IMG/VR virus record: IMGVR_UViG_3300042922_000233 | Coordinates: 1 to 39,538 of that record | Length of the DNA stretch: 39,538 bases | Direction: 5' to 3' (one strand) | Source of the DNA: a virus | Part shown: piece after piece, positions 1-39,538 of the stretch | Numbering within the stretch: position 1 is the first letter of the stretch | Layout: each line of letters opens with the position of its first letter | Translations under genes and position numbers: made by a program | The notes under the pieces: generated by a model | The model's input: only the letters and a program-made list of their open reading frames with translations | Database searches by the model: none | What the model was told of the DNA's origin: nothing

Positions 1-127
1 TCTTTACAGTGGTGATCTGGTTGCCATGGAGAAACTCATTATCCTCATGATTGACTAATAGAATTAAATCAACCCATGCCTGTCCTTTGGTGAATGGCTT
101 ATCTTCCCATAACCAGTGATCTGTTAA
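1..127. repeat. Terminal direct repeat copy 1 (identical to 39412..39538); most likely circular-assembly overlap or terminal redundancy
   Basis: Base-by-base comparison: tctttacagtggtgatctgg...aaccagtgatctgttaa occurs at both ends. Confidence 0.95.
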
Positions 128-157
128 TTGCCGGCTTATGCTTACCCAGCCTTCCAA
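1..157 (-). CDS. Replisome organizer / DnaD-like replication protein, N-terminal segment (the gene wraps the window ends; it continues as 39411..38762 on the circle)
   Basis: A TTG at 157-155 sits directly after the TAA of the upstream gene. Reading MEGWVSISRQLTDHWLWEDKPFTKGQAWVDLILLVNHEDNEF... is in frame with the open frame that reaches the right window edge. The KGQAWVDLILL..NHED..G..I...RG....S...LA.RWGWS motif is typical of phage replisome-organizer N-terminal winged helices. Confidence 0.75.
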   Translation of the reverse strand, partial: MEGWVSISRQLTDHWLWEDKPFTKGQAWVDLILLVNHEDNEFLHGNQITTVK

Positions 158-640
158 TTAATCACCGCCCAACAAAATCGATAGATTATAACGATAATTT
201 ACTTTTAGTTTCCTTCCGGGGATAACCAAACTGATACCGTCTAAATCTTTCTCATTAAAACTTTTTTTTGCGGATGTACTGCGGATCAGTTCAAAATTAT
301 TGATTGGAAGAAAATATGTATTACCGGTATCTCTAAAGTTACAAATGAACCCGGCTACTATACCGTACTTACTCGCCTTTATCAGTTCATTAATCTGGTG
401 TTCCTTTATCTTTGGGTTGCTTCCTACGTAGCTTATCGCTCCGCTCTGCACGCTCTTTAATTCAAGACTATACATATTAGGCTTTTTAAATAAAACTTGA
501 TCATATGGGCTTTTAAGTGCAAACCGCTGTGTGCTGTTTTCTATGTCAAATCCTATACTGGAATCAGGTAGCCTGAGGTAATAGGTATCTTCCGGTATGG
601 ATTTTTTAAAGTTTTCTTCAAATACTTTTCCAGGATTCAA
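158..640 (-). CDS. recU: RecU-like Holliday junction resolvase (PD-(D/E)XK fold)
   Basis: 160 aa with a TTG start after GAAAGGAG. The pattern YDQVLF...YSLELKS (D...ExK), KEHQI, GxxxGF and YFLP parallels B. subtilis RecU (DYNG..FEAKET..HQIEH..G..F). Confidence 0.65.
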   Translation of the reverse strand: MNPGKVFEENFKKSIPEDTYYLRLPDSSIGFDIENSTQRFALKSPYDQVLFKKPNMYSLELKSVQSGAISYVGSNPKIKEHQINELIKASKYGIVAGFICNFRDTGNTYFLPINNFELIRSTSAKKSFNEKDLDGISLVIPGRKLKVNYRYNLSILLGGD

Positions 641-750
641 TTTGACTCCTTTCTCCCGGGATGGCTTCGTCTTTCCACCCCGGAAATAAAATAGTTATAA
701 TAAATTCGGATAAGGAATGTGATATGCTAGCCTTAACCAGAATCAATATG

Positions 751-1383
751 TTATTTGATAATAATTCCATATACCTTGTGTTTGTCCTCAAATCTTGCAT
801 TTCCGATGGTATGACACTCAGTATGATGTGTCCTACAAAGGCATATTTTACGTTTTAAGCTGTCATCTACCTCGGTGCGATCATTTCCCATGCCTATCGC
901 ATCCCAATGGTGTATCTCGCCATGTCTACCGCATACTGCACACTTTTTGTTTTTGATGCATGCATAAAGGTAATGGTTAATATCATCGGTCCGGTTGATA
1001 CCGAGATCATCAAGTATGATCCCATGCTCCAATGCAAAGTCCATCAAATAATTAATGTATCCTCTGGCAGTATCCATTGAGCAATCACTAAGGCTGAATT
1101 TTTCACCACCGGATTGAGCTATATATCTGAATTTCATTTCTTCTTTCAGATATTCTGGATAATCTCCTACATGCCTTGCTATATCGGCTATGGTTGCATA
1201 TGCTTTCTTTCGCTGTTCTGCCGAAATGGTTCGTCCATCATCAAGCCAGATACCACAACTATTAATATGCTTTTCTAATATAGGATCCTTGAGGTTTACA
1301 CCATCGATATGTATTTGTAAGGCTGTACCTTTATCGGTAAGCTTGTAAGCTGTAATTTTAGCTACTTCATACATGATAATCAC
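751..1383 (-). CDS. Putative HNH-like nuclease (phage HNHc-type Cys/His protein)
   Basis: 210 aa. The C-terminal CAVCGRHGEIHHWDAIGMGNDR...ICLCRTHHTECHTIG has a CxxC...HH...CxC..HH..CH metal-binding HNH-like signature common in Gram-positive phage replication modules. Confidence 0.6.
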   Translation of the reverse strand: MIIMYEVAKITAYKLTDKGTALQIHIDGVNLKDPILEKHINSCGIWLDDGRTISAEQRKKAYATIADIARHVGDYPEYLKEEMKFRYIAQSGGEKFSLSDCSMDTARGYINYLMDFALEHGIILDDLGINRTDDINHYLYACIKNKKCAVCGRHGEIHHWDAIGMGNDRTEVDDSLKRKICLCRTHHTECHTIGNARFEDKHKVYGIIIK

Positions 1384-1391
1384 ACTTTCAA

Positions 1392-2945
1392 CTAGATTAG
1401 GTATTTATCAACCAGCCCTACAATATTACAATCGGTCTTACTGTTCCATATGTCCCAAAAATCAATGGTTCTTGATAGAGGACGTTCTTTAGCTAGTTCT
1501 ACCTGGATCTTTAAAGGAATTGGAACTGCATCTCCAATAATTAAAACCTCGCCGGGATTAAACATCGTTACAGAGTCGATTATCTTATCATCACCGTCAG
1601 GCAGCATTCCTTTTATCATGCTCTTATCATTCTCATTATTGAGTTTTGACACAACAAAATTTGCACATTGAGCAACAATTGTTTTATTTAATTCTGATGG
1701 CCTCTGAGTAGCTGGGAGAAGAGTTATACCGAACTTTCTACCTTCCTTGGCTATATCCTCAAACACTTCTACCATCCTACGTTGGCTTGCTGACAGTTGA
1801 AAATTATTAGGGATGTACACATGAGCTTCATCACAAACAATGGTTACAGGGCGAATATCTTTGATATCCTGCAACCTCTGAATATCAAACAACATACGTG
1901 TAATAACTCCGATAATTGGTAATGCTACATCGTGCGGAATATCAGACAAGTCAATGTTTTTAATTGGTTTATCATTTCCGAGAATGGAATTTATCACATT
2001 GTGCAAATAGTTCTGGCCTTTTTCTACGAAAAGGAATTCATATCTGCTATCTGATATTCTGTCTTTTAGTATGTTGATAGTGCTTGTTAACTTGCCGTTG
2101 TATTCTCCCTTTGTGGTCTTTGCCATACCAGCCTTATCGCCAGTCTTGTAAAATTCGCCGGTAGCAACATCCTGATTATCAAGATATTCCATTTCTTTTA
2201 TCAGATCAGAGTAATCAAAGTATACTGGTCTATTTTCTTTGCCATTCTCGCAAACAGAATAATAGCATTTCCTAAGAGCTGTCATTACTGTCGTTGCCGT
2301 CTCTTCTCTGATCCTCAAAATGTTATTTACTATGTCATTGAATCCAAACATCCATATTGGGAAAGGAAACTCTTCACCGATTTTGATATTTGACACATAC
2401 GACATTTTGCTATATTCTCCGTGAATATCGAATACAACGATATTCGTGCCAGGCAATTTTGCGGATTCCTCAAGTATTTTAGCAACCGTTTCAGACTTAC
2501 CAGATCCGGTATTGCCGACAATACATGCATGGCGCTGAAAGAATTTATTACCATTAACCAGTACCGGGAAGTCATACGCAACATATTTTCCGATATCAAA
2601 ACTTTCTTTCGCCTGTGTCGATAACATGGCGGAAAATGCCTTAGAATCGATTCTTGCTATATTTACATTGGTTGTTGGATACAAATCGATTGCCTTTACA
2701 AATCGCTTGCCTTTAAGGCTGCCAATTATTGAGCATTCGATGGTTTTTATTCCGGTTAATTCGCTTATGTAATCTTCTTCACCGATGTTGCATGAAGTGT
2801 CTGTATCTGTTAGCCCTATAACCATTGCAACCAGGTTAACACTTTCATCGTATACGGATAACAAATCATTAATCCTGATATCACTAAACTCTGACTGATT
2901 GGTTCGTATCTGGATGCTATCACTTAATATTTTTACAAGTTTCAA
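1392..2945 (-). CDS. HerA/FtsK-superfamily (DUF87-type) P-loop ATPase
   Basis: 517 aa. Walker A is GNTGSGKS, Walker B is TIVCDEAH, and ATQRPSEL lies downstream. The N-terminal roughly 120 aa is barrel-like, as in HerA. Confidence 0.7.
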   Translation of the reverse strand: MKLVKILSDSIQIRTNQSEFSDIRINDLLSVYDESVNLVAMVIGLTDTDTSCNIGEEDYISELTGIKTIECSIIGSLKGKRFVKAIDLYPTTNVNIARIDSKAFSAMLSTQAKESFDIGKYVAYDFPVLVNGNKFFQRHACIVGNTGSGKSETVAKILEESAKLPGTNIVVFDIHGEYSKMSYVSNIKIGEEFPFPIWMFGFNDIVNNILRIREETATTVMTALRKCYYSVCENGKENRPVYFDYSDLIKEMEYLDNQDVATGEFYKTGDKAGMAKTTKGEYNGKLTSTINILKDRISDSRYEFLFVEKGQNYLHNVINSILGNDKPIKNIDLSDIPHDVALPIIGVITRMLFDIQRLQDIKDIRPVTIVCDEAHVYIPNNFQLSASQRRMVEVFEDIAKEGRKFGITLLPATQRPSELNKTIVAQCANFVVSKLNNENDKSMIKGMLPDGDDKIIDSVTMFNPGEVLIIGDAVPIPLKIQVELAKERPLSRTIDFWDIWNSKTDCNIVGLVDKYLI

Positions 2946-3685
2946 TTTTTATCCTCCAATAATTCATTGTATTTTCTGATGGTTGATGTTTTAACAGACT
3001 TGCAGTAATCACACACTCCGCAATGCACCGGATCAATAACGCCTGTTTTAACATTAATAAAGTGAGGTATATGTTCCTGTATTTCTTCAAGCGCCGAATC
3101 CAATGTAGGCTGCAGGATTTGGAATATATCAAAATCAGTAACTCTTTCTTTTGTGGCTGCCGCTAGATAAAATGGAAGTCTTTTGCCAGTATCAATTTCA
3201 ACACCAGCCTGATAGATACCTCCTTGAAGGTCATACCTCCATAATGGCATCGTCTTAAAATTAGCCACAACCTTTAAATCAGTAATGCAAATACTATCGA
3301 TATAACTATCCATTTTGATCTTCCACTTGACACCAAATAGCTCAAAGGTAACAATTTTCTGCTTTTCCCCATTCAGAAATCTCATGAAATTATGATCGCT
3401 TTTCACCCTGGAAATAATCTCGTTTGCTTTCTTAAACTCGCTTCTAAGCTCGCTCTTTCTGGTAAATATCTCCGGGTTCTCATTCATAAATTGAGGAAGC
3501 GTTCCTTCGAAATATGAATCAACAAAAGATCCTATAAGTAGCGGTTTTGTAATCTGCTGATTATACTTACCGCGTAACTTCGCCAAAGCCATAGCCTCGC
3601 ACTTCATGAAATCTTTATACTGAGAAACAGACATAAACTCCATATTCGCCTCGGAACTATAATAATTCTCATTGGTCAGTTGCAT
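2942..3685 (-). CDS. PD-(D/E)XK exonuclease (RecE/Cas4-like, partner of RecT)
   Basis: 247 aa with an ICITDLKV (D-x-K) core. One N-terminal Cys (FMKCEA) plus a C-terminal CGVCDYC triad resemble Fe-S RecB-family nucleases. The gene overlaps and follows recT. Confidence 0.65.
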   Translation of the reverse strand: MQLTNENYYSSEANMEFMSVSQYKDFMKCEAMALAKLRGKYNQQITKPLLIGSFVDSYFEGTLPQFMNENPEIFTRKSELRSEFKKANEIISRVKSDHNFMRFLNGEKQKIVTFELFGVKWKIKMDSYIDSICITDLKVVANFKTMPLWRYDLQGGIYQAGVEIDTGKRLPFYLAAATKERVTDFDIFQILQPTLDSALEEIQEHIPHFINVKTGVIDPVHCGVCDYCKSVKTSTIRKYNELLEDKN

Positions 3686-4505
3686 TTTGTTCCTCCTGAT
3701 TTACTGCAAACGGGTCAATAACATCATTATTAGGCTGCGTATCTGGATTGTCAGTGTAAGTATCTGTTCCATCAGAATCATATACTTTCTGGTCATCTTG
3801 GATGGCTCTCTGCATATCGATGGTTAAAATCCCCCATCTGCTAAGCAATAGCTTAAGAACGGTTTTTTTAGCCATTGCTTCGAAGTCAGTAGACCATTTA
3901 CTAGATGTCCAATTTTTCTCCAAGTCCTTTTTGTAACTGGAAGAGTAAGTCATAGCGTGGTTTCTTACTTCATCTACATTCATAAATAGTTCTTTTTTAA
4001 AACCAGTAAGCAGCTTAAACCATGCGTAGTATCCTACAACTTTATCCTTCTTCCCTTCTTTGCGCTGTTTGCAAGTCGAAAATATTTTTGTGAATTGCAA
4101 TTCCCCTGTTATAGGGTTATAATCTATTAATTCATCCTCATAAACTTCTGAAACATTCATGTTTTCATATGCGCCAGATCTTACGGCAAGTTGTACAAAC
4201 CCTTTATACATCATCTGAAATTGGGCTTTAAATATTTTCGATTTGTTGTCGTAGTAAGGAACAATTGCACTAAACCCTAAATTGCTATCTATGGGAAGAT
4301 CATATGTTGCAGCTACTAAAGCCGATGAAATAATAGACTGAGAGTCACAATTTTGCAAAGATGCATTGCTGCGAATTGCATTTGTAATTGAAGCCATAAA
4401 CTGCGGAGCCTTATCCCTCAATACGTTTTCAAATTTTGATTTTATATTGTCTTGATTAAAGTACTGTTGTACCTGTACTAATGCATTTTCATTCGCCATA
4501 CTCAT
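3669..4505 (-). CDS. recT: RecT-family single-strand annealing recombinase
   Basis: 278 aa. KFENVL..KAPQFMASI......LQNCDSQSIISSALVAATYDLPIDSNLGFSAIVPY matches the RecT family N-terminal core. The C-terminal tail is acidic. Confidence 0.8.
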   Translation of the reverse strand: MSMANENALVQVQQYFNQDNIKSKFENVLRDKAPQFMASITNAIRSNASLQNCDSQSIISSALVAATYDLPIDSNLGFSAIVPYYDNKSKIFKAQFQMMYKGFVQLAVRSGAYENMNVSEVYEDELIDYNPITGELQFTKIFSTCKQRKEGKKDKVVGYYAWFKLLTGFKKELFMNVDEVRNHAMTYSSSYKKDLEKNWTSSKWSTDFEAMAKKTVLKLLLSRWGILTIDMQRAIQDDQKVYDSDGTDTYTDNPDTQPNNDVIDPFAVNQEEQNATDQ

Positions 4506-4620
4506 ATTCCTCCGATTCTATATTCTCTTCTGACTCAAATCTTTCATATAGCCTTTCTAAACGATCACGTTCATTCAATATGTATTGACCTATACTTTCA
4601 TTGTCAGGGATGTAACTCAT
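4489..4620 (-). CDS. Small hypothetical protein (43 aa, acidic); not in the ORF track
   Basis: ATGA start/stop overlap with the upstream ORF (4617-4620), and its stop overlaps the recT start. MSYIPDNESIGQYILNERDRLERLYERFESEENIESEEYEYGE. Confidence 0.4.
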   Translation of the reverse strand: MSYIPDNESIGQYILNERDRLERLYERFESEENIESEEYEYGE

Positions 4621-4808
4621 TTAAAAATATCATCCCCTTCATTTTTCTTAATAGATAATACGAATCCCAGTATGTCTGCTGCTTCTTCCTGACCAATGAA
4701 GGAGTTTTTAGTCACCCTAACCTTGAGGACTTCTGCCCTTGTCTCCATATCTAATAACTGCTCTAATCTGCTATATGGTATAGTTACCATTAATTCATTC
4801 TCTGGCAT
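4617..4808 (-). CDS. Hypothetical protein (63 aa)
   Basis: ORF in the operon orientation, translationally coupled to its neighbours. Confidence 0.5.
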   Translation of the reverse strand: MPENELMVTIPYSRLEQLLDMETRAEVLKVRVTKNSFIGQEEAADILGFVLSIKKNEGDDIFK

Positions 4809-4824
4809 AACTGCACATCCTTTC

Positions 4825-5241
4825 TTAAATCCTCATTAATCGTTCCGCAATCTTTCTGGCACAATCCCAACAAATATCTAAATAATCATCCGGGACTAAG
4901 TCTGTTGATCCGCAATGCTTACACCTTGGCTTGCACACAAAGCATTTGACTTCTCTAATTATTTGTGATATTTTACATTTAAAGTTTATTATGCATTGGC
5001 CTGTCGGGAGTTGGCGCTCCTGCAGGTCGTTTTTATTGCTGTAATACTTGTTAATTAGGTACGCATCTAGGCAAAATACCAATATGCCGAAGCTTGTACG
5101 AATTAGAAACTGCCGCACTGTAATTACATCACACTCTAATGCTCCGAACTGGCCTATTATGTACCATAAAGAAACAAGGAATAGTACCGAGGCTATAAAG
5201 CCTAATATTTTACTTTTCAAGCTTGTCCTCCTCTCGCTCAA
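4825..5241 (-). CDS. Membrane protein with C-terminal zinc-ribbon (CxxC...CxxC)
   Basis: 138 aa with two hydrophobic helices (ILGFIASVLFLVSLWYIIGQF; SFGILVFCLDAYLI), then CKHCGS...CWDC. Confidence 0.5.
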   Translation of the reverse strand: MSERRTSLKSKILGFIASVLFLVSLWYIIGQFGALECDVITVRQFLIRTSFGILVFCLDAYLINKYYSNKNDLQERQLPTGQCIINFKCKISQIIREVKCFVCKPRCKHCGSTDLVPDDYLDICWDCARKIAERLMRI

Positions 5242-5356
5242 TATCAGCTAGGGTTAGCGAGGTAAAGACGGCAACTATAGTTATCTTTTCATCCGGTATA
5301 AGTCCCTCCTTCGCCAGTGCCCGGGCTATCTTTTCTGCTTTCTGTCGATTTGTCAT
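5210..5356 (-). CDS. Small hypothetical protein (48 aa); not in the ORF track
   Basis: GGAGGTATCC precedes the ATG at 5356. MTNRQKAEKIARALAKEGLIPDEKITIVAVFTSLTLADIEREEDKLEK. It overlaps the next ORF start by 32 nt. Confidence 0.45.
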   Translation of the reverse strand: MTNRQKAEKIARALAKEGLIPDEKITIVAVFTSLTLADIEREEDKLEK

Positions 5357-5366
5357 GGATACCTCC

Positions 5367-6197
5367 TTATATTCTTATCCCGGTGATATCATAAAACTTC
5401 TCGGGATCAAAGTTAGGAATATTCTGAATCGTGCATTTATCATTCTGAGATAATCCAGCCCACCACTCAACACAGCAAGTACTTGTGTCATTATCCTTTA
5501 GGTACCCTCTTGTGGTTTCATACTCAGGATGATCCTTCTTTTCTTGCGCGGACATGTCACTCTCGCAAATCCAATCAGTAGGTCTGAAATCAATATTACG
5601 GAGCAGTCTATAAGCTCTTGTGTTTCTCCACTCATTCAAAGTCATTTCGCTCGGTTTATCAAAGATATGTATTTCGTGGTCAATGCTGTTAAAACAGCCG
5701 GAGTTCCCATTGCCGGAGTTCCAATCGCCGGAGTTCCTATTGCCGGAGTTCCCATTGCCGGAGTTCCTATTGCCGGAGTTCCCATTGCCGGAGTTCCTAT
5801 TGCCGGAGTTCCCATTGCCGGAGTTCCTATTGCCGGAGTTCCCATTGCCGGAGTTCCAATCGCCGGAGTTCCAATCGCCGGAGTTTGACAAACCGCTGTT
5901 ACCTTTACCACTGTTCACGGTTGTTAGCAATTCACTCCATGGGATTTCACGGATGATATGTATCTTATTCGTGCTACACTTGTCACCTTCTTCTGCGATT
6001 TCTCCAAGAGCCTCAATCTCAGCAACCTTATTATTTAGATCAAATTCGTAGTAACCGAAGCAATCAGCTGCAATCTGGCAGAAATGGAATCCTCTGTTGC
6101 ATAAGCTTGGCGATGCTTCCATTTCGTAGGTTTGTCCTACTTCATACTGAAAATTTCTACATGTCCAATTTGGATTAAATACCTTGAAACCTTTCAT
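5367..6197 (-). CDS. Pentapeptide-period (NSGxx) repeat protein with Cys/His-containing N-terminal domain
   Basis: 276 aa. The centre is NSGDW/NSGNG/NSGNR repeated about 16 times. The N-terminal roughly 90 aa (KVFNPNWTCRNFQYEVGQTY...LCNRGFHFC) and the C-terminal roughly 100 aa are non-repetitive. Confidence 0.75.
   Translation of the reverse strand: MKGFKVFNPNWTCRNFQYEVGQTYEMEASPSLCNRGFHFCQIAADCFGYYEFDLNNKVAEIEALGEIAEEGDKCSTNKIHIIREIPWSELLTTVNSGKGNSGLSNSGDWNSGDWNSGNGNSGNRNSGNGNSGNRNSGNGNSGNRNSGNGNSGNRNSGDWNSGNGNSGCFNSIDHEIHIFDKPSEMTLNEWRNTRAYRLLRNIDFRPTDWICESDMSAQEKKDHPEYETTRGYLKDNDTSTCCVEWWAGLSQNDKCTIQNIPNFDPEKFYDITGIRI
5697..5876. repeat. Coding tandem repeat: 12 units of 15 bp (gccggagttccNatY), including 4 perfect copies of a 30-bp unit at 5727-5846
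   Basis: Counted directly from the sequence. It encodes the NSGxx repeats on the minus strand. Confidence 0.95.
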
Positions 6198-6256
6198 CTT
6201 CTTATTTCCTCCTTTTTATTTTGACCATATTGTTAATGTCAACAAAATGGTATGTG

Positions 6257-6943
6257 TTACATTACTAATTGAGCATTAGCATCCGTGACCTCTTCAAATA
6301 ACACCAGAGGAAGTGTATATGCTTCTATTACCTTAACCGCCTTATCTGTCTGTGATCTCTTAATAGCCTTGTATGTATCAATCCCAAACTGTCGGCGGAG
6401 TTCTCGGTGGATATCGGAATATACCTTTCCGCGAAGGGATTTGTCTTTGTAGGCATTAGAGTCTTTACCGCCTAAGCAGCTTACGCCTTTTTTCTTGATT
6501 GCCGATGTGATCCGGCTCTCTTCGATTCCGAGGATAGGCATGTCCATCTTGAAGGCCTGTAGATCATCGTTGACGGAATCAACCTTTTGGCTTACTTCAA
6601 GAGTTGCATTTTTTAATATGTCTAGGTATGATGTCGGCGCTTTTAATTTATCTTCCATATCATGGAACCGGTTAATATACTTCGCGGTGAATACTGCACC
6701 TTTAACACCGGTAAGTTTGTTAGCTATGAACTCGCAACCTTTCTTTGTAACCATGTAGCATGGAAGCGTTTTATTCTGATCGCTTTGGTAAGTACTTTCT
6801 GTAAAGAAATCGGTGAGGGAGATTTTCCCCTCTCCTAATTGTTCAGAATATCTTCTGATATCTTTCAATAAATCGTTATGAGGTTTCTCAACCATTTCTG
6901 CTACCTCTACTGATGTTAATGATTTTTGTTCTAATTGATTCAA
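6257..6943 (-). CDS. Rha-family phage regulatory protein / antirepressor-like
   Basis: 228 aa. The N-terminal LTSVEVAEMVEKPHNDLLKDIRRY is the typical Rha signature. Confidence 0.7.
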   Translation of the reverse strand: MNQLEQKSLTSVEVAEMVEKPHNDLLKDIRRYSEQLGEGKISLTDFFTESTYQSDQNKTLPCYMVTKKGCEFIANKLTGVKGAVFTAKYINRFHDMEDKLKAPTSYLDILKNATLEVSQKVDSVNDDLQAFKMDMPILGIEESRITSAIKKKGVSCLGGKDSNAYKDKSLRGKVYSDIHRELRRQFGIDTYKAIKRSQTDKAVKVIEAYTLPLVLFEEVTDANAQLVM

Positions 6944-6959
6944 ATAAAATCCTCCTTTA

Positions 6960-6988
6960 TGGTATAATATGTAATGTTGTGGTATAAT
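6960..6988 (+). promoter_or_regulatory. Two tandem extended -10 boxes (TGGTATAAT at 6960-6968 and 6980-6988)
   Basis: Exact TGnTATAAT twice, 20 bp apart, upstream of the plus-strand gene 7037..7279. Confidence 0.5.
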
Positions 6989-7036
6989 CTCCTTATCGCT
7001 GCCAGGCGAAGTACTTAAGAAAGGAGATTGAGAGAT

Positions 7037-7279
7037 ATGCCTAATATCATAAAAACTGCACTATCTCAGATCGATACTGAACAAGCTTCATATGATATGG
7101 CGCTTGTTTATGCCAAGTCTAAATTAGAAGAAGCTATAAAAAATGATACATTTGGCGGTAGGTCAATGCCGGAAGATGTGGCTCAAATGGAATTCTTAGC
7201 AGAAGAATTTTATAGAGCTTTCGGTTATTATTCCAACATGACCGATGAATCTATTAAGTATTTGATTGATCACGAATAA
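7037..7279 (+). CDS. Hypothetical protein (80 aa) encoded opposite to the surrounding early operon
   Basis: AGAAAGGAG lies 10 nt before the ATG at 7037. The TTG at 7028 in the track is too close to the SD. Confidence 0.55.
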   Translation: MPNIIKTALSQIDTEQASYDMALVYAKSKLEEAIKNDTFGGRSMPEDVAQMEFLAEEFYRAFGYYSNMTDESIKYLIDHE

Positions 7280-7457
7280 CTGTTTTGTTATATACCAACC
7301 TATCAAGTAGAGCTTTTGTTATTTCGTATTCAGCAATGGTTAGGCTATCGTGGCTGCAAATTAGAAACATTGATTCTGCGGTAGCCTCTAACCTTGTATT
7401 TCTTTCATTAATACTTTCAAATTCATATGACTTTCCATTTTTCATATCTTGTTTCAA
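7254..7457 (-). CDS. Hypothetical early protein (67 aa)
   Basis: AAAGGAGG lies upstream. The 3' end overlaps the convergent gene 7037..7279 by 26 nt. Confidence 0.5.
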   Translation of the reverse strand: MKQDMKNGKSYEFESINERNTRLEATAESMFLICSHDSLTIAEYEITKALLDRLVYNKTVIRDQSNT

Positions 7458-7525
7458 TTATGTTTTCCTCCTTTCCTTTAACTGATACTATTTTGTTCAC
7501 TGTATTCTCATTTCTAACCAATTAC

Positions 7526-7542
7526 CGTTCACTATTCGCAAC
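7526..7542. promoter_or_regulatory. Operator-like 17-mer CGTTCACTATTCGCAAC, distal copy (just 3' of the cro-like gene)
   Basis: Perfect identity with 7821..7837. Confidence 0.55.
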
Positions 7543-7544
7543 TC

Positions 7545-7778
7545 TCAGGGTAAAAAAATTTCTTCTATCTTTAATGGTGCTTGTCCCTCCTTTGCACGTT
7601 TTTTATTGAAAGCTGCTTGTATAATTAGCATTTCTCTTAAACTAATATCAGCTTTCCCATTTTCTTTAGAGCAATAATAGGATTTCTTGCACCCGATTAG
7701 AGTAGCTACATCTTCCTGCCTTAAATGTAAAACGCTTCTCCAATACTTAAGTTTATGTAGTTTGGTGTCGTTTCTCAA
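7545..7778 (-). CDS. Cro-like XRE-family HTH regulator
   Basis: 77 aa. LRQEDVATLIGCKKSYYCSKENGK is an HTH. It is divergent from the CI-like gene and is the first gene of the leftward operon. Confidence 0.7.
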   Translation of the reverse strand: MRNDTKLHKLKYWRSVLHLRQEDVATLIGCKKSYYCSKENGKADISLREMLIIQAAFNKKRAKEGQAPLKIEEIFLP

Positions 7779-7820
7779 TATTATTGTACCCTCCTTCCAT
7801 TGTTTGTCTATATGTTGTGT

Positions 7821-7837
7821 CGTTCACTATTCGCAAC
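7821..7837. promoter_or_regulatory. Operator-like 17-mer CGTTCACTATTCGCAAC, proximal copy (immediately downstream of the leftward -10)
   Basis: Perfect identity with 7526..7542. It lies between the TATACT -10 and the cro-like RBS. Confidence 0.55.
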
Positions 7838-7846
7838 CACAAGTTG

Positions 7847-7875
7847 AGTATAGGCCCCTTTTTTTTATTTGTCAA
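7847..7875 (-). promoter_or_regulatory. Leftward early promoter (TTGACA-17-TATACT)
   Basis: The reverse complement of 7870-7875 is TTGACA, the spacer is 17 nt, and the reverse complement of 7847-7852 is TATACT. Confidence 0.6.
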
Positions 7876-7885
7876 CAACTTTTTG

Positions 7886-7914
7886 TTGCAAATAATAAAC
7901 TTTTTTGATATTAT
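7886..7914 (+). promoter_or_regulatory. Rightward repressor/integrase promoter (TTGCAA-17-TATTAT)
   Basis: TTGCAA at 7886-7891, a 17-nt spacer, and TATTAT at 7909-7914. It sits back-to-back with the leftward promoter. Confidence 0.5.
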
Positions 7915-7963
7915 TGTAACAGAATAAGAAACGATACTAAATGAAGAGAAGGAGTTATATAAA

Positions 7964-8281
7964 ATGAACGAGTTTGGAAAACGTCTTAAAATGTTAAGGG
8001 ATGATCGCGATTTATCCATGTCAAAGTTGGCGGAAGCGGTTGGGTCAACCAAATCAGCCCTTTCTAGATATGAAAATGGTACCATGGATCCCGGCCTTAA
8101 GGTGTTAATTAAACTCGCTGACTACTTCGGTGTTACTTTGGACTGGATTGCTGGTAACGGCGATATAAACGATGTTCAATATTCAGACAAAGAAAAGTAC
8201 TTCGCTGCTATAAATGAATGTATTAAGGAAGAAATTAGTCCGGATAAACTAGTACAAATTATAAAAATAATAAAAGGATAG
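7964..8281 (+). CDS. CI-like XRE-family HTH repressor
   Basis: 105 aa. LKMLRDDRDLSMSKLAEAVGSTKSALSRYENG is a classic XRE HTH. GGAG lies upstream, and the gene is upstream of the integrase. Confidence 0.75.
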   Translation: MNEFGKRLKMLRDDRDLSMSKLAEAVGSTKSALSRYENGTMDPGLKVLIKLADYFGVTLDWIAGNGDINDVQYSDKEKYFAAINECIKEEISPDKLVQIIKIIKG

Positions 8282-8285
8282 GGGG

Positions 8286-8483
8286 ATGTATATGAAGCTT
8301 ACATGTTATCACCGGAAACACGACGGAAAATGGCTGGGAATTATTGATGTTGGAAAAAATAATTTCGGAAAACGGATTAGGGTTATAAAGTATGGAAATT
8401 CCAAAGCAGAAGTTGAGGCATTAGCAGAATCAACAATGAATGAGATTAATAATAATCATCATGCACCAAAAACGCAATTATAA
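8286..8483 (+). CDS. Stand-alone integrase arm-type (AP2-like) DNA-binding domain paralogue; possible directionality/regulatory factor
   Basis: 65 aa. YHRKHDGKWLGIIDVGKNNFGKRIRVIKYGNSKAEVEA aligns with the integrase N-terminus YQRESDGKWVGAIENGKKPNGQRNRIVRYGKTKKEVEA. The start may be the ATG at 8292. Confidence 0.6.
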   Translation: MYMKLTCYHRKHDGKWLGIIDVGKNNFGKRIRVIKYGNSKAEVEALAESTMNEINNNHHAPKTQL

Positions 8484-8527
8484 TACGCATTAATAATCAA
8501 ACTAAATGTGATGAAGTAGGTGATTAA

Positions 8528-9694
8528 ATGGATGCAACTTATTATCAGAGAGAATCTGACGGGAAATGGGTTGGGGCAATAGAAAACGGTAAAAAGCCCA
8601 ATGGGCAAAGAAACCGTATTGTTAGATATGGGAAAACAAAAAAAGAAGTTGAGGCTAAGATTAATGTAATACTATACGAACTGCAAACAGGTCAGTACAT
8701 TGCACCTGTTAAAGATACATTTATTGGGTATCTTAATGAATACTATAAAATATCTATTGATAATTGGGAAGATACAACCGCTGATTTATACCGCATGTAT
8801 ATTGATGTTCATTTTGCTCCATATTTCAAAGACATGAAGCTCATAGATATAAAACCTATAACTCTGGATACCTTTTATAACTACAAAATGAAAGAACCAA
8901 GGAAATACATCGTGATGATTAAGGGAAAACCAAAAGATAAACTGGCGAAACCTTTAAGCATCAATACTGCAAGAAAATTAAATTCATTTATAAAGTCCGC
9001 ATTTAAATATGCGGTTGTTAATGAATTGATAAAAAGTAACCCTGCTGAAAAAGTAAAACTTGGCAAAAAGACTAAGTATCTTCCGACTGTTTATAATGAA
9101 GAACAGTTTCTAAAGCTTTTGGACTATGTATTTGGTTCTGATGATGAAATACCTATAATACTTGGTGGAGGCTGCGGTTTAAGAAGGGGAGAAATATTTG
9201 GCCTTTACTGGAGAAATATCGATTTAGTAACTGGTTATATAACTATTAAACAAACAGCGGTAAGATTTAAGAAAAATCTAGAAAAGGATCCTAAAAATGA
9301 TAGCAGCGTGAGATCATTTAAGATTCCAAAATATGTGCTAGAAACTTTAATATATTATAAAAAGAAGTATAACGGAAAAGCAAATCAAAAAGTTATTACA
9401 AGGTGGAAGCCTGGAAGTTATTCTGAACGTTTCGGAAAATTACTATTGAAATTCGATTTACCTCATATCAGGCTGCATGATTTAAGACACTATAATGCAG
9501 TGATTATGTGTAAATATGGTGTATCTGATAAAGTCGCAGCCGAACGTCTAGGGCATTCACAAGTCAGTACTCTTAGAAATGTATATCAGCATGTTTTGCA
9601 AGATATGGATCAGACAGCTGCCGACGAAATTGACGCAATGTTTTTAAAACAAAAAGAAAAGGATGACAAAAAGGCGGCTTTTAAAATCGTGTAG
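8528..9694 (+). CDS. int: Tyrosine recombinase (phage integrase)
   Basis: 388 aa. It has an arm-binding N-terminus, GLRRGE (Arg), HDLRH (HxxR), and GHSQVSTLRNVYQHV (His...Tyr). Confidence 0.9.
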   Translation: MDATYYQRESDGKWVGAIENGKKPNGQRNRIVRYGKTKKEVEAKINVILYELQTGQYIAPVKDTFIGYLNEYYKISIDNWEDTTADLYRMYIDVHFAPYFKDMKLIDIKPITLDTFYNYKMKEPRKYIVMIKGKPKDKLAKPLSINTARKLNSFIKSAFKYAVVNELIKSNPAEKVKLGKKTKYLPTVYNEEQFLKLLDYVFGSDDEIPIILGGGCGLRRGEIFGLYWRNIDLVTGYITIKQTAVRFKKNLEKDPKNDSSVRSFKIPKYVLETLIYYKKKYNGKANQKVITRWKPGSYSERFGKLLLKFDLPHIRLHDLRHYNAVIMCKYGVSDKVAAERLGHSQVSTLRNVYQHVLQDMDQTAADEIDAMFLKQKEKDDKKAAFKIV

Positions 9695-9725
9695 CCACGA
9701 AAAATGTAGCCATAAAATGTAGCCA
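9690..9725 (+). repeat. Three direct (A)TGTAGCCA repeats (9690-9697, 9704-9712, 9717-9725): putative integrase arm-type sites, P arm
   Basis: Exact repeats spaced about 13 bp apart. The first overlaps the int stop codon. Confidence 0.6.
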
Positions 9726-9847
9726 TTGAGATTTTTTTATTTTAAATTTGGGTTTCGTATAGTGAACTTGTTTGTATATATCACACCCACAAACCCACTA
9801 AACACAGATACTTCGTTACGTATCAGCAACTCCAGGGATATTACTAG

Positions 9848-9904
9848 CTAGATTCAGGTTCTAGTCCGGGTAACTGGGTAGGGGTTCAAGTCCCCTCAAC
9901 TGCA
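9848..9904 (+). other. attP core: 3' portion of a tRNA-Leu(CAG) (anticodon arm, long variable arm, T-arm, 3' acceptor strand)
   Basis: Anticodon arm CTAGA-TTCAGGT-TCTAG (U33, anticodon CAG, G37). Variable arm CCGG-GTAA-CTGG. T-arm AGGGG-TTCAAGT-CCCCT. Then CAACTGC plus A. No matching 5' acceptor strand (GCAGTTG) or D-arm lies upstream, so this is a fragment rather than a gene. Confidence 0.7.
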
Positions 9905-9945
9905 TTAAGGGTTTTGGCACTGTTTCGGAAAGTGAACATTTCACT

Positions 9946-9966
9946 ATGTAGCCAAAAATGTAGCCA
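9946..9966 (+). repeat. Two direct ATGTAGCCA repeats (9946-9954, 9958-9966): putative arm-type sites, P' arm
   Basis: Exact 9-mers in the same orientation as the left cluster. Confidence 0.6.
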
Positions 9967-9992
9967 AGGATTTTTAAGTCCTTGGCTTTTTT
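9963..9992 (+). terminator. Intrinsic terminator (GCCAAGGA-8 nt loop-TCCTTGGC followed by TTTTTT)
   Basis: Perfect 8-bp stem followed by a T-run. It lies between the int/attP region and the convergent gene. Confidence 0.65.
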
Positions 9993-9994
9993 AT

Positions 9995-10240
9995 TTACAT
10001 AACTGATAATATCATGTTTAAAGCATCTTTAAATCCTTTTTTATAACAGACTATTTCCGCAATGCCTTGAAGCTCACACGGATCAGTGTCCACGCTTTCA
10101 AGCTCTCTGTATTTATCGCTATCAAGTAAAGCTTTCTCGCATCTCTTTGCAACAAATTCGAAAATCTCATTTTCTAAATCATTGTTTCCCTCATTGTTTC
10201 TTTTGAAAGCTTCCATCATTTTGACCATCATTACTTCCAT
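9995..10240 (-). CDS. Hypothetical helical protein (81 aa), autonomous cassette
   Basis: GGGAGG lies 7 nt before the ATG at 10240 (MEVMMVKMMEAFK...). The cassette has its own promoter at 10296-10324. Confidence 0.55.
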   Translation of the reverse strand: MEVMMVKMMEAFKRNNEGNNDLENEIFEFVAKRCEKALLDSDKYRELESVDTDPCELQGIAEIVCYKKGFKDALNMILSVM

Positions 10241-10295
10241 GCATTTTCCTCCCAATACAATATCCATGCGTTTATGTAGCAGTGAAATTAATTAA

Positions 10296-10324
10296 ATTAT
10301 ATCAGAACATACGTTCTAAATCAA
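10296..10324 (-). promoter_or_regulatory. Promoter TTGATT-17-TATAAT with palindrome AGAAC-ATAC-GTTCT in the spacer
   Basis: Read on the minus strand. The palindrome occupies 10304-10317. Confidence 0.55.
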
Positions 10325-10406
10325 TGCTCTATTTATTTTTACACAGACTTCACCTGTGATTTGTTTGATTAGATTTATAACAATACAAATATTTGATTTT
10401 AAGCAT

Positions 10407-10496
10407 AAAAAACCCCGCTACTCTACGAAAAAATAAACAAAATTAATAAACGCTATTAAGCGTACAATTTGACTTATTTATTGTAGAGTAGCGGGG
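10407..10496 (-). terminator. Long hairpin: perfect 14-bp stem (CCCCGCTACTCTAC / GTAGAGTAGCGGGG), 56-nt loop, then T6 on the minus strand
   Basis: Stem arms at 10413-10426 and 10483-10496. The A6 run at 10407-10412 gives a T-run on the minus strand. It lies about 90 nt downstream of the HTH ORF stop. Confidence 0.55.
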
Positions 10497-10588
10497 TGGG
10501 GACCCGAATAAAGTAGCCATAAAATCGGCTTACTATATTTATATCAGAAATAAAATAAAAATCAATAGCAATTGCATGCATGCAATAA

Positions 10589-10825
10589 TTACACGAATTT
10601 TACATTTTTCCAATTAGTTTCAAAGACCTCTTTCATCTCCCTTTCAAGCCCGTCACATATTTTCATCATGGTAATTTGGTTGGGTATGCTCACACCTCTA
10701 ACAATGCGACTCACCTCGCTTTCACTTACACCTGATAATATAGATATCTCTTTGACGGATCTATCTTCATCTATAATGATTTGGTCTAAGCTATTAAGTG
10801 ACTTTATATCAACCTTGTATTCGAT
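10589..10825 (-). CDS. XRE-like HTH protein (78 codons) with no ATG/GTG/TTG start; absent from the ORF track
   Basis: The open frame IEYKVDIKSLNSLDQIIIDEDRSVKEISILSGVSESEVSRIVRGVSIPNQITMMKICDGLEREMKEVFETNWKNVKFV* contains a clear HTH. AAGGGGGA lies 6 nt before an in-frame ATC. The nearest upstream in-frame stop is 24 codons away, with only CTG/ATT/ATA candidates in between. Confidence 0.5.
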   Translation of the reverse strand: MEYKVDIKSLNSLDQIIIDEDRSVKEISILSGVSESEVSRIVRGVSIPNQITMMKICDGLEREMKEVFETNWKNVKFV

Positions 10826-11138
10826 ATAACTTCCCCCTTTTTTCTTGTATTTTCGTGACAGCGATATAAGTATTTTAATATATAAATTATACAGTTAAAA
10901 GCAAATATTGAATGTATTTTCTGATTATACATGGTATATAATGGTATATTTGTAACTACAATCTAATATGATACTTTATTTTACATATTTATTAATTTAT
11001 TTCTAAATATAATATATTTTTTACTATTATCATTCATTATATTAATACACTTATATTTTTATTAATAATCAATAAATGTTGCAAAGCGAACTTGATTAAT
11101 GATTTTTTCATATGCTATCGTATCTCTGAGGTGTAATC

Positions 11139-11435
11139 ATGGGATATAATAGTGAAAAAATAGGGCATAGAATATTCACGGCAAGAAACCACGCTGGCAT
11201 GAAACAATCTACTTTGAGCGATATAGCCGGGATTAGCCAGGCATCATTGTCTAATGCAGAGAATGGGGTTTTTAATTTACGGGTAGCAACCATATATAAA
11301 ATAGCCGAAGCTCTTGGGGTATCTGTTTCATGGATTTTAGGGGAGGACGGAAGCTTTGGCAATCTTGATATGAATGACGAAGAGATGCTTGAACTAAAGA
11401 AATATGCAGACTACATAATTAGCAAGAGAAAATAA
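11139..11435 (+). CDS. XRE-family HTH regulator (98 aa)
   Basis: MKQSTLSDIAGISQASLSNAENG is an HTH. The C-terminal EEMLELKKYADYII tail is typical of small Gram-positive mobile-element repressors. Confidence 0.7.
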   Translation: MGYNSEKIGHRIFTARNHAGMKQSTLSDIAGISQASLSNAENGVFNLRVATIYKIAEALGVSVSWILGEDGSFGNLDMNDEEMLELKKYADYIISKRK

Positions 11436-11646
11436 GCTTTTATCCACATGGATTTAGGCTTTTATGCACTTTGTACACAACTATTGTAATTTATCTCCTT
11501 TATGCCAACTATACAAAATATACCGGTCAGGTTATAATAAAGGAGTCTTGGAGAGACAGTTGGTATTATTGGATGTAATAGATATTAAAGAACGGACGGG
11601 AACCCTGTGCTGCTGCATGGGGTTTTCGATATTAAGGAGAATGATA

Positions 11647-11883
11647 ATGAATACACCTATAGCTGTAAAAGCCGCCTTTTCCATCACGGGAGAAGTGAAA
11701 CCACTGTACGTGCAATTAGAGGATGAAGTATTTAAAATACATGAAATAGAGTACAGCAAAGAAGAAATCTATGTTGGTATAGCAACTATCTTGTTTTGCT
11801 GTTATATAGAGCGGAATGGCCAGCCGGAAAGGATTAAGATTAGGTTCCATCGTAATACAACACAATGGGTATTGATAAAATAG
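11647..11883 (+). CDS. Hypothetical protein (78 aa)
   Basis: AAGGAGA lies 6 nt before the ATG at 11647. The longer track ORF (from 11464) has no RBS and a non-protein-like N-terminus. Confidence 0.5.
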   Translation: MNTPIAVKAAFSITGEVKPLYVQLEDEVFKIHEIEYSKEEIYVGIATILFCCYIERNGQPERIKIRFHRNTTQWVLIK

Positions 11884-11886
11884 CCC

Positions 11887-11913
11887 CGGTCATTACTGGC
11901 CGAGGTTATTTTT
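11887..11913 (+). terminator. Possible terminator (CGGTCA-TTAC-TGGCCG, then T-rich tract)
   Basis: 6-bp stem with one G-U pair, followed by aggTTATTTTT. Confidence 0.35.
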
Positions 11914-12094
11914 ATAATCTGGATATCTTCTCTTCTATTGCCTCAATAAAATATTGGTTTAGGCTCACGCCTGCTTCTTCTGCAGCTTCTCTATAACGCT
12001 TCATGTCTTCTTTGGGAGCCCTAACCTTTGTTTCTCCAATATTGTCTAAATATTTCTTAACGGCTCTTGCTTGTGCCTCTGTATATTTTCCCAT
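11912..12094 (-). CDS. Ribbon-helix-helix (Arc/CopG-like) DNA-binding protein
   Basis: 60 aa. TKVRAPKEDMKRYREAAEEAGVSLNQYFIEAIEEKI fits a beta-strand/helix/helix RHH pattern, including the SLNQYI..AI signature. Confidence 0.6.
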   Translation of the reverse strand: MGKYTEAQARAVKKYLDNIGETKVRAPKEDMKRYREAAEEAGVSLNQYFIEAIEEKISRL

Positions 12095-12129
12095 AAGCTC
12101 ACTCCTTTTTTATAGTATATCAAATACGT

Positions 12130-12209
12130 ATCTATGGGTATATATATAATATTCACAATCTATGGGGATATATTTTGTGAAATATACCTATTGTATCTAT
12201 GGGTATATA
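12130..12209. promoter_or_regulatory. Three direct 15-bp repeats ATCTATGGG(T/G)ATATA (12130-12144, 12158-12172, 12195-12209): putative RHH operators
   Basis: Copies 1 and 3 are identical and copy 2 differs at one base. They lie in the divergent intergenic region, and copy 3 fills the spacer of the rightward promoter. Confidence 0.6.
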
Positions 12210-12219
12210 GATATATAAT
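12191..12219 (+). promoter_or_regulatory. Promoter TTGTAT-17-TATAAT for the three-gene orphan operon
   Basis: TTGTAT at 12191-12196 and TATAAT at 12214-12219. Confidence 0.5.
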
Positions 12220-12261
12220 AACATCATAAGGAACAGCAAATAACAAATGGAGGTTGAGGAT

Positions 12262-12459
12262 ATGAAGTATATTGGAATGGTAAGATTTTCAGCTACACTT
12301 AAACAGGGACATAATATCAATATGTGTAGCACTCAAACAGTTGAAGCAAACGACAGAGAAGAAGCGATTAGTAAGATTAAAGAAATTATAAAAAACAAAT
12401 ATAGCGATGCTGAGTTTCCGTCTTATAAACCATTTTCTTATTGTAAACCAGTTAAATAA
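12262..12459 (+). CDS. Hypothetical protein (65 aa)
   Basis: GGAGG lies 8 nt before the ATG at 12262. Confidence 0.5.
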   Translation: MKYIGMVRFSATLKQGHNINMCSTQTVEANDREEAISKIKEIIKNKYSDAEFPSYKPFSYCKPVK

Positions 12460-12504
12460 TCACATGGTTTCCGGTCATCCTTAAACCGGAGAAAGGAGGC
12501 ATCA

Positions 12505-12699
12505 ATGAAATATTTTGAAGTACTTTATAAAAACTGCATAGGAACAAATCTTATAGCATTAGTCGCAACTCAACATGAGAATCCAACAATACCAACTGTA
12601 GCCTTTGACTTCGGATGGAATGGTAACCGGATTATAGATTATAAAGAAACAGATTTCAGCAGCTATAGAGCCAATAGCAAAAGATTTTTCAAAGCATAA
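12505..12699 (+). CDS. Hypothetical protein (64 aa)
   Basis: GAAAGGAGG lies 6 nt before the ATG. Confidence 0.55.
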   Translation: MKYFEVLYKNCIGTNLIALVATQHENPTIPTVAFDFGWNGNRIIDYKETDFSSYRANSKRFFKA

Positions 12700-12735
12700 A
12701 CTTTGGCACCAGCAAGGGCAGGAAGGAAGGGTTTT

Positions 12736-12939
12736 ATGAAAGTTAAAGATCTATTAGCGGTTATACAAGATGATGAGACAGTCTGCATTGAAAACAAAGA
12801 ATATGAGTGTCTTGAAATAAATGGTAAAAAGTACTTAAGTAATAGGTTTATGGAAAATGATGTTGCCTGCTGCTTCGGAGAAAGATACAAAGCGTTATGC
12901 ACTATCGGAACAACAATCATTATAAATATCCCCGTCTGA
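12736..12939 (+). CDS. Hypothetical Cys-rich protein (67 aa)
   Basis: AGGAAGGAAGG precedes the ATG at 12736. The protein has 6 Cys. Confidence 0.5.
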   Translation: MKVKDLLAVIQDDETVCIENKEYECLEINGKKYLSNRFMENDVACCFGERYKALCTIGTTIIINIPV

Positions 12940-12951
12940 TGATGGCTGTCT

Positions 12952-13029
12952 GGGCGGCAGTCGAAACCTCCACAAGGGAGGTCACGGGAACCCGTCGGCT
13001 TAGTGGGAAATCGCCGCCACTTTTATTAT
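12952..13029 (+). terminator. GC-rich multi-hairpin element ending in a T-tract (complex terminator or small structured RNA)
   Basis: The outer stem GGCGGC (12953-12958) / GCCGCC (13013-13018) encloses ACCTCC-ACAAG-GGAGGT and ACGG-GAAC-CCGT hairpins. It is followed by ACTTTTATTAT. Confidence 0.45.
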
Positions 13030-13101
13030 AGATTGTACTTTGATAATTGGATAGGCTCCCTTACCTCGTATTTAAGCCAGAGAGCCTTTATATTGTTGTG
13101 G

Positions 13102-13761
13102 TCAAGCTAATTTACCAAGTAATGCCTTTAAAGCCGTAGAACCGAGAGACCCACTGGTTACATCACTATACTTTCTACTTGCTCGGAATGCATTAACAGC
13201 CGCTATAGTTCCATTACCCCATAATCCATCTACTTTAATTCCTAAAGCTGTCTGGATTGCTTTCGTGACATATGTAGTAGTATGCTTCGAATCAAATACC
13301 GCCTTGAAGTCTCCATTAACTTGAAAATGAGGACTATCCGGTGTGGTTTTCCAGTTAGCTCCCGGCTCAAATCCATATTTCTGCATCGTCTTGATGATGA
13401 TCTGAGTCTGAGGGTCTTTAGTATTATAAATAGCTGTCATTTTACCCTTTACTAGTCGTTGGGGTACTACGTCCACGGCCTTACGCTGGATATGTATGCT
13501 ATCAAGGGTCCATGTCTTTTTACCTACTGATGTATTACAGTATGCTTTTGCAAACACACTACCAATTCCTTTGGTTGTACACTCAGCTATCGTGCGTCCC
13601 TGGCAGTATAAATAATGCTGTCTATCTAAAGGCCTGTATGTCTCCGTTACAAGAGGATTTACGCCTTGCTTGCGGATATCAGCCAAAGCCAGATCGAGCA
13701 TTATACGCACTAATACATTTAATTCTGTTACATCTCTGCAGCTTACCGTAACATTACTCAT
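13102..13761 (-). CDS. Endolysin: M15 (VanY/L-Ala-D-Glu peptidase-like) zinc peptidase with C-terminal PG_binding_1 domain
   Basis: 219 aa. TETYRPLDRQ, SIHIQRKAVDV (SxHxxxxAxD) and DSPHFQ are present. The C-terminal LGIKVDGLWGNGTIAAVNAF is a peptidoglycan-binding repeat. The gene overlaps the holin stop. Confidence 0.8.
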   Translation of the reverse strand: MSNVTVSCRDVTELNVLVRIMLDLALADIRKQGVNPLVTETYRPLDRQHYLYCQGRTIAECTTKGIGSVFAKAYCNTSVGKKTWTLDSIHIQRKAVDVVPQRLVKGKMTAIYNTKDPQTQIIIKTMQKYGFEPGANWKTTPDSPHFQVNGDFKAVFDSKHTTTYVTKAIQTALGIKVDGLWGNGTIAAVNAFRASRKYSDVTSGSLGSTALKALLGKLA

Positions 13762-14189
13762 TTGGTGCCCTCCTCCGCTTTGCTCTTCAACACATCAATG
13801 GCATTCTTTAATATCTTAGGATAATCAATCCCCATTAATCCTCCATTCTCTAAAATAGATACTGCTTCGTTCGCCGCGAATCCTATAACCACCGTATTAC
13901 GCACAATCTCAGTACCAGTAAGCTTATCTATCTGAGCAGCTACAAGAACATAGAGCAGGATCATGCATTTCTTACACAATCCCTTGAATCCTGCCCTGCT
14001 TTCTAACGCTCCGTTCTCTGTTTTAGTTGATTTCTTAAACACCCCGGCTACAACAAGCCCAGTTATGTAATCAACCGCCATGAAGATAATTAAAGTCTGC
14101 AATGCTAAGTCCCACCCCCCAAGCGCCTGCGCTATGATACTGCCAATTAGTCCGAATACTCCGAATATTGCATTATGTTTCATAATCAA
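13758..14189 (-). CDS. Holin (TcdE / phage_holin_4-like, 3 TM)
   Basis: 143 aa. FMAVDYITGLVVAG...GFKGLCKK is the family signature. It lies immediately upstream of the endolysin. Confidence 0.8.
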   Translation of the reverse strand: MIMKHNAIFGVFGLIGSIIAQALGGWDLALQTLIIFMAVDYITGLVVAGVFKKSTKTENGALESRAGFKGLCKKCMILLYVLVAAQIDKLTGTEIVRNTVVIGFAANEAVSILENGGLMGIDYPKILKNAIDVLKSKAEEGTK

Positions 14190-14202
14190 TCTTTCCTTTC
14201 TG

Positions 14203-14228
14203 TAATAAAAAAGAGCCTATTGGCTCCC
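14203..14228 (-). terminator. Intrinsic terminator (GAGCC-AATA-GGCTC + T6 on the minus strand)
   Basis: Stem arms at 14213-14217 and 14222-14226. The A6 run at 14207-14212 reads as T6 on the minus strand. Confidence 0.5.
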
Positions 14229-14247
14229 GGTTACTATCTTGATTCCA

Positions 14248-14277
14248 TTAATAAAATAAGGAGCCCGAAGGCTCCAT
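14248..14277 (-). terminator. Intrinsic terminator (GGAGCC-TTCG-GGCTCC + TTATTTTATT on the minus strand)
   Basis: 6-bp GC stem at 14260-14275 with a tetraloop and a T-rich tail. Confidence 0.55.
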
Positions 14278-14319
14278 GGTTTTAAAGTTATTTAGTTCGC
14301 AATTTAAACCAATCATGTA

Positions 14320-15249
14320 CTAATATTGACTTAGTAAAGCGCTTGCTATTATTTCTGATATTCGCACCTTACCGTTTTCGTTATGATGTGTTCCATCTGC
14401 GGTGTCAATATAATAAAGTCTGTTATATCGATTAATTCCTAGTTCATTATAAAGGTCCAGTGCAGGAATCTTAAATTCCTTGGAGATAATTTTTGCCTCA
14501 TCAACAAATTTATCAAGAGTATCTTTCTGTTCATTGAAATACAGCGAATCGCTATCCTTATCATATTTACCATCTACATCCCAAAAGCGATATGTCGGCG
14601 TTAATATCAATATTTTAAGATGTGGGTACGCACCCATAATGGTTTTCAATGAGTGTCTTAATGCACCTGCGTAAGTATTAACATCCTCGTAATCAGACGA
14701 ATTTTCTAATGCTTTCCCAGCCGTGTAGTCATTAGTACCATACCCTATTGTTATGTAGTCTACATCGTTAAAATCTATCGACTTTATTAATTCTAATGTG
14801 TTTTTAAAGTCCAGTGGCATTCCGTTAACATTTCCCTTTTCCATTTCGGTTATCGCTTCATTTTGCAATGTAAAATCATTTGTGACAATTGCATCCGCTA
14901 TATTATACATGCTAAAAGCATCCCAATACTTATCATGAATAGACATTCTACAACCACCAAACGCAACTCCATATACATTTGCTTCGGTTAACTCTTGGAT
15001 GTTTTGTGGTATTGTTTTACCTTCCGTCATGGGATAGTATATACTATCTCCGAACATTACTATAGTTTTCCCGGTGAGTTTTGTTTGATCCGGTGATGCT
15101 TCCGTTTTTGATTCCACCTCTAAAACTTCTACTTTTTGATACAATTTGTTAAAATGTTCGCTTATTCGAAAAAATCGATAAACTTCCCAGCATGTTATGC
15201 CTATTACGGCTATAATAGTTATCCACAGCAAAAACTCTTTTACTTTCAT
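14320..15249 (-). CDS. Membrane-anchored SGNH/GDSL-family hydrolase (esterase/acyl-esterase)
   Basis: N-terminal TM helix FLLWITIIAVIGITCW. SGNH blocks: FGDSIYY (I), AFGGCRM (II), GYGTNDY (III), DGTHHN (V). GAGGTG lies 7 nt before the ATG at 15249. Confidence 0.7.
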   Translation of the reverse strand: MKVKEFLLWITIIAVIGITCWEVYRFFRISEHFNKLYQKVEVLEVESKTEASPDQTKLTGKTIVMFGDSIYYPMTEGKTIPQNIQELTEANVYGVAFGGCRMSIHDKYWDAFSMYNIADAIVTNDFTLQNEAITEMEKGNVNGMPLDFKNTLELIKSIDFNDVDYITIGYGTNDYTAGKALENSSDYEDVNTYAGALRHSLKTIMGAYPHLKILILTPTYRFWDVDGKYDKDSDSLYFNEQKDTLDKFVDEAKIISKEFKIPALDLYNELGINRYNRLYYIDTADGTHHNENGKVRISEIIASALLSQY

Positions 15250-15269
15250 TTGTGCGCACCTCATTGTCA

Positions 15270-15297
15270 ATTATAGACAATGGTCGTCAAAAGTCAA
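15270..15297 (-). promoter_or_regulatory. Near-consensus promoter TTGACT-16-TATAAT directly upstream of the SGNH gene
   Basis: The reverse complement of 15292-15297 is TTGACT and that of 15270-15275 is TATAAT. Confidence 0.6.
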
Positions 15298-15313
15298 GAA
15301 TAATTTGAACTGA

Positions 15314-17044
15314 TTATTTTATCTTAACAGCATTAAGCACAACACTATTTAAGTTTAAGTTGGATCCAGAAGTTTGTGTACCAACAAGATATATAGTAGT
15401 TGTTGATGACAACTCTACTATAGCAGTATTTGTCATAAACTCAACTCCCTTTACTTGACTGGCACTACCTTGAGTGATTGTAATGTACCTGTCATCTGAT
15501 CCAGGAGTATCCCAACGTATGGATCCAGTTACTACATACGTGCCAGGCGGAAGACTTAAAGACGCCACGTTAGTATTTGCTCCACTTGATACTGAAGTTA
15601 CAAGTTTAGTAGTTGTTGAATAAATTGTCCCAAGGTTACTTGTCGATATTTTTTCCCATGCATTCCAGATAGAAGAACCATAATTCCATGTTCTTTTGTA
15701 GACGCTATTTACTTCCCTTGGTTCAAATAGTTGGTATGAGTACAAATCATTTGCTAACCCTCTGATAGTTCTTAACCTTCCGCTTGCCCCCTCTGGAAAA
15801 TTAATTATATCAGTATATGTACCGTAAGTCTCAATGATTGTTTCTTTACCATTAACAAAATCAGTTATTGGTGTGGTGGATTGCAAATAAGGAAAAGAGT
15901 TTCCATGTATTGCGATAATCGGATTAGACAATGAACCGTTTTCCCAATTAGTAACACCATTTGTAAATCCTAAACGCTGTTGTATAGATTTCCACACGGC
16001 ATCATAGCCTTCATCATTGGGATGCGAACCATCTTTCTCGATAAGCGTTCTTATACTGCCAGTTTTTTCAGCGTAGTCTAAAAGATGTCTGTAGTGGCTG
16101 ATATGTATATACTGGCTTTCTTGGCAAACCTCAGTAATAACTCTGTCAACTTCTTTCATTCCGAAATGATATGTACCTGTGTCGTTATCATTTAAAGTCG
16201 GAGGGGCAGTCATAACAATCATTAGATTGCACTTAGCCTTTACGTAATTTAAAAATGATATGAGATTTGTTTTAAACTCTGCCGGAGTAGCGCAATCCCA
16301 TCTGTCGTTAGTTCCAAGCATAACAAATACAACATCTTCTATTTCTGACACCCAATATGCTTTATTTGTGTTTGCCCATTTTGCCGACTTTCCACCAATA
16401 CCAGCATTAGTAAATTGAACAGATGAATAATCGTCTGCGATAAATGTTTTAAATTTTTGCGCCCATCCGTTGTTGGTTTGGTTTGGTTCATAAAAGATGT
16501 TTCCAGCACCATCATTAAATATGACGGGATTCGATGTAGAAGGGGAAGCATAACTTCTTGTGCCATTACCATCAGTTATACTATCTCCGATAAGTTTTAT
16601 TTTTGTAACCTGTCCATCCATTAGACGAGTGATAAATTTACTATTAATATTGTTCAATGTTGAATCCAACTGCGAACTAACTTCAATAACCGAAGAAACC
16701 AAATCTGAATTTGGCGTTGGTAATTGCGAACGATCTCCGATTGCATCATTAAATTCTGATTTATCTAACTTACCAGATTGCAAAGCTGAAATATTATTCA
16801 AAATATTAGTCAATTCACTTGGATTATTATTTAAATCACCAATACACTGCAATAATGCAGCATATGCATCCGGCGTGCTGTCAAGGAGTGCTTGTACATC
16901 TTCTGCGGTTGTTAACTTCTTCGTATTCCCGGCGGAATAACAAAAATACAACTCTCCTGCATCAAGCACCAACCCCAACTCCCCCGGAACTAATTTGTTT
17001 GGGTCAAAATCAATCTGATTCCCTTTCCTTATCGTAACCGCCAT
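15314..17044 (-). CDS. Tail fibre / receptor-binding protein with central SGNH esterase domain
   Basis: 576 aa. The N-terminal GNQIDFDPNKLVPGELGLVLDAGELYF is a fibre-anchoring motif. SGNH blocks: LIGDSITDG, GIGGKSA, MLGTNDR, DGSHPN. The C-terminal roughly 200 aa is beta-rich. The gene is last in the tail module. Confidence 0.7.
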   Translation of the reverse strand: MAVTIRKGNQIDFDPNKLVPGELGLVLDAGELYFCYSAGNTKKLTTAEDVQALLDSTPDAYAALLQCIGDLNNNPSELTNILNNISALQSGKLDKSEFNDAIGDRSQLPTPNSDLVSSVIEVSSQLDSTLNNINSKFITRLMDGQVTKIKLIGDSITDGNGTRSYASPSTSNPVIFNDGAGNIFYEPNQTNNGWAQKFKTFIADDYSSVQFTNAGIGGKSAKWANTNKAYWVSEIEDVVFVMLGTNDRWDCATPAEFKTNLISFLNYVKAKCNLMIVMTAPPTLNDNDTGTYHFGMKEVDRVITEVCQESQYIHISHYRHLLDYAEKTGSIRTLIEKDGSHPNDEGYDAVWKSIQQRLGFTNGVTNWENGSLSNPIIAIHGNSFPYLQSTTPITDFVNGKETIIETYGTYTDIINFPEGASGRLRTIRGLANDLYSYQLFEPREVNSVYKRTWNYGSSIWNAWEKISTSNLGTIYSTTTKLVTSVSSGANTNVASLSLPPGTYVVTGSIRWDTPGSDDRYITITQGSASQVKGVEFMTNTAIVELSSTTTIYLVGTQTSGSNLNLNSVVLNAVKIK

Positions 17045-17048
17045 TCTA

Positions 17049-19250
17049 TCAACTCCTTATGTATGACTTAATATTAATTTGCGCCGATACTCGCTTTAAA
17101 ACTGCCGTTCTGATTTCTATTGTATGCCACCCAACGGTTGTGACGTATGATGTCAAGTCAATAACCCCTTGCAAATCAGTTGACACTGCAGCTAGAAATC
17201 CGTCGACATATATATCAATAACATTGTTTGTAATATCTGTTTCCTGCACACCAAAGTTTAGCGTATGAGTATGGTCGGGTGTTGTTACTCCGTGCGTATG
17301 GCTTGGAACGCTTACGGAGTGGCTGTGGGAAGGGATATTAACAGGATGTGAATGTTCTACCGTAGTTGCATATGTATGCGAGTGGCTCATAGTTGTGCTT
17401 GATGCTCCCGAAGTTGTTCCGCCTATATTGATGGGAACAGAAAGAACGGAGATGCCTACCGCTTCGCTACTACTTGTAGTTGTAGATCCACCACCACTTG
17501 AAGCTGTTGTCGTGGAACCTCCACCGCTTGATGCTGTAGTCGAATAAGTCCTAAATTTCTGCTGAGTAAATTTCAGCAATACTTTTGTAATCTTAGATAC
17601 CGTATCGTCTATATTAAATGGCATTGTCAAAGGGAATCCATTTTGAATATTATCGGTAAAGCTAATATTATCCGTATTGGCAACACCAAAGGCCATATCT
17701 ATTAGGGTGGCTCCATCATTAGATAGCAATTTTCCTGTTCTAATCCAATCTGCATTTACACCAATGGTATTTAGTACAGTTGCCATGATATTACCGTCTG
17801 CATCTATACCCCTCCATGTATGTCCTCCGTCATTTGATACAGCAAAAACTCCAGCGGTCTGCTTCCATATATTCTGTGATTCCGCAAGAGTGGGCTTATC
17901 ATGGCTGTACTCAATTTTACTACCGTCTGGCTGCTCTTCTACTGTTCTATATATGCCCATGGAGTGAAAAACCAAGTTATTAAAGGTCTGTTGTGCGAGA
18001 TCGTAGTATGATACTTCTTTCTTCGCTATCTTTCTTGATTCTATAATTGCTTTCATCTCCTGCGTAGGCCGGTAGTTTGCTTGTGCAAATGTCTCGGCAC
18101 CACATGATACAGGTTCACTACCGCCAAGAGTAAAGCTTAATCTTGTGAACAGTACCGGATAACTGTTTCCCTTTCTGGTACTGGCATACCCTATGTCACC
18201 AGCTTCCATTGATGGGTCACTCTGGGCATTACCAGAAAAAGACCTGAACATCATCCCCACTATCTTCTGCCCTACACTGTTTGCAATAACCTCCGCTTGG
18301 CTGGCGTTCTGAATGAGTTTATTCCCTGTGATAGGCAGTACATAACCTGTTGACCCAAACAATACAGCAGTTGGATCGTCCGAGCTATCTGTTACCTGTA
18401 TTCCAGTAATATAAATATCATCTGTACCAAATGTAGGTTCTCCCGAGAAACTATACAAGTGATGGTATTGCTTCGTTTCTGTGAAAGTACCTCCACTAAC
18501 ACTATCACCGGAAAGATAATTAGTGAAATTCCCACCATCCAAATTGTCACCGGATGAATAAGGTGTGTCTCCATCAAATTTCCCTCCGTTATAGCCACTG
18601 GCATTCTCGAATGCTTCGAAATTGAACCATTTTAATTCAAGTGCACCCAATGTATTGCATCTAGCAAAACACCCGGCTATCTGGGCAACCCAAGACACTA
18701 TTTCACGGCAGGAGATAGACTCATCATCGGGTGGATTTTCGATTACGTACGCACTATTTAGGAAACTTGCTGTTGATAGAGAAACACCACAATGTAAACA
18801 TACTGACTGGAGTAGATGCAATGCAGTACTAGGGAAAGAAACAGGTACTTCCGAGAACTTCGTATCAAATCTAGCCATATTATCTAATGATTCAAGAACA
18901 ATTATAGACCCAACTACAGTAGGTTTATTTGCTGTGAATACGCCTTTGGGCAGGTATTCGATACCAGCGCTAAGCTGCAATCCTATGTATGGTCGAATTA
19001 GTGATCCTGAGAAATCGTAAGAATCAAATTTGCCTGAGAAATTATTAAGCGTGGTAGTGCATTTATTGATAATAGCAGTTCCAAGACTTACTTTTTCTCC
19101 TACACTATCATCAATTTTTATGCCTCCTTGCATGATATCGCTGGGCTCAAGTTCAATACTTGTGGAATCGTATAAATCAAGGTTTGCTTTCGGTATAAAC
19201 ACCCTGTTTCTTCTTATTAACCGTTTATATTCATTGCTCGTATTTATCAA
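17049..19250 (-). CDS. Tail-associated (Tal / prophage-tail-endopeptidase-like) tip protein with C-terminal His-x-His repeat region
   Basis: 733 aa, positioned after the Dit-like gene. Duplicated TASSGGGSTT, then five HxH motifs. Confidence 0.65.
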   Translation of the reverse strand: MINTSNEYKRLIRRNRVFIPKANLDLYDSTSIELEPSDIMQGGIKIDDSVGEKVSLGTAIINKCTTTLNNFSGKFDSYDFSGSLIRPYIGLQLSAGIEYLPKGVFTANKPTVVGSIIVLESLDNMARFDTKFSEVPVSFPSTALHLLQSVCLHCGVSLSTASFLNSAYVIENPPDDESISCREIVSWVAQIAGCFARCNTLGALELKWFNFEAFENASGYNGGKFDGDTPYSSGDNLDGGNFTNYLSGDSVSGGTFTETKQYHHLYSFSGEPTFGTDDIYITGIQVTDSSDDPTAVLFGSTGYVLPITGNKLIQNASQAEVIANSVGQKIVGMMFRSFSGNAQSDPSMEAGDIGYASTRKGNSYPVLFTRLSFTLGGSEPVSCGAETFAQANYRPTQEMKAIIESRKIAKKEVSYYDLAQQTFNNLVFHSMGIYRTVEEQPDGSKIEYSHDKPTLAESQNIWKQTAGVFAVSNDGGHTWRGIDADGNIMATVLNTIGVNADWIRTGKLLSNDGATLIDMAFGVANTDNISFTDNIQNGFPLTMPFNIDDTVSKITKVLLKFTQQKFRTYSTTASSGGGSTTTASSGGGSTTTSSSEAVGISVLSVPINIGGTTSGASSTTMSHSHTYATTVEHSHPVNIPSHSHSVSVPSHTHGVTTPDHTHTLNFGVQETDITNNVIDIYVDGFLAAVSTDLQGVIDLTSYVTTVGWHTIEIRTAVLKRVSAQINIKSYIRS

Positions 19251-19261
19251 TGCTCCGCCCC

Positions 19262-19627
19262 CTAATTCTCTATAAATGTTACGGATACACCGTTATAGTA
19301 GATTTCGTTGTCAACTACAAAGCCTATTGGTACATGGCGATCACCAGCATAGCAGTTATAGGTTTTAAAAATATTATCTTCTGGGTTATGTACAGTTATG
19401 TCGATATTGCCAATTCCATTCTTTTTTATAGCCTTTAAAAGGACGGATGTTTCAGCCGCGGTAAGAACTCCCCATGTGTAAGGTAAGCTCTTCTTATCCG
19501 CAACAAAATCTAAATTCATATGCGCCGATTCATCCCTTCCGCTACCCGGGGCTGCTATAGTACCATCATTCCATTCCCCATTCACCGGGGAAGGTACGTT
19601 CACTCCATTAATTGTTAAGATGTTCAA
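19262..19627 (-). CDS. Small distal-tail (Dit-position) protein
   Basis: 121 aa. Assigned only by position between the tape measure and tip protein. Confidence 0.4.
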   Translation of the reverse strand: MNILTINGVNVPSPVNGEWNDGTIAAPGSGRDESAHMNLDFVADKKSLPYTWGVLTAAETSVLLKAIKKNGIGNIDITVHNPEDNIFKTYNCYAGDRHVPIGFVVDNEIYYNGVSVTFIEN

Positions 19628-19628
19628 A

Positions 19629-22550
19629 TTAGTATCTTCCCCCTTTTACTGTGTTGGTTCTAAGGTCTATCATTTCATTTCCACGGTTTACGTGTCTGGC
19701 CAAGTCCTCTTCGCCAATATAAATGTGCATATACTCGCTAAATACTTTGGACATTACTCGATAAATGATTTCTTCCGTGAGACCTCCGCCACCGGATAAT
19801 TTAGCGGCTGCATTAAGCATTTCCTGGAACTTACTTTCTGGAGAAACAATTTCACCCTCTCGCTTATTATCACCGATCATAGCAAGTTGCGGTTGATTAG
19901 CTCCCACGAATCCACCTTGTGCCAATGCCGGAATCTGAGGCACAGAAAGAGGATTACTTGACCACAAATTCTTAAATGGAGAGAATCCCATGACGCTTAC
20001 ATCGCGAATCGTATTAAGCATGGAATTTATCTTTTCAAATGGTGTCCTGATAATCTTGTTGATACCATTAATAAGCCCGTTAACTACGGTTTTAAATGTC
20101 TCAGCAATACCATCCTTTATACCATCGAATATCTTTCCTCCGGTGCTAAATACGTTCTTAACATTAGTCCATGCATCAGTAAACTTACTTTTGAACCAAT
20201 CAGGAATGTTTTTAAATACCCCAGTGATATCATTGTACTTAGTTTCGAACCAGCTCTTTACACCGCTGAAAGCTGTTTTTATATTTGTCCATGCTGCCTC
20301 GAAGTTTGTCTTGAAAAATGTACCAATTGGGCTAACTAGATCTTTTATAGCTTGCACAATGCCACTAAAGAAGGTTTTTATTCCTCCCCATGCTTTTTCC
20401 CAGTCACCCGTAAATACTCCAACGATGAAGTCAATAAGACCACCAAGAGCATCAAGAATATCGCCAACAACAGTAGCAGCCGTAGATGCAATCGATACAA
20501 ATAATTCCCCGACCACTCCAAGCGCATCACTTAATATAGGAACCAAGTTATCAATAATCCATGCAACAAAAGGGGCAAGCGTTTCTTCCCATATAGTTGC
20601 AACGCCATCAATAAGTTTTCCAGCGAAATCCGTAAGCTTTTGAACCACTTCCGCAACCGGTCCATTAATCAATTCTCTTAATTTCTCAGCGATATTTTTT
20701 ATTGTTGGCGCAAGGTATTTGTTGTAAGCATCCAGTACAGCACTGAATACCGTATCAAATCCATTGCTGAATTTGTCAAGTGCAGGTGCTATATATTCAT
20801 CATAAGACTTTTGGATTGATTCAAAGGTATTACTTAAGAAGTCCTTTATTCCGCCAACAACTACCGATATTACACCAAGCATATTATCAAGGGCTTCCTT
20901 GATTTTATCCTTGTTATCTATAAATGGTGTTGTTATGGCTTCTATAGCATCACGTCCGAATTTTAAAACTATTCCCATTGCACTTAAGAAGCTGTTGCTA
21001 AAAATAGCAATTATGTCAGCACCGATCTGCTCCGCATTATCACCTTTGAATACTGTGAATATGTCAGCTATAGCAACAATAAAATCCGATACTAATGTGG
21101 ATATATCTGAGGATAAATCGAAAATGGATATAATCTTATCCTTAATAAAATCCTTGTTCTGGTCTAAATACTTATCAATACTACCAACATAAAATTCGAT
21201 AAATGTCAGCCCAATGCTCGCGGCACTGCCAGTGATTTTACCTAATGATGATGTGACTGTATTCATCCAGTTATTAGCAGCAGATAATACGTTTTTATCA
21301 CCAAATATATCAATAAGAGAATCCTTTATTCCACTGATATGACTTAATAGGCCGTCAAAATTTGCCCCATTCAAGCCGGTTGAAAAGCCTTGCTTAAATA
21401 AATCAGATAATTCTTTAAGTCTACTCTTTATCTTATCAAGAGTTGTTATTGTATCATTTAGAGAATCATTAACTCCATCCGTTTGAGATGTATCAATTCC
21501 AGTGGGTACCTCGCTTAAACCGCCTGCAGAAGATGCTGCACCGCTATCATCAGCCGTTTGACTTGACAGCACATTAAGTTCATCAAATCCGGCCAGTGAT
21601 TTAGATGCTTTCTTTGCACTAGATTCAGCAGCATCACCCATCCCAAGAATATTGCTGGTTGCATCAAGCGCGTTTGTAGCTACGGCACCGGTGGAGGTTT
21701 CGATTGTCTTTCCAGTTACTAACTCAGTGAATGATTTGAATGCATTTGCAGCGCCTTGGAGCTTTGTCATTAGCAGATTTAAGGCTTGTATGAGAGGTGT
21801 GAATAGATTTATAAACCCTTGCCCTAATGTAGCCTTAAAACTGTCAAATCTGAGGCTTAAAACCCTAACCTGATTCGCCCAACTATCACTCGTCTTTGCG
21901 AAATCTCCATTCGCGGCAGACAATCCGTCCATAACATATTGATATCTGAGCATCAATTTTGTTTGTTCAGACATTTGGCTTGTGGTCTTGCCAAAACCAT
22001 TGTTCATAGCGTACTGGTCAAGTGCTGTTTGTGTCATTACAATACCCAAATCCTTAAGGCTCTCTGTTTCCCCTGTCCAAATTGATTTAAGCTTTGTGAA
22101 TGCTTCATCAGAACTCATATCATAAAAAGATGCTACGTCCCCGGACATACCGGCAACCGTAGTAGCCATATCATACGCTGTTTGCTCTGTGGTTCCCATA
22201 CTTTTCGACATGGTACCAAGTACACCAATATACCGCTTTGCTACTGTCTCTGATAATCCAAATTGCTCCATAGCATTTGTAGCAAAGTTATTGACACTGC
22301 CATTCATGCTAGTAAAGGTAGTGTCTACTACGTTCTGGACTTCTGTCAGAGCACTACCGAGACTAAGACTCGACTTTAGGAAACTCCCGACAGCTGCAGC
22401 CCCTATTGCAACGCCTATCATAGAACCCAACCCACCAAATGCCTTTTTAACGCTTTTCTCAGCACCTCCGGCAACGCCAGACAATTGTTGGTTAAATGCT
22501 TTTTTATTTACATCCAATCCAAGGTCTATTCTTCCGACTTCCATGCTCAT
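19629..22550 (-). CDS. Tail tape measure protein
   Basis: 973 aa, the longest ORF. It is helical and Gly/Ala-rich and lies downstream of the chaperone pair. Confidence 0.85.
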   Translation of the reverse strand: MSMEVGRIDLGLDVNKKAFNQQLSGVAGGAEKSVKKAFGGLGSMIGVAIGAAAVGSFLKSSLSLGSALTEVQNVVDTTFTSMNGSVNNFATNAMEQFGLSETVAKRYIGVLGTMSKSMGTTEQTAYDMATTVAGMSGDVASFYDMSSDEAFTKLKSIWTGETESLKDLGIVMTQTALDQYAMNNGFGKTTSQMSEQTKLMLRYQYVMDGLSAANGDFAKTSDSWANQVRVLSLRFDSFKATLGQGFINLFTPLIQALNLLMTKLQGAANAFKSFTELVTGKTIETSTGAVATNALDATSNILGMGDAAESSAKKASKSLAGFDELNVLSSQTADDSGAASSAGGLSEVPTGIDTSQTDGVNDSLNDTITTLDKIKSRLKELSDLFKQGFSTGLNGANFDGLLSHISGIKDSLIDIFGDKNVLSAANNWMNTVTSSLGKITGSAASIGLTFIEFYVGSIDKYLDQNKDFIKDKIISIFDLSSDISTLVSDFIVAIADIFTVFKGDNAEQIGADIIAIFSNSFLSAMGIVLKFGRDAIEAITTPFIDNKDKIKEALDNMLGVISVVVGGIKDFLSNTFESIQKSYDEYIAPALDKFSNGFDTVFSAVLDAYNKYLAPTIKNIAEKLRELINGPVAEVVQKLTDFAGKLIDGVATIWEETLAPFVAWIIDNLVPILSDALGVVGELFVSIASTAATVVGDILDALGGLIDFIVGVFTGDWEKAWGGIKTFFSGIVQAIKDLVSPIGTFFKTNFEAAWTNIKTAFSGVKSWFETKYNDITGVFKNIPDWFKSKFTDAWTNVKNVFSTGGKIFDGIKDGIAETFKTVVNGLINGINKIIRTPFEKINSMLNTIRDVSVMGFSPFKNLWSSNPLSVPQIPALAQGGFVGANQPQLAMIGDNKREGEIVSPESKFQEMLNAAAKLSGGGGLTEEIIYRVMSKVFSEYMHIYIGEEDLARHVNRGNEMIDLRTNTVKGGRY

Positions 22551-22582
22551 GAGTTATGCAACCTCCTTTCTTCATTATTTCA

Positions 22583-22822
22583 CTAACTAAAGGTTGATTT
22601 CGCCCATTGCTGGAAACCTTCCCAATATGCCTTGTAAGCCTGAGGATTCTCTTTCAGCTTTTTATTTCTTTTCACAATCCAATCATTACGGATTTTTTTC
22701 TGTTCCTTGGTAAACTCTTTTATTCTCTTAGGATCCTTTTCCGCTCGGATAGATACAATGTTTCCGAGTGGAGTATCCGGCATGGTGCCACTTAATAACG
22801 AACAAAACTCCGACCAAGACAT
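22583..22822 (-). CDS. Tail assembly protein (Gp15-like / chaperone T-position)
   Basis: 79 aa from the ATG with AGGAAG upstream. The frame stays open 39 codons further upstream, to the in-frame TAG (see findings). Confidence 0.5.
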   Translation of the reverse strand: MSWSEFCSLLSGTMPDTPLGNIVSIRAEKDPKRIKEFTKEQKKIRNDWIVKRNKKLKENPQAYKAYWEGFQQWAKSTFS

Positions 22823-22913
22823 ATCATCTTCCTGTCGGAGCCTAATTCCATATTGTTTCAGAAAGCTTGCTTCTATAAGCTCCCAATCATCGTACAGATC
22901 ATAATACGATTCA

Positions 22914-23255
22914 CTATCCTTGAAATCGTTTGTCTACATCCTCCTGTGACTGACCGGTAGCTGCAGCCATGATAGCACTGTAGACCATTTTGTACTCAGG
23001 GAAAGGAAGATCCAATTTGTTAATCGAATCTACTACCTTTTTACTTGTGAGCATATTGAGAATCTTCTCCATGAATGCCATTTCATCGTATTCATCGTTG
23101 TTCTCCTCTGCTTTTTTCGTCTGCTCTTTAACTAATAACTGCATACTCATAATAGTACTGTGACGGTTGTTTACCGTAACGATGATGTCATTGGAAATCT
23201 TTACGATCGGCAGTTCATTGGTAATCTTTGCGCTAATATCTATAATATTTGACAT
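22914..23255 (-). CDS. Tail assembly chaperone (G-position)
   Basis: 113 aa, acidic, between the major tail and tape measure genes. Confidence 0.55.
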   Translation of the reverse strand: MSNIIDISAKITNELPIVKISNDIIVTVNNRHSTIMSMQLLVKEQTKKAEENNDEYDEMAFMEKILNMLTSKKVVDSINKLDLPFPEYKMVYSAIMAAATGQSQEDVDKRFQG

Positions 23256-23273
23256 GTTAATGTCCTCCTTGTT

Positions 23274-23309
23274 TTCAAATAAATAGGAGTAGACTTATTA
23301 GCCTACTCC
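23274..23309 (-). terminator. Hairpin GGAGTAG-10 nt-CTACTCC + T-rich tail after the major tail gene (partial terminator/attenuator)
   Basis: 7-bp stem at 23286-23292 and 23303-23309. The minus strand continues TATTTATTTG. Confidence 0.45.
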
Positions 23310-23319
23310 TTGTCATAAT

Positions 23320-24000
23320 TTACGCTCCGTATACCGTATAGGTGGGCTTTCCATCGGAAAGAGCTTCCCACTCTAAGGCATCAATAGCGGTGCTGTCACC
23401 AGCCATGGATGTAACATTGATAACACAATCAAATACAAGTTTATCCCCATTCGGGAAGGTAACTGTAAAGATCGAGTTACATGCTTGACCGTTTTTCCAA
23501 GCGAGACCAGCTACATAATCGTTGCCCGGATCTCCATAGTTTCTTTTTCCACCCATGGAGATTGATAATGATTTGGCGGTCATAAGTCGTCTAACCCATC
23601 CTCCCATATCCATAGGGTTCCATTCCTCAATGCTGCCATCAATAGCAATAGCCAATGACTCAGCATCCTTTACAACCGTACTGGTTGTTCCTGTCCTTCC
23701 GGCCATGTTTACACCGAAAGTAATTTCATTGACCGGGTTAACACCGCTTTTAATTGTAGCAGATGTTACCTCCTGCACTAAGTAAGCCTGACCATCAACT
23801 AAACCGGTAATACTTGTACCGGATAGTGCCGATAGATCCGCATAGGCTACACTTGCACCAGGTGAACCAAGCGTTCCACCTGCCTGCACAGGATATACAA
23901 AGCCGCCTGTAGTGACTTTGTATTTCTTGCCGGCTGTAAGTCCTGTGATACTCGTAGTACTCGCGGTACCCAGTGATCCACTAACTAATAATACTGCCAT
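23320..24000 (-). CDS. Major tail protein
   Basis: 226 aa, placed by position. The N-terminal region has an internal duplication (TSITGLTAGKKYKV / TSITGLVDGQAYLV). Confidence 0.65.
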   Translation of the reverse strand: MAVLLVSGSLGTASTTSITGLTAGKKYKVTTGGFVYPVQAGGTLGSPGASVAYADLSALSGTSITGLVDGQAYLVQEVTSATIKSGVNPVNEITFGVNMAGRTGTTSTVVKDAESLAIAIDGSIEEWNPMDMGGWVRRLMTAKSLSISMGGKRNYGDPGNDYVAGLAWKNGQACNSIFTVTFPNGDKLVFDCVINVTSMAGDSTAIDALEWEALSDGKPTYTVYGA

Positions 24001-24007
24001 TTTATAA

Positions 24008-24397
24008 TCATCCTCTCTTACATGTTATCGTTAAATCAATTACGTACTCGCAAATGTCGTTGTCATTAACACCTACAGATACGGGTTCATCATATCGCAT
24101 ATTAAAAAAGCACTCGACACCGTTTATCACGGCATGAGTACCTGCAAATATATCGTATATGCTTTTAGCTTTTATTTCAGCAGCATCACAATTCTTAGAC
24201 CATTGAATTAAGATGCTAATACCTTTGGTTGCCGTGGATGTGTTACTAAGTCCACCTATCGCAATGACATTTGATGAACTTTCCCTTCCATAGATGCAGA
24301 TAACCTTTTCCTTACTCGGCTCGGTTTTACCAATGTAGGCAGTATCGATATCTGTAATCTGTGGTTTTAACCAATCCCTTATTTGCTTAAGTGTCAT
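24008..24397 (-). CDS. Tail terminator / head-tail joining protein
   Basis: 129 aa; synteny only. Confidence 0.45.
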   Translation of the reverse strand: MTLKQIRDWLKPQITDIDTAYIGKTEPSKEKVICIYGRESSSNVIAIGGLSNTSTATKGISILIQWSKNCDAAEIKAKSIYDIFAGTHAVINGVECFFNMRYDEPVSVGVNDNDICEYVIDLTITCKRG

Positions 24398-24398
24398 A

Positions 24399-24770
24399 TC
24401 ACACCCCCGTCAACCTTTTATATATTTTCTTAAATGCATTTGGAGCGAAGCTCTTCCGACTTCCGTCAATCCATGGGTCATACCATCTGCCTCCTGCGTT
24501 TGGATTGTTGTCCTTGTTGAAATGGTATTCCGGGTGGAAATACAATTTTCTTGCATAGGGCAAATCAGAGGAAATTGTTACGTTTCCCTTGTTGGATCTG
24601 GAAGTATCAATCATGGTTGATTCATTCTGCAGCGTACCTTCGTCAAATGGCATGACGTTTTTTGCTATAACATCGGTCTTAACTGCTTCGGCTGTCTGTT
24701 CAAGTGCGGTAATCTGAGCCCTTTCTAGCTGTCGAATAACTCCCTTATGCATTTTTACTTTAACTCTCAT
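24399..24770 (-). CDS. HK97 gp10-like tail-completion / head-tail joining protein
   Basis: 123 aa. The N-terminal pattern (GVIRQLERAQITALEQTAEAVKTDV...PFDEGTLQNS) resembles the gp10 family. Confidence 0.5.
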   Translation of the reverse strand: MRVKVKMHKGVIRQLERAQITALEQTAEAVKTDVIAKNVMPFDEGTLQNESTMIDTSRSNKGNVTISSDLPYARKLYFHPEYHFNKDNNPNAGGRWYDPWIDGSRKSFAPNAFKKIYKRLTGV

Positions 24771-25117
24771 TACATCAACTCCAATATTGTAGCGTAGACG
24801 GTTCCATCAGGATTAAGTGGCCGTTCACATTTATAAATCTTGTGTGGCTTCTGAGTGCCTTTTCGTGCTATTCCGGTGCTTATTTCGGGTAAGGTAGGGA
24901 ATAAATCGCCTAATGCAACTAATACCCCATCTAATCTGATAATCTGCTTCTCGGCATTCATCACTTGATGGGATTTACCCGTGTACCAGCATTTTGCATT
25001 TACTGATCCTTCGTATATCATTTCTCCATCTTCGCTCAGATTTCCTTCGCCAATAGCAATAGTCCAATCCTGATTGAACAGCTTCTTAGGGAACCGAGGT
25101 AATTTATTAGGTATCAT
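24770..25117 (-). CDS. Head closure / head-tail adaptor protein
   Basis: 115 aa; synteny, with ATGA-type coupling to its neighbour. Confidence 0.45.
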   Translation of the reverse strand: MIPNKLPRFPKKLFNQDWTIAIGEGNLSEDGEMIYEGSVNAKCWYTGKSHQVMNAEKQIIRLDGVLVALGDLFPTLPEISTGIARKGTQKPHKIYKCERPLNPDGTVYATILELM

Positions 25118-25119
25118 AA

Positions 25120-25440
25120 TTACACCACCCTATTCATTAGACCAGTTTGCTTCAACAACATAAATGCCCCCGGACTCACTCCCGAAGGAACTGTGCTGTT
25201 ACCACCTAGGTTCATACTTAACCCGGAAACACTAAATCCGCTTAGTGCTCCCGGATCGGTTCCGTAATCATCGTAATACTGCGCTTGTAGCAATGTAGCC
25301 TTTTGAATTTTATCCTTCTGGAAGGTAGTTAAATTATTAAATCCGGCTGCAACAATCCTGTTATAGGTGAGTTCGTCAATCTTGCTACTAGCCAAATCCA
25401 ACAGCTCATCGTCTAAAGTATCACTAGTAGCGTACGACAT
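25120..25440 (-). CDS. Head-tail connector (gp6-like position)
   Basis: 106 aa; synteny. Confidence 0.45.
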   Translation of the reverse strand: MSYATSDTLDDELLDLASSKIDELTYNRIVAAGFNNLTTFQKDKIQKATLLQAQYYDDYGTDPGALSGFSVSGLSMNLGGNSTVPSGVSPGAFMLLKQTGLMNRVV

Positions 25441-25442
25441 GA

Positions 25443-25733
25443 CTACGCCTCCTTCTCTGCCTCTGTGATCTTTTTAATGATACCATTTACAGATGATGCT
25501 TGACCAATATCAATACTATGCTCTTCTGCATAACCTTTCAGTTGGTCAATGTCCCAACCATCAAACTTCTCTGGTTCCTTTGGTGGGTCATGATCAATTT
25601 CTTCTACCTCATAGCCATGAGTTTTAAACCAATCTAAAAGTATAGGGTTGTCTGATTCCCCTACCCCTTTAGTAAAGACCACGCTGGCAGATATACCGTT
25701 ATATTGTTTATTTGGTGCGTTTATTTTAGCCAT
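25443..25733 (-). CDS. Small capsid-associated protein with HeH/SAP-like motif
   Basis: 96 aa. LLDWFKTHGYEV and IDQLKGYAEEHSIDIG...IIKKI parallel the N-terminal half of the preceding gene product. Confidence 0.45.
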   Translation of the reverse strand: MAKINAPNKQYNGISASVVFTKGVGESDNPILLDWFKTHGYEVEEIDHDPPKEPEKFDGWDIDQLKGYAEEHSIDIGQASSVNGIIKKITEAEKEA

Positions 25734-25747
25734 TTACTTCATCCTTT

Positions 25748-26317
25748 CTATGCAGAAACTACAACCTCTATAGTCGCTGTAACCGCTGCTGTATTTGCAT
25801 ATGGTTTAGGGATTGTACCTAATGTTGCAGTAAAAGTATAAGACCCGGCAGCCGCTTTGTTAAATGTATCAGTATCAACCCATGCTGTGACCGGAATACT
25901 GGCAACCATCCCACCACTAAGCGTTGCGATAACCCTTGTTGGCAGAGCAGCTTTAACAGCCGTAGCATCTGCATATACAGGTGCGGCAACTGTACCGGCT
26001 GACTTGTTTGCAATTGCGTCAAAAGCTGTAATCTCATATTTAGCCACTGAGAATACATCGGCTTCGATAAGAGTAATCATTTCCTGCTTCGTACCAGTTG
26101 CAGTAACTCCACAGTATTTAGCAAATTCAATAACTTGTTCTTTGGTTAGGTAATCCCATGGAGCCAAGGTATCAGATCCTTGTATAATGGTATATCCCTT
26201 GGCTGTAAACCATGCAATTAGCCCGGTACTGGCTGTTGGGACAGCCGCAGCACCGTTATAGAAATCCACCCCATAATCGCAACTATGGAGTGGGTTAGGT
26301 GAATATATTCTAGGCAT
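25748..26317 (-). CDS. Capsid decoration-like protein (HeH/SAP-like motif + Ig-like C-terminal domain)
   Basis: 189 aa. LIAWFTAKGYTI and LTKEQVIEFAKYCGVTATGTKQEMITLI, then ITAFDAI...VTAWVDTDTFNKAAAGSYTFTATLG (Ig-like). Confidence 0.5.
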   Translation of the reverse strand: MPRIYSPNPLHSCDYGVDFYNGAAAVPTASTGLIAWFTAKGYTIIQGSDTLAPWDYLTKEQVIEFAKYCGVTATGTKQEMITLIEADVFSVAKYEITAFDAIANKSAGTVAAPVYADATAVKAALPTRVIATLSGGMVASIPVTAWVDTDTFNKAAAGSYTFTATLGTIPKPYANTAAVTATIEVVVSA

Positions 26318-26327
26318 ATTACCCTCC

Positions 26328-27293
26328 TTATTTTACTTTAATCTTACGGAATACACCTGCGGCCTTAGTTGCCTTAAGTGCAATAGCTCCTGTCATTTCG
26401 ACTTCGCCTTTCTTAACAGCACCAGATGTAGAAAAATCAGGTAACCAAGTCTTAACCGGAATCTGGCCAGCCATGGATACTGCATGAAGGCCATCAAGAC
26501 CAAGTCTTGCGACATATAATGATGTTAATCCAGTTCCTGCATCGGTTGCGACTACATCGTCATTACTTCCGGCTTTTGCACCAAGATCAACAAAAGGAAT
26601 GTTTCCATACGCCTCGACTTGGGTGCCGATATCACTCTTTGTAGTCATGTACATACCCGCTCGTCTTGCGCAAGCTCTTAACTTAGCAATCAATTTAGCA
26701 TTACCCCCAATAAAAGAGGGTGTACCATCAAGACCGCTCAAAAACTCATCCAACATATCCAGGAACTGTGCGTAATTTGCTGTAACTAATGCCGATGTAG
26801 AAAGGTCAATAGCAGAATCACTGCCTCCACCGTTGTACTCGGTTGAGCTGCCAACAAGCGCCTTTTCAAGACCATCAAATGCATTCGTATCAACAGCACT
26901 GTCACCGTTAATGAAGGTATCATTAAACAATGCATTCGCTGCCTTAATCTTCTGTCCCTGTTGGAGCTCAACCTCGGAAGCAATACCTCCCATATTAGCG
27001 ATAATACGGTCAATCTCATATGATCCACCAAATACTTTAAGGGTTGTATGGAATAGCTCCTTTTCGGTTGTCTGCGGTGTATATTCTGAGTTAATTGCTC
27101 TGAATGCTGCTGTAGGTTGTGTCTTCATTCTTGCGTAGGAATAAGTCATTGTTGCTCCGCCTCCTACAGGGGAAACAACATCATCAAAGGTAATATGATC
27201 CATAATCCAGTTTGATTTTCTGAATTCGTCGATTACTCCTGCCTGTAAATCATCTTGTACGTTTTTACTTGCTTCTGCTAATGTAATAGCCAT
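26328..27293 (-). CDS. Major capsid protein
   Basis: 321 aa, directly after the scaffold gene. Assigned by size and position. Confidence 0.75.
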   Translation of the reverse strand: MAITLAEASKNVQDDLQAGVIDEFRKSNWIMDHITFDDVVSPVGGGATMTYSYARMKTQPTAAFRAINSEYTPQTTEKELFHTTLKVFGGSYEIDRIIANMGGIASEVELQQGQKIKAANALFNDTFINGDSAVDTNAFDGLEKALVGSSTEYNGGGSDSAIDLSTSALVTANYAQFLDMLDEFLSGLDGTPSFIGGNAKLIAKLRACARRAGMYMTTKSDIGTQVEAYGNIPFVDLGAKAGSNDDVVATDAGTGLTSLYVARLGLDGLHAVSMAGQIPVKTWLPDFSTSGAVKKGEVEMTGAIALKATKAAGVFRKIKVK

Positions 27294-27310
27294 AATTTAA
27301 TCATCCTCTC

Positions 27311-27895
27311 TTATTTTGTTTGTGCCTGGATCTGAGCGGCAATAGCATCTTTCATGCTAGGTCTTTGCCCGGATTGTTGTTGCTGCTGTTGCTGACCATC
27401 AGCCCCTACTCTAAATCCAGATTGTTGTTGCTGCTGTTCATCCTTAAACAAGAACTTCTTACTCTCCTGTAGGTTCTTTAATTGATCGTCGAGGCCTGTG
27501 ACCTTACCATCATCACCTAAGATAAGCTTTGTCTTATCAAATAAGCCTGCAGCCATATCCTCATCGTGCACCTTGCCTGTAATTGCAAGCTTGATAGCAT
27601 TGGTGAGTTTGAGCTCCTTTAGGTCTAATTGATACTTATCATCTTTGGACTTATTATCCTTTTGAAGATCGTCAATCTGTTTCTTGAGAGCCTCGGAATC
27701 CCCTGTAGATTTCTTTAAAGTCTCTAAGGCAGCTTCATTATCCTTAACGGTACCTTTAAGGGTTTTAACTTCCTCTGAAACCTCATCAAACCTATGTTTT
27801 GGGATATAAGTCTTAAGTTCTGTAGCCGATTGCTCAGCTGCTTTTGTTGCTAAATCATCTGTGATGCCTAATGCTATAAATTGTTCCTTTGTCAT
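27311..27895 (-). CDS. Scaffolding protein (GP20-like)
   Basis: AAGGAG precedes the ATG at 27895. The protein is coiled-coil and charged, with poly-Q tracts near the C-terminus. Confidence 0.7.
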   Translation of the reverse strand: MTKEQFIALGITDDLATKAAEQSATELKTYIPKHRFDEVSEEVKTLKGTVKDNEAALETLKKSTGDSEALKKQIDDLQKDNKSKDDKYQLDLKELKLTNAIKLAITGKVHDEDMAAGLFDKTKLILGDDGKVTGLDDQLKNLQESKKFLFKDEQQQQQSGFRVGADGQQQQQQQSGQRPSMKDAIAAQIQAQTK

Positions 27896-28031
27896 ATAAC
27901 TCTCCTTCACTTGTTATCGCAGTCGTGTCTGCGTGGATTATTTATAGGTTAGTTTATAGTCATTTCGGACATAAAAATAAGACGTATTAACCCAACGCCT
28001 TTACCAGGGAGATAAGTGGATCACCGCCTCT

Positions 28032-28217
28032 CTATTGCTCTAATAGCAATACTGCCTTCGCCAGAGATATTACAACATCTTTTAAGCCTTCGGGTTTTGA
28101 ATAACTCTTCTGTGCGTTACGATAACCTCTTTCCGTTGCTTCTGCAATCCTGCTTTCGAATTCTTGTTTTGTCATTGAAACCCTTTCGGGCCCTTCCATT
28201 GGTTGCCATTGCTCCAT
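28032..28217 (-). CDS. Hypothetical protein (61 aa)
   Basis: Start abuts the upstream gene's stop codon (no intergenic gap). Confidence 0.45.
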   Translation of the reverse strand: MEQWQPMEGPERVSMTKQEFESRIAEATERGYRNAQKSYSKPEGLKDVVISLAKAVLLLEQ

Positions 28218-29249
28218 TTATTTCGCCTCCCATTCTTTAATTTTATTTGAATATTTCTTTATATTCTCAGGATCAAGACTACCTTCTTTTAATCTGGTAT
28301 ATCTTTGAATGTTGCGGTTTATCTCTGCATCTCTTTGGGCTGCCTCGTAGCGTTCTCCTGTTTCATCTGCTCGGATAGGCTCCGGTTCTTCTGTGATATC
28401 TGGGAAATATGTACTCATGGTATGTCGACAGTTGGGATGAAATAGCTTGCCTGCGATTGCTTGGCTGAGAAGCGGATAATTACCATCACCTATACTTCCA
28501 CCGCTGTATACATCATCTATATATACTCTGCCTTGCCATGGGAGGCACAATGGGGAACACTGCATATATTGAGATACCAACACAAGGCTTAATCCCCATT
28601 CTTTACGCCGTTCGCCCTCACCCATCAGGAAAACTCTTTTATTGGCTGTTCTAATTGCCATACGGGTATACGATGCGATATTAACCTTCGCGCCATTCGC
28701 ATAGGTAATGCAATTGATGCCAGCCCTTAAGAAGTCCTTGTTAGCCATATCAACAGCTTTATCAACTGTTGTTGATCCTCCGGATAAGAATACCTCGGTT
28801 TTGAATATTGTCTTTCTGTATTCATCATCCATCTGCCTTAATGCGGCTATCATAGCTTGCTTCATGTCGTTATTTATTACTCTAATCAATTTATCAAGCT
28901 TTTTGTTATTACCTTGGAAGAAGTCGTTAGAAGGCGTTGCTCTTACTAAGCTTAGACCCTTATTGATAACCTTGGATACTTCCTTATCAACCTTTCTTCC
29001 ACCTTCGAGATACTGTTTTCTTAAGTCATTCTTTGTGGCTTTATTAAGCTTCTGGGAATAACTTTCCATGATGGCTTTATTTTGACTTCGGTACTTGCGT
29101 AGCTCTCTAATTTTCTTCGCCTGCCATTGCTCCCACTTGAATCCTTCGTCTTTCTCCCAATCCATATGCCTACCTAGGTTGCGTCTCATGGATTGTATAA
29201 GCTCTATCTCCATCTCTTGCATGATCTTGCCAACATCATAATCATTCAC
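28218..29249 (-). CDS. Head morphogenesis protein (SPP1 gp7 / Mu F-like minor capsid protein)
   Basis: 343 aa. LFHPNCRHTMSTYF is the family hallmark. The gene follows the portal. Confidence 0.75.
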   Translation of the reverse strand: MNDYDVGKIMQEMEIELIQSMRRNLGRHMDWEKDEGFKWEQWQAKKIRELRKYRSQNKAIMESYSQKLNKATKNDLRKQYLEGGRKVDKEVSKVINKGLSLVRATPSNDFFQGNNKKLDKLIRVINNDMKQAMIAALRQMDDEYRKTIFKTEVFLSGGSTTVDKAVDMANKDFLRAGINCITYANGAKVNIASYTRMAIRTANKRVFLMGEGERRKEWGLSLVLVSQYMQCSPLCLPWQGRVYIDDVYSGGSIGDGNYPLLSQAIAGKLFHPNCRHTMSTYFPDITEEPEPIRADETGERYEAAQRDAEINRNIQRYTRLKEGSLDPENIKKYSNKIKEWEAK

Positions 29250-29391
29250 TTAGTCACCGCCCTATATAAGCCATATTTCATTTTCATATAAGATGCTGTC
29301 TCTAATATACATAATTTGCAAAGATAATGCCGTATTATCCATCCACTCATCTATTAGAGTAATTGCCATTTTACATAATGTCTGTGTTATC

Positions 29392-30909
29392 TCAAACAGT
29401 AGTGTCGCTATCTTCATCTCCGTCATCATCCTCTTCCTCAACATCAATTAAAGGTTCTTCTATGGCAGCACTGTTCTCAGCTTTAATCCTTGCAACTTCC
29501 TCGGCTTTTTCCTCATCGGTCATAGTGTCACCATAAAGCTCATCAACACACTTTTCAGTACTCATGATACCGAATGACTTAGCCTTGCCCACCACATCAA
29601 CCGTAGTGTCGAACCCAGGAGAGGCATATTCGCCAAACTTAACAGATGCTTCATATTCAGCAGGCGCTTTGTTCTGCATAGTATCATATGTCTTCATTGT
29701 GGTCGATACTAATTGCGGTATAGCCTTATTCAAGGCATTAACAATCTGTCCTCTGGTGTATAATGTAACCTTTTCCTTTTCCCTCTGCGCCTCACCGTTA
29801 TCCGTTTTCTTGAGATCAATTCCCAGGGTGGCAGGTGAAATAATTCCTTGCAGCACTAAATCAAGGAAACTCGCATATGATCCGGCGTATGCTTCGTATG
29901 AAATCTGAGGCTGCGAAACATCTATCTTTCCACTTTCACCTTCCGCCCTACTTGAGCTCATTTTTATAAATTGATTATCAAAGGGGTTGGCTTCCAGTAT
30001 TACCCCTGTGTCGGGATCTCTTGGGATTAAGTCTTCCGGTATGTACCTTTTAACTCTTCCTGATCTAACAGCATCGAGCCATTGACTAATAACCTCATCC
30101 ATTGCATCTATATCATCCGTCTTGGAATCAAATAGCGCCTTGCCTCTGCCTTTCCACTTAGACGAAGCGAATATCTTAAGAGGCACACCCATGATAAAAT
30201 CGCCTAAGAAGGTAACGTCTTTAAGTGTGCTTGTTTCTTCGACCATTGATAGCAGCACTTCATTGCCTGCATCATCAAATAATTTATATTTGACATAGCC
30301 TTTACCATAGGATTCTTGAAGTCTATATTCTTTTTCACCTTTTGTATAAGTGGTATAAAACAATATTTCTATAAGCCTACCGCGTTTATATACGAAATCA
30401 ACAGAATCTGCCTCGTAGAACTCTATTATAGGGTACTCACTTACTTCATCAACACTGATCTTGAAAGCTCCGTCAGAGGATGATAATGCACCTTGAATGG
30501 CTTGCCCTAGTATTTCTTCAAAGTCGTTATCCTCGGCTATTTCATCCCACAAATCTTTAATTGGTGTTTCCTTATCCTCTGGATCGCCTTTCTTTTTTTC
30601 ACCGAAATCGATACCGTCCATATCCGCTACAACAATATCCTTAAGTCGGTCTATTACAATCTGCACAATACCAGAGTGTATCTTCCTCACCCTGTTATAT
30701 GGAACCGAAGCCCAGAATCTCGCTTTAGCCACATCATTAACCGCTATAGCCTTAAACAATTGCTCTATCTCAACAGGATCTCCGCGATAAAGTAATTGAT
30801 TCTTTAAGACGTTAGCCTGGAATGATAATGGCTCTTTGATTACGATTGTACGGTCTGTTGCCGGTGTAATCTTAAGCAATTTAATAATAGCATTCTTAAA
30901 CCATCCCAT
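29392..30909 (-). CDS. Portal protein
   Basis: 505 aa with an acidic C-terminus, between the terminase and the gp7-like gene. Confidence 0.8.
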   Translation of the reverse strand: MGWFKNAIIKLLKITPATDRTIVIKEPLSFQANVLKNQLLYRGDPVEIEQLFKAIAVNDVAKARFWASVPYNRVRKIHSGIVQIVIDRLKDIVVADMDGIDFGEKKKGDPEDKETPIKDLWDEIAEDNDFEEILGQAIQGALSSSDGAFKISVDEVSEYPIIEFYEADSVDFVYKRGRLIEILFYTTYTKGEKEYRLQESYGKGYVKYKLFDDAGNEVLLSMVEETSTLKDVTFLGDFIMGVPLKIFASSKWKGRGKALFDSKTDDIDAMDEVISQWLDAVRSGRVKRYIPEDLIPRDPDTGVILEANPFDNQFIKMSSSRAEGESGKIDVSQPQISYEAYAGSYASFLDLVLQGIISPATLGIDLKKTDNGEAQREKEKVTLYTRGQIVNALNKAIPQLVSTTMKTYDTMQNKAPAEYEASVKFGEYASPGFDTTVDVVGKAKSFGIMSTEKCVDELYGDTMTDEEKAEEVARIKAENSAAIEEPLIDVEEEDDDGDEDSDTTV

Positions 30910-30965
30910 TAGCTTTTAGCCTCCTCTATAATCTTTCGTATCTCATCTTCTGTATACACTTTCCA

Positions 30966-31199
30966 TCATTTGAATGGAGTAGTGCTCAAGCAGATAGGAG
31001 GATGTGTGTTCCCATAAATAGAAAAATGTATAACTCCTGTCTTGATTACCTCTTGCAACTCATCATCTGATAATTGCCAACAACTCTGCACAGCAGGAAT
31101 ACCATCGTCTGTATGGTATCTAGTTACTGGTAAATCCATAACATCAGGTGAAGTTCCTTTGAGTATGCAGTTTGTTGTTTCTGTCTTTACTGGTATCAT
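30966..31199 (-). CDS. Hypothetical protein (77 aa)
   Basis: ATGA overlap with the terL stop. Confidence 0.5.
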   Translation of the reverse strand: MIPVKTETTNCILKGTSPDVMDLPVTRYHTDDGIPAVQSCWQLSDDELQEVIKTGVIHFSIYGNTHPPICLSTTPFK

Positions 31200-32605
31200 T
31201 TATTAATCACTCCTATCTTTGTTTTAAATGGTATCCAGCCATATTGCGCTGCATTAATTGTATGATCGTTCTTGTCCTCAGGCTCGTATTTATCATCCTT
31301 CCAACTATAAACCTCATGCTCTTGTATATGATGTTTACAATGGTCAAGGACGTAATAAAAGACCGCATCATTACAGTTAATCCATCCAAGCTGTAAATGT
31401 ATACGGTCTATAATAACTATCTTTTTATAAGCGTTTAGGAAATTATATAGGCATGGATGAGTACGCTTATATTTCAAGCATTCTGTAATTGTTGCCTGGT
31501 CTGCATTATCTATAAACACATCTCTAGCAAAGCCCCATTCCTTTCGATTGCGCTCAAGAAATGAAATGAGCCTTGGTACTATGTCCGATGGCGCAAGCGG
31601 TATTTGTAAATCACGATTGTTATATACTTCTTCATCCAATACAATGCACTTACCACACTTTGTAATGCCCTCGAAAATAAAAGCGAACGTATCCGGGCTA
31701 TCCTGTGAGTACGATGTATCAACACCCACAGTAAAGCATTCAAACTTAAGAGGATTCTTTTCATCTTTCATCCACTTAAGTAACTTTGTTTTAGAAATAA
31801 CATTTTTCTCTTGGTTGAAGTTAGGGAAGATTAATCCAGTAGCTCTCCCTCGTAATCCCTGTACTTTATTTTTATAAATCTTGGTACCCTTCGGATAGCT
31901 TAACTTCTTTTCTTCGATATCTTCCTTGGTCATGCTTATGTTATCTTCAAACGAAAAAAACCAGTACTTCCAATTGGGTACCGGTTCACATTTATTAAGA
32001 GATCCCATGATTTCTGTTGGAACATCTTTTTTATATTTATCTATTGGTCTAGCTTTATTAACATACTCGTCATATACCGGCAGACTTGGGTCATCTGGGT
32101 TAAGGGTTCCTACAAAGTATTTGCTTCGACCAAATATTTCTCGGATAAAATCCATATCAGCGGTATTACATTCATCTACCCACACGCATCCAAATTGTGA
32201 GCCTAATGCATTTTCCCATTTATCCTTGTTGTCATATCCTAAAATATATATTATCTTGTTCCCAAGCTTAAGATGAGGTAATTTATTATTTTTATCGCCG
32301 TTACCGTAATATTGTAAGTTGGGGAATATCTGCTTTAATCCAAAATCACTATTAATAATATTTTTCTCTGCCACACCTGTTGTCTTTGATGCAATAACAT
32401 GTAATGTCAACGGGGATTCTTCGACATTCATTATAAATTTGATTCCCACGGTAGTGGTTTTCCCTGCAGCAGTAGTTCCTTCCAAGAATTCTGCTCTTGC
32501 CGGTTCGTCTATGTAATCCCAGTACTTATCGCTAAGTAACATTATTATCAACTCGCTTCCTGCGTTGCTCAAGCAGTTCTGATAGTTCGCTCTGGGTTGT
32601 TTCAA
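31196..32605 (-). CDS. terL: Terminase large subunit
   Basis: Walker A is GTTAAGKTT, with VWVDECN as Walker B. The nuclease half contains VGVDTSY. The start is TTG 32605 or, more compactly, ATG 32542. Confidence 0.85.
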   Translation of the reverse strand: MKQPRANYQNCLSNAGSELIIMLLSDKYWDYIDEPARAEFLEGTTAAGKTTTVGIKFIMNVEESPLTLHVIASKTTGVAEKNIINSDFGLKQIFPNLQYYGNGDKNNKLPHLKLGNKIIYILGYDNKDKWENALGSQFGCVWVDECNTADMDFIREIFGRSKYFVGTLNPDDPSLPVYDEYVNKARPIDKYKKDVPTEIMGSLNKCEPVPNWKYWFFSFEDNISMTKEDIEEKKLSYPKGTKIYKNKVQGLRGRATGLIFPNFNQEKNVISKTKLLKWMKDEKNPLKFECFTVGVDTSYSQDSPDTFAFIFEGITKCGKCIVLDEEVYNNRDLQIPLAPSDIVPRLISFLERNRKEWGFARDVFIDNADQATITECLKYKRTHPCLYNFLNAYKKIVIIDRIHLQLGWINCNDAVFYYVLDHCKHHIQEHEVYSWKDDKYEPEDKNDHTINAAQYGWIPFKTKIGVINK

Positions 32606-32942
32606 TTTGCCCTGATAATTTTATATCCTGTTTCTCATTATACAGTCCAGCCATTTCTAAAAGAACCTTTCCGTGTTGGAAGCTGCCGCGCTGCGCTTCA
32701 CGAATGAAGGTATTCAGAATTGATGCAGCATTTTGCTTGACCAGATCAACGGATTGCTTATTATATATTTCCACAAACTCTGGCTTTGCGAAAGCTTCAT
32801 AGTATACCGGACGTGTGCATTTTGCGAGTTTACAAATATCAGTTATTGATTTCATCCTATTTTCTGGATTTATCAATACTTCCAACAGGTTTTTTTCCTT
32901 TTCCGTTGGCTCGTATTGTGTAAAGTTTTGTAAACCTTCCAT
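32532..32942 (-). CDS. terS: Terminase small subunit (HTH type)
   Basis: 136 aa. SITDICKLAKCTRPVYYEAF is an HTH. The gene overlaps terL. Confidence 0.6.
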   Translation of the reverse strand: MEGLQNFTQYEPTEKEKNLLEVLINPENRMKSITDICKLAKCTRPVYYEAFAKPEFVEIYNKQSVDLVKQNAASILNTFIREAQRGSFQHGKVLLEMAGLYNEKQDIKLSGQIETTQSELSELLEQRRKRVDNNVT

Positions 32943-32947
32943 ATTGT

Positions 32948-33508
32948 TTATTCACCTCCAAACAAATCCTGCAACTCCTTTCCGTAAGAATCCCAGTCGA
33001 GTCCGTACTTACTCAGTATGTTGCTGAAATCCTCTATGTCATGCGGTATGATTGTCAGGCCTCTTTCACCCATGCCTATATGCTTCAACTCATGCAGCAT
33101 AAGAATTTTTAATTGATTCTCATTCAGCATTCTGGTATTACATTCATAAAACGTTATTATAAAATCAAAAGGCAAGTAAGCCCTATAGACTTCCTGCGCC
33201 TTCCTGCAATCTGCATATACGATTTTCTTTCCTGATTTTCTTTCCTGGCTAATTACATATCCTATTTTGATATTCCATTCATTTATAAATCCAAACTCTG
33301 CGAAACGGTTAATTATCTTGGTACCCAATCGTTTTAGCTGTATGCTCGGTTCAGCATCCCTGATTCCAATTAATTTTTTGAGATTGCGAATAAGTATTGT
33401 CTTATCCTTTGTATCCTGTTCATCGCATATCTTATACAGCTCTACGAACGCTGGGCAAGATAATTCGCAACCTTTTACATATGGACATTTATTGCATAAC
33501 TCATTCAC
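32948..33508 (-). CDS. Putative phage metallopeptidase-like protein (HExxH) with N-terminal Cys cluster
   Basis: 186 aa with a GTG start after AAAGGGG. It contains CNKCPYVKGCELSCP and LHELKHI. Confidence 0.55.
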   Translation of the reverse strand: MNELCNKCPYVKGCELSCPAFVELYKICDEQDTKDKTILIRNLKKLIGIRDAEPSIQLKRLGTKIINRFAEFGFINEWNIKIGYVISQERKSGKKIVYADCRKAQEVYRAYLPFDFIITFYECNTRMLNENQLKILMLHELKHIGMGERGLTIIPHDIEDFSNILSKYGLDWDSYGKELQDLFGGE

Positions 33509-33620
33509 TATATCACCCCTTTATCATCCCCGGTTCCCACCAACCCTATGTCATTGGACGATACATTACCCGGCTTACGCCACACCATTGTATATAACTT
33601 GTTCATCGCAGACATAATAA

Positions 33621-33673
33621 AAGGCACCGTTACGAGATCAATGCCTCCGGTGCCTTGCCTCCGCTCTTGGAGG
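33621..33673 (-). terminator. Two adjacent hairpins in the late leader: CCTCC-6 nt-GGAGG and AAGGCACCG-18 nt-CGGTGCCTT followed by TTATTAT on the minus strand
   Basis: Perfect 9-bp stem at 33621-33629 and 33648-33656. 5-bp stem at 33658-33662 and 33669-33673. Confidence 0.5.
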
Positions 33674-33914
33674 TCTTGAAATGTATTTTATCGCCTATAG
33701 CTTATACTTTGCTGAGATGCTATGGTATTGGTATATAGCACCCCTTATTTAGAGATTACACGTATACCGCCCATTAGATACTTTCTATGTAAGGCGGCTA
33801 ATCAACTACCAGGCTGTTACACCTGGCAGTCAACGGAGGTCGAAAGAATGTTATAGCTGTTCTATTACATCTCTCTATTATATATAATATCACAGGTTAA
33901 CGTCCTTTTATCGG

Positions 33915-34325
33915 TCACATTTTCTTATTCCTCGCAAGTAAGAAAAAGAAATATCTTTTCTTATCTCTGAATGACCGTTCACTGCAAGGCATTCCCATTG
34001 TATTAATTAAATAATATATCGGCTTCTCATAGCACACGCTTTTAATTATGTATTGGTATAGGTCTGCATCTGCTTCTATTGCTGTTTCCTCAATGAGTTC
34101 ACATTTCTTTTGTAGTTCAATACGCCTTATCACCAAATCCTCTTGCTGGTTCCCAATTCTGCTAGGAGCCATTGGCATGTCTGTGATTACTTTGCTTTTC
34201 ATAATATCGGTTTTATATTGCAGCTCGTCGATCCACTCAGGATATTGCTCACAGAATCCACATAGCTCTTTATATCTTTTACGTGATATACCATAATCAT
34301 CAAGCTTTAGATTCCTTTTGTTCAA
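33915..34325 (-). CDS. Late-gene transcriptional regulator (RinA/ArpU-like position and architecture)
   Basis: 136 aa with a TTG start after GGAGGGG. It is the last gene before the packaging module. The C-terminal YYLINTMGMPCSERSFRDKKRYFFFLLA resembles a sigma-region-4-like HTH. Confidence 0.5.
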   Translation of the reverse strand: MNKRNLKLDDYGISRKRYKELCGFCEQYPEWIDELQYKTDIMKSKVITDMPMAPSRIGNQQEDLVIRRIELQKKCELIEETAIEADADLYQYIIKSVCYEKPIYYLINTMGMPCSERSFRDKKRYFFFLLARNKKM

Positions 34326-34484
34326 TCAATCCCCTCCTATCTCCCTCTCTGTTTTTTCGATTATCTCTTTTACAAACTCTTTGATATTTAAATTAGGCAT
34401 GATCATTTTCCCTTTCCTTAACCTTGTATTTTATCCATACAGCTATTTTAATTTGGTTTTGGTATTAATCCTTGGCTTGGCCTT

Positions 34485-34736
34485 TTATTCATCTATATCG
34501 TCCTCAATATAATCATCTGAGAAATAATCATTGAATGATTTCTTGGCTATACCTAAACTCTTACCTGTTAAGTAGTCTCCACTTGGTACTCGAACCATTG
34601 AACATTGCTTAACTTTATCACCAACTTTACACATCGTTTCAAGCATTCCTACCGTTATGGGATTTCCCATATCGAGCGATCCAAGTGTCGTTATGGTTCT
34701 TTGTTCTCCATCTACCTTTATTTTTACTTGGCTCAT
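34485..34736 (-). CDS. Hypothetical protein (83 aa)
   Basis: ORF in the operon orientation. Confidence 0.5.
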   Translation of the reverse strand: MSQVKIKVDGEQRTITTLGSLDMGNPITVGMLETMCKVGDKVKQCSMVRVPSGDYLTGKSLGIAKKSFNDYFSDDYIEDDIDE

Positions 34737-35122
34737 TCAGATACTCCGCTTTTTAGTGCTTTTTTGGCTGCCTCGTAGTTACCGTAAAACGTGGTTACTT
34801 TTCTTTTGGAAATTACATGACCGATATTCTCGATTCTCACAACGTATACAGATCCTTGATATATGTATGATACATGACCACTGTCTGTTTCTTTTGGCAG
34901 CTTAACCAATAACCCTTGTTCCTCTGCGATCTTAATCTCTCCCAGCTCAGCACAATATCTTTTAGCATCTAATTCCCATTGCTTAGCTTCTTCCTTGGAT
35001 TGGCTGAGTTCTTCCCTAAGTTCATTGATTATTTCATCTTTAGATTTATATTCATACTCGCATTCATCACGGGTGCAGACATATGCCGAACACCATCTTG
35101 ACTTATTTTCACACCATATCAT
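34733..35122 (-). CDS. Hypothetical protein (129 aa; N-terminal Cys cluster, coiled-coil)
   Basis: ORF with a 4-nt overlap with the next gene. Confidence 0.5.
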   Translation of the reverse strand: MIWCENKSRWCSAYVCTRDECEYEYKSKDEIINELREELSQSKEEAKQWELDAKRYCAELGEIKIAEEQGLLVKLPKETDSGHVSYIYQGSVYVVRIENIGHVISKRKVTTFYGNYEAAKKALKSGVSE

Positions 35123-35147
35123 AGGTTTTATCTCCCTTCTTGATAAA

Positions 35148-35351
35148 TCACGGCTTATAATCTACTATTCTTCCAACTCTGATATCAACCACCATATCAT
35201 CTGTTTGAAGAGAGACGAAACCATCCTCTAAATCAACTATTTCTCCTGATACTTCTTTTCCATCCTCTAGTATCAGTGTGACTCGATCAAACATATCGAA
35301 TCTGGTTTTTAAAAACCCAATATACAAAGATTTTTCTATTGTTGCGCTCAT
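35148..35351 (-). CDS. Hypothetical protein (67 aa)
   Basis: ORF with GGAAAGGAAAG upstream. Confidence 0.5.
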   Translation of the reverse strand: MSATIEKSLYIGFLKTRFDMFDRVTLILEDGKEVSGEIVDLEDGFVSLQTDDMVVDIRVGRIVDYKP

Positions 35352-35514
35352 ATCTTTCCTTTCCGCTGCAGGAGCATCTAATCACATAATGATTCTAATT
35401 GCTTTTCTAATTCCTCTATTTTGTGCTTACGCAATGCGATAAACAGGTTTAAATCCTCTTCTGTTAGTACAATAATGCGATCATTTTGAACAACAAAAAA
35501 CTACTAACCAAATA

Positions 35515-35721
35515 TCAGCTAGTAGTCTTATTTCTCCAGTTCTTAAATTCACCTGTCTTTATTCTATTATCTGTGTGAGGCTCATCGGGAGATATAAACC
35601 AGTCTCTTCCTTTTTTCTCTGCTGTCTTGTACGATCCCCTCTGTGCCCTTTGTCTTGCCGTAACAGGTGCTATGCCGTGCTTTTCTGCATATTCTTTTAA
35701 AGGTATTTTATCCATTACCAT
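35515..35721 (-). CDS. HTH DNA-binding protein (excisionase/MerR-like fold candidate)
   Basis: MVMDKIPLKEYAEKHGIAPVTARQRAQRGSYKTAEKKGRDWFISPDE. The start overlaps the stop of the upstream 57-aa ORF. Confidence 0.5.
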   Translation of the reverse strand: MVMDKIPLKEYAEKHGIAPVTARQRAQRGSYKTAEKKGRDWFISPDEPHTDNRIKTGEFKNWRNKTTS

Positions 35722-35888
35722 TCCATCTCCAGCGCTTCGTAATCCCAATCATCCCAACCATGTTCGGATGCAAATGTATCCATGTCAACATCTGCTATAT
35801 CAAGGGCATCATCAATGCTCATGCTGTGATTTGTAACTACTTCTGCTACTAAAGTTTTACTCCCATTATCATTATACCAGAGTTTCAT
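35715..35888 (-). CDS. Small acidic protein (57 aa); not in the ORF track
   Basis: GGTGAGGA lies 4 nt before the ATG at 35888. MKLWYNDNGSKTLVAEVVTNHSMSIDDALDIADVDMDTFASEHGWDDWDYEALEMEW. It is the first gene after a consensus promoter. Confidence 0.55.
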   Translation of the reverse strand: MKLWYNDNGSKTLVAEVVTNHSMSIDDALDIADVDMDTFASEHGWDDWDYEALEMEW

Positions 35889-35941
35889 AAAATCCTCACC
35901 TTCTGCTCTTTGAGCAATTAATTGTTTTATTTGATGATTTT

Positions 35942-35970
35942 ATTATACATCTTTCAAGATGTATTGTCAA
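35942..35970 (-). promoter_or_regulatory. Consensus sigma-70-type promoter TTGACA-17-TATAAT with a 16-nt palindrome (ACATCTT-GA-AAGATGT) spanning the spacer and first base of the -10
   Basis: The reverse complement of 35965-35970 is TTGACA and that of 35942-35947 is TATAAT. Confidence 0.7.
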
Positions 35971-36054
35971 TACTTATTTTGAGGATTTACAAAAATATTT
36001 TTACTAGCCAATATTCGGTTGTCAAGGTTCATTTTATTTAACTAAAATATCAGT

Positions 36055-37242
36055 TTAGTGAATTAACCACTCTTCATTTCTTACCTGGTATGCATCGCCC
36101 AAATGAATCATATCCGGATAATTGTGCTTTGCCGTCTGAATTGCGTATCTATCAATTTCGGTAGCATAATACCGGATTACATTGGCACCAAGTACATCTA
36201 ACGCTATATGTCCACAACTCATTCCGTCATACATGGATAGTACTTCGATTTCATCGGTTAGTATTCCGGGAATAAATGATAGTTGGTGCGCTATTACATC
36301 CACTGTCCAACCATTACCTAGCATCTTATAGGCTTGTGAATCAGATACAGGGAAGATATACCACTCTGGTACTGTTTGTAGTCTCATGCATTCAAGCACG
36401 GTAAGCTTACGAATTATGTAATAACCATCTTGGAGTTTTATAGGATACTGTTTATCCTTTATGGTTATGTGTCCTTCTTTTACTTCATAAATCGGTTTAT
36501 TAACTGTACCTAGATATTGATAAAAGTCAGGTGAGGTTGTAAGGCAATTGGATTTATCTTTCATATTTCTTCCGCGTCTTGTCTTACTGGTTGCCATTGC
36601 TAGATCTACGCAATCCATAGGTTCTATTTCTGTAAATCCTATTTTGGTTGCTTCTGGCACCTTCATGCATGGCACTGCCACTAAACTTCTGCGGTGTTTT
36701 TCCAGAGTTCCTTCCGGAAGAGACCCTTTCCAGTAGTTAGCATCCAGACAATGCGCCTTCCCTTCCGGATTAGTCCCAAATGGATATACAGGTTCAGCAG
36801 CCATATGCCGCGAATACGAGTGTTGACTTGTTGGGTCATAAGTGCCGGCAGTTCTATAGTAGTTTGCATCCAGTGTATAACTCTTTTCTCTCCACGCCAT
36901 TCCTGTTTCCAGAATATCTATTAACAATATCCCTTTATCCTCTGGCTGTGTTATTCCTGGTATATTTGACCAATAAAGTCTATTCCTGTTTTGTGCTGCT
37001 ACTAAAGAAGAATTAATAAGTATCGGTTCTACGCCTAACTCTTTTGTAATCTGCTCCCTTATTGCCGGAGCCATCGATTTGTTATTCTCATAAAGGAAAT
37101 AATCTGGCTTATATTTTCTTAGGCCTATAACATAATTTTCAAATAATTCCCATCCTAACCCGGACGGCTCTGTTTCTCTGTTCTTGGTCTGTGCGATAGA
37201 CCAGCGTGTGCATGGGCTTCCGCCGATATATAATTTAATCAT
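36055..37242 (-). CDS. DNA (cytosine-5) methyltransferase with circularly permuted motif order
   Basis: GGSPC (IV), ENN (VI), QNRNRLYW (VIII), RKLTVLECMRLQTVPEWY (IX) and GNGWTVDV (X), followed by VLSMYDGMSCG (I), YYATEID (II) and LGDA (III) at the C-terminus. Confidence 0.8.
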   Translation of the reverse strand: MIKLYIGGSPCTRWSIAQTKNRETEPSGLGWELFENYVIGLRKYKPDYFLYENNKSMAPAIREQITKELGVEPILINSSLVAAQNRNRLYWSNIPGITQPEDKGILLIDILETGMAWREKSYTLDANYYRTAGTYDPTSQHSYSRHMAAEPVYPFGTNPEGKAHCLDANYWKGSLPEGTLEKHRRSLVAVPCMKVPEATKIGFTEIEPMDCVDLAMATSKTRRGRNMKDKSNCLTTSPDFYQYLGTVNKPIYEVKEGHITIKDKQYPIKLQDGYYIIRKLTVLECMRLQTVPEWYIFPVSDSQAYKMLGNGWTVDVIAHQLSFIPGILTDEIEVLSMYDGMSCGHIALDVLGANVIRYYATEIDRYAIQTAKHNYPDMIHLGDAYQVRNEEWLIH

Positions 37243-37325
37243 TTTATTACAGGAGTAAACGCGCGTTTATTGTCCGGACAAACTCGTTACCCCTTTCTGT
37301 TTAATTAACAAAATCCTTAGTTTTG

Positions 37326-37532
37326 TTACACTAGCTTTAATTCAGTCTGGCATTGATCTACCTGGAAATATTCACAAATGCATGTATCTTTTTTTGTGTC
37401 TTCGTCATGCCATTCCCATTTTAGCGGATGAATACCGTTGACCATTGGTTTGCACCAGCTACAATGTTGACCATTGTAAAAACCTATATATTTGTTCGTA
37501 CACTTGCGACAGTCCATCTTGTATATAGCCAT
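37326..37532 (-). CDS. Small Cys-rich (zinc-ribbon-like) protein (68 aa)
   Basis: Contains CRKC...CSWC...CIC...C. Confidence 0.5.
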   Translation of the reverse strand: MAIYKMDCRKCTNKYIGFYNGQHCSWCKPMVNGIHPLKWEWHDEDTKKDTCICEYFQVDQCQTELKLV

Positions 37533-37551
37533 ACCTGCCCTCCGCTAAAGC

Positions 37552-37695
37552 TTACTTGCCTATAGGTTCATATGTATCACTTGTTACTGGCTGTAACTCG
37601 AAGCATTCACAGATATCCTTTTTAACTATATCTTTTACAAGTTCATATGCTTCATCTTCTGTATCTGCATTAATAATTAACGTTATTTGTACCAA
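37552..37695 (-). CDS. Small hypothetical protein (47 aa, TTG start); not in the ORF track
   Basis: AAGGGAAGGGGG precedes the TTG at 37695. MVQITLIINADTEDEAYELVKDIVKKDICECFELQPVTSDTYEPIGK. Confidence 0.35.
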   Translation of the reverse strand: MVQITLIINADTEDEAYELVKDIVKKDICECFELQPVTSDTYEPIGK

Positions 37696-37792
37696 TGTTA
37701 CATCCCCCTTCCCTTTCATTAACTAAATCCGGATTTATTGCAGGCCTGCAAACCTCTTACTCCCTTCTTAAATTAATTTTGTGCGGTTAGCA

Positions 37793-38113
37793 TTACACCG
37801 CCTGCCTTTCTCTCGGCTTAACATACTTATGTGGCTTACCTTTTATCATTACGGTTACAATCCGTCCGCCTCTGTCTAATTCTCTGGCAGCTCTAAGCAT
37901 TTCATTCCACTTGTCAACGAGTTCGTCTCTAATCTCCCCATCAACCACGATTTTGTACAATCCCTTTGCTTTCGTTTTATTTCTTGCGTATTTATTCACA
38001 AATCCGGCTGGGATGCCTATAATCGAAGATACTTGCATACATGTTAAATTAGTACCTACAATTGTTTCTCTCCCATTGTTTGGATGTACTTTTATTACGG
38101 TATATGTATTCAT
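37793..38113 (-). CDS. Hypothetical protein (106 aa; possible HTH SIIGIPAGFVNKYARN)
   Basis: ORF overlapping the upstream stop by 4 nt. Confidence 0.5.
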   Translation of the reverse strand: MNTYTVIKVHPNNGRETIVGTNLTCMQVSSIIGIPAGFVNKYARNKTKAKGLYKIVVDGEIRDELVDKWNEMLRAARELDRGGRIVTVMIKGKPHKYVKPRERQAV

Positions 38114-38307
38114 TCATCTTCCTCCGACAGCTCTTTGATGTTCTGGTTAATAGTTACCTCTATGCCCTGGACAAAACTCTTACCGATCTTTACTTTTGCC
38201 CTCTCAACACCATGTCCGTTCTTGACTAACTTCCCGGATATACTCTCTATATCCTCTAATCCTCCAACCGGGAGAGGTATAAATACTTTATCATTCTTTA
38301 TTATCAT
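38110..38307 (-). CDS. Hypothetical protein (65 aa)
   Basis: ORF in the operon. Confidence 0.45.
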   Translation of the reverse strand: MIIKNDKVFIPLPVGGLEDIESISGKLVKNGHGVERAKVKIGKSFVQGIEVTINQNIKELSEEDE

Positions 38308-38749
38308 GATTACCTCCTTGGAATGGATTAATATTGATTGGCAATATAATACCTAGCGGTTTGCCTCTGTAATCAGATATATATACCGTTGATTTTTCAT
38401 TGGTGATTCTGATGTTTACATTGTCACCAAATTGTTTTAACCACCCCTGGTTTATCCATGCAAAAATTCCGTTGTCAGCTTCTACTTTGACTGCAATTTT
38501 ATTACTACTGTATCGATAGAGGTGATTTGTAGCTTTAGCAGGCATGGTGATATTAAATAATTTTTCTGGATCCAGAGTATCACTTACAAATTCTCGTAAC
38601 TTGCTGATATCTATTTTTATTTCCTTGTTATTTACATAGCAGCCGTAATGACCTTCTGTGAGAAATATGTAATCCTTTAATTTACATACATTATTTATCT
38701 CTTCGGTGATTGCCATTATCTGCATTCTTTGTTCAAGCGTATATTTCAA
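38291..38749 (-). CDS. Hypothetical protein (152 aa)
   Basis: ORF directly downstream of the replisome organizer. Confidence 0.55.
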   Translation of the reverse strand: MKYTLEQRMQIMAITEEINNVCKLKDYIFLTEGHYGCYVNNKEIKIDISKLREFVSDTLDPEKLFNITMPAKATNHLYRYSSNKIAVKVEADNGIFAWINQGWLKQFGDNVNIRITNEKSTVYISDYRGKPLGIILPININPFQGGNHDNKE

Positions 38750-38761
38750 TTTGATTACCTC

Positions 38762-39538
38762 CTAATCATCCATACTTACTCCAATTTCAAATTCTTCTTT
38801 GATTGGTTTATTGATTAATCCTTTTTCAAGCTTTGCATAATCCTCAGCGGTATATGTTCGCTGTGGGAAATCATGCTGCTTATTAATAGGTTTCGGTTGC
38901 CGTTGTGGCTTATTCTCTTGCTTGAGGGGAAATAAACCTTTCCAACCGCTTACTATAGATTGATTAATGATAGCTATTTGGGTCGATATATCCGGGGATA
39001 ACTTAGGCAGCTGCTTAATCATTAAGTCAATCGCCTTATCCGTCATAGGTGATTTCATAGCTTTGCTTTTTCTGAATTCTATGAAATCTAAAATAGCTTG
39101 ATTTAATAACGGATCGTCAACGTAGCTTTTTATATTATCGTTAGATAATATATTGTTATCATTATTCTCATTATTGTTTGTGCTTTTTGGTGTTTCCTCA
39201 GTGTTTCCTTTGCGTTTCTTTGGTGTTTCTTTGGTGTTTCTCGAATTCTGGAAATCGCTATATTTTACAATGGTTATAGCCGTTTCCTTGGTGTTACTAT
39301 TTTTTTCTATCATGTGTTCCTTTTCGAGAACATTCAAAAAATCAAAAACTTTCTTCCGTGACCAGCCCCAACGATCAGCTAATTTCTTTATGCTTGTGAT
39401 GCGAGACCCCCTCTTTACAGTGGTGATCTGGTTGCCATGGAGAAACTCATTATCCTCATGATTGACTAATAGAATTAAATCAACCCATGCCTGTCCTTTG
39501 GTGAATGGCTTATCTTCCCATAACCAGTGATCTGTTAA
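38762..39538 (-). CDS. Replisome organizer / DnaD-like replication protein (body and C-terminus; open to the window edge, true start at 157 after wrap-around)
   Basis: The frame is open from 39538 (LTDHWLWEDKPFTKGQAWVDLILL...). A low-complexity N/K/T linker follows. The C-terminal LNQAILDFIEFRKS..KSPMTDKAIDLMIKQL...IINQSIVSGWKGLFP resembles the conserved phage replication C-terminus. Confidence 0.75.
   Translation of the reverse strand, partial: LTDHWLWEDKPFTKGQAWVDLILLVNHEDNEFLHGNQITTVKRGSRITSIKKLADRWGWSRKKVFDFLNVLEKEHMIEKNSNTKETAITIVKYSDFQNSRNTKETPKKRKGNTEETPKSTNNNENNDNNILSNDNIKSYVDDPLLNQAILDFIEFRKSKAMKSPMTDKAIDLMIKQLPKLSPDISTQIAIINQSIVSGWKGLFPLKQENKPQRQPKPINKQHDFPQRTYTAEDYAKLEKGLINKPIKEEFEIGVSMDD
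39412..39538. repeat. Terminal direct repeat copy 2 (identical to 1..127)
   Basis: Direct comparison. Confidence 0.95.

Follow-up and report, generated by a model that had tools for sequence, protein, structure and literature searches.

A putatively repressor-controlled cassette of exchanged small genes, closed by a predicted hammerhead ribozyme, in a temperate phage of gut-type Clostridia

Which role could three adjacent genes of 64–67 codons play in a temperate phage when they are transcribed away from a small RHH regulator gene and towards the lysis genes? We addressed this question in a window of 39,538 nucleotides (39.5 kb), the whole stretch of DNA that was analysed, which represents a complete phage genome with terminal repeats. 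The phage carrying the cassette is temperate and comes from gut-type Clostridia. The cassette is located between the integrase gene (8528–9694) and the endolysin/holin genes (13102–14189), in agreement with the attP-proximal accessory region named in a first-pass annotation of this DNA, and a CI-like repressor is encoded at 7964–8281. A position beside the lysis genes and attP is also typical for genes expressed from a prophage. Upstream lies a + strand operon consisting of an HTH gene (11139–11435) and an ORF (11464–11883); in relatives, this HTH-headed unit has lipoprotein or secreted cargo. It is separated from the 3' end of the convergent RHH gene by a terminator-like hairpin (11887–11902, strand not assigned) with a 6-pair stem followed by a T-run, which may serve to end transcription. 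Taken as a whole, the locus is explained here as a repressor-controlled accessory-gene cassette with counter-defence or host-takeover cargo, a reading for and against which we regard the chances as balanced.

The regulator gene encodes a 60-aa RHH repressor of the Arc/MetJ type (hereafter type A) on the − strand (11912–12094), confirming its earlier designation as an Arc/CopG-like RHH gene. Family membership was judged by a strand-helix-helix domain of about 45 aa recognized by a family profile, together with a G-x-S/T/N turn between the two helices. Both features are present: the Pfam profile of the HicB-type RHH family (PF05534) matches with 25.6 bits (cut-off 21) through the C-terminal RHH part of the profile, and the turn residues G42 and S44 are invariant across nine relatives. 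The protein is also weakly similar to P22 Arc (E 0.03, residues 18–57). Five relatives from other phage or prophage loci share 68%–82% identity with it, with dN values of 0.07–0.27, saturated dS, and dN/dS ratios of 0.04–0.10 where computable.

As the best Pfam match bears the name HicB, the genes are small, and NCBIfam yields weak matches resembling RelB/VapB antitoxins, the RHH protein might be seen as an antitoxin that counteracts a toxin encoded by one of the small ORFs, in line with the toxin module considered in the first-pass annotation. We regard such a toxin-antitoxin system as very improbable. The NCBIfam matches are far below the cut-offs, the HicA profile PF07927 is absent from the whole phage while control genomes respond to it, and the 60-aa protein has no HicB N-terminal domain. 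In addition, the antitoxin gene would diverge from the toxin gene instead of sharing its transcript, and the cargo genes are freely exchanged between loci while the RHH gene stays.

The region between the RHH gene and the divergent operon contains three TCTATGGGKATATA sites, at 12130, 12158, and 12195, which read ATCTATGGGTATATA at 12130 and 12195 and ATCTATGGGGATATA at 12158. When the 39.5 kb were scanned allowing up to two mismatches, these three sites were recovered and no further copy was found in the phage (chance expectation 0.39; a count of three was reached in 1 of 100 shuffles). Operator O1 (12130–12144, + strand) is situated just upstream of a candidate extended −10 element of the RHH gene (TGATATACT, 12114–12122, − strand), in the −35 zone of this putative promoter. 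In the six loci compared below, 13 of 14 core columns of O1 and seven of nine columns of the candidate −10 element are invariant, the latter reading TGATATAAT in L009 and L013. Operator O2 (12158–12172, + strand) is likewise invariant in 13 of 14 columns and adjoins a conserved TTTTGTG stretch (six of seven columns). Operator O3 (12195–12209, + strand) falls within the spacer of the cargo promoter (12192–12220, + strand), which is composed of a −35 element TTGTAT (12192–12197), a 17-nt spacer, and a −10 element TATAAT (12215–12220). Thus, both the three 15-bp direct repeats and the TTGTAT-17-TATAAT promoter with the third repeat in its spacer were correctly recognized in the first-pass annotation. 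The −35 element is weak in the window, and a consensus promoter scan omitted the cargo promoter because this hexamer matches at TTG only. The hexamers drift among the relatives (TTTACA/TATACT, TTGCAA/TACAAT), with the 17-nt spacing being kept despite indels. A partial inverted copy of the site (ATATACCTAT, 12182–12191) was dismissed, as it is not conserved among relatives. Judged from sequence, O1–O3 are most likely the cognate 14–15-bp sites of the RHH protein, which would bind them and act as a repressor.

Between the cargo promoter and the first cargo gene, a 5' leader with an SD (12221–12261, + strand) is conserved across loci and is common to cassettes with another regulator (L024, L017) or with other cargo (L005). 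The previously given length of 152 bp for the intergenic region holds when counted to an ATG at 12247, but this ATG belongs to the conserved leader, and translation more likely starts at 12262.

Six loci with a type A RHH gene were compared (the window, L004, L005, L006, L009, and L013). All of them retain the RHH gene and all three sites, and their cargo sets show no homology to each other. Conservation is concentrated in the operators, with 39 of 42 core columns invariant vs. eight of 28 spacer columns, at a divergence at which the synonymous sites of the RHH gene are saturated. The convergent endolysin gene adjoins the cassette in five of the six loci. This locus is very probably a regulated, swappable cassette, in which a conserved non-coding frame is maintained and unrelated small genes are exchanged. 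Type A sites are rare, being found in one species genome and six viral contigs. One candidate from a metagenome scan for two operators (L014) was a false positive caused by a tandem repeat.

A second RHH type, type B, is encoded in L024 as well as in L015 and L021 and shares 37%–45% identity with type A. The C-terminal helix is alike in both types, whereas the N-terminal strand region, which reads the DNA, differs. L024 has three copies of another 17-bp site at the equivalent positions, combined with the same leader. At the level of their sequences, regulator type and operator sequence co-vary. The unit of regulator, repeats, and promoter put forward in the first-pass annotation is strengthened by these data, as it is kept together in five other loci and recurs in a type B variant.

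In the immI region of P22 (Mnt, Arc, Pant/Pmnt), an RHH gene is divergent from a silenced operon and the operator overlaps the promoter. As in the Mnt/Pant layout, the RHH gene of the present locus is divergent, an operator is placed on the promoter, and the position within the temperate phage is in its late half; the weak sequence match to Arc points in the same direction. It could accordingly represent a second immunity region, with the RHH protein corresponding to Mnt or Arc and the cargo consisting of antirepressors or modulators of the lysis-lysogeny decision. This possibility appears distinctly unlikely, as the same RHH gene and sites occur with unrelated cargo, yet an antirepressor should track its repressor. 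Moreover, the early operon already contains an Ant/Rha-type gene (6257–6943), and no cargo protein resembles a known antirepressor. The immI region also differs in its single operator per repressor and its cargo of arc and ant, compared to the three sites and unrelated, interchangeable cargo found here.

The operon of three ORFs of 64–67 aa described in the first-pass annotation is supported by our analysis. ORF1 (12262–12459, + strand) encodes a basic protein of 65 aa (pI 9.2) and is preceded by GGAGG 8 nt upstream, ORF2 (12505–12699, + strand) encodes 64 aa with AAAGGAGG 5 nt upstream, and ORF3 (12736–12939, + strand) encodes an acidic protein of 67 aa (pI 4.8). The good SDs reported earlier apply to ORF1 and ORF2, but that of ORF3 (GGAAGGAAGGG) is weaker. 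Codon usage is phage-like, with in-frame log-odds of 0.24–0.28 per codon compared to 0.20–0.43 for the long phage genes, and every other frame in this region is negative. One might suspect that ORF1–3 are not genes and that this stretch serves as a regulatory or RNA locus without coding function, since ORF1 has no sequence relative among 5.8 billion proteins and conserved non-coding elements are abundant here. This is hardly credible in view of the phage-like codon usage in the coding frame only, the presence of SDs, the conservation of ORF2 and ORF3 as protein families, and the confident fold predictions.

The three proteins had been called orphans, which is true for ORF1, but ORF2 and ORF3 belong to small families and were overlooked as such. 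ORF2 has a few metagenomic relatives with 56%–73% identity, one of which (L002) belongs to a series of small genes in the vicinity of RadC-like and DUF4121 genes. For ORF3, a full HMMER search retrieved six metagenomic relatives (P0007 and P0009–P0013); a further match (P0008, 2252 aa) was discarded as spurious, being a low-complexity beta-helix repeat protein. ORF1 and ORF3 had no match in GenBank phages (tblastn) or in IMG/VR pattern scans, no phage DNA matched at the nucleotide level, and searches of ORF1–3 against Pfam, PHROGs, NCBIfam, and PADLOC gave zero matches. Leads from a protein atlas were weak (DUF3903 at 0.87 and unnamed viral clusters at 0.91).

The AF2 model of ORF1 (pLDDT 84) has a predicted beta-beta-alpha-beta arrangement, and its best structural match is the ribosomal protein eL20/LX (Z 7.2), a common small fold. 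ORF3 was modelled with a pLDDT of 92.9; its fold has no match in the PDB and resembles many uncharacterised phage proteins in BFVD (TM 0.7–0.8), with nothing else matched. The fold search recommended in the first-pass annotation thus returned no informative match to a solved structure for these two proteins. A split HicB, with ORF1 as N-domain and the RHH protein as C-domain, was also considered and rejected: ORF1 folds in a common arrangement, its best 50 structural matches comprise ribosomal eL20/LX, PurS, T7 Gp2, and p56 (Z 4–7), and there is no HicA. HicB is not among these 50 matches, which by itself says little. Cargo proteins of all six loci are small and contain no hydrophobic segment, and ORF1–3 are most likely small, soluble, intracellular proteins. 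Given this lack of hydrophobic stretches, membrane-type exclusion, one form of the exclusion module suggested earlier, is unlikely.

Two conserved non-coding elements of the operon had been missed in the first-pass annotation. The first is an inter-cistronic linker (12467–12500, + strand), comprising a hairpin and the SD of ORF2. It is near-identical in L005 and L013, where it separates unrelated cargo genes, and is also present in L017 and L024. In its minimum-energy fold, UUUCC pairs with the SD GGAGG.

The second is a type I hammerhead ribozyme (12931–12988, + strand), which closes the operon and has an intact core with an extra U after A9. The last codons and the stop codon of ORF3 fall within this element. 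It consists of helix I (12931–35/12984–88, five pairs), the core segment CUGAUGA (12936–42) followed by the extra U (12943), helix II (12944–50/12956–62), GAAA (12963–66), helix III (12966–71/12977–82), and C17 at 12983, with the predicted cut between 12983 and 12984. A hammerhead core is defined by C3 U4 G5 A6 N7 G8 A9, G12 A13 A14, the pair A15.1–U16.1, and an H17 that is not G, and all of these were found (12936–12942, 12963–12966, 12982, and 12983). Across 12 sequences, N7 (U/C) and H17 (C/A) vary and the remainder of the core is invariant. The overall covariation (94% of cells paired, nine double-changed pairs) was equalled in none of 500 shuffles. As the search pattern fixed helix I and the core, independent covariation comes only from helices II and III, P4, and the pseudoknot (see below); helices II and III, which were left free, account for seven double-changed pairs. 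L018 contains a second ribozyme copy, whose helix I shows compensatory substitutions. The hammerhead descriptor matched once in the window and never in 200 shuffled genomes, and energy minimization of the 63-nt core yields the hammerhead secondary structure. The motif is very probably genuine, and the RNA is predicted to cleave itself. According to a passage in PMC3705267 that cites De la Pena and Flores (2001), hammerheads with an extra U at this position can still cleave fast, the variant being reported as active. The Rfam hammerhead models gave no match in the window and five related loci, either at the gathering threshold or at E values up to 10, and no other Rfam model matched any element of the locus.

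The ribozyme is followed by a conserved 3' tail (12989–13030, + strand), which may contribute to tertiary folding and termination. Its CCC (12991–93) can pair with GGG in loop II (12952–54) to form a pseudoknot, a helix that is 94% paired among the aligned sequences. Further downstream, the tail contains a hairpin (P4, CGGC 12996–99/GCCG 13013–16) with one double change, followed by CACUUUUAUUAU. When 12928–13030 is folded at minimum energy, a long GGCGGC/GCCGCC stem prevails, but this stem was rejected, as only one of its sides is changed in L013, L016, L018, L020, and L021; this fold is no better than those of shuffled sequences (z −0.3 to −0.4).

Nine further loci (L015–L023) were found by the ribozyme pattern or by our own model. 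The ribozyme directly follows the last small ORF of the operon in eight of them (L015–L017 and L019–L023), and in the part of L018 that was read a called reading frame runs across it. The divergent regulator in the loci found in this way is an RHH, AbrB-like, or HTH protein. Our ribozyme model matched only two of 151 sampled genomes from the family of the Anaerocolumna MAG. In prophages, hammerheads are known to sit beside variable genes, and they frequently employ pseudoknots (Perreault et al. 2011, PMC3088659). The present ribozyme is similar to these in having an intact core beside short, non-constant gene blocks and an available pseudoknot for stems I/II. It differs from those in PMC3088659 in its type I topology, the extra U between A9 and G10.1, and the pseudoknot between loop II and the 3' tail, and also in being missed by the Rfam 15 models and in its constant place at the downstream end of a repressor-controlled cassette that faces the lysis genes.

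How might these elements work together? We lean towards an autoregulated RHH repressor that would allow a burst of effector expression followed by tight repression. When naked phage DNA enters the cell, the cargo promoter would fire. With O1 at the RHH gene's own promoter, O3 within the spacer of the cargo promoter, which is of the host sigma-A type, and O2 between these two promoters, the accumulating RHH protein would occupy the three sites, block RNA polymerase at the cargo promoter, and curb its own synthesis; with the sites filled, the cargo would therefore stay low in the lysogen. The ribozyme is predicted to cut the transcript 44 nt beyond the stop codon of ORF3, so that the cargo mRNA would end in a structured 3' terminus and any read-through antisense to the endolysin and holin genes would be uncoupled. 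Together with the terminator-like tail, it would fix where the cargo mRNA ends, immediately ahead of the convergent lysis genes.

Alternatively, the RHH protein might set a low output from the prophage that protects the lysogen or alters host physiology, making the locus a lysogenic-conversion or defence cassette. The stretch from the lysis genes to attP and the integrase gene is a usual place of morons expressed from prophages, the lipoprotein or secreted cargo of the adjoining HTH-headed unit would fit exclusion roles in this island, and an autoregulated repressor yields a steady low output. We nevertheless give this alternative a minor chance only, as PADLOC found no match, the cargo proteins are all tiny and soluble without a membrane segment, and three operators, one of them in the promoter spacer, point to tight repression, the opposite of what is expected for a constitutive protective gene.

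Aca genes are normally located in the same operon as acr genes, and their products bind inverted repeats. The acr-aca-like architecture proposed in the first-pass annotation is found here in part. A conserved small regulator is linked to variable small genes in six loci, with cargo that differs completely, but the RHH gene occupies the other strand, divergent from the cargo, and does not lie downstream in the same operon. RHH repressors are known to control transient anti-defence expression, as shown for Aca14 (PMC13551039) and Reg of p576 (PMC8708921). Aca14 (Nucleic Acids Res 2026, PMC13551039) is also a small RHH protein with sites on the promoters of operons whose small, variable counter-defence genes are mostly unannotated, and it represses itself and neighbouring units, similar to the role proposed here, a likeness at the level of description. 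In contrast to the present regulator, Aca14 has its gene within the acr operon and recognizes an inverted repeat that overlies the −10 element (PMC13551039), whereas here the gene is divergent, the quasi-palindromic site is present in three direct copies, and the cargo contains no known acr gene. The establishment regulons of the p576/pLS20 family share with our locus an autoregulated RHH protein in Bacillota, with Reg operators flanking promoters, the transient expression of establishment or anti-restriction genes after DNA entry, and the replacement of cargo between relatives (PMC8708921). They differ in being part of a conjugative plasmid and in having several regulated promoters, a recognisable ardC gene, and no reported ribozyme (PMC8708921).

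The cassette also resembles phage morons, as it is an autonomous unit with its own promoter, a terminator-like end, and variable content between int/attP and the lysis genes. Unlike morons, it has a repressor of its own whose operators co-vary with it, as well as a ribozyme and a linker that can be reused, and it is therefore better described as a fixed "socket" than as a single, isolated insertion. A function of the cargo in counter-defence or host takeover is deduced from this architecture because no cargo protein matches a known anti-defence, defence, or regulatory family in the databases searched, and we place its probability somewhat below even.

Counter-defence genes of gut-Clostridia phages are almost unknown because they are tiny, evolve fast, and lack detectable homologues. 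The locus offers search handles that are independent of the cargo, namely the repressor with its operators, the leader, the linker, and the ribozyme. The five loci with unrelated cargo, the second RHH type, the linker, and the hammerhead missed by Rfam are new in this study. We tentatively suggest that the cassette is a plug-and-play socket beside the lysis genes that is common to temperate Clostridia phages. Its repressor/operator modules (two RHH types, AbrB-like, and HTH) might be interchangeable on a common leader, although we hold this, too, with less than even confidence. It is conceivable, with similar reservation, that a reusable translational linker and a hammerhead of the described kind (type I, extra U10, pseudoknot, missed by Rfam) serve to cap the mRNA. 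Just as speculatively, unrelated small counter-defence genes may be swapped with junctions exactly at the start and stop codons. If the socket reading is true, the frame elements could uncover a large, unannotated anti-defence repertoire in gut phages. The natural swap of two RHH types with two operator sets also constitutes a ready-made test of the DNA-reading specificity of RHH proteins. Furthermore, the ribozyme family adds a case of a hammerhead with an intact core that is missed by the Rfam models and puts predicted self-cleavage at a defined regulatory spot, the 3' end of a repressed operon facing essential late genes. Used as search handles, the frame elements have so far led to about 40 distinct small cargo genes, spread over 15 loci.

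The 39,538-bp virus record has direct terminal repeats and thus represents a complete temperate phage genome. The lysogeny switch (7545-8281), with a cro-like HTH gene (minus strand) and a CI-like HTH gene (plus strand), is followed by an integrase gene (8528-9694), and the holin and endolysin genes (13102-14189, minus strand) by tail and head genes on the same strand. This gene order puts the cassette in an accessory region flanked by int/attP on one side and the lysis genes on the other. ARAGORN did not find a complete tRNA in the window. As the sole species genome with the same regulatory module in a scan of a genome collection is a MAG named Anaerocolumna sp., the host is probably a Lachnospiraceae-type Clostridium.

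The first-pass annotation described an RHH regulator gene divergent from an operon of three small genes, and this layout holds. The regulator gene (11912-12094, minus strand) scores above the Pfam threshold of a HicB-type RHH family and has a weak alignment to P22 Arc. Copies of the 15-bp repeat occur at 12130 (O1), 12158 (O2), and 12195 (O3), the promoter consists of TTGTAT (12192-12197) and TATAAT (12215-12220) separated by 17 nt with the third repeat between the hexamers, and three SD-preceded ORFs start at 12262, 12505, and 12736. No further repeat copy with up to two mismatches is present in the whole phage genome. Within every site there is a partial dyad, TCTAT-N4-ATATA, that could accommodate two RHH dimers in the manner of Arc. 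On the minus strand, a conserved candidate extended -10 element of the RHH gene (TGATATACT, 12122 to 12114; TGATATAAT in two loci) has O1 immediately upstream.

Five related loci encode an RHH protein with 68-82% identity to that of the window. L004, L005, and L006 were obtained by scanning IMG/VR with the RHH protein, L009 by a scan with the middle site, and L013 from the genome collection with a two-site pattern. All five keep the three sites at equal distances from the RHH start, and the six loci agree in 39 of 42 columns of the site cores; for the two spacers the count is 8 of 28. Since the synonymous sites of the adjacent RHH gene are saturated (dN/dS 0.04-0.10 where computable) while the site cores stay invariant, it is selection, and not recent common descent, that maintains the sites. 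The cargo-promoter hexamers drift among loci (TTGTAT/TATAAT, TTTACA/TATACT, TTGCAA/TACAAT), and the spacer stays 17 nt through small indels.

Variability of the regulator is found in locus L024, which was recovered via an inter-cistronic linker element and has the same leader (AACATCATAAGGAACAGCAAATAA), promoter layout, and extended -10 as the window. Its RHH protein is 45% identical to that of the window; the two are alike in the C-terminal helix and diverge across the N-terminal half, including the DNA-reading strand. In the intergenic region of L024, the equivalent positions are occupied by another palindromic site of 17 bp (TATACTAACGTTAGTAT), present three times. This second RHH type is also encoded in L015 and L021. 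Judged from these sequences, the natural specificity swap is the best non-experimental evidence for the repeats as putative RHH operators.

The genes behind the regulated promoter differ in each of the six loci, encoding proteins of 65, 64, and 67 aa in the window, about 60 and 98 aa in L005, 60 and 58 aa in L006, 139, 83, and 160 aa in L009, 87, 56, and 51 aa in L013, and a series beginning with 111, 95, and 528 aa in L004. All-against-all BLASTP of the six loci revealed no relationship between the cargo sets, almost no cargo protein has a family match, and none in these loci has a hydrophobic segment. The third cassette gene of L004 (609-2195, minus strand; 528 aa) had a PHROG hit with a primase annotation (E 7e-82); either the socket can accommodate large genes, or the gene is part of a different unit. 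A convergent endolysin gene faces the cassette in five of the six loci, with differing endolysin types. Exchange junctions are sharp: the leaders of L005 and of L017, a locus found via the ribozyme described below, are shared as far as the start codon (ATGGAGGTTGAGGATATG), and the 3' end of the cargo is no more than a few bases from the conserved element that follows.

Two further conserved non-coding blocks were revealed by blastn of related loci, with unrelated cargo, against the window. The first is the inter-cistronic linker GUUUCCGGUCAUCCUUAAACCGGAGAAAGGAGG (12467-12500, plus strand), a 33-nt hairpin/SD element between ORF1 and ORF2. Nearly the same sequence separates unrelated cistrons in L005, L013, L017, and L024. 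In its minimum-energy fold, UUUCC is paired with the SD, so that the SD of the next gene can be hidden, and the linker may couple translation of successive cistrons.

The second block, which follows ORF3 and was not part of the first-pass annotation, has the features of a type I hammerhead followed by a 3' tail (12931-13030, plus strand). It comprises helix I (CCCGU/ACGGG), the CUGAUGA box containing the ORF3 stop codon, one extra U after A9, helix II, GAAA, and a helix III closed by A-U, with C17 preceding the predicted cut. With a simple descriptor, this was the single hit in the window, whereas 200 shuffled genomes gave none, and the hammerhead secondary structure is both the minimum-energy and the centroid fold of the isolated 63-nt core. 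No hammerhead was reported by Rfam 15 at thresholds up to E 10, whether in the window or in five loci related to it. Natural hammerheads with an extra nucleotide after A9 are known, and a U at this position speeds cleavage according to a passage in PMC3705267 that cites De la Pena and Flores 2001.

A search pattern in which only the core and helix I were fixed, with helices II and III left free, matched ten IMG/VR loci. In the 12-sequence alignment, the core varies only at N7 and H17, exactly where the hammerhead consensus allows variation, and helices II and III are full of compensatory changes. Overall, 94% of cells are paired and nine pairs have double changes, a pairing level reached by none of 500 shuffles; slid controls gave 30-46%. 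The invariant GGG of loop II can pair with the invariant CCC just 3' of helix I to form a putative pseudoknot; many natural hammerheads have been shown to depend on a pseudoknot of this kind (PMC3088659). Searching with a covariance model derived from the alignment gave two more copies: a more distant second one in L018 (7944-8049, minus strand), whose helix I shows compensatory changes, and one in L006 (2311-2429, minus strand) at the same place, after the cargo, which has a broken helix I and has probably decayed. The ribozyme lies directly 3' of the last small ORF of the operon in eight of nine further loci read; in L018, among the matches listed, a called frame runs across it. The ribozyme-capped operon faces lysis genes in most loci, with a divergent regulator of either RHH type, AbrB-like (L017), or HTH (L018, L020). 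L017 (1-177, minus strand, and 348-1584, plus strand) has the same leader, linker, and hammerhead, the RHH gene being replaced by an AbrB/SpoVT-like regulator.

The three window proteins had been called orphans, which is correct for ORF1 (12262-12459) but not for ORF2 (12505-12699) and ORF3 (12736-12939), both members of small families. Codon usage of all three resembles that of the long genes of the phage, in frame only, and none has a match in Pfam, PHROGs, NCBIfam, or PADLOC. ORF1 has no relatives in 5.8 billion proteins, IMG/VR, or GenBank phages. Its model, built without an alignment, is a confident beta-beta-alpha-beta fold (pLDDT 84), and its structural neighbours (ribosomal eL20/LX, best at Z 7.2; T7 Gp2 and phage p56, Z 4.4-4.5) point to just a common small fold. 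The ORF2 family (56-73% identity) has ten invariant first residues and an invariant WNGN motif. Its relative in L002 and L003 is located within a run of small genes, beside a RadC-like JAB gene and a DUF4121 gene, a neighbourhood of the sort found in mobile-element entry regions, to which the family is weakly tied. In L002, this run (3604-5430, plus strand) ends in the RadC-like JAB gene with the DUF4121 gene nearby, and the element may be conjugative or phage-plasmid-like. For ORF3, exhaustive HMMER searches found six small relatives. Its very confident model (pLDDT 92.9) matched no solved structure (best Z 3.9) but resembles dozens of uncharacterised phage proteins in BFVD (TM 0.7-0.8), and appears to be a phage-specific small fold without a solved member. 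Many of the matching proteins have 60-80 aa; at least five occur in one uncultured myovirus (ctAca11) and others in Lactococcus, Enterococcus, and Bacillus phages. The fold check suggested in the first-pass annotation produced confident models of ORF1 and ORF3, with matches that give no function. Taken together, this evidence identifies all three as real genes to which no function can be assigned; a non-coding locus is highly improbable, as is a TA module.

From the anatomy and the cited systems, we infer how the cassette might work. The cargo promoter is of the host sigma-A type and should thus fire once the DNA enters a cell without RHH. RHH from the divergent promoter would then occupy O1-O3, with O3 in the spacer blocking polymerase at the cargo promoter, O1 limiting RHH synthesis, and O2, 28 and 37 bp from its neighbours, possibly aiding cooperative filling. 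As a result, the cargo would be expressed in a burst and then tightly repressed, a mode of control that has been demonstrated for Aca repressors of anti-CRISPR operons (PMC13551039) and the RHH repressor Reg of plasmid p576 (PMC8708921). The transcript would end 44-90 nt downstream of ORF3, at the hammerhead and U-rich tail and just short of the convergent endolysin gene. With cleavage, the cargo mRNA would acquire a structured 3' end, and any read-through RNA running antisense to the lysis genes would be detached. The last cistron has its stop codon within helix I or next to it, so a ribosome terminating there should hold up ribozyme folding, which would link cleavage to translation.

The cargo may serve counter-defence or host takeover, a reading we hold tentatively by analogy with published RHH-controlled anti-defence operons (PMC13551039, PMC8708921); consistent with it are the pairing of a conserved regulator with cargo that varies, the small size and solubility of the proteins, and the inferred tight repression. 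Against this reading, or neutral to it, are the lack of cargo homology to any known inhibitor and a regulator that is divergent, not operonic. The location is also typical of prophage-expressed genes, as expected if the cargo consisted of prophage-expressed defence or conversion genes, which we consider unlikely; an immI-like antirepressor set is a distinctly improbable alternative. Each ingredient of the locus has precedents, including P22 Mnt/Arc and morons. Others are RHH regulators of anti-defence operons (PMC13551039, PMC8708921) and hammerheads beside variable prophage genes (PMC3088659). The novelty lies in bringing these ingredients together in a single fixed socket, in a common frame on which regulator/operator specificity has been swapped, in a linker that can be reused, and in a variant type I hammerhead that Rfam 15 does not report.

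Finally, an HTH-headed unit adjoining the RHH gene (11139-11883, plus strand) forms a second variable socket, with counterparts in L004 (3346-4583), L005 (3338-4585), and L024 (1647-2485). These units encode homologous HTH proteins of 95-98 aa followed by differing cargo, with lipoprotein or secreted proteins in the relatives. In the window, the 139-aa ORF of this unit (11464-11883) has a coding score of about zero, so the true gene is probably shorter.

Follow-up and report, generated by a model that had tools for sequence, protein, structure and literature searches.

Cytosine-5 DNA methyltransferases (C5-MTases) are a textbook case of fixed motif order. The DNMT3-related DRM enzymes of plants reportedly depart from it, with motifs VI–X followed by I–V and the cut lying between V and VI. 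The orphan C5-MTases of the Bacillus phages SPR, phi3T, rho11s and H2 keep the canonical order and are said, from work of the Trautner laboratory, to contain several tandem target-recognising modules between motifs VIII and IX. Natural circular permutation of a C5-MTase is represented by M.BssHII, M.Alw26I, M2.Eco31I, M.Esp3I and M2.BsaI, whose chains are opened in the variable region and read (TRD)-IX-X-I...VIII, with both structural domains intact (PMC5944983). This arrangement is the 'Type H' of Albert et al. 2018 (PMC5944983) and the 'topology F' of Samokhina and Alexeevski. The 2018 REBASE scan for motif X ahead of motif I retrieved 27 C5-MTases, all with breaks in the variable region, and no natural counterpart of the permutants opened in the II–IV region (PMC5944983); a review as late as 2020 names one alternative bacterial C5 order (PMC7544214), and the classification of Samokhina and Alexeevski (December 2025) lists for m5C enzymes only the topologies C (canonical) and F (Eco31I type). 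Laboratory permutants of M.HaeIII, M.MpeI and M.SssI (Peisajovich et al. 2006, summarised in PMC5944983; types B/C of Albert et al.) have their new N-terminus in the II–IV region, and HaeIII permutants with N-termini between motifs II and IV are active, as are engineered tandem-fused M.MpeI, M.SssI and M.HaeIII (PMC5944983). Among the amino-MTases, the class beta enzymes M.PvuII, M.RsrI, CcrM and M.EcoGII have the linear order IV, TRD, X-I-II-III (PMC7544214; 'topology B').

The stretch of DNA analysed here as a whole, 39,538 nucleotides long and referred to below as the window, is a complete, circularly assembled phage genome with a GC content of 38%, whose two ends overlap by an exact 127 bp, so that the circular unit measures 39,411 bp. 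One of its ORFs very probably codes for a real DNA (cytosine-5) methyltransferase that is circularly permuted and kept by selection, as predicted from sequence. The ORF spans exactly the positions given in the initial annotation and lies on the minus strand, which that annotation left unmentioned. It opens with ATG, and a longer reading frame is impossible because translation meets an in-frame TAA 8 codons upstream, with no alternative start in between. Its predicted features are the following.

36055..37242, minus strand: circularly permuted C5 DNA methyltransferase, whole ORF, 395 aa plus stop (Pfam, re-ordering, DNMT3A alignment, conservation)
37198..37239, minus strand: motif IV, residues 2-15, IKLYIGGSPCTRWS, with strand beta-4 and the catalytic Pro10-Cys11 right at the N-terminus (motif match, conservation, AlphaFold2 strand 2-8)
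37075..37104, minus strand: motif VI, residues 47-56, DYFLYENNKS (YENN at 51-54), Glu52 being the counterpart of the ENV glutamate (DNMT3A alignment, conservation)
36964..37011, minus strand: motif VIII, residues 78-93, AQNRNRLYW at 83-91, with Q84, R86 and R88 invariant (DNMT3A alignment, conservation)
36790..36903, minus strand: variable-region module A, residues 114-151, core YTLDANYY (module presence/absence; low pLDDT)
36670..36789, minus strand: variable-region module B, residues 152-191, core HCLDANYWKG (module presence/absence)
36508..36669, minus strand: variable-region module C, residues 192-245, SKTRRGR...NCLTTSPDF (module presence/absence)
36358..36414, minus strand: motif IX, residues 277-295, IRKLTVLECMRLQTVPEWY (Pfam, conservation)
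36280..36330, minus strand: motif X, residues 305-321, YKMLGNGWTVDVIAHQL, GNGW at 309-312 (Pfam, conservation; AlphaFold2 helices 301-308 and 314-321)
36244..36279, minus strand: new X-to-I linker, residues 322-333, SFIPGILTDEIE (constant spacing in homologues)
36088..36243, minus strand: motifs I-II-III, residues 334-385, the SAM-binding half with strands beta-1 to beta-3, moved to the C-terminus (Pfam, DNMT3A and CRP-603 gp10 alignments, AlphaFold2)
36058..36087, minus strand: C-terminal tail, residues 386-395, QVRNEEWLIH, the former III-to-IV linker (aligns with DNMT3A 'QEWGPF' preceding beta-4)

The motifs thus run IV-VI-VIII-TRD-IX-X-I-II-III in place of the canonical I to X. Within the C-terminal block, motif I occupies residues 334-348 (VLSMYDGMSCG at 334-344), motif II residues 355-364 (YYATEID at 358-364) and motif III residues 378-385 (LGDA at 381-384), and the protein ends eleven residues after LGDA. 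All motif strings, their order and this short remainder were found as the initial annotation had read them.

Several comparisons bear on whether the C-terminal block really consists of motifs I–III. In the native protein, Pfam PF00145 matches residues 3-318, covering only profile positions 63-316 (86.9 bits; cutoff 22), and TIGR00675, with 69 bits, stays under its cutoff of 100.65, as expected if the first 62 profile positions are displaced. The last 80 residues by themselves match PF00145 positions 2-56 (E 0.097), so that the two partial matches appear out of order, positions 63-316 first and 2-56 at the C-terminus. The same block is 68% identical (E 7e-22) to residues 1-56 of Roseobacter phage CRP-603 gp10, the N-terminus of a protein in canonical order. 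When residues 321-395 were placed ahead of residues 2-320, the un-permuted sequence matched PF00145 over positions 2-316 with 101 bits, and it aligned with the catalytic domain of DNMT3A in a single stretch that spans motifs I–VIII and crosses the artificial junction (E ~1e-17). In that alignment the SAM-contacting residues of motifs I–III agree with those of DNMT3A, and the native C-terminus '...NEEWLIH' followed by the N-terminus 'IKLYIGGSPC' falls on DNMT3A 'QEWG-PFDLVIGGSPC', which places the chain break just ahead of beta-4, with the whole III–IV loop kept as the C-terminal tail. A clean cut in the III/IV linker with a new linker from X to I, as proposed in the initial annotation, is supported by the PF00145 matches, the re-ordered sequence and the DNMT3A alignment alike. 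At the level of sequence, the signal for circular permutation in this ORF is far above chance.

The AlphaFold2 model, built from the 120-sequence alignment described below, has a mean pLDDT of 63 and a pTM of 0.60; its catalytic core is confident and residues 107-190 of the variable region are unmodelled. The N-terminal part consists of strand 2-8 (beta-4), helix 29-44, strand 48-54 (beta-5), helix 59-69 and strands 73-77 and 87-92 (beta-6 and beta-7), followed by the motif IX/X helices. The C-terminal block (residues 321-395; ten-residue mean pLDDT 72-97) forms a confident beta-alpha-beta-alpha-beta unit of strand 331-337, helix 344-351, strand 354-361, helix 365-374 and a short strand plus helix, an order corresponding to beta-1/alpha-A/beta-2/alpha-B/beta-3. 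In the model, the succession of secondary-structure elements is therefore that expected of a Rossmann-like MTase read from beta-4. From homology and the model, the ordinary MTase fold would be rebuilt in three dimensions with the N-terminal beta-4 inserted between beta-1 of the C-terminal block and beta-5, the original termini bridged by the 12-residue linker and the new ones located at the former III–IV loop; we infer the beta-1/beta-4 packing from the model. A Foldseek search against the PDB returned DNMT3A/B/C, M.HhaI and ntDRM at probability 1.0 (E ~1e-6), confirming the fold family. The TM-scores of these matches are low (0.2-0.35), reflecting an order-dependent aligner applied to a permuted chain and the unmodelled variable region, and owing to this dependence on sequence order the search was rejected as a test of permutation.

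A protein search over 5.8 billion proteins yielded at least 8000 candidates, of which the best 120 were analysed. These homologues share 53-82% identity with the window protein by BLASTP, mostly across 99-100% of its length, and derive from many independent assemblies, including NCBI isolate genomes in which they are labelled 'DNA cytosine methyltransferase' (Robinsoniella peoriensis, Lachnoclostridium). The permuted order was found in 119 of the 120, 117 by strict motif patterns (IV<VI<VIII<X<I<II<III) and 2 by eye, the remaining one being an N-terminally truncated fragment; the motif patterns detected a second motif I or IV in none of the 120. The start M..L.GGSPCT.WS and the end ..LGDA.QVR.. 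were common to the ten homologues that were read, and the spacing between GNGW and the DG of motif I is 28 residues in 119 of 120. Across the 120 sequences, G7, G8, S9, P10, C11, T12, W14 and S15 are at least 90% conserved, D339, G340, G344, E362, D383, G309 and N310 are invariant, and the catalytic Pro-Cys (P10-C11), the ENV-type glutamate (E52) and the QxRxR residues (Q84/R86/R88) are present and conserved or invariant.

To cover a wider range of relatives, residues 256-395, which contain motifs IX and X, the linker and motifs I–III, served as a junction query in a HMMER search against 1.84 billion representatives at 50% identity, with 188 clusters matching at E <=1e-30. The best 150 of these 188 comprised ~115 clusters with X directly before I, 28 in canonical order and 2 tandem fusions. 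Many representatives of the ~115 clusters are fragments off short contigs. Searched with the same query, the GTDB species-representative genomes encode 214 relatives, and the junction was matched contiguously in all 79 loci that were kept. These 79 loci belong mostly to Lachnospiraceae, Oscillospiraceae and their relatives, with several cultured strains among them (Robinsoniella peoriensis CCUG 48729, Oscillibacter sp. 1-3, Anaerotruncus colihominis JM4-15, Acutalibacter caecimuris M00118 and Flavonifractor sp. An92). The closest GTDB relatives are in a Bacillota MAG (91%) and a Herbinix MAG (90%), indicating a Lachnospiraceae-like host. Judged by sequence, the permuted order is common to hundreds of phages and prophages of gut Clostridia.

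The nearest described arrangement is that of a sister clade, the DNMT3-like phage and prophage C5-MTases with motif IV 'GGSPCT.WS' in canonical order, which resemble the window protein in all ten motifs, in catalytic and SAM-binding residues and in the kinds of variable-region modules. In these enzymes, as in the more distant CRP-603 gp10 and DNMT3A/B, the order is I-II-III-IV...X, whereas in the window protein motifs I–III follow X and the chain starts at beta-4. The BssHII type also has X directly before I; however, its break in the variable region contrasts with the III/IV break inside the Rossmann-like catalytic domain of the window protein (PMC5944983), in which motifs IV–VIII precede the variable region instead of IX and X preceding I–VIII. 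The remark in the initial annotation that M.BssHII is cut elsewhere agrees with the literature (PMC5944983). Plant DRM (ntDRM, 4onj), with its own rearranged motifs, is among both the Foldseek and the sequence matches, but in DRM motifs IV and V stay with I–III, whereas here they are N-terminal together with VI–VIII, motif IV lying at residues 2-15, upstream of VI. In block order the window protein coincides with the class beta amino-MTases. Those enzymes methylate exocyclic amino groups and have (D/S)PP(Y/F) as motif IV, whereas the window protein has GGSPC, the full C5 motif set and C5 enzymes as its best matches; the likeness is one of topology only, without close homology. The II–IV-region permutants described for M.HaeIII, M.MpeI and M.SssI are engineered, in contrast to the natural window protein, and their activity, together with that of the tandem fusions, indicates that the topology is compatible with catalysis. 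As far as we found, the chain topology is unreported for natural members, and the enzyme family and its expected chemistry are ordinary: the open full-text literature searched contained no description of a natural III/IV-cut C5-MTase.

The relatives also suggest how the permutation may have arisen. In a tree of 52 permuted and 21 canonical sequences, for which the core blocks I–III, IV–VIII and IX–X were put in one order, the permuted sequences formed one clade with 98/100 bootstrap support (neighbour-joining on short blocks), and the canonical PCT.WS group was its sister. The initial annotation had singled out motif IV as unusual, with PCT..W in place of PCQ..F. The string is indeed present, but it is a trait of the wider subfamily, and canonical-order relatives (e.g. 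P0195, P0245 and the second half of P0148) carry the identical motif IV GGSPCTYWSIAQ, so that the PCT.WS form (versus PCQ.FS) is no consequence of the permutation. Two natural head-to-tail fusions of the type [I-X][I-X] were found, P0148 (962 aa, with PCT.WS in both halves and three PF00145 stretches by Pfam) and P0163 (618 aa). Residues 4-113 of the window protein are 59% identical to residues 75-185 of P0148, and residues 274-392 align in one piece with P0148 251-392, where IX-X of the first copy are followed by I–III of the second. The window protein is thus collinear with the middle of a tandem-fused relative, which fits an origin by duplication. We infer from these sequences a single permutation-by-duplication event within the phage subfamily with motif IV 'GGSPCT.WS', in which a tandem head-to-tail fusion [I-X][I-X] would have formed and then lost its first I–III block and its last IV–X block. 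An arrangement like that of P0148 is what the permutation-by-duplication model (Jeltsch 1999 and Peisajovich et al. 2006, cited through PMC5944983) requires, and the permuted clade, the extant fusions and the canonical sisters together form an unusually complete natural series for it.

The proposed enzyme would read, from its N-terminus, beta-4 with the catalytic Pro-Cys, motifs V–VIII, target recognition, IX–X and the SAM-binding block I–III. Its predicted chemistry is that set out for M.HhaI and DNMT3A: Cys11 would attack C6 of a flipped-out cytosine, Glu52 and Arg86/Arg88 would activate the ring, SAM would be held by D339/G340/G344, E362 and D383, and the methyl group would pass to C5.

Three other explanations of the ORF were weighed against this one. 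Tandem-fused MTases occur among the relatives, and the contig was assembled from a metagenome and has ends that overlap by 127 bp; both could point to an ordinary I–X MTase gene whose tandem duplication was collapsed or mis-joined, so that the ORF only looks permuted. Yet homologues from independent samples and isolate genomes share these termini (start M..L.GGSPC, end ..LGDA.QVR..), the ORF lies in the interior of the contig between intact genes, and the window contains no other MTase fragment, neither a leftover I–III block upstream of the ORF nor a IV–X block downstream. Conservation of the order in a large clade from independent assemblies excludes a collapsed duplication, and we consider the chance of an assembly artefact negligible. 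The ORF might instead be a decaying remnant, an inactive leftover of a tandem fusion that has lost both ends and neither folds nor functions. Consistent with decay, no recognisable Shine-Dalgarno sequence lies upstream of the ORF, with strong ones at neighbouring genes, some homologues are devoid of the variable region or motif VIII (P0268, P0133), and experimental activity is known for none, the literature searched containing no characterised clade member and no methylation assay on one. Against it stand the catalytic and cofactor-binding residues, invariant across >100 divergent clusters down to ~50% identity, and the X-to-I spacing fixed at 28 residues. Inteins have also inserted at the catalytic Cys within the clade, one detected by Pfam in P0222 and one in P0257 through the shared insertion sequence, which fits a gene under selection. 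With a conserved family and no further MTase fragments in the window, both misassembly and a pseudogene are very unlikely.

The third explanation retains the fold and alters either the chemistry or the assembly: a non-methyl group would be transferred to C5 in a CmoX-like manner, or the protein would be an obligate dimer formed by domain swapping, each catalytic half being paired with the C-terminal SAM half of the partner chain. The unusual motif IV (PCT.WS versus PCQ.FS) could be taken to favour either version, phages do encode C5-MTase homologues with other chemistry, such as the carboxymethyltransferase CmoX (PMC12783734), and class beta amino-MTases, which share the linear order, have been argued to need dimers (PMC7544214). 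However, PCT.WS is equally found in canonical-order relatives, the SAM-contacting residues of motifs I–III agree with DNMT3A, and no CmoA-like or other cofactor-synthesis gene was found near the window MTase or at the homologous phage locus. As for the dimer, the geometric reasoning put forward for class beta does not carry over in any obvious way, since the variable region here remains in its canonical place, after VIII and before IX. We regard a departure of either kind as unlikely, and a permuted C5-MTase with ordinary chemistry remains the best explanation.

If the clade is natural and its cut lies in the catalytic domain, the III/IV break of directed-evolution experiments is one that nature uses. 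We lean towards the broader reading that the clade is a third natural prokaryotic 5mC motif-order class, with a 'beta-like' IV...X-I-III topology that is the natural counterpart of the laboratory one, that it arose once by tandem duplication with fused intermediates still extant, and that it is a widespread mosaic, probably multispecific anti-restriction enzyme of gut Clostridia phages.

The genomic setting bears on this role. Besides the MTase, the window encodes an integrase, a DnaD/O-like replication initiator and a large terminase, and its structural genes form a long row on the minus strand. The MTase gene has the replication module on one side and a late-activator-like gene with the terminase on the other. 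No match to a restriction enzyme, a Pfam nuclease or a cofactor-synthesis protein was obtained among its small neighbour proteins; the gene is an orphan methyltransferase of a temperate siphophage. In another phage, a homologue with 65% identity (P0029) is found at the equivalent position, adjoining a Dam-type MTase. Orphan anti-restriction phage methyltransferases usually occur in such a context, and the enzyme may accordingly methylate phage DNA and thereby allow escape from host restriction, as judged from its surroundings.

For the variable region, twelve segment types were defined and mapped on the 120 homologues, among which they occur in at least 25 combinations. The window protein has A-B-C, and others have, for instance, A-D-E-C, A-D-E-F-C, A-H-E-C, A-G-B or A-B-I. 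In most segments there is a 'T/C-L-x-(A/T)' core such as TRDs have, and the variable region had no match among PDB sequences at E up to 10. By analogy with the orphan multispecific enzymes of the Bacillus phages, which unlike this protein are in canonical order, the module shuffling suggests that the window enzyme may have several methylation targets. Relative to a crude, zero-order expectation, the short C-containing sites CCGG, GCWGC and CTGCAG are ~2.4-fold overrepresented in the window and ACGT stands at 0.35; given the crudeness of that expectation, no specificity was drawn from these counts. A widespread, predicted and probably multispecific methyltransferase of this kind merits the attention of gut-phage epigenomics.

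Further candidates came from a phage collection. Two-piece tblastn matches were rejected as permuted enzymes, as they proved to be in canonical order. The 'short' and 'long' MTase ORFs of Vibrio phage ICP1 were considered as a natural fission between III and IV and were discarded when their translation revealed a frameshift inside motif IV (...GGFPCQA*). Collinearity with the window protein was confined to one-piece matches, among them those in phage nd4 (OR777945.1) and MT836645.1, and translation confirmed the permuted order in nd4. The nd4 gene is annotated as 'hypothetical protein', which, like the sub-cutoff TIGR00675 score of the window protein, illustrates that annotation pipelines based on motifs or profiles see only a partial match when the chain is permuted.

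Among the relatives of the permuted C5 DNA methyltransferase (MTase), two complete C5-MTases are naturally joined head-to-tail in the homologous proteins P0148 (962 aa) and P0163 (618 aa), and in P0194 (556 aa) a TRD-IX-X piece at the start is followed by a full enzyme running from motif I to X. We regard these three proteins as candidate intermediates of permutation by duplication. The permuted order itself recurs in phage nd4 (OR777945.1), where a 558-aa homologue (WRQ08028.1, encoded at positions 3001-4677 of locus L002) is 41% identical to the window MTase and collinear with it across residues 1-392; its deposited annotation is only 'hypothetical protein'. In Vibrio phage ICP1_2006_E (locus L001, 1504-2502), the annotation divides the C5-MTase into a 'short' and a 'long' ORF, which was considered as a possible domain split and rejected: the first ORF stops inside motif IV (...GGFPCQA followed by a stop codon), and the arrangement therefore reflects a frameshift or a pseudogene.

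The permuted homologues vary in what follows motif III and in how much of the enzyme is retained. Acidic low-complexity and helical tails were found behind motif III in P0133, P0224, P0268 and the nd4 protein, and P0129 (658 aa) bears a C-terminal extension (residues 513-626) that weakly matches PF25680, the Mom family of phage Mu, at a score below the cutoff (E = 1.8e-4). Two DNA-modification activities may be fused in this protein. In P0268 (425 aa), the variable region, that is, the target-recognition segment between motifs VIII and IX, is wholly deleted and the pre-IX segment directly follows motif VIII, while P0133 (447 aa) lacks motif VIII together with the beginning of the variable region; both proteins may be inactive or altered in function.

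Motif IV is also a site of intein insertion. The intein of the homologue P0222 (853 aa) lies within this motif, immediately before the catalytic cysteine (GGSP/CFVAGT...VVHN/CT.WS, junctions marked by slashes), which therefore serves as the +1 extein residue. In Pfam searches, P0222 passed the cutoffs of Hint_2 and LAGLIDADG_3 and fell slightly short of that of Intein_splicing. Judged by sequence, P0257 (761 aa) has the same insertion, and the N-terminally truncated P0174 (752 aa) begins within the insert, leaving the C-terminal junction alone visible. Comparable non-MTase sequence stands right behind GGSPC in the canonical-order proteins P0181, P0208, P0215, P0218, P0234, P0251, P0255 and P0264.

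Around the MTase gene of the window, two sigma-70-type promoter sites were recognized by their match to the consensus:

35942-35970, minus strand: promoter matching the sigma-70 consensus at all positions (12/12; TTGACA and TATAAT, 17-nt spacer), a short distance 3' of the MTase stop codon
35997-36025, minus strand: second sigma-70-type site, 10/12

Both sites precede a small gene at 35715..35888 with a strong Shine-Dalgarno sequence of its own. Genes neighbouring the MTase have GGAGG-like sites, whereas in the stretch before the MTase gene (37243-37325, minus strand; …tttactcctgtaataaaATG) no recognisable Shine-Dalgarno sequence was found within 15 nt of the ATG. In L004, a locus of a related phage with a permuted MTase gene in the same position, this gene and the upstream ORF share a 4-nt overlap, which suggests that the homologue is translationally coupled. 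The same locus encodes a Dam-type MTase (PF02086, 171 aa; L004 5191-5706) two genes upstream of its permuted C5 enzyme, and the early region in which it lies also holds a ParA/ParB pair and a homologue of Hfq.

Bases 1-127 of the window recur exactly at 39412-39538; the contig therefore represents a complete phage genome, about 39,411 bp long with a GC content of 38%, assembled in circular or terminally redundant form. Relative to a crude zero-order expectation, over the whole window, CCGG (2.4x), GCWGC (2.5x), GCNGC (2.0x) and CTGCAG (2.5x) are over-represented, and ACGT (0.35x) and GGCC (0.54x) are under-represented.
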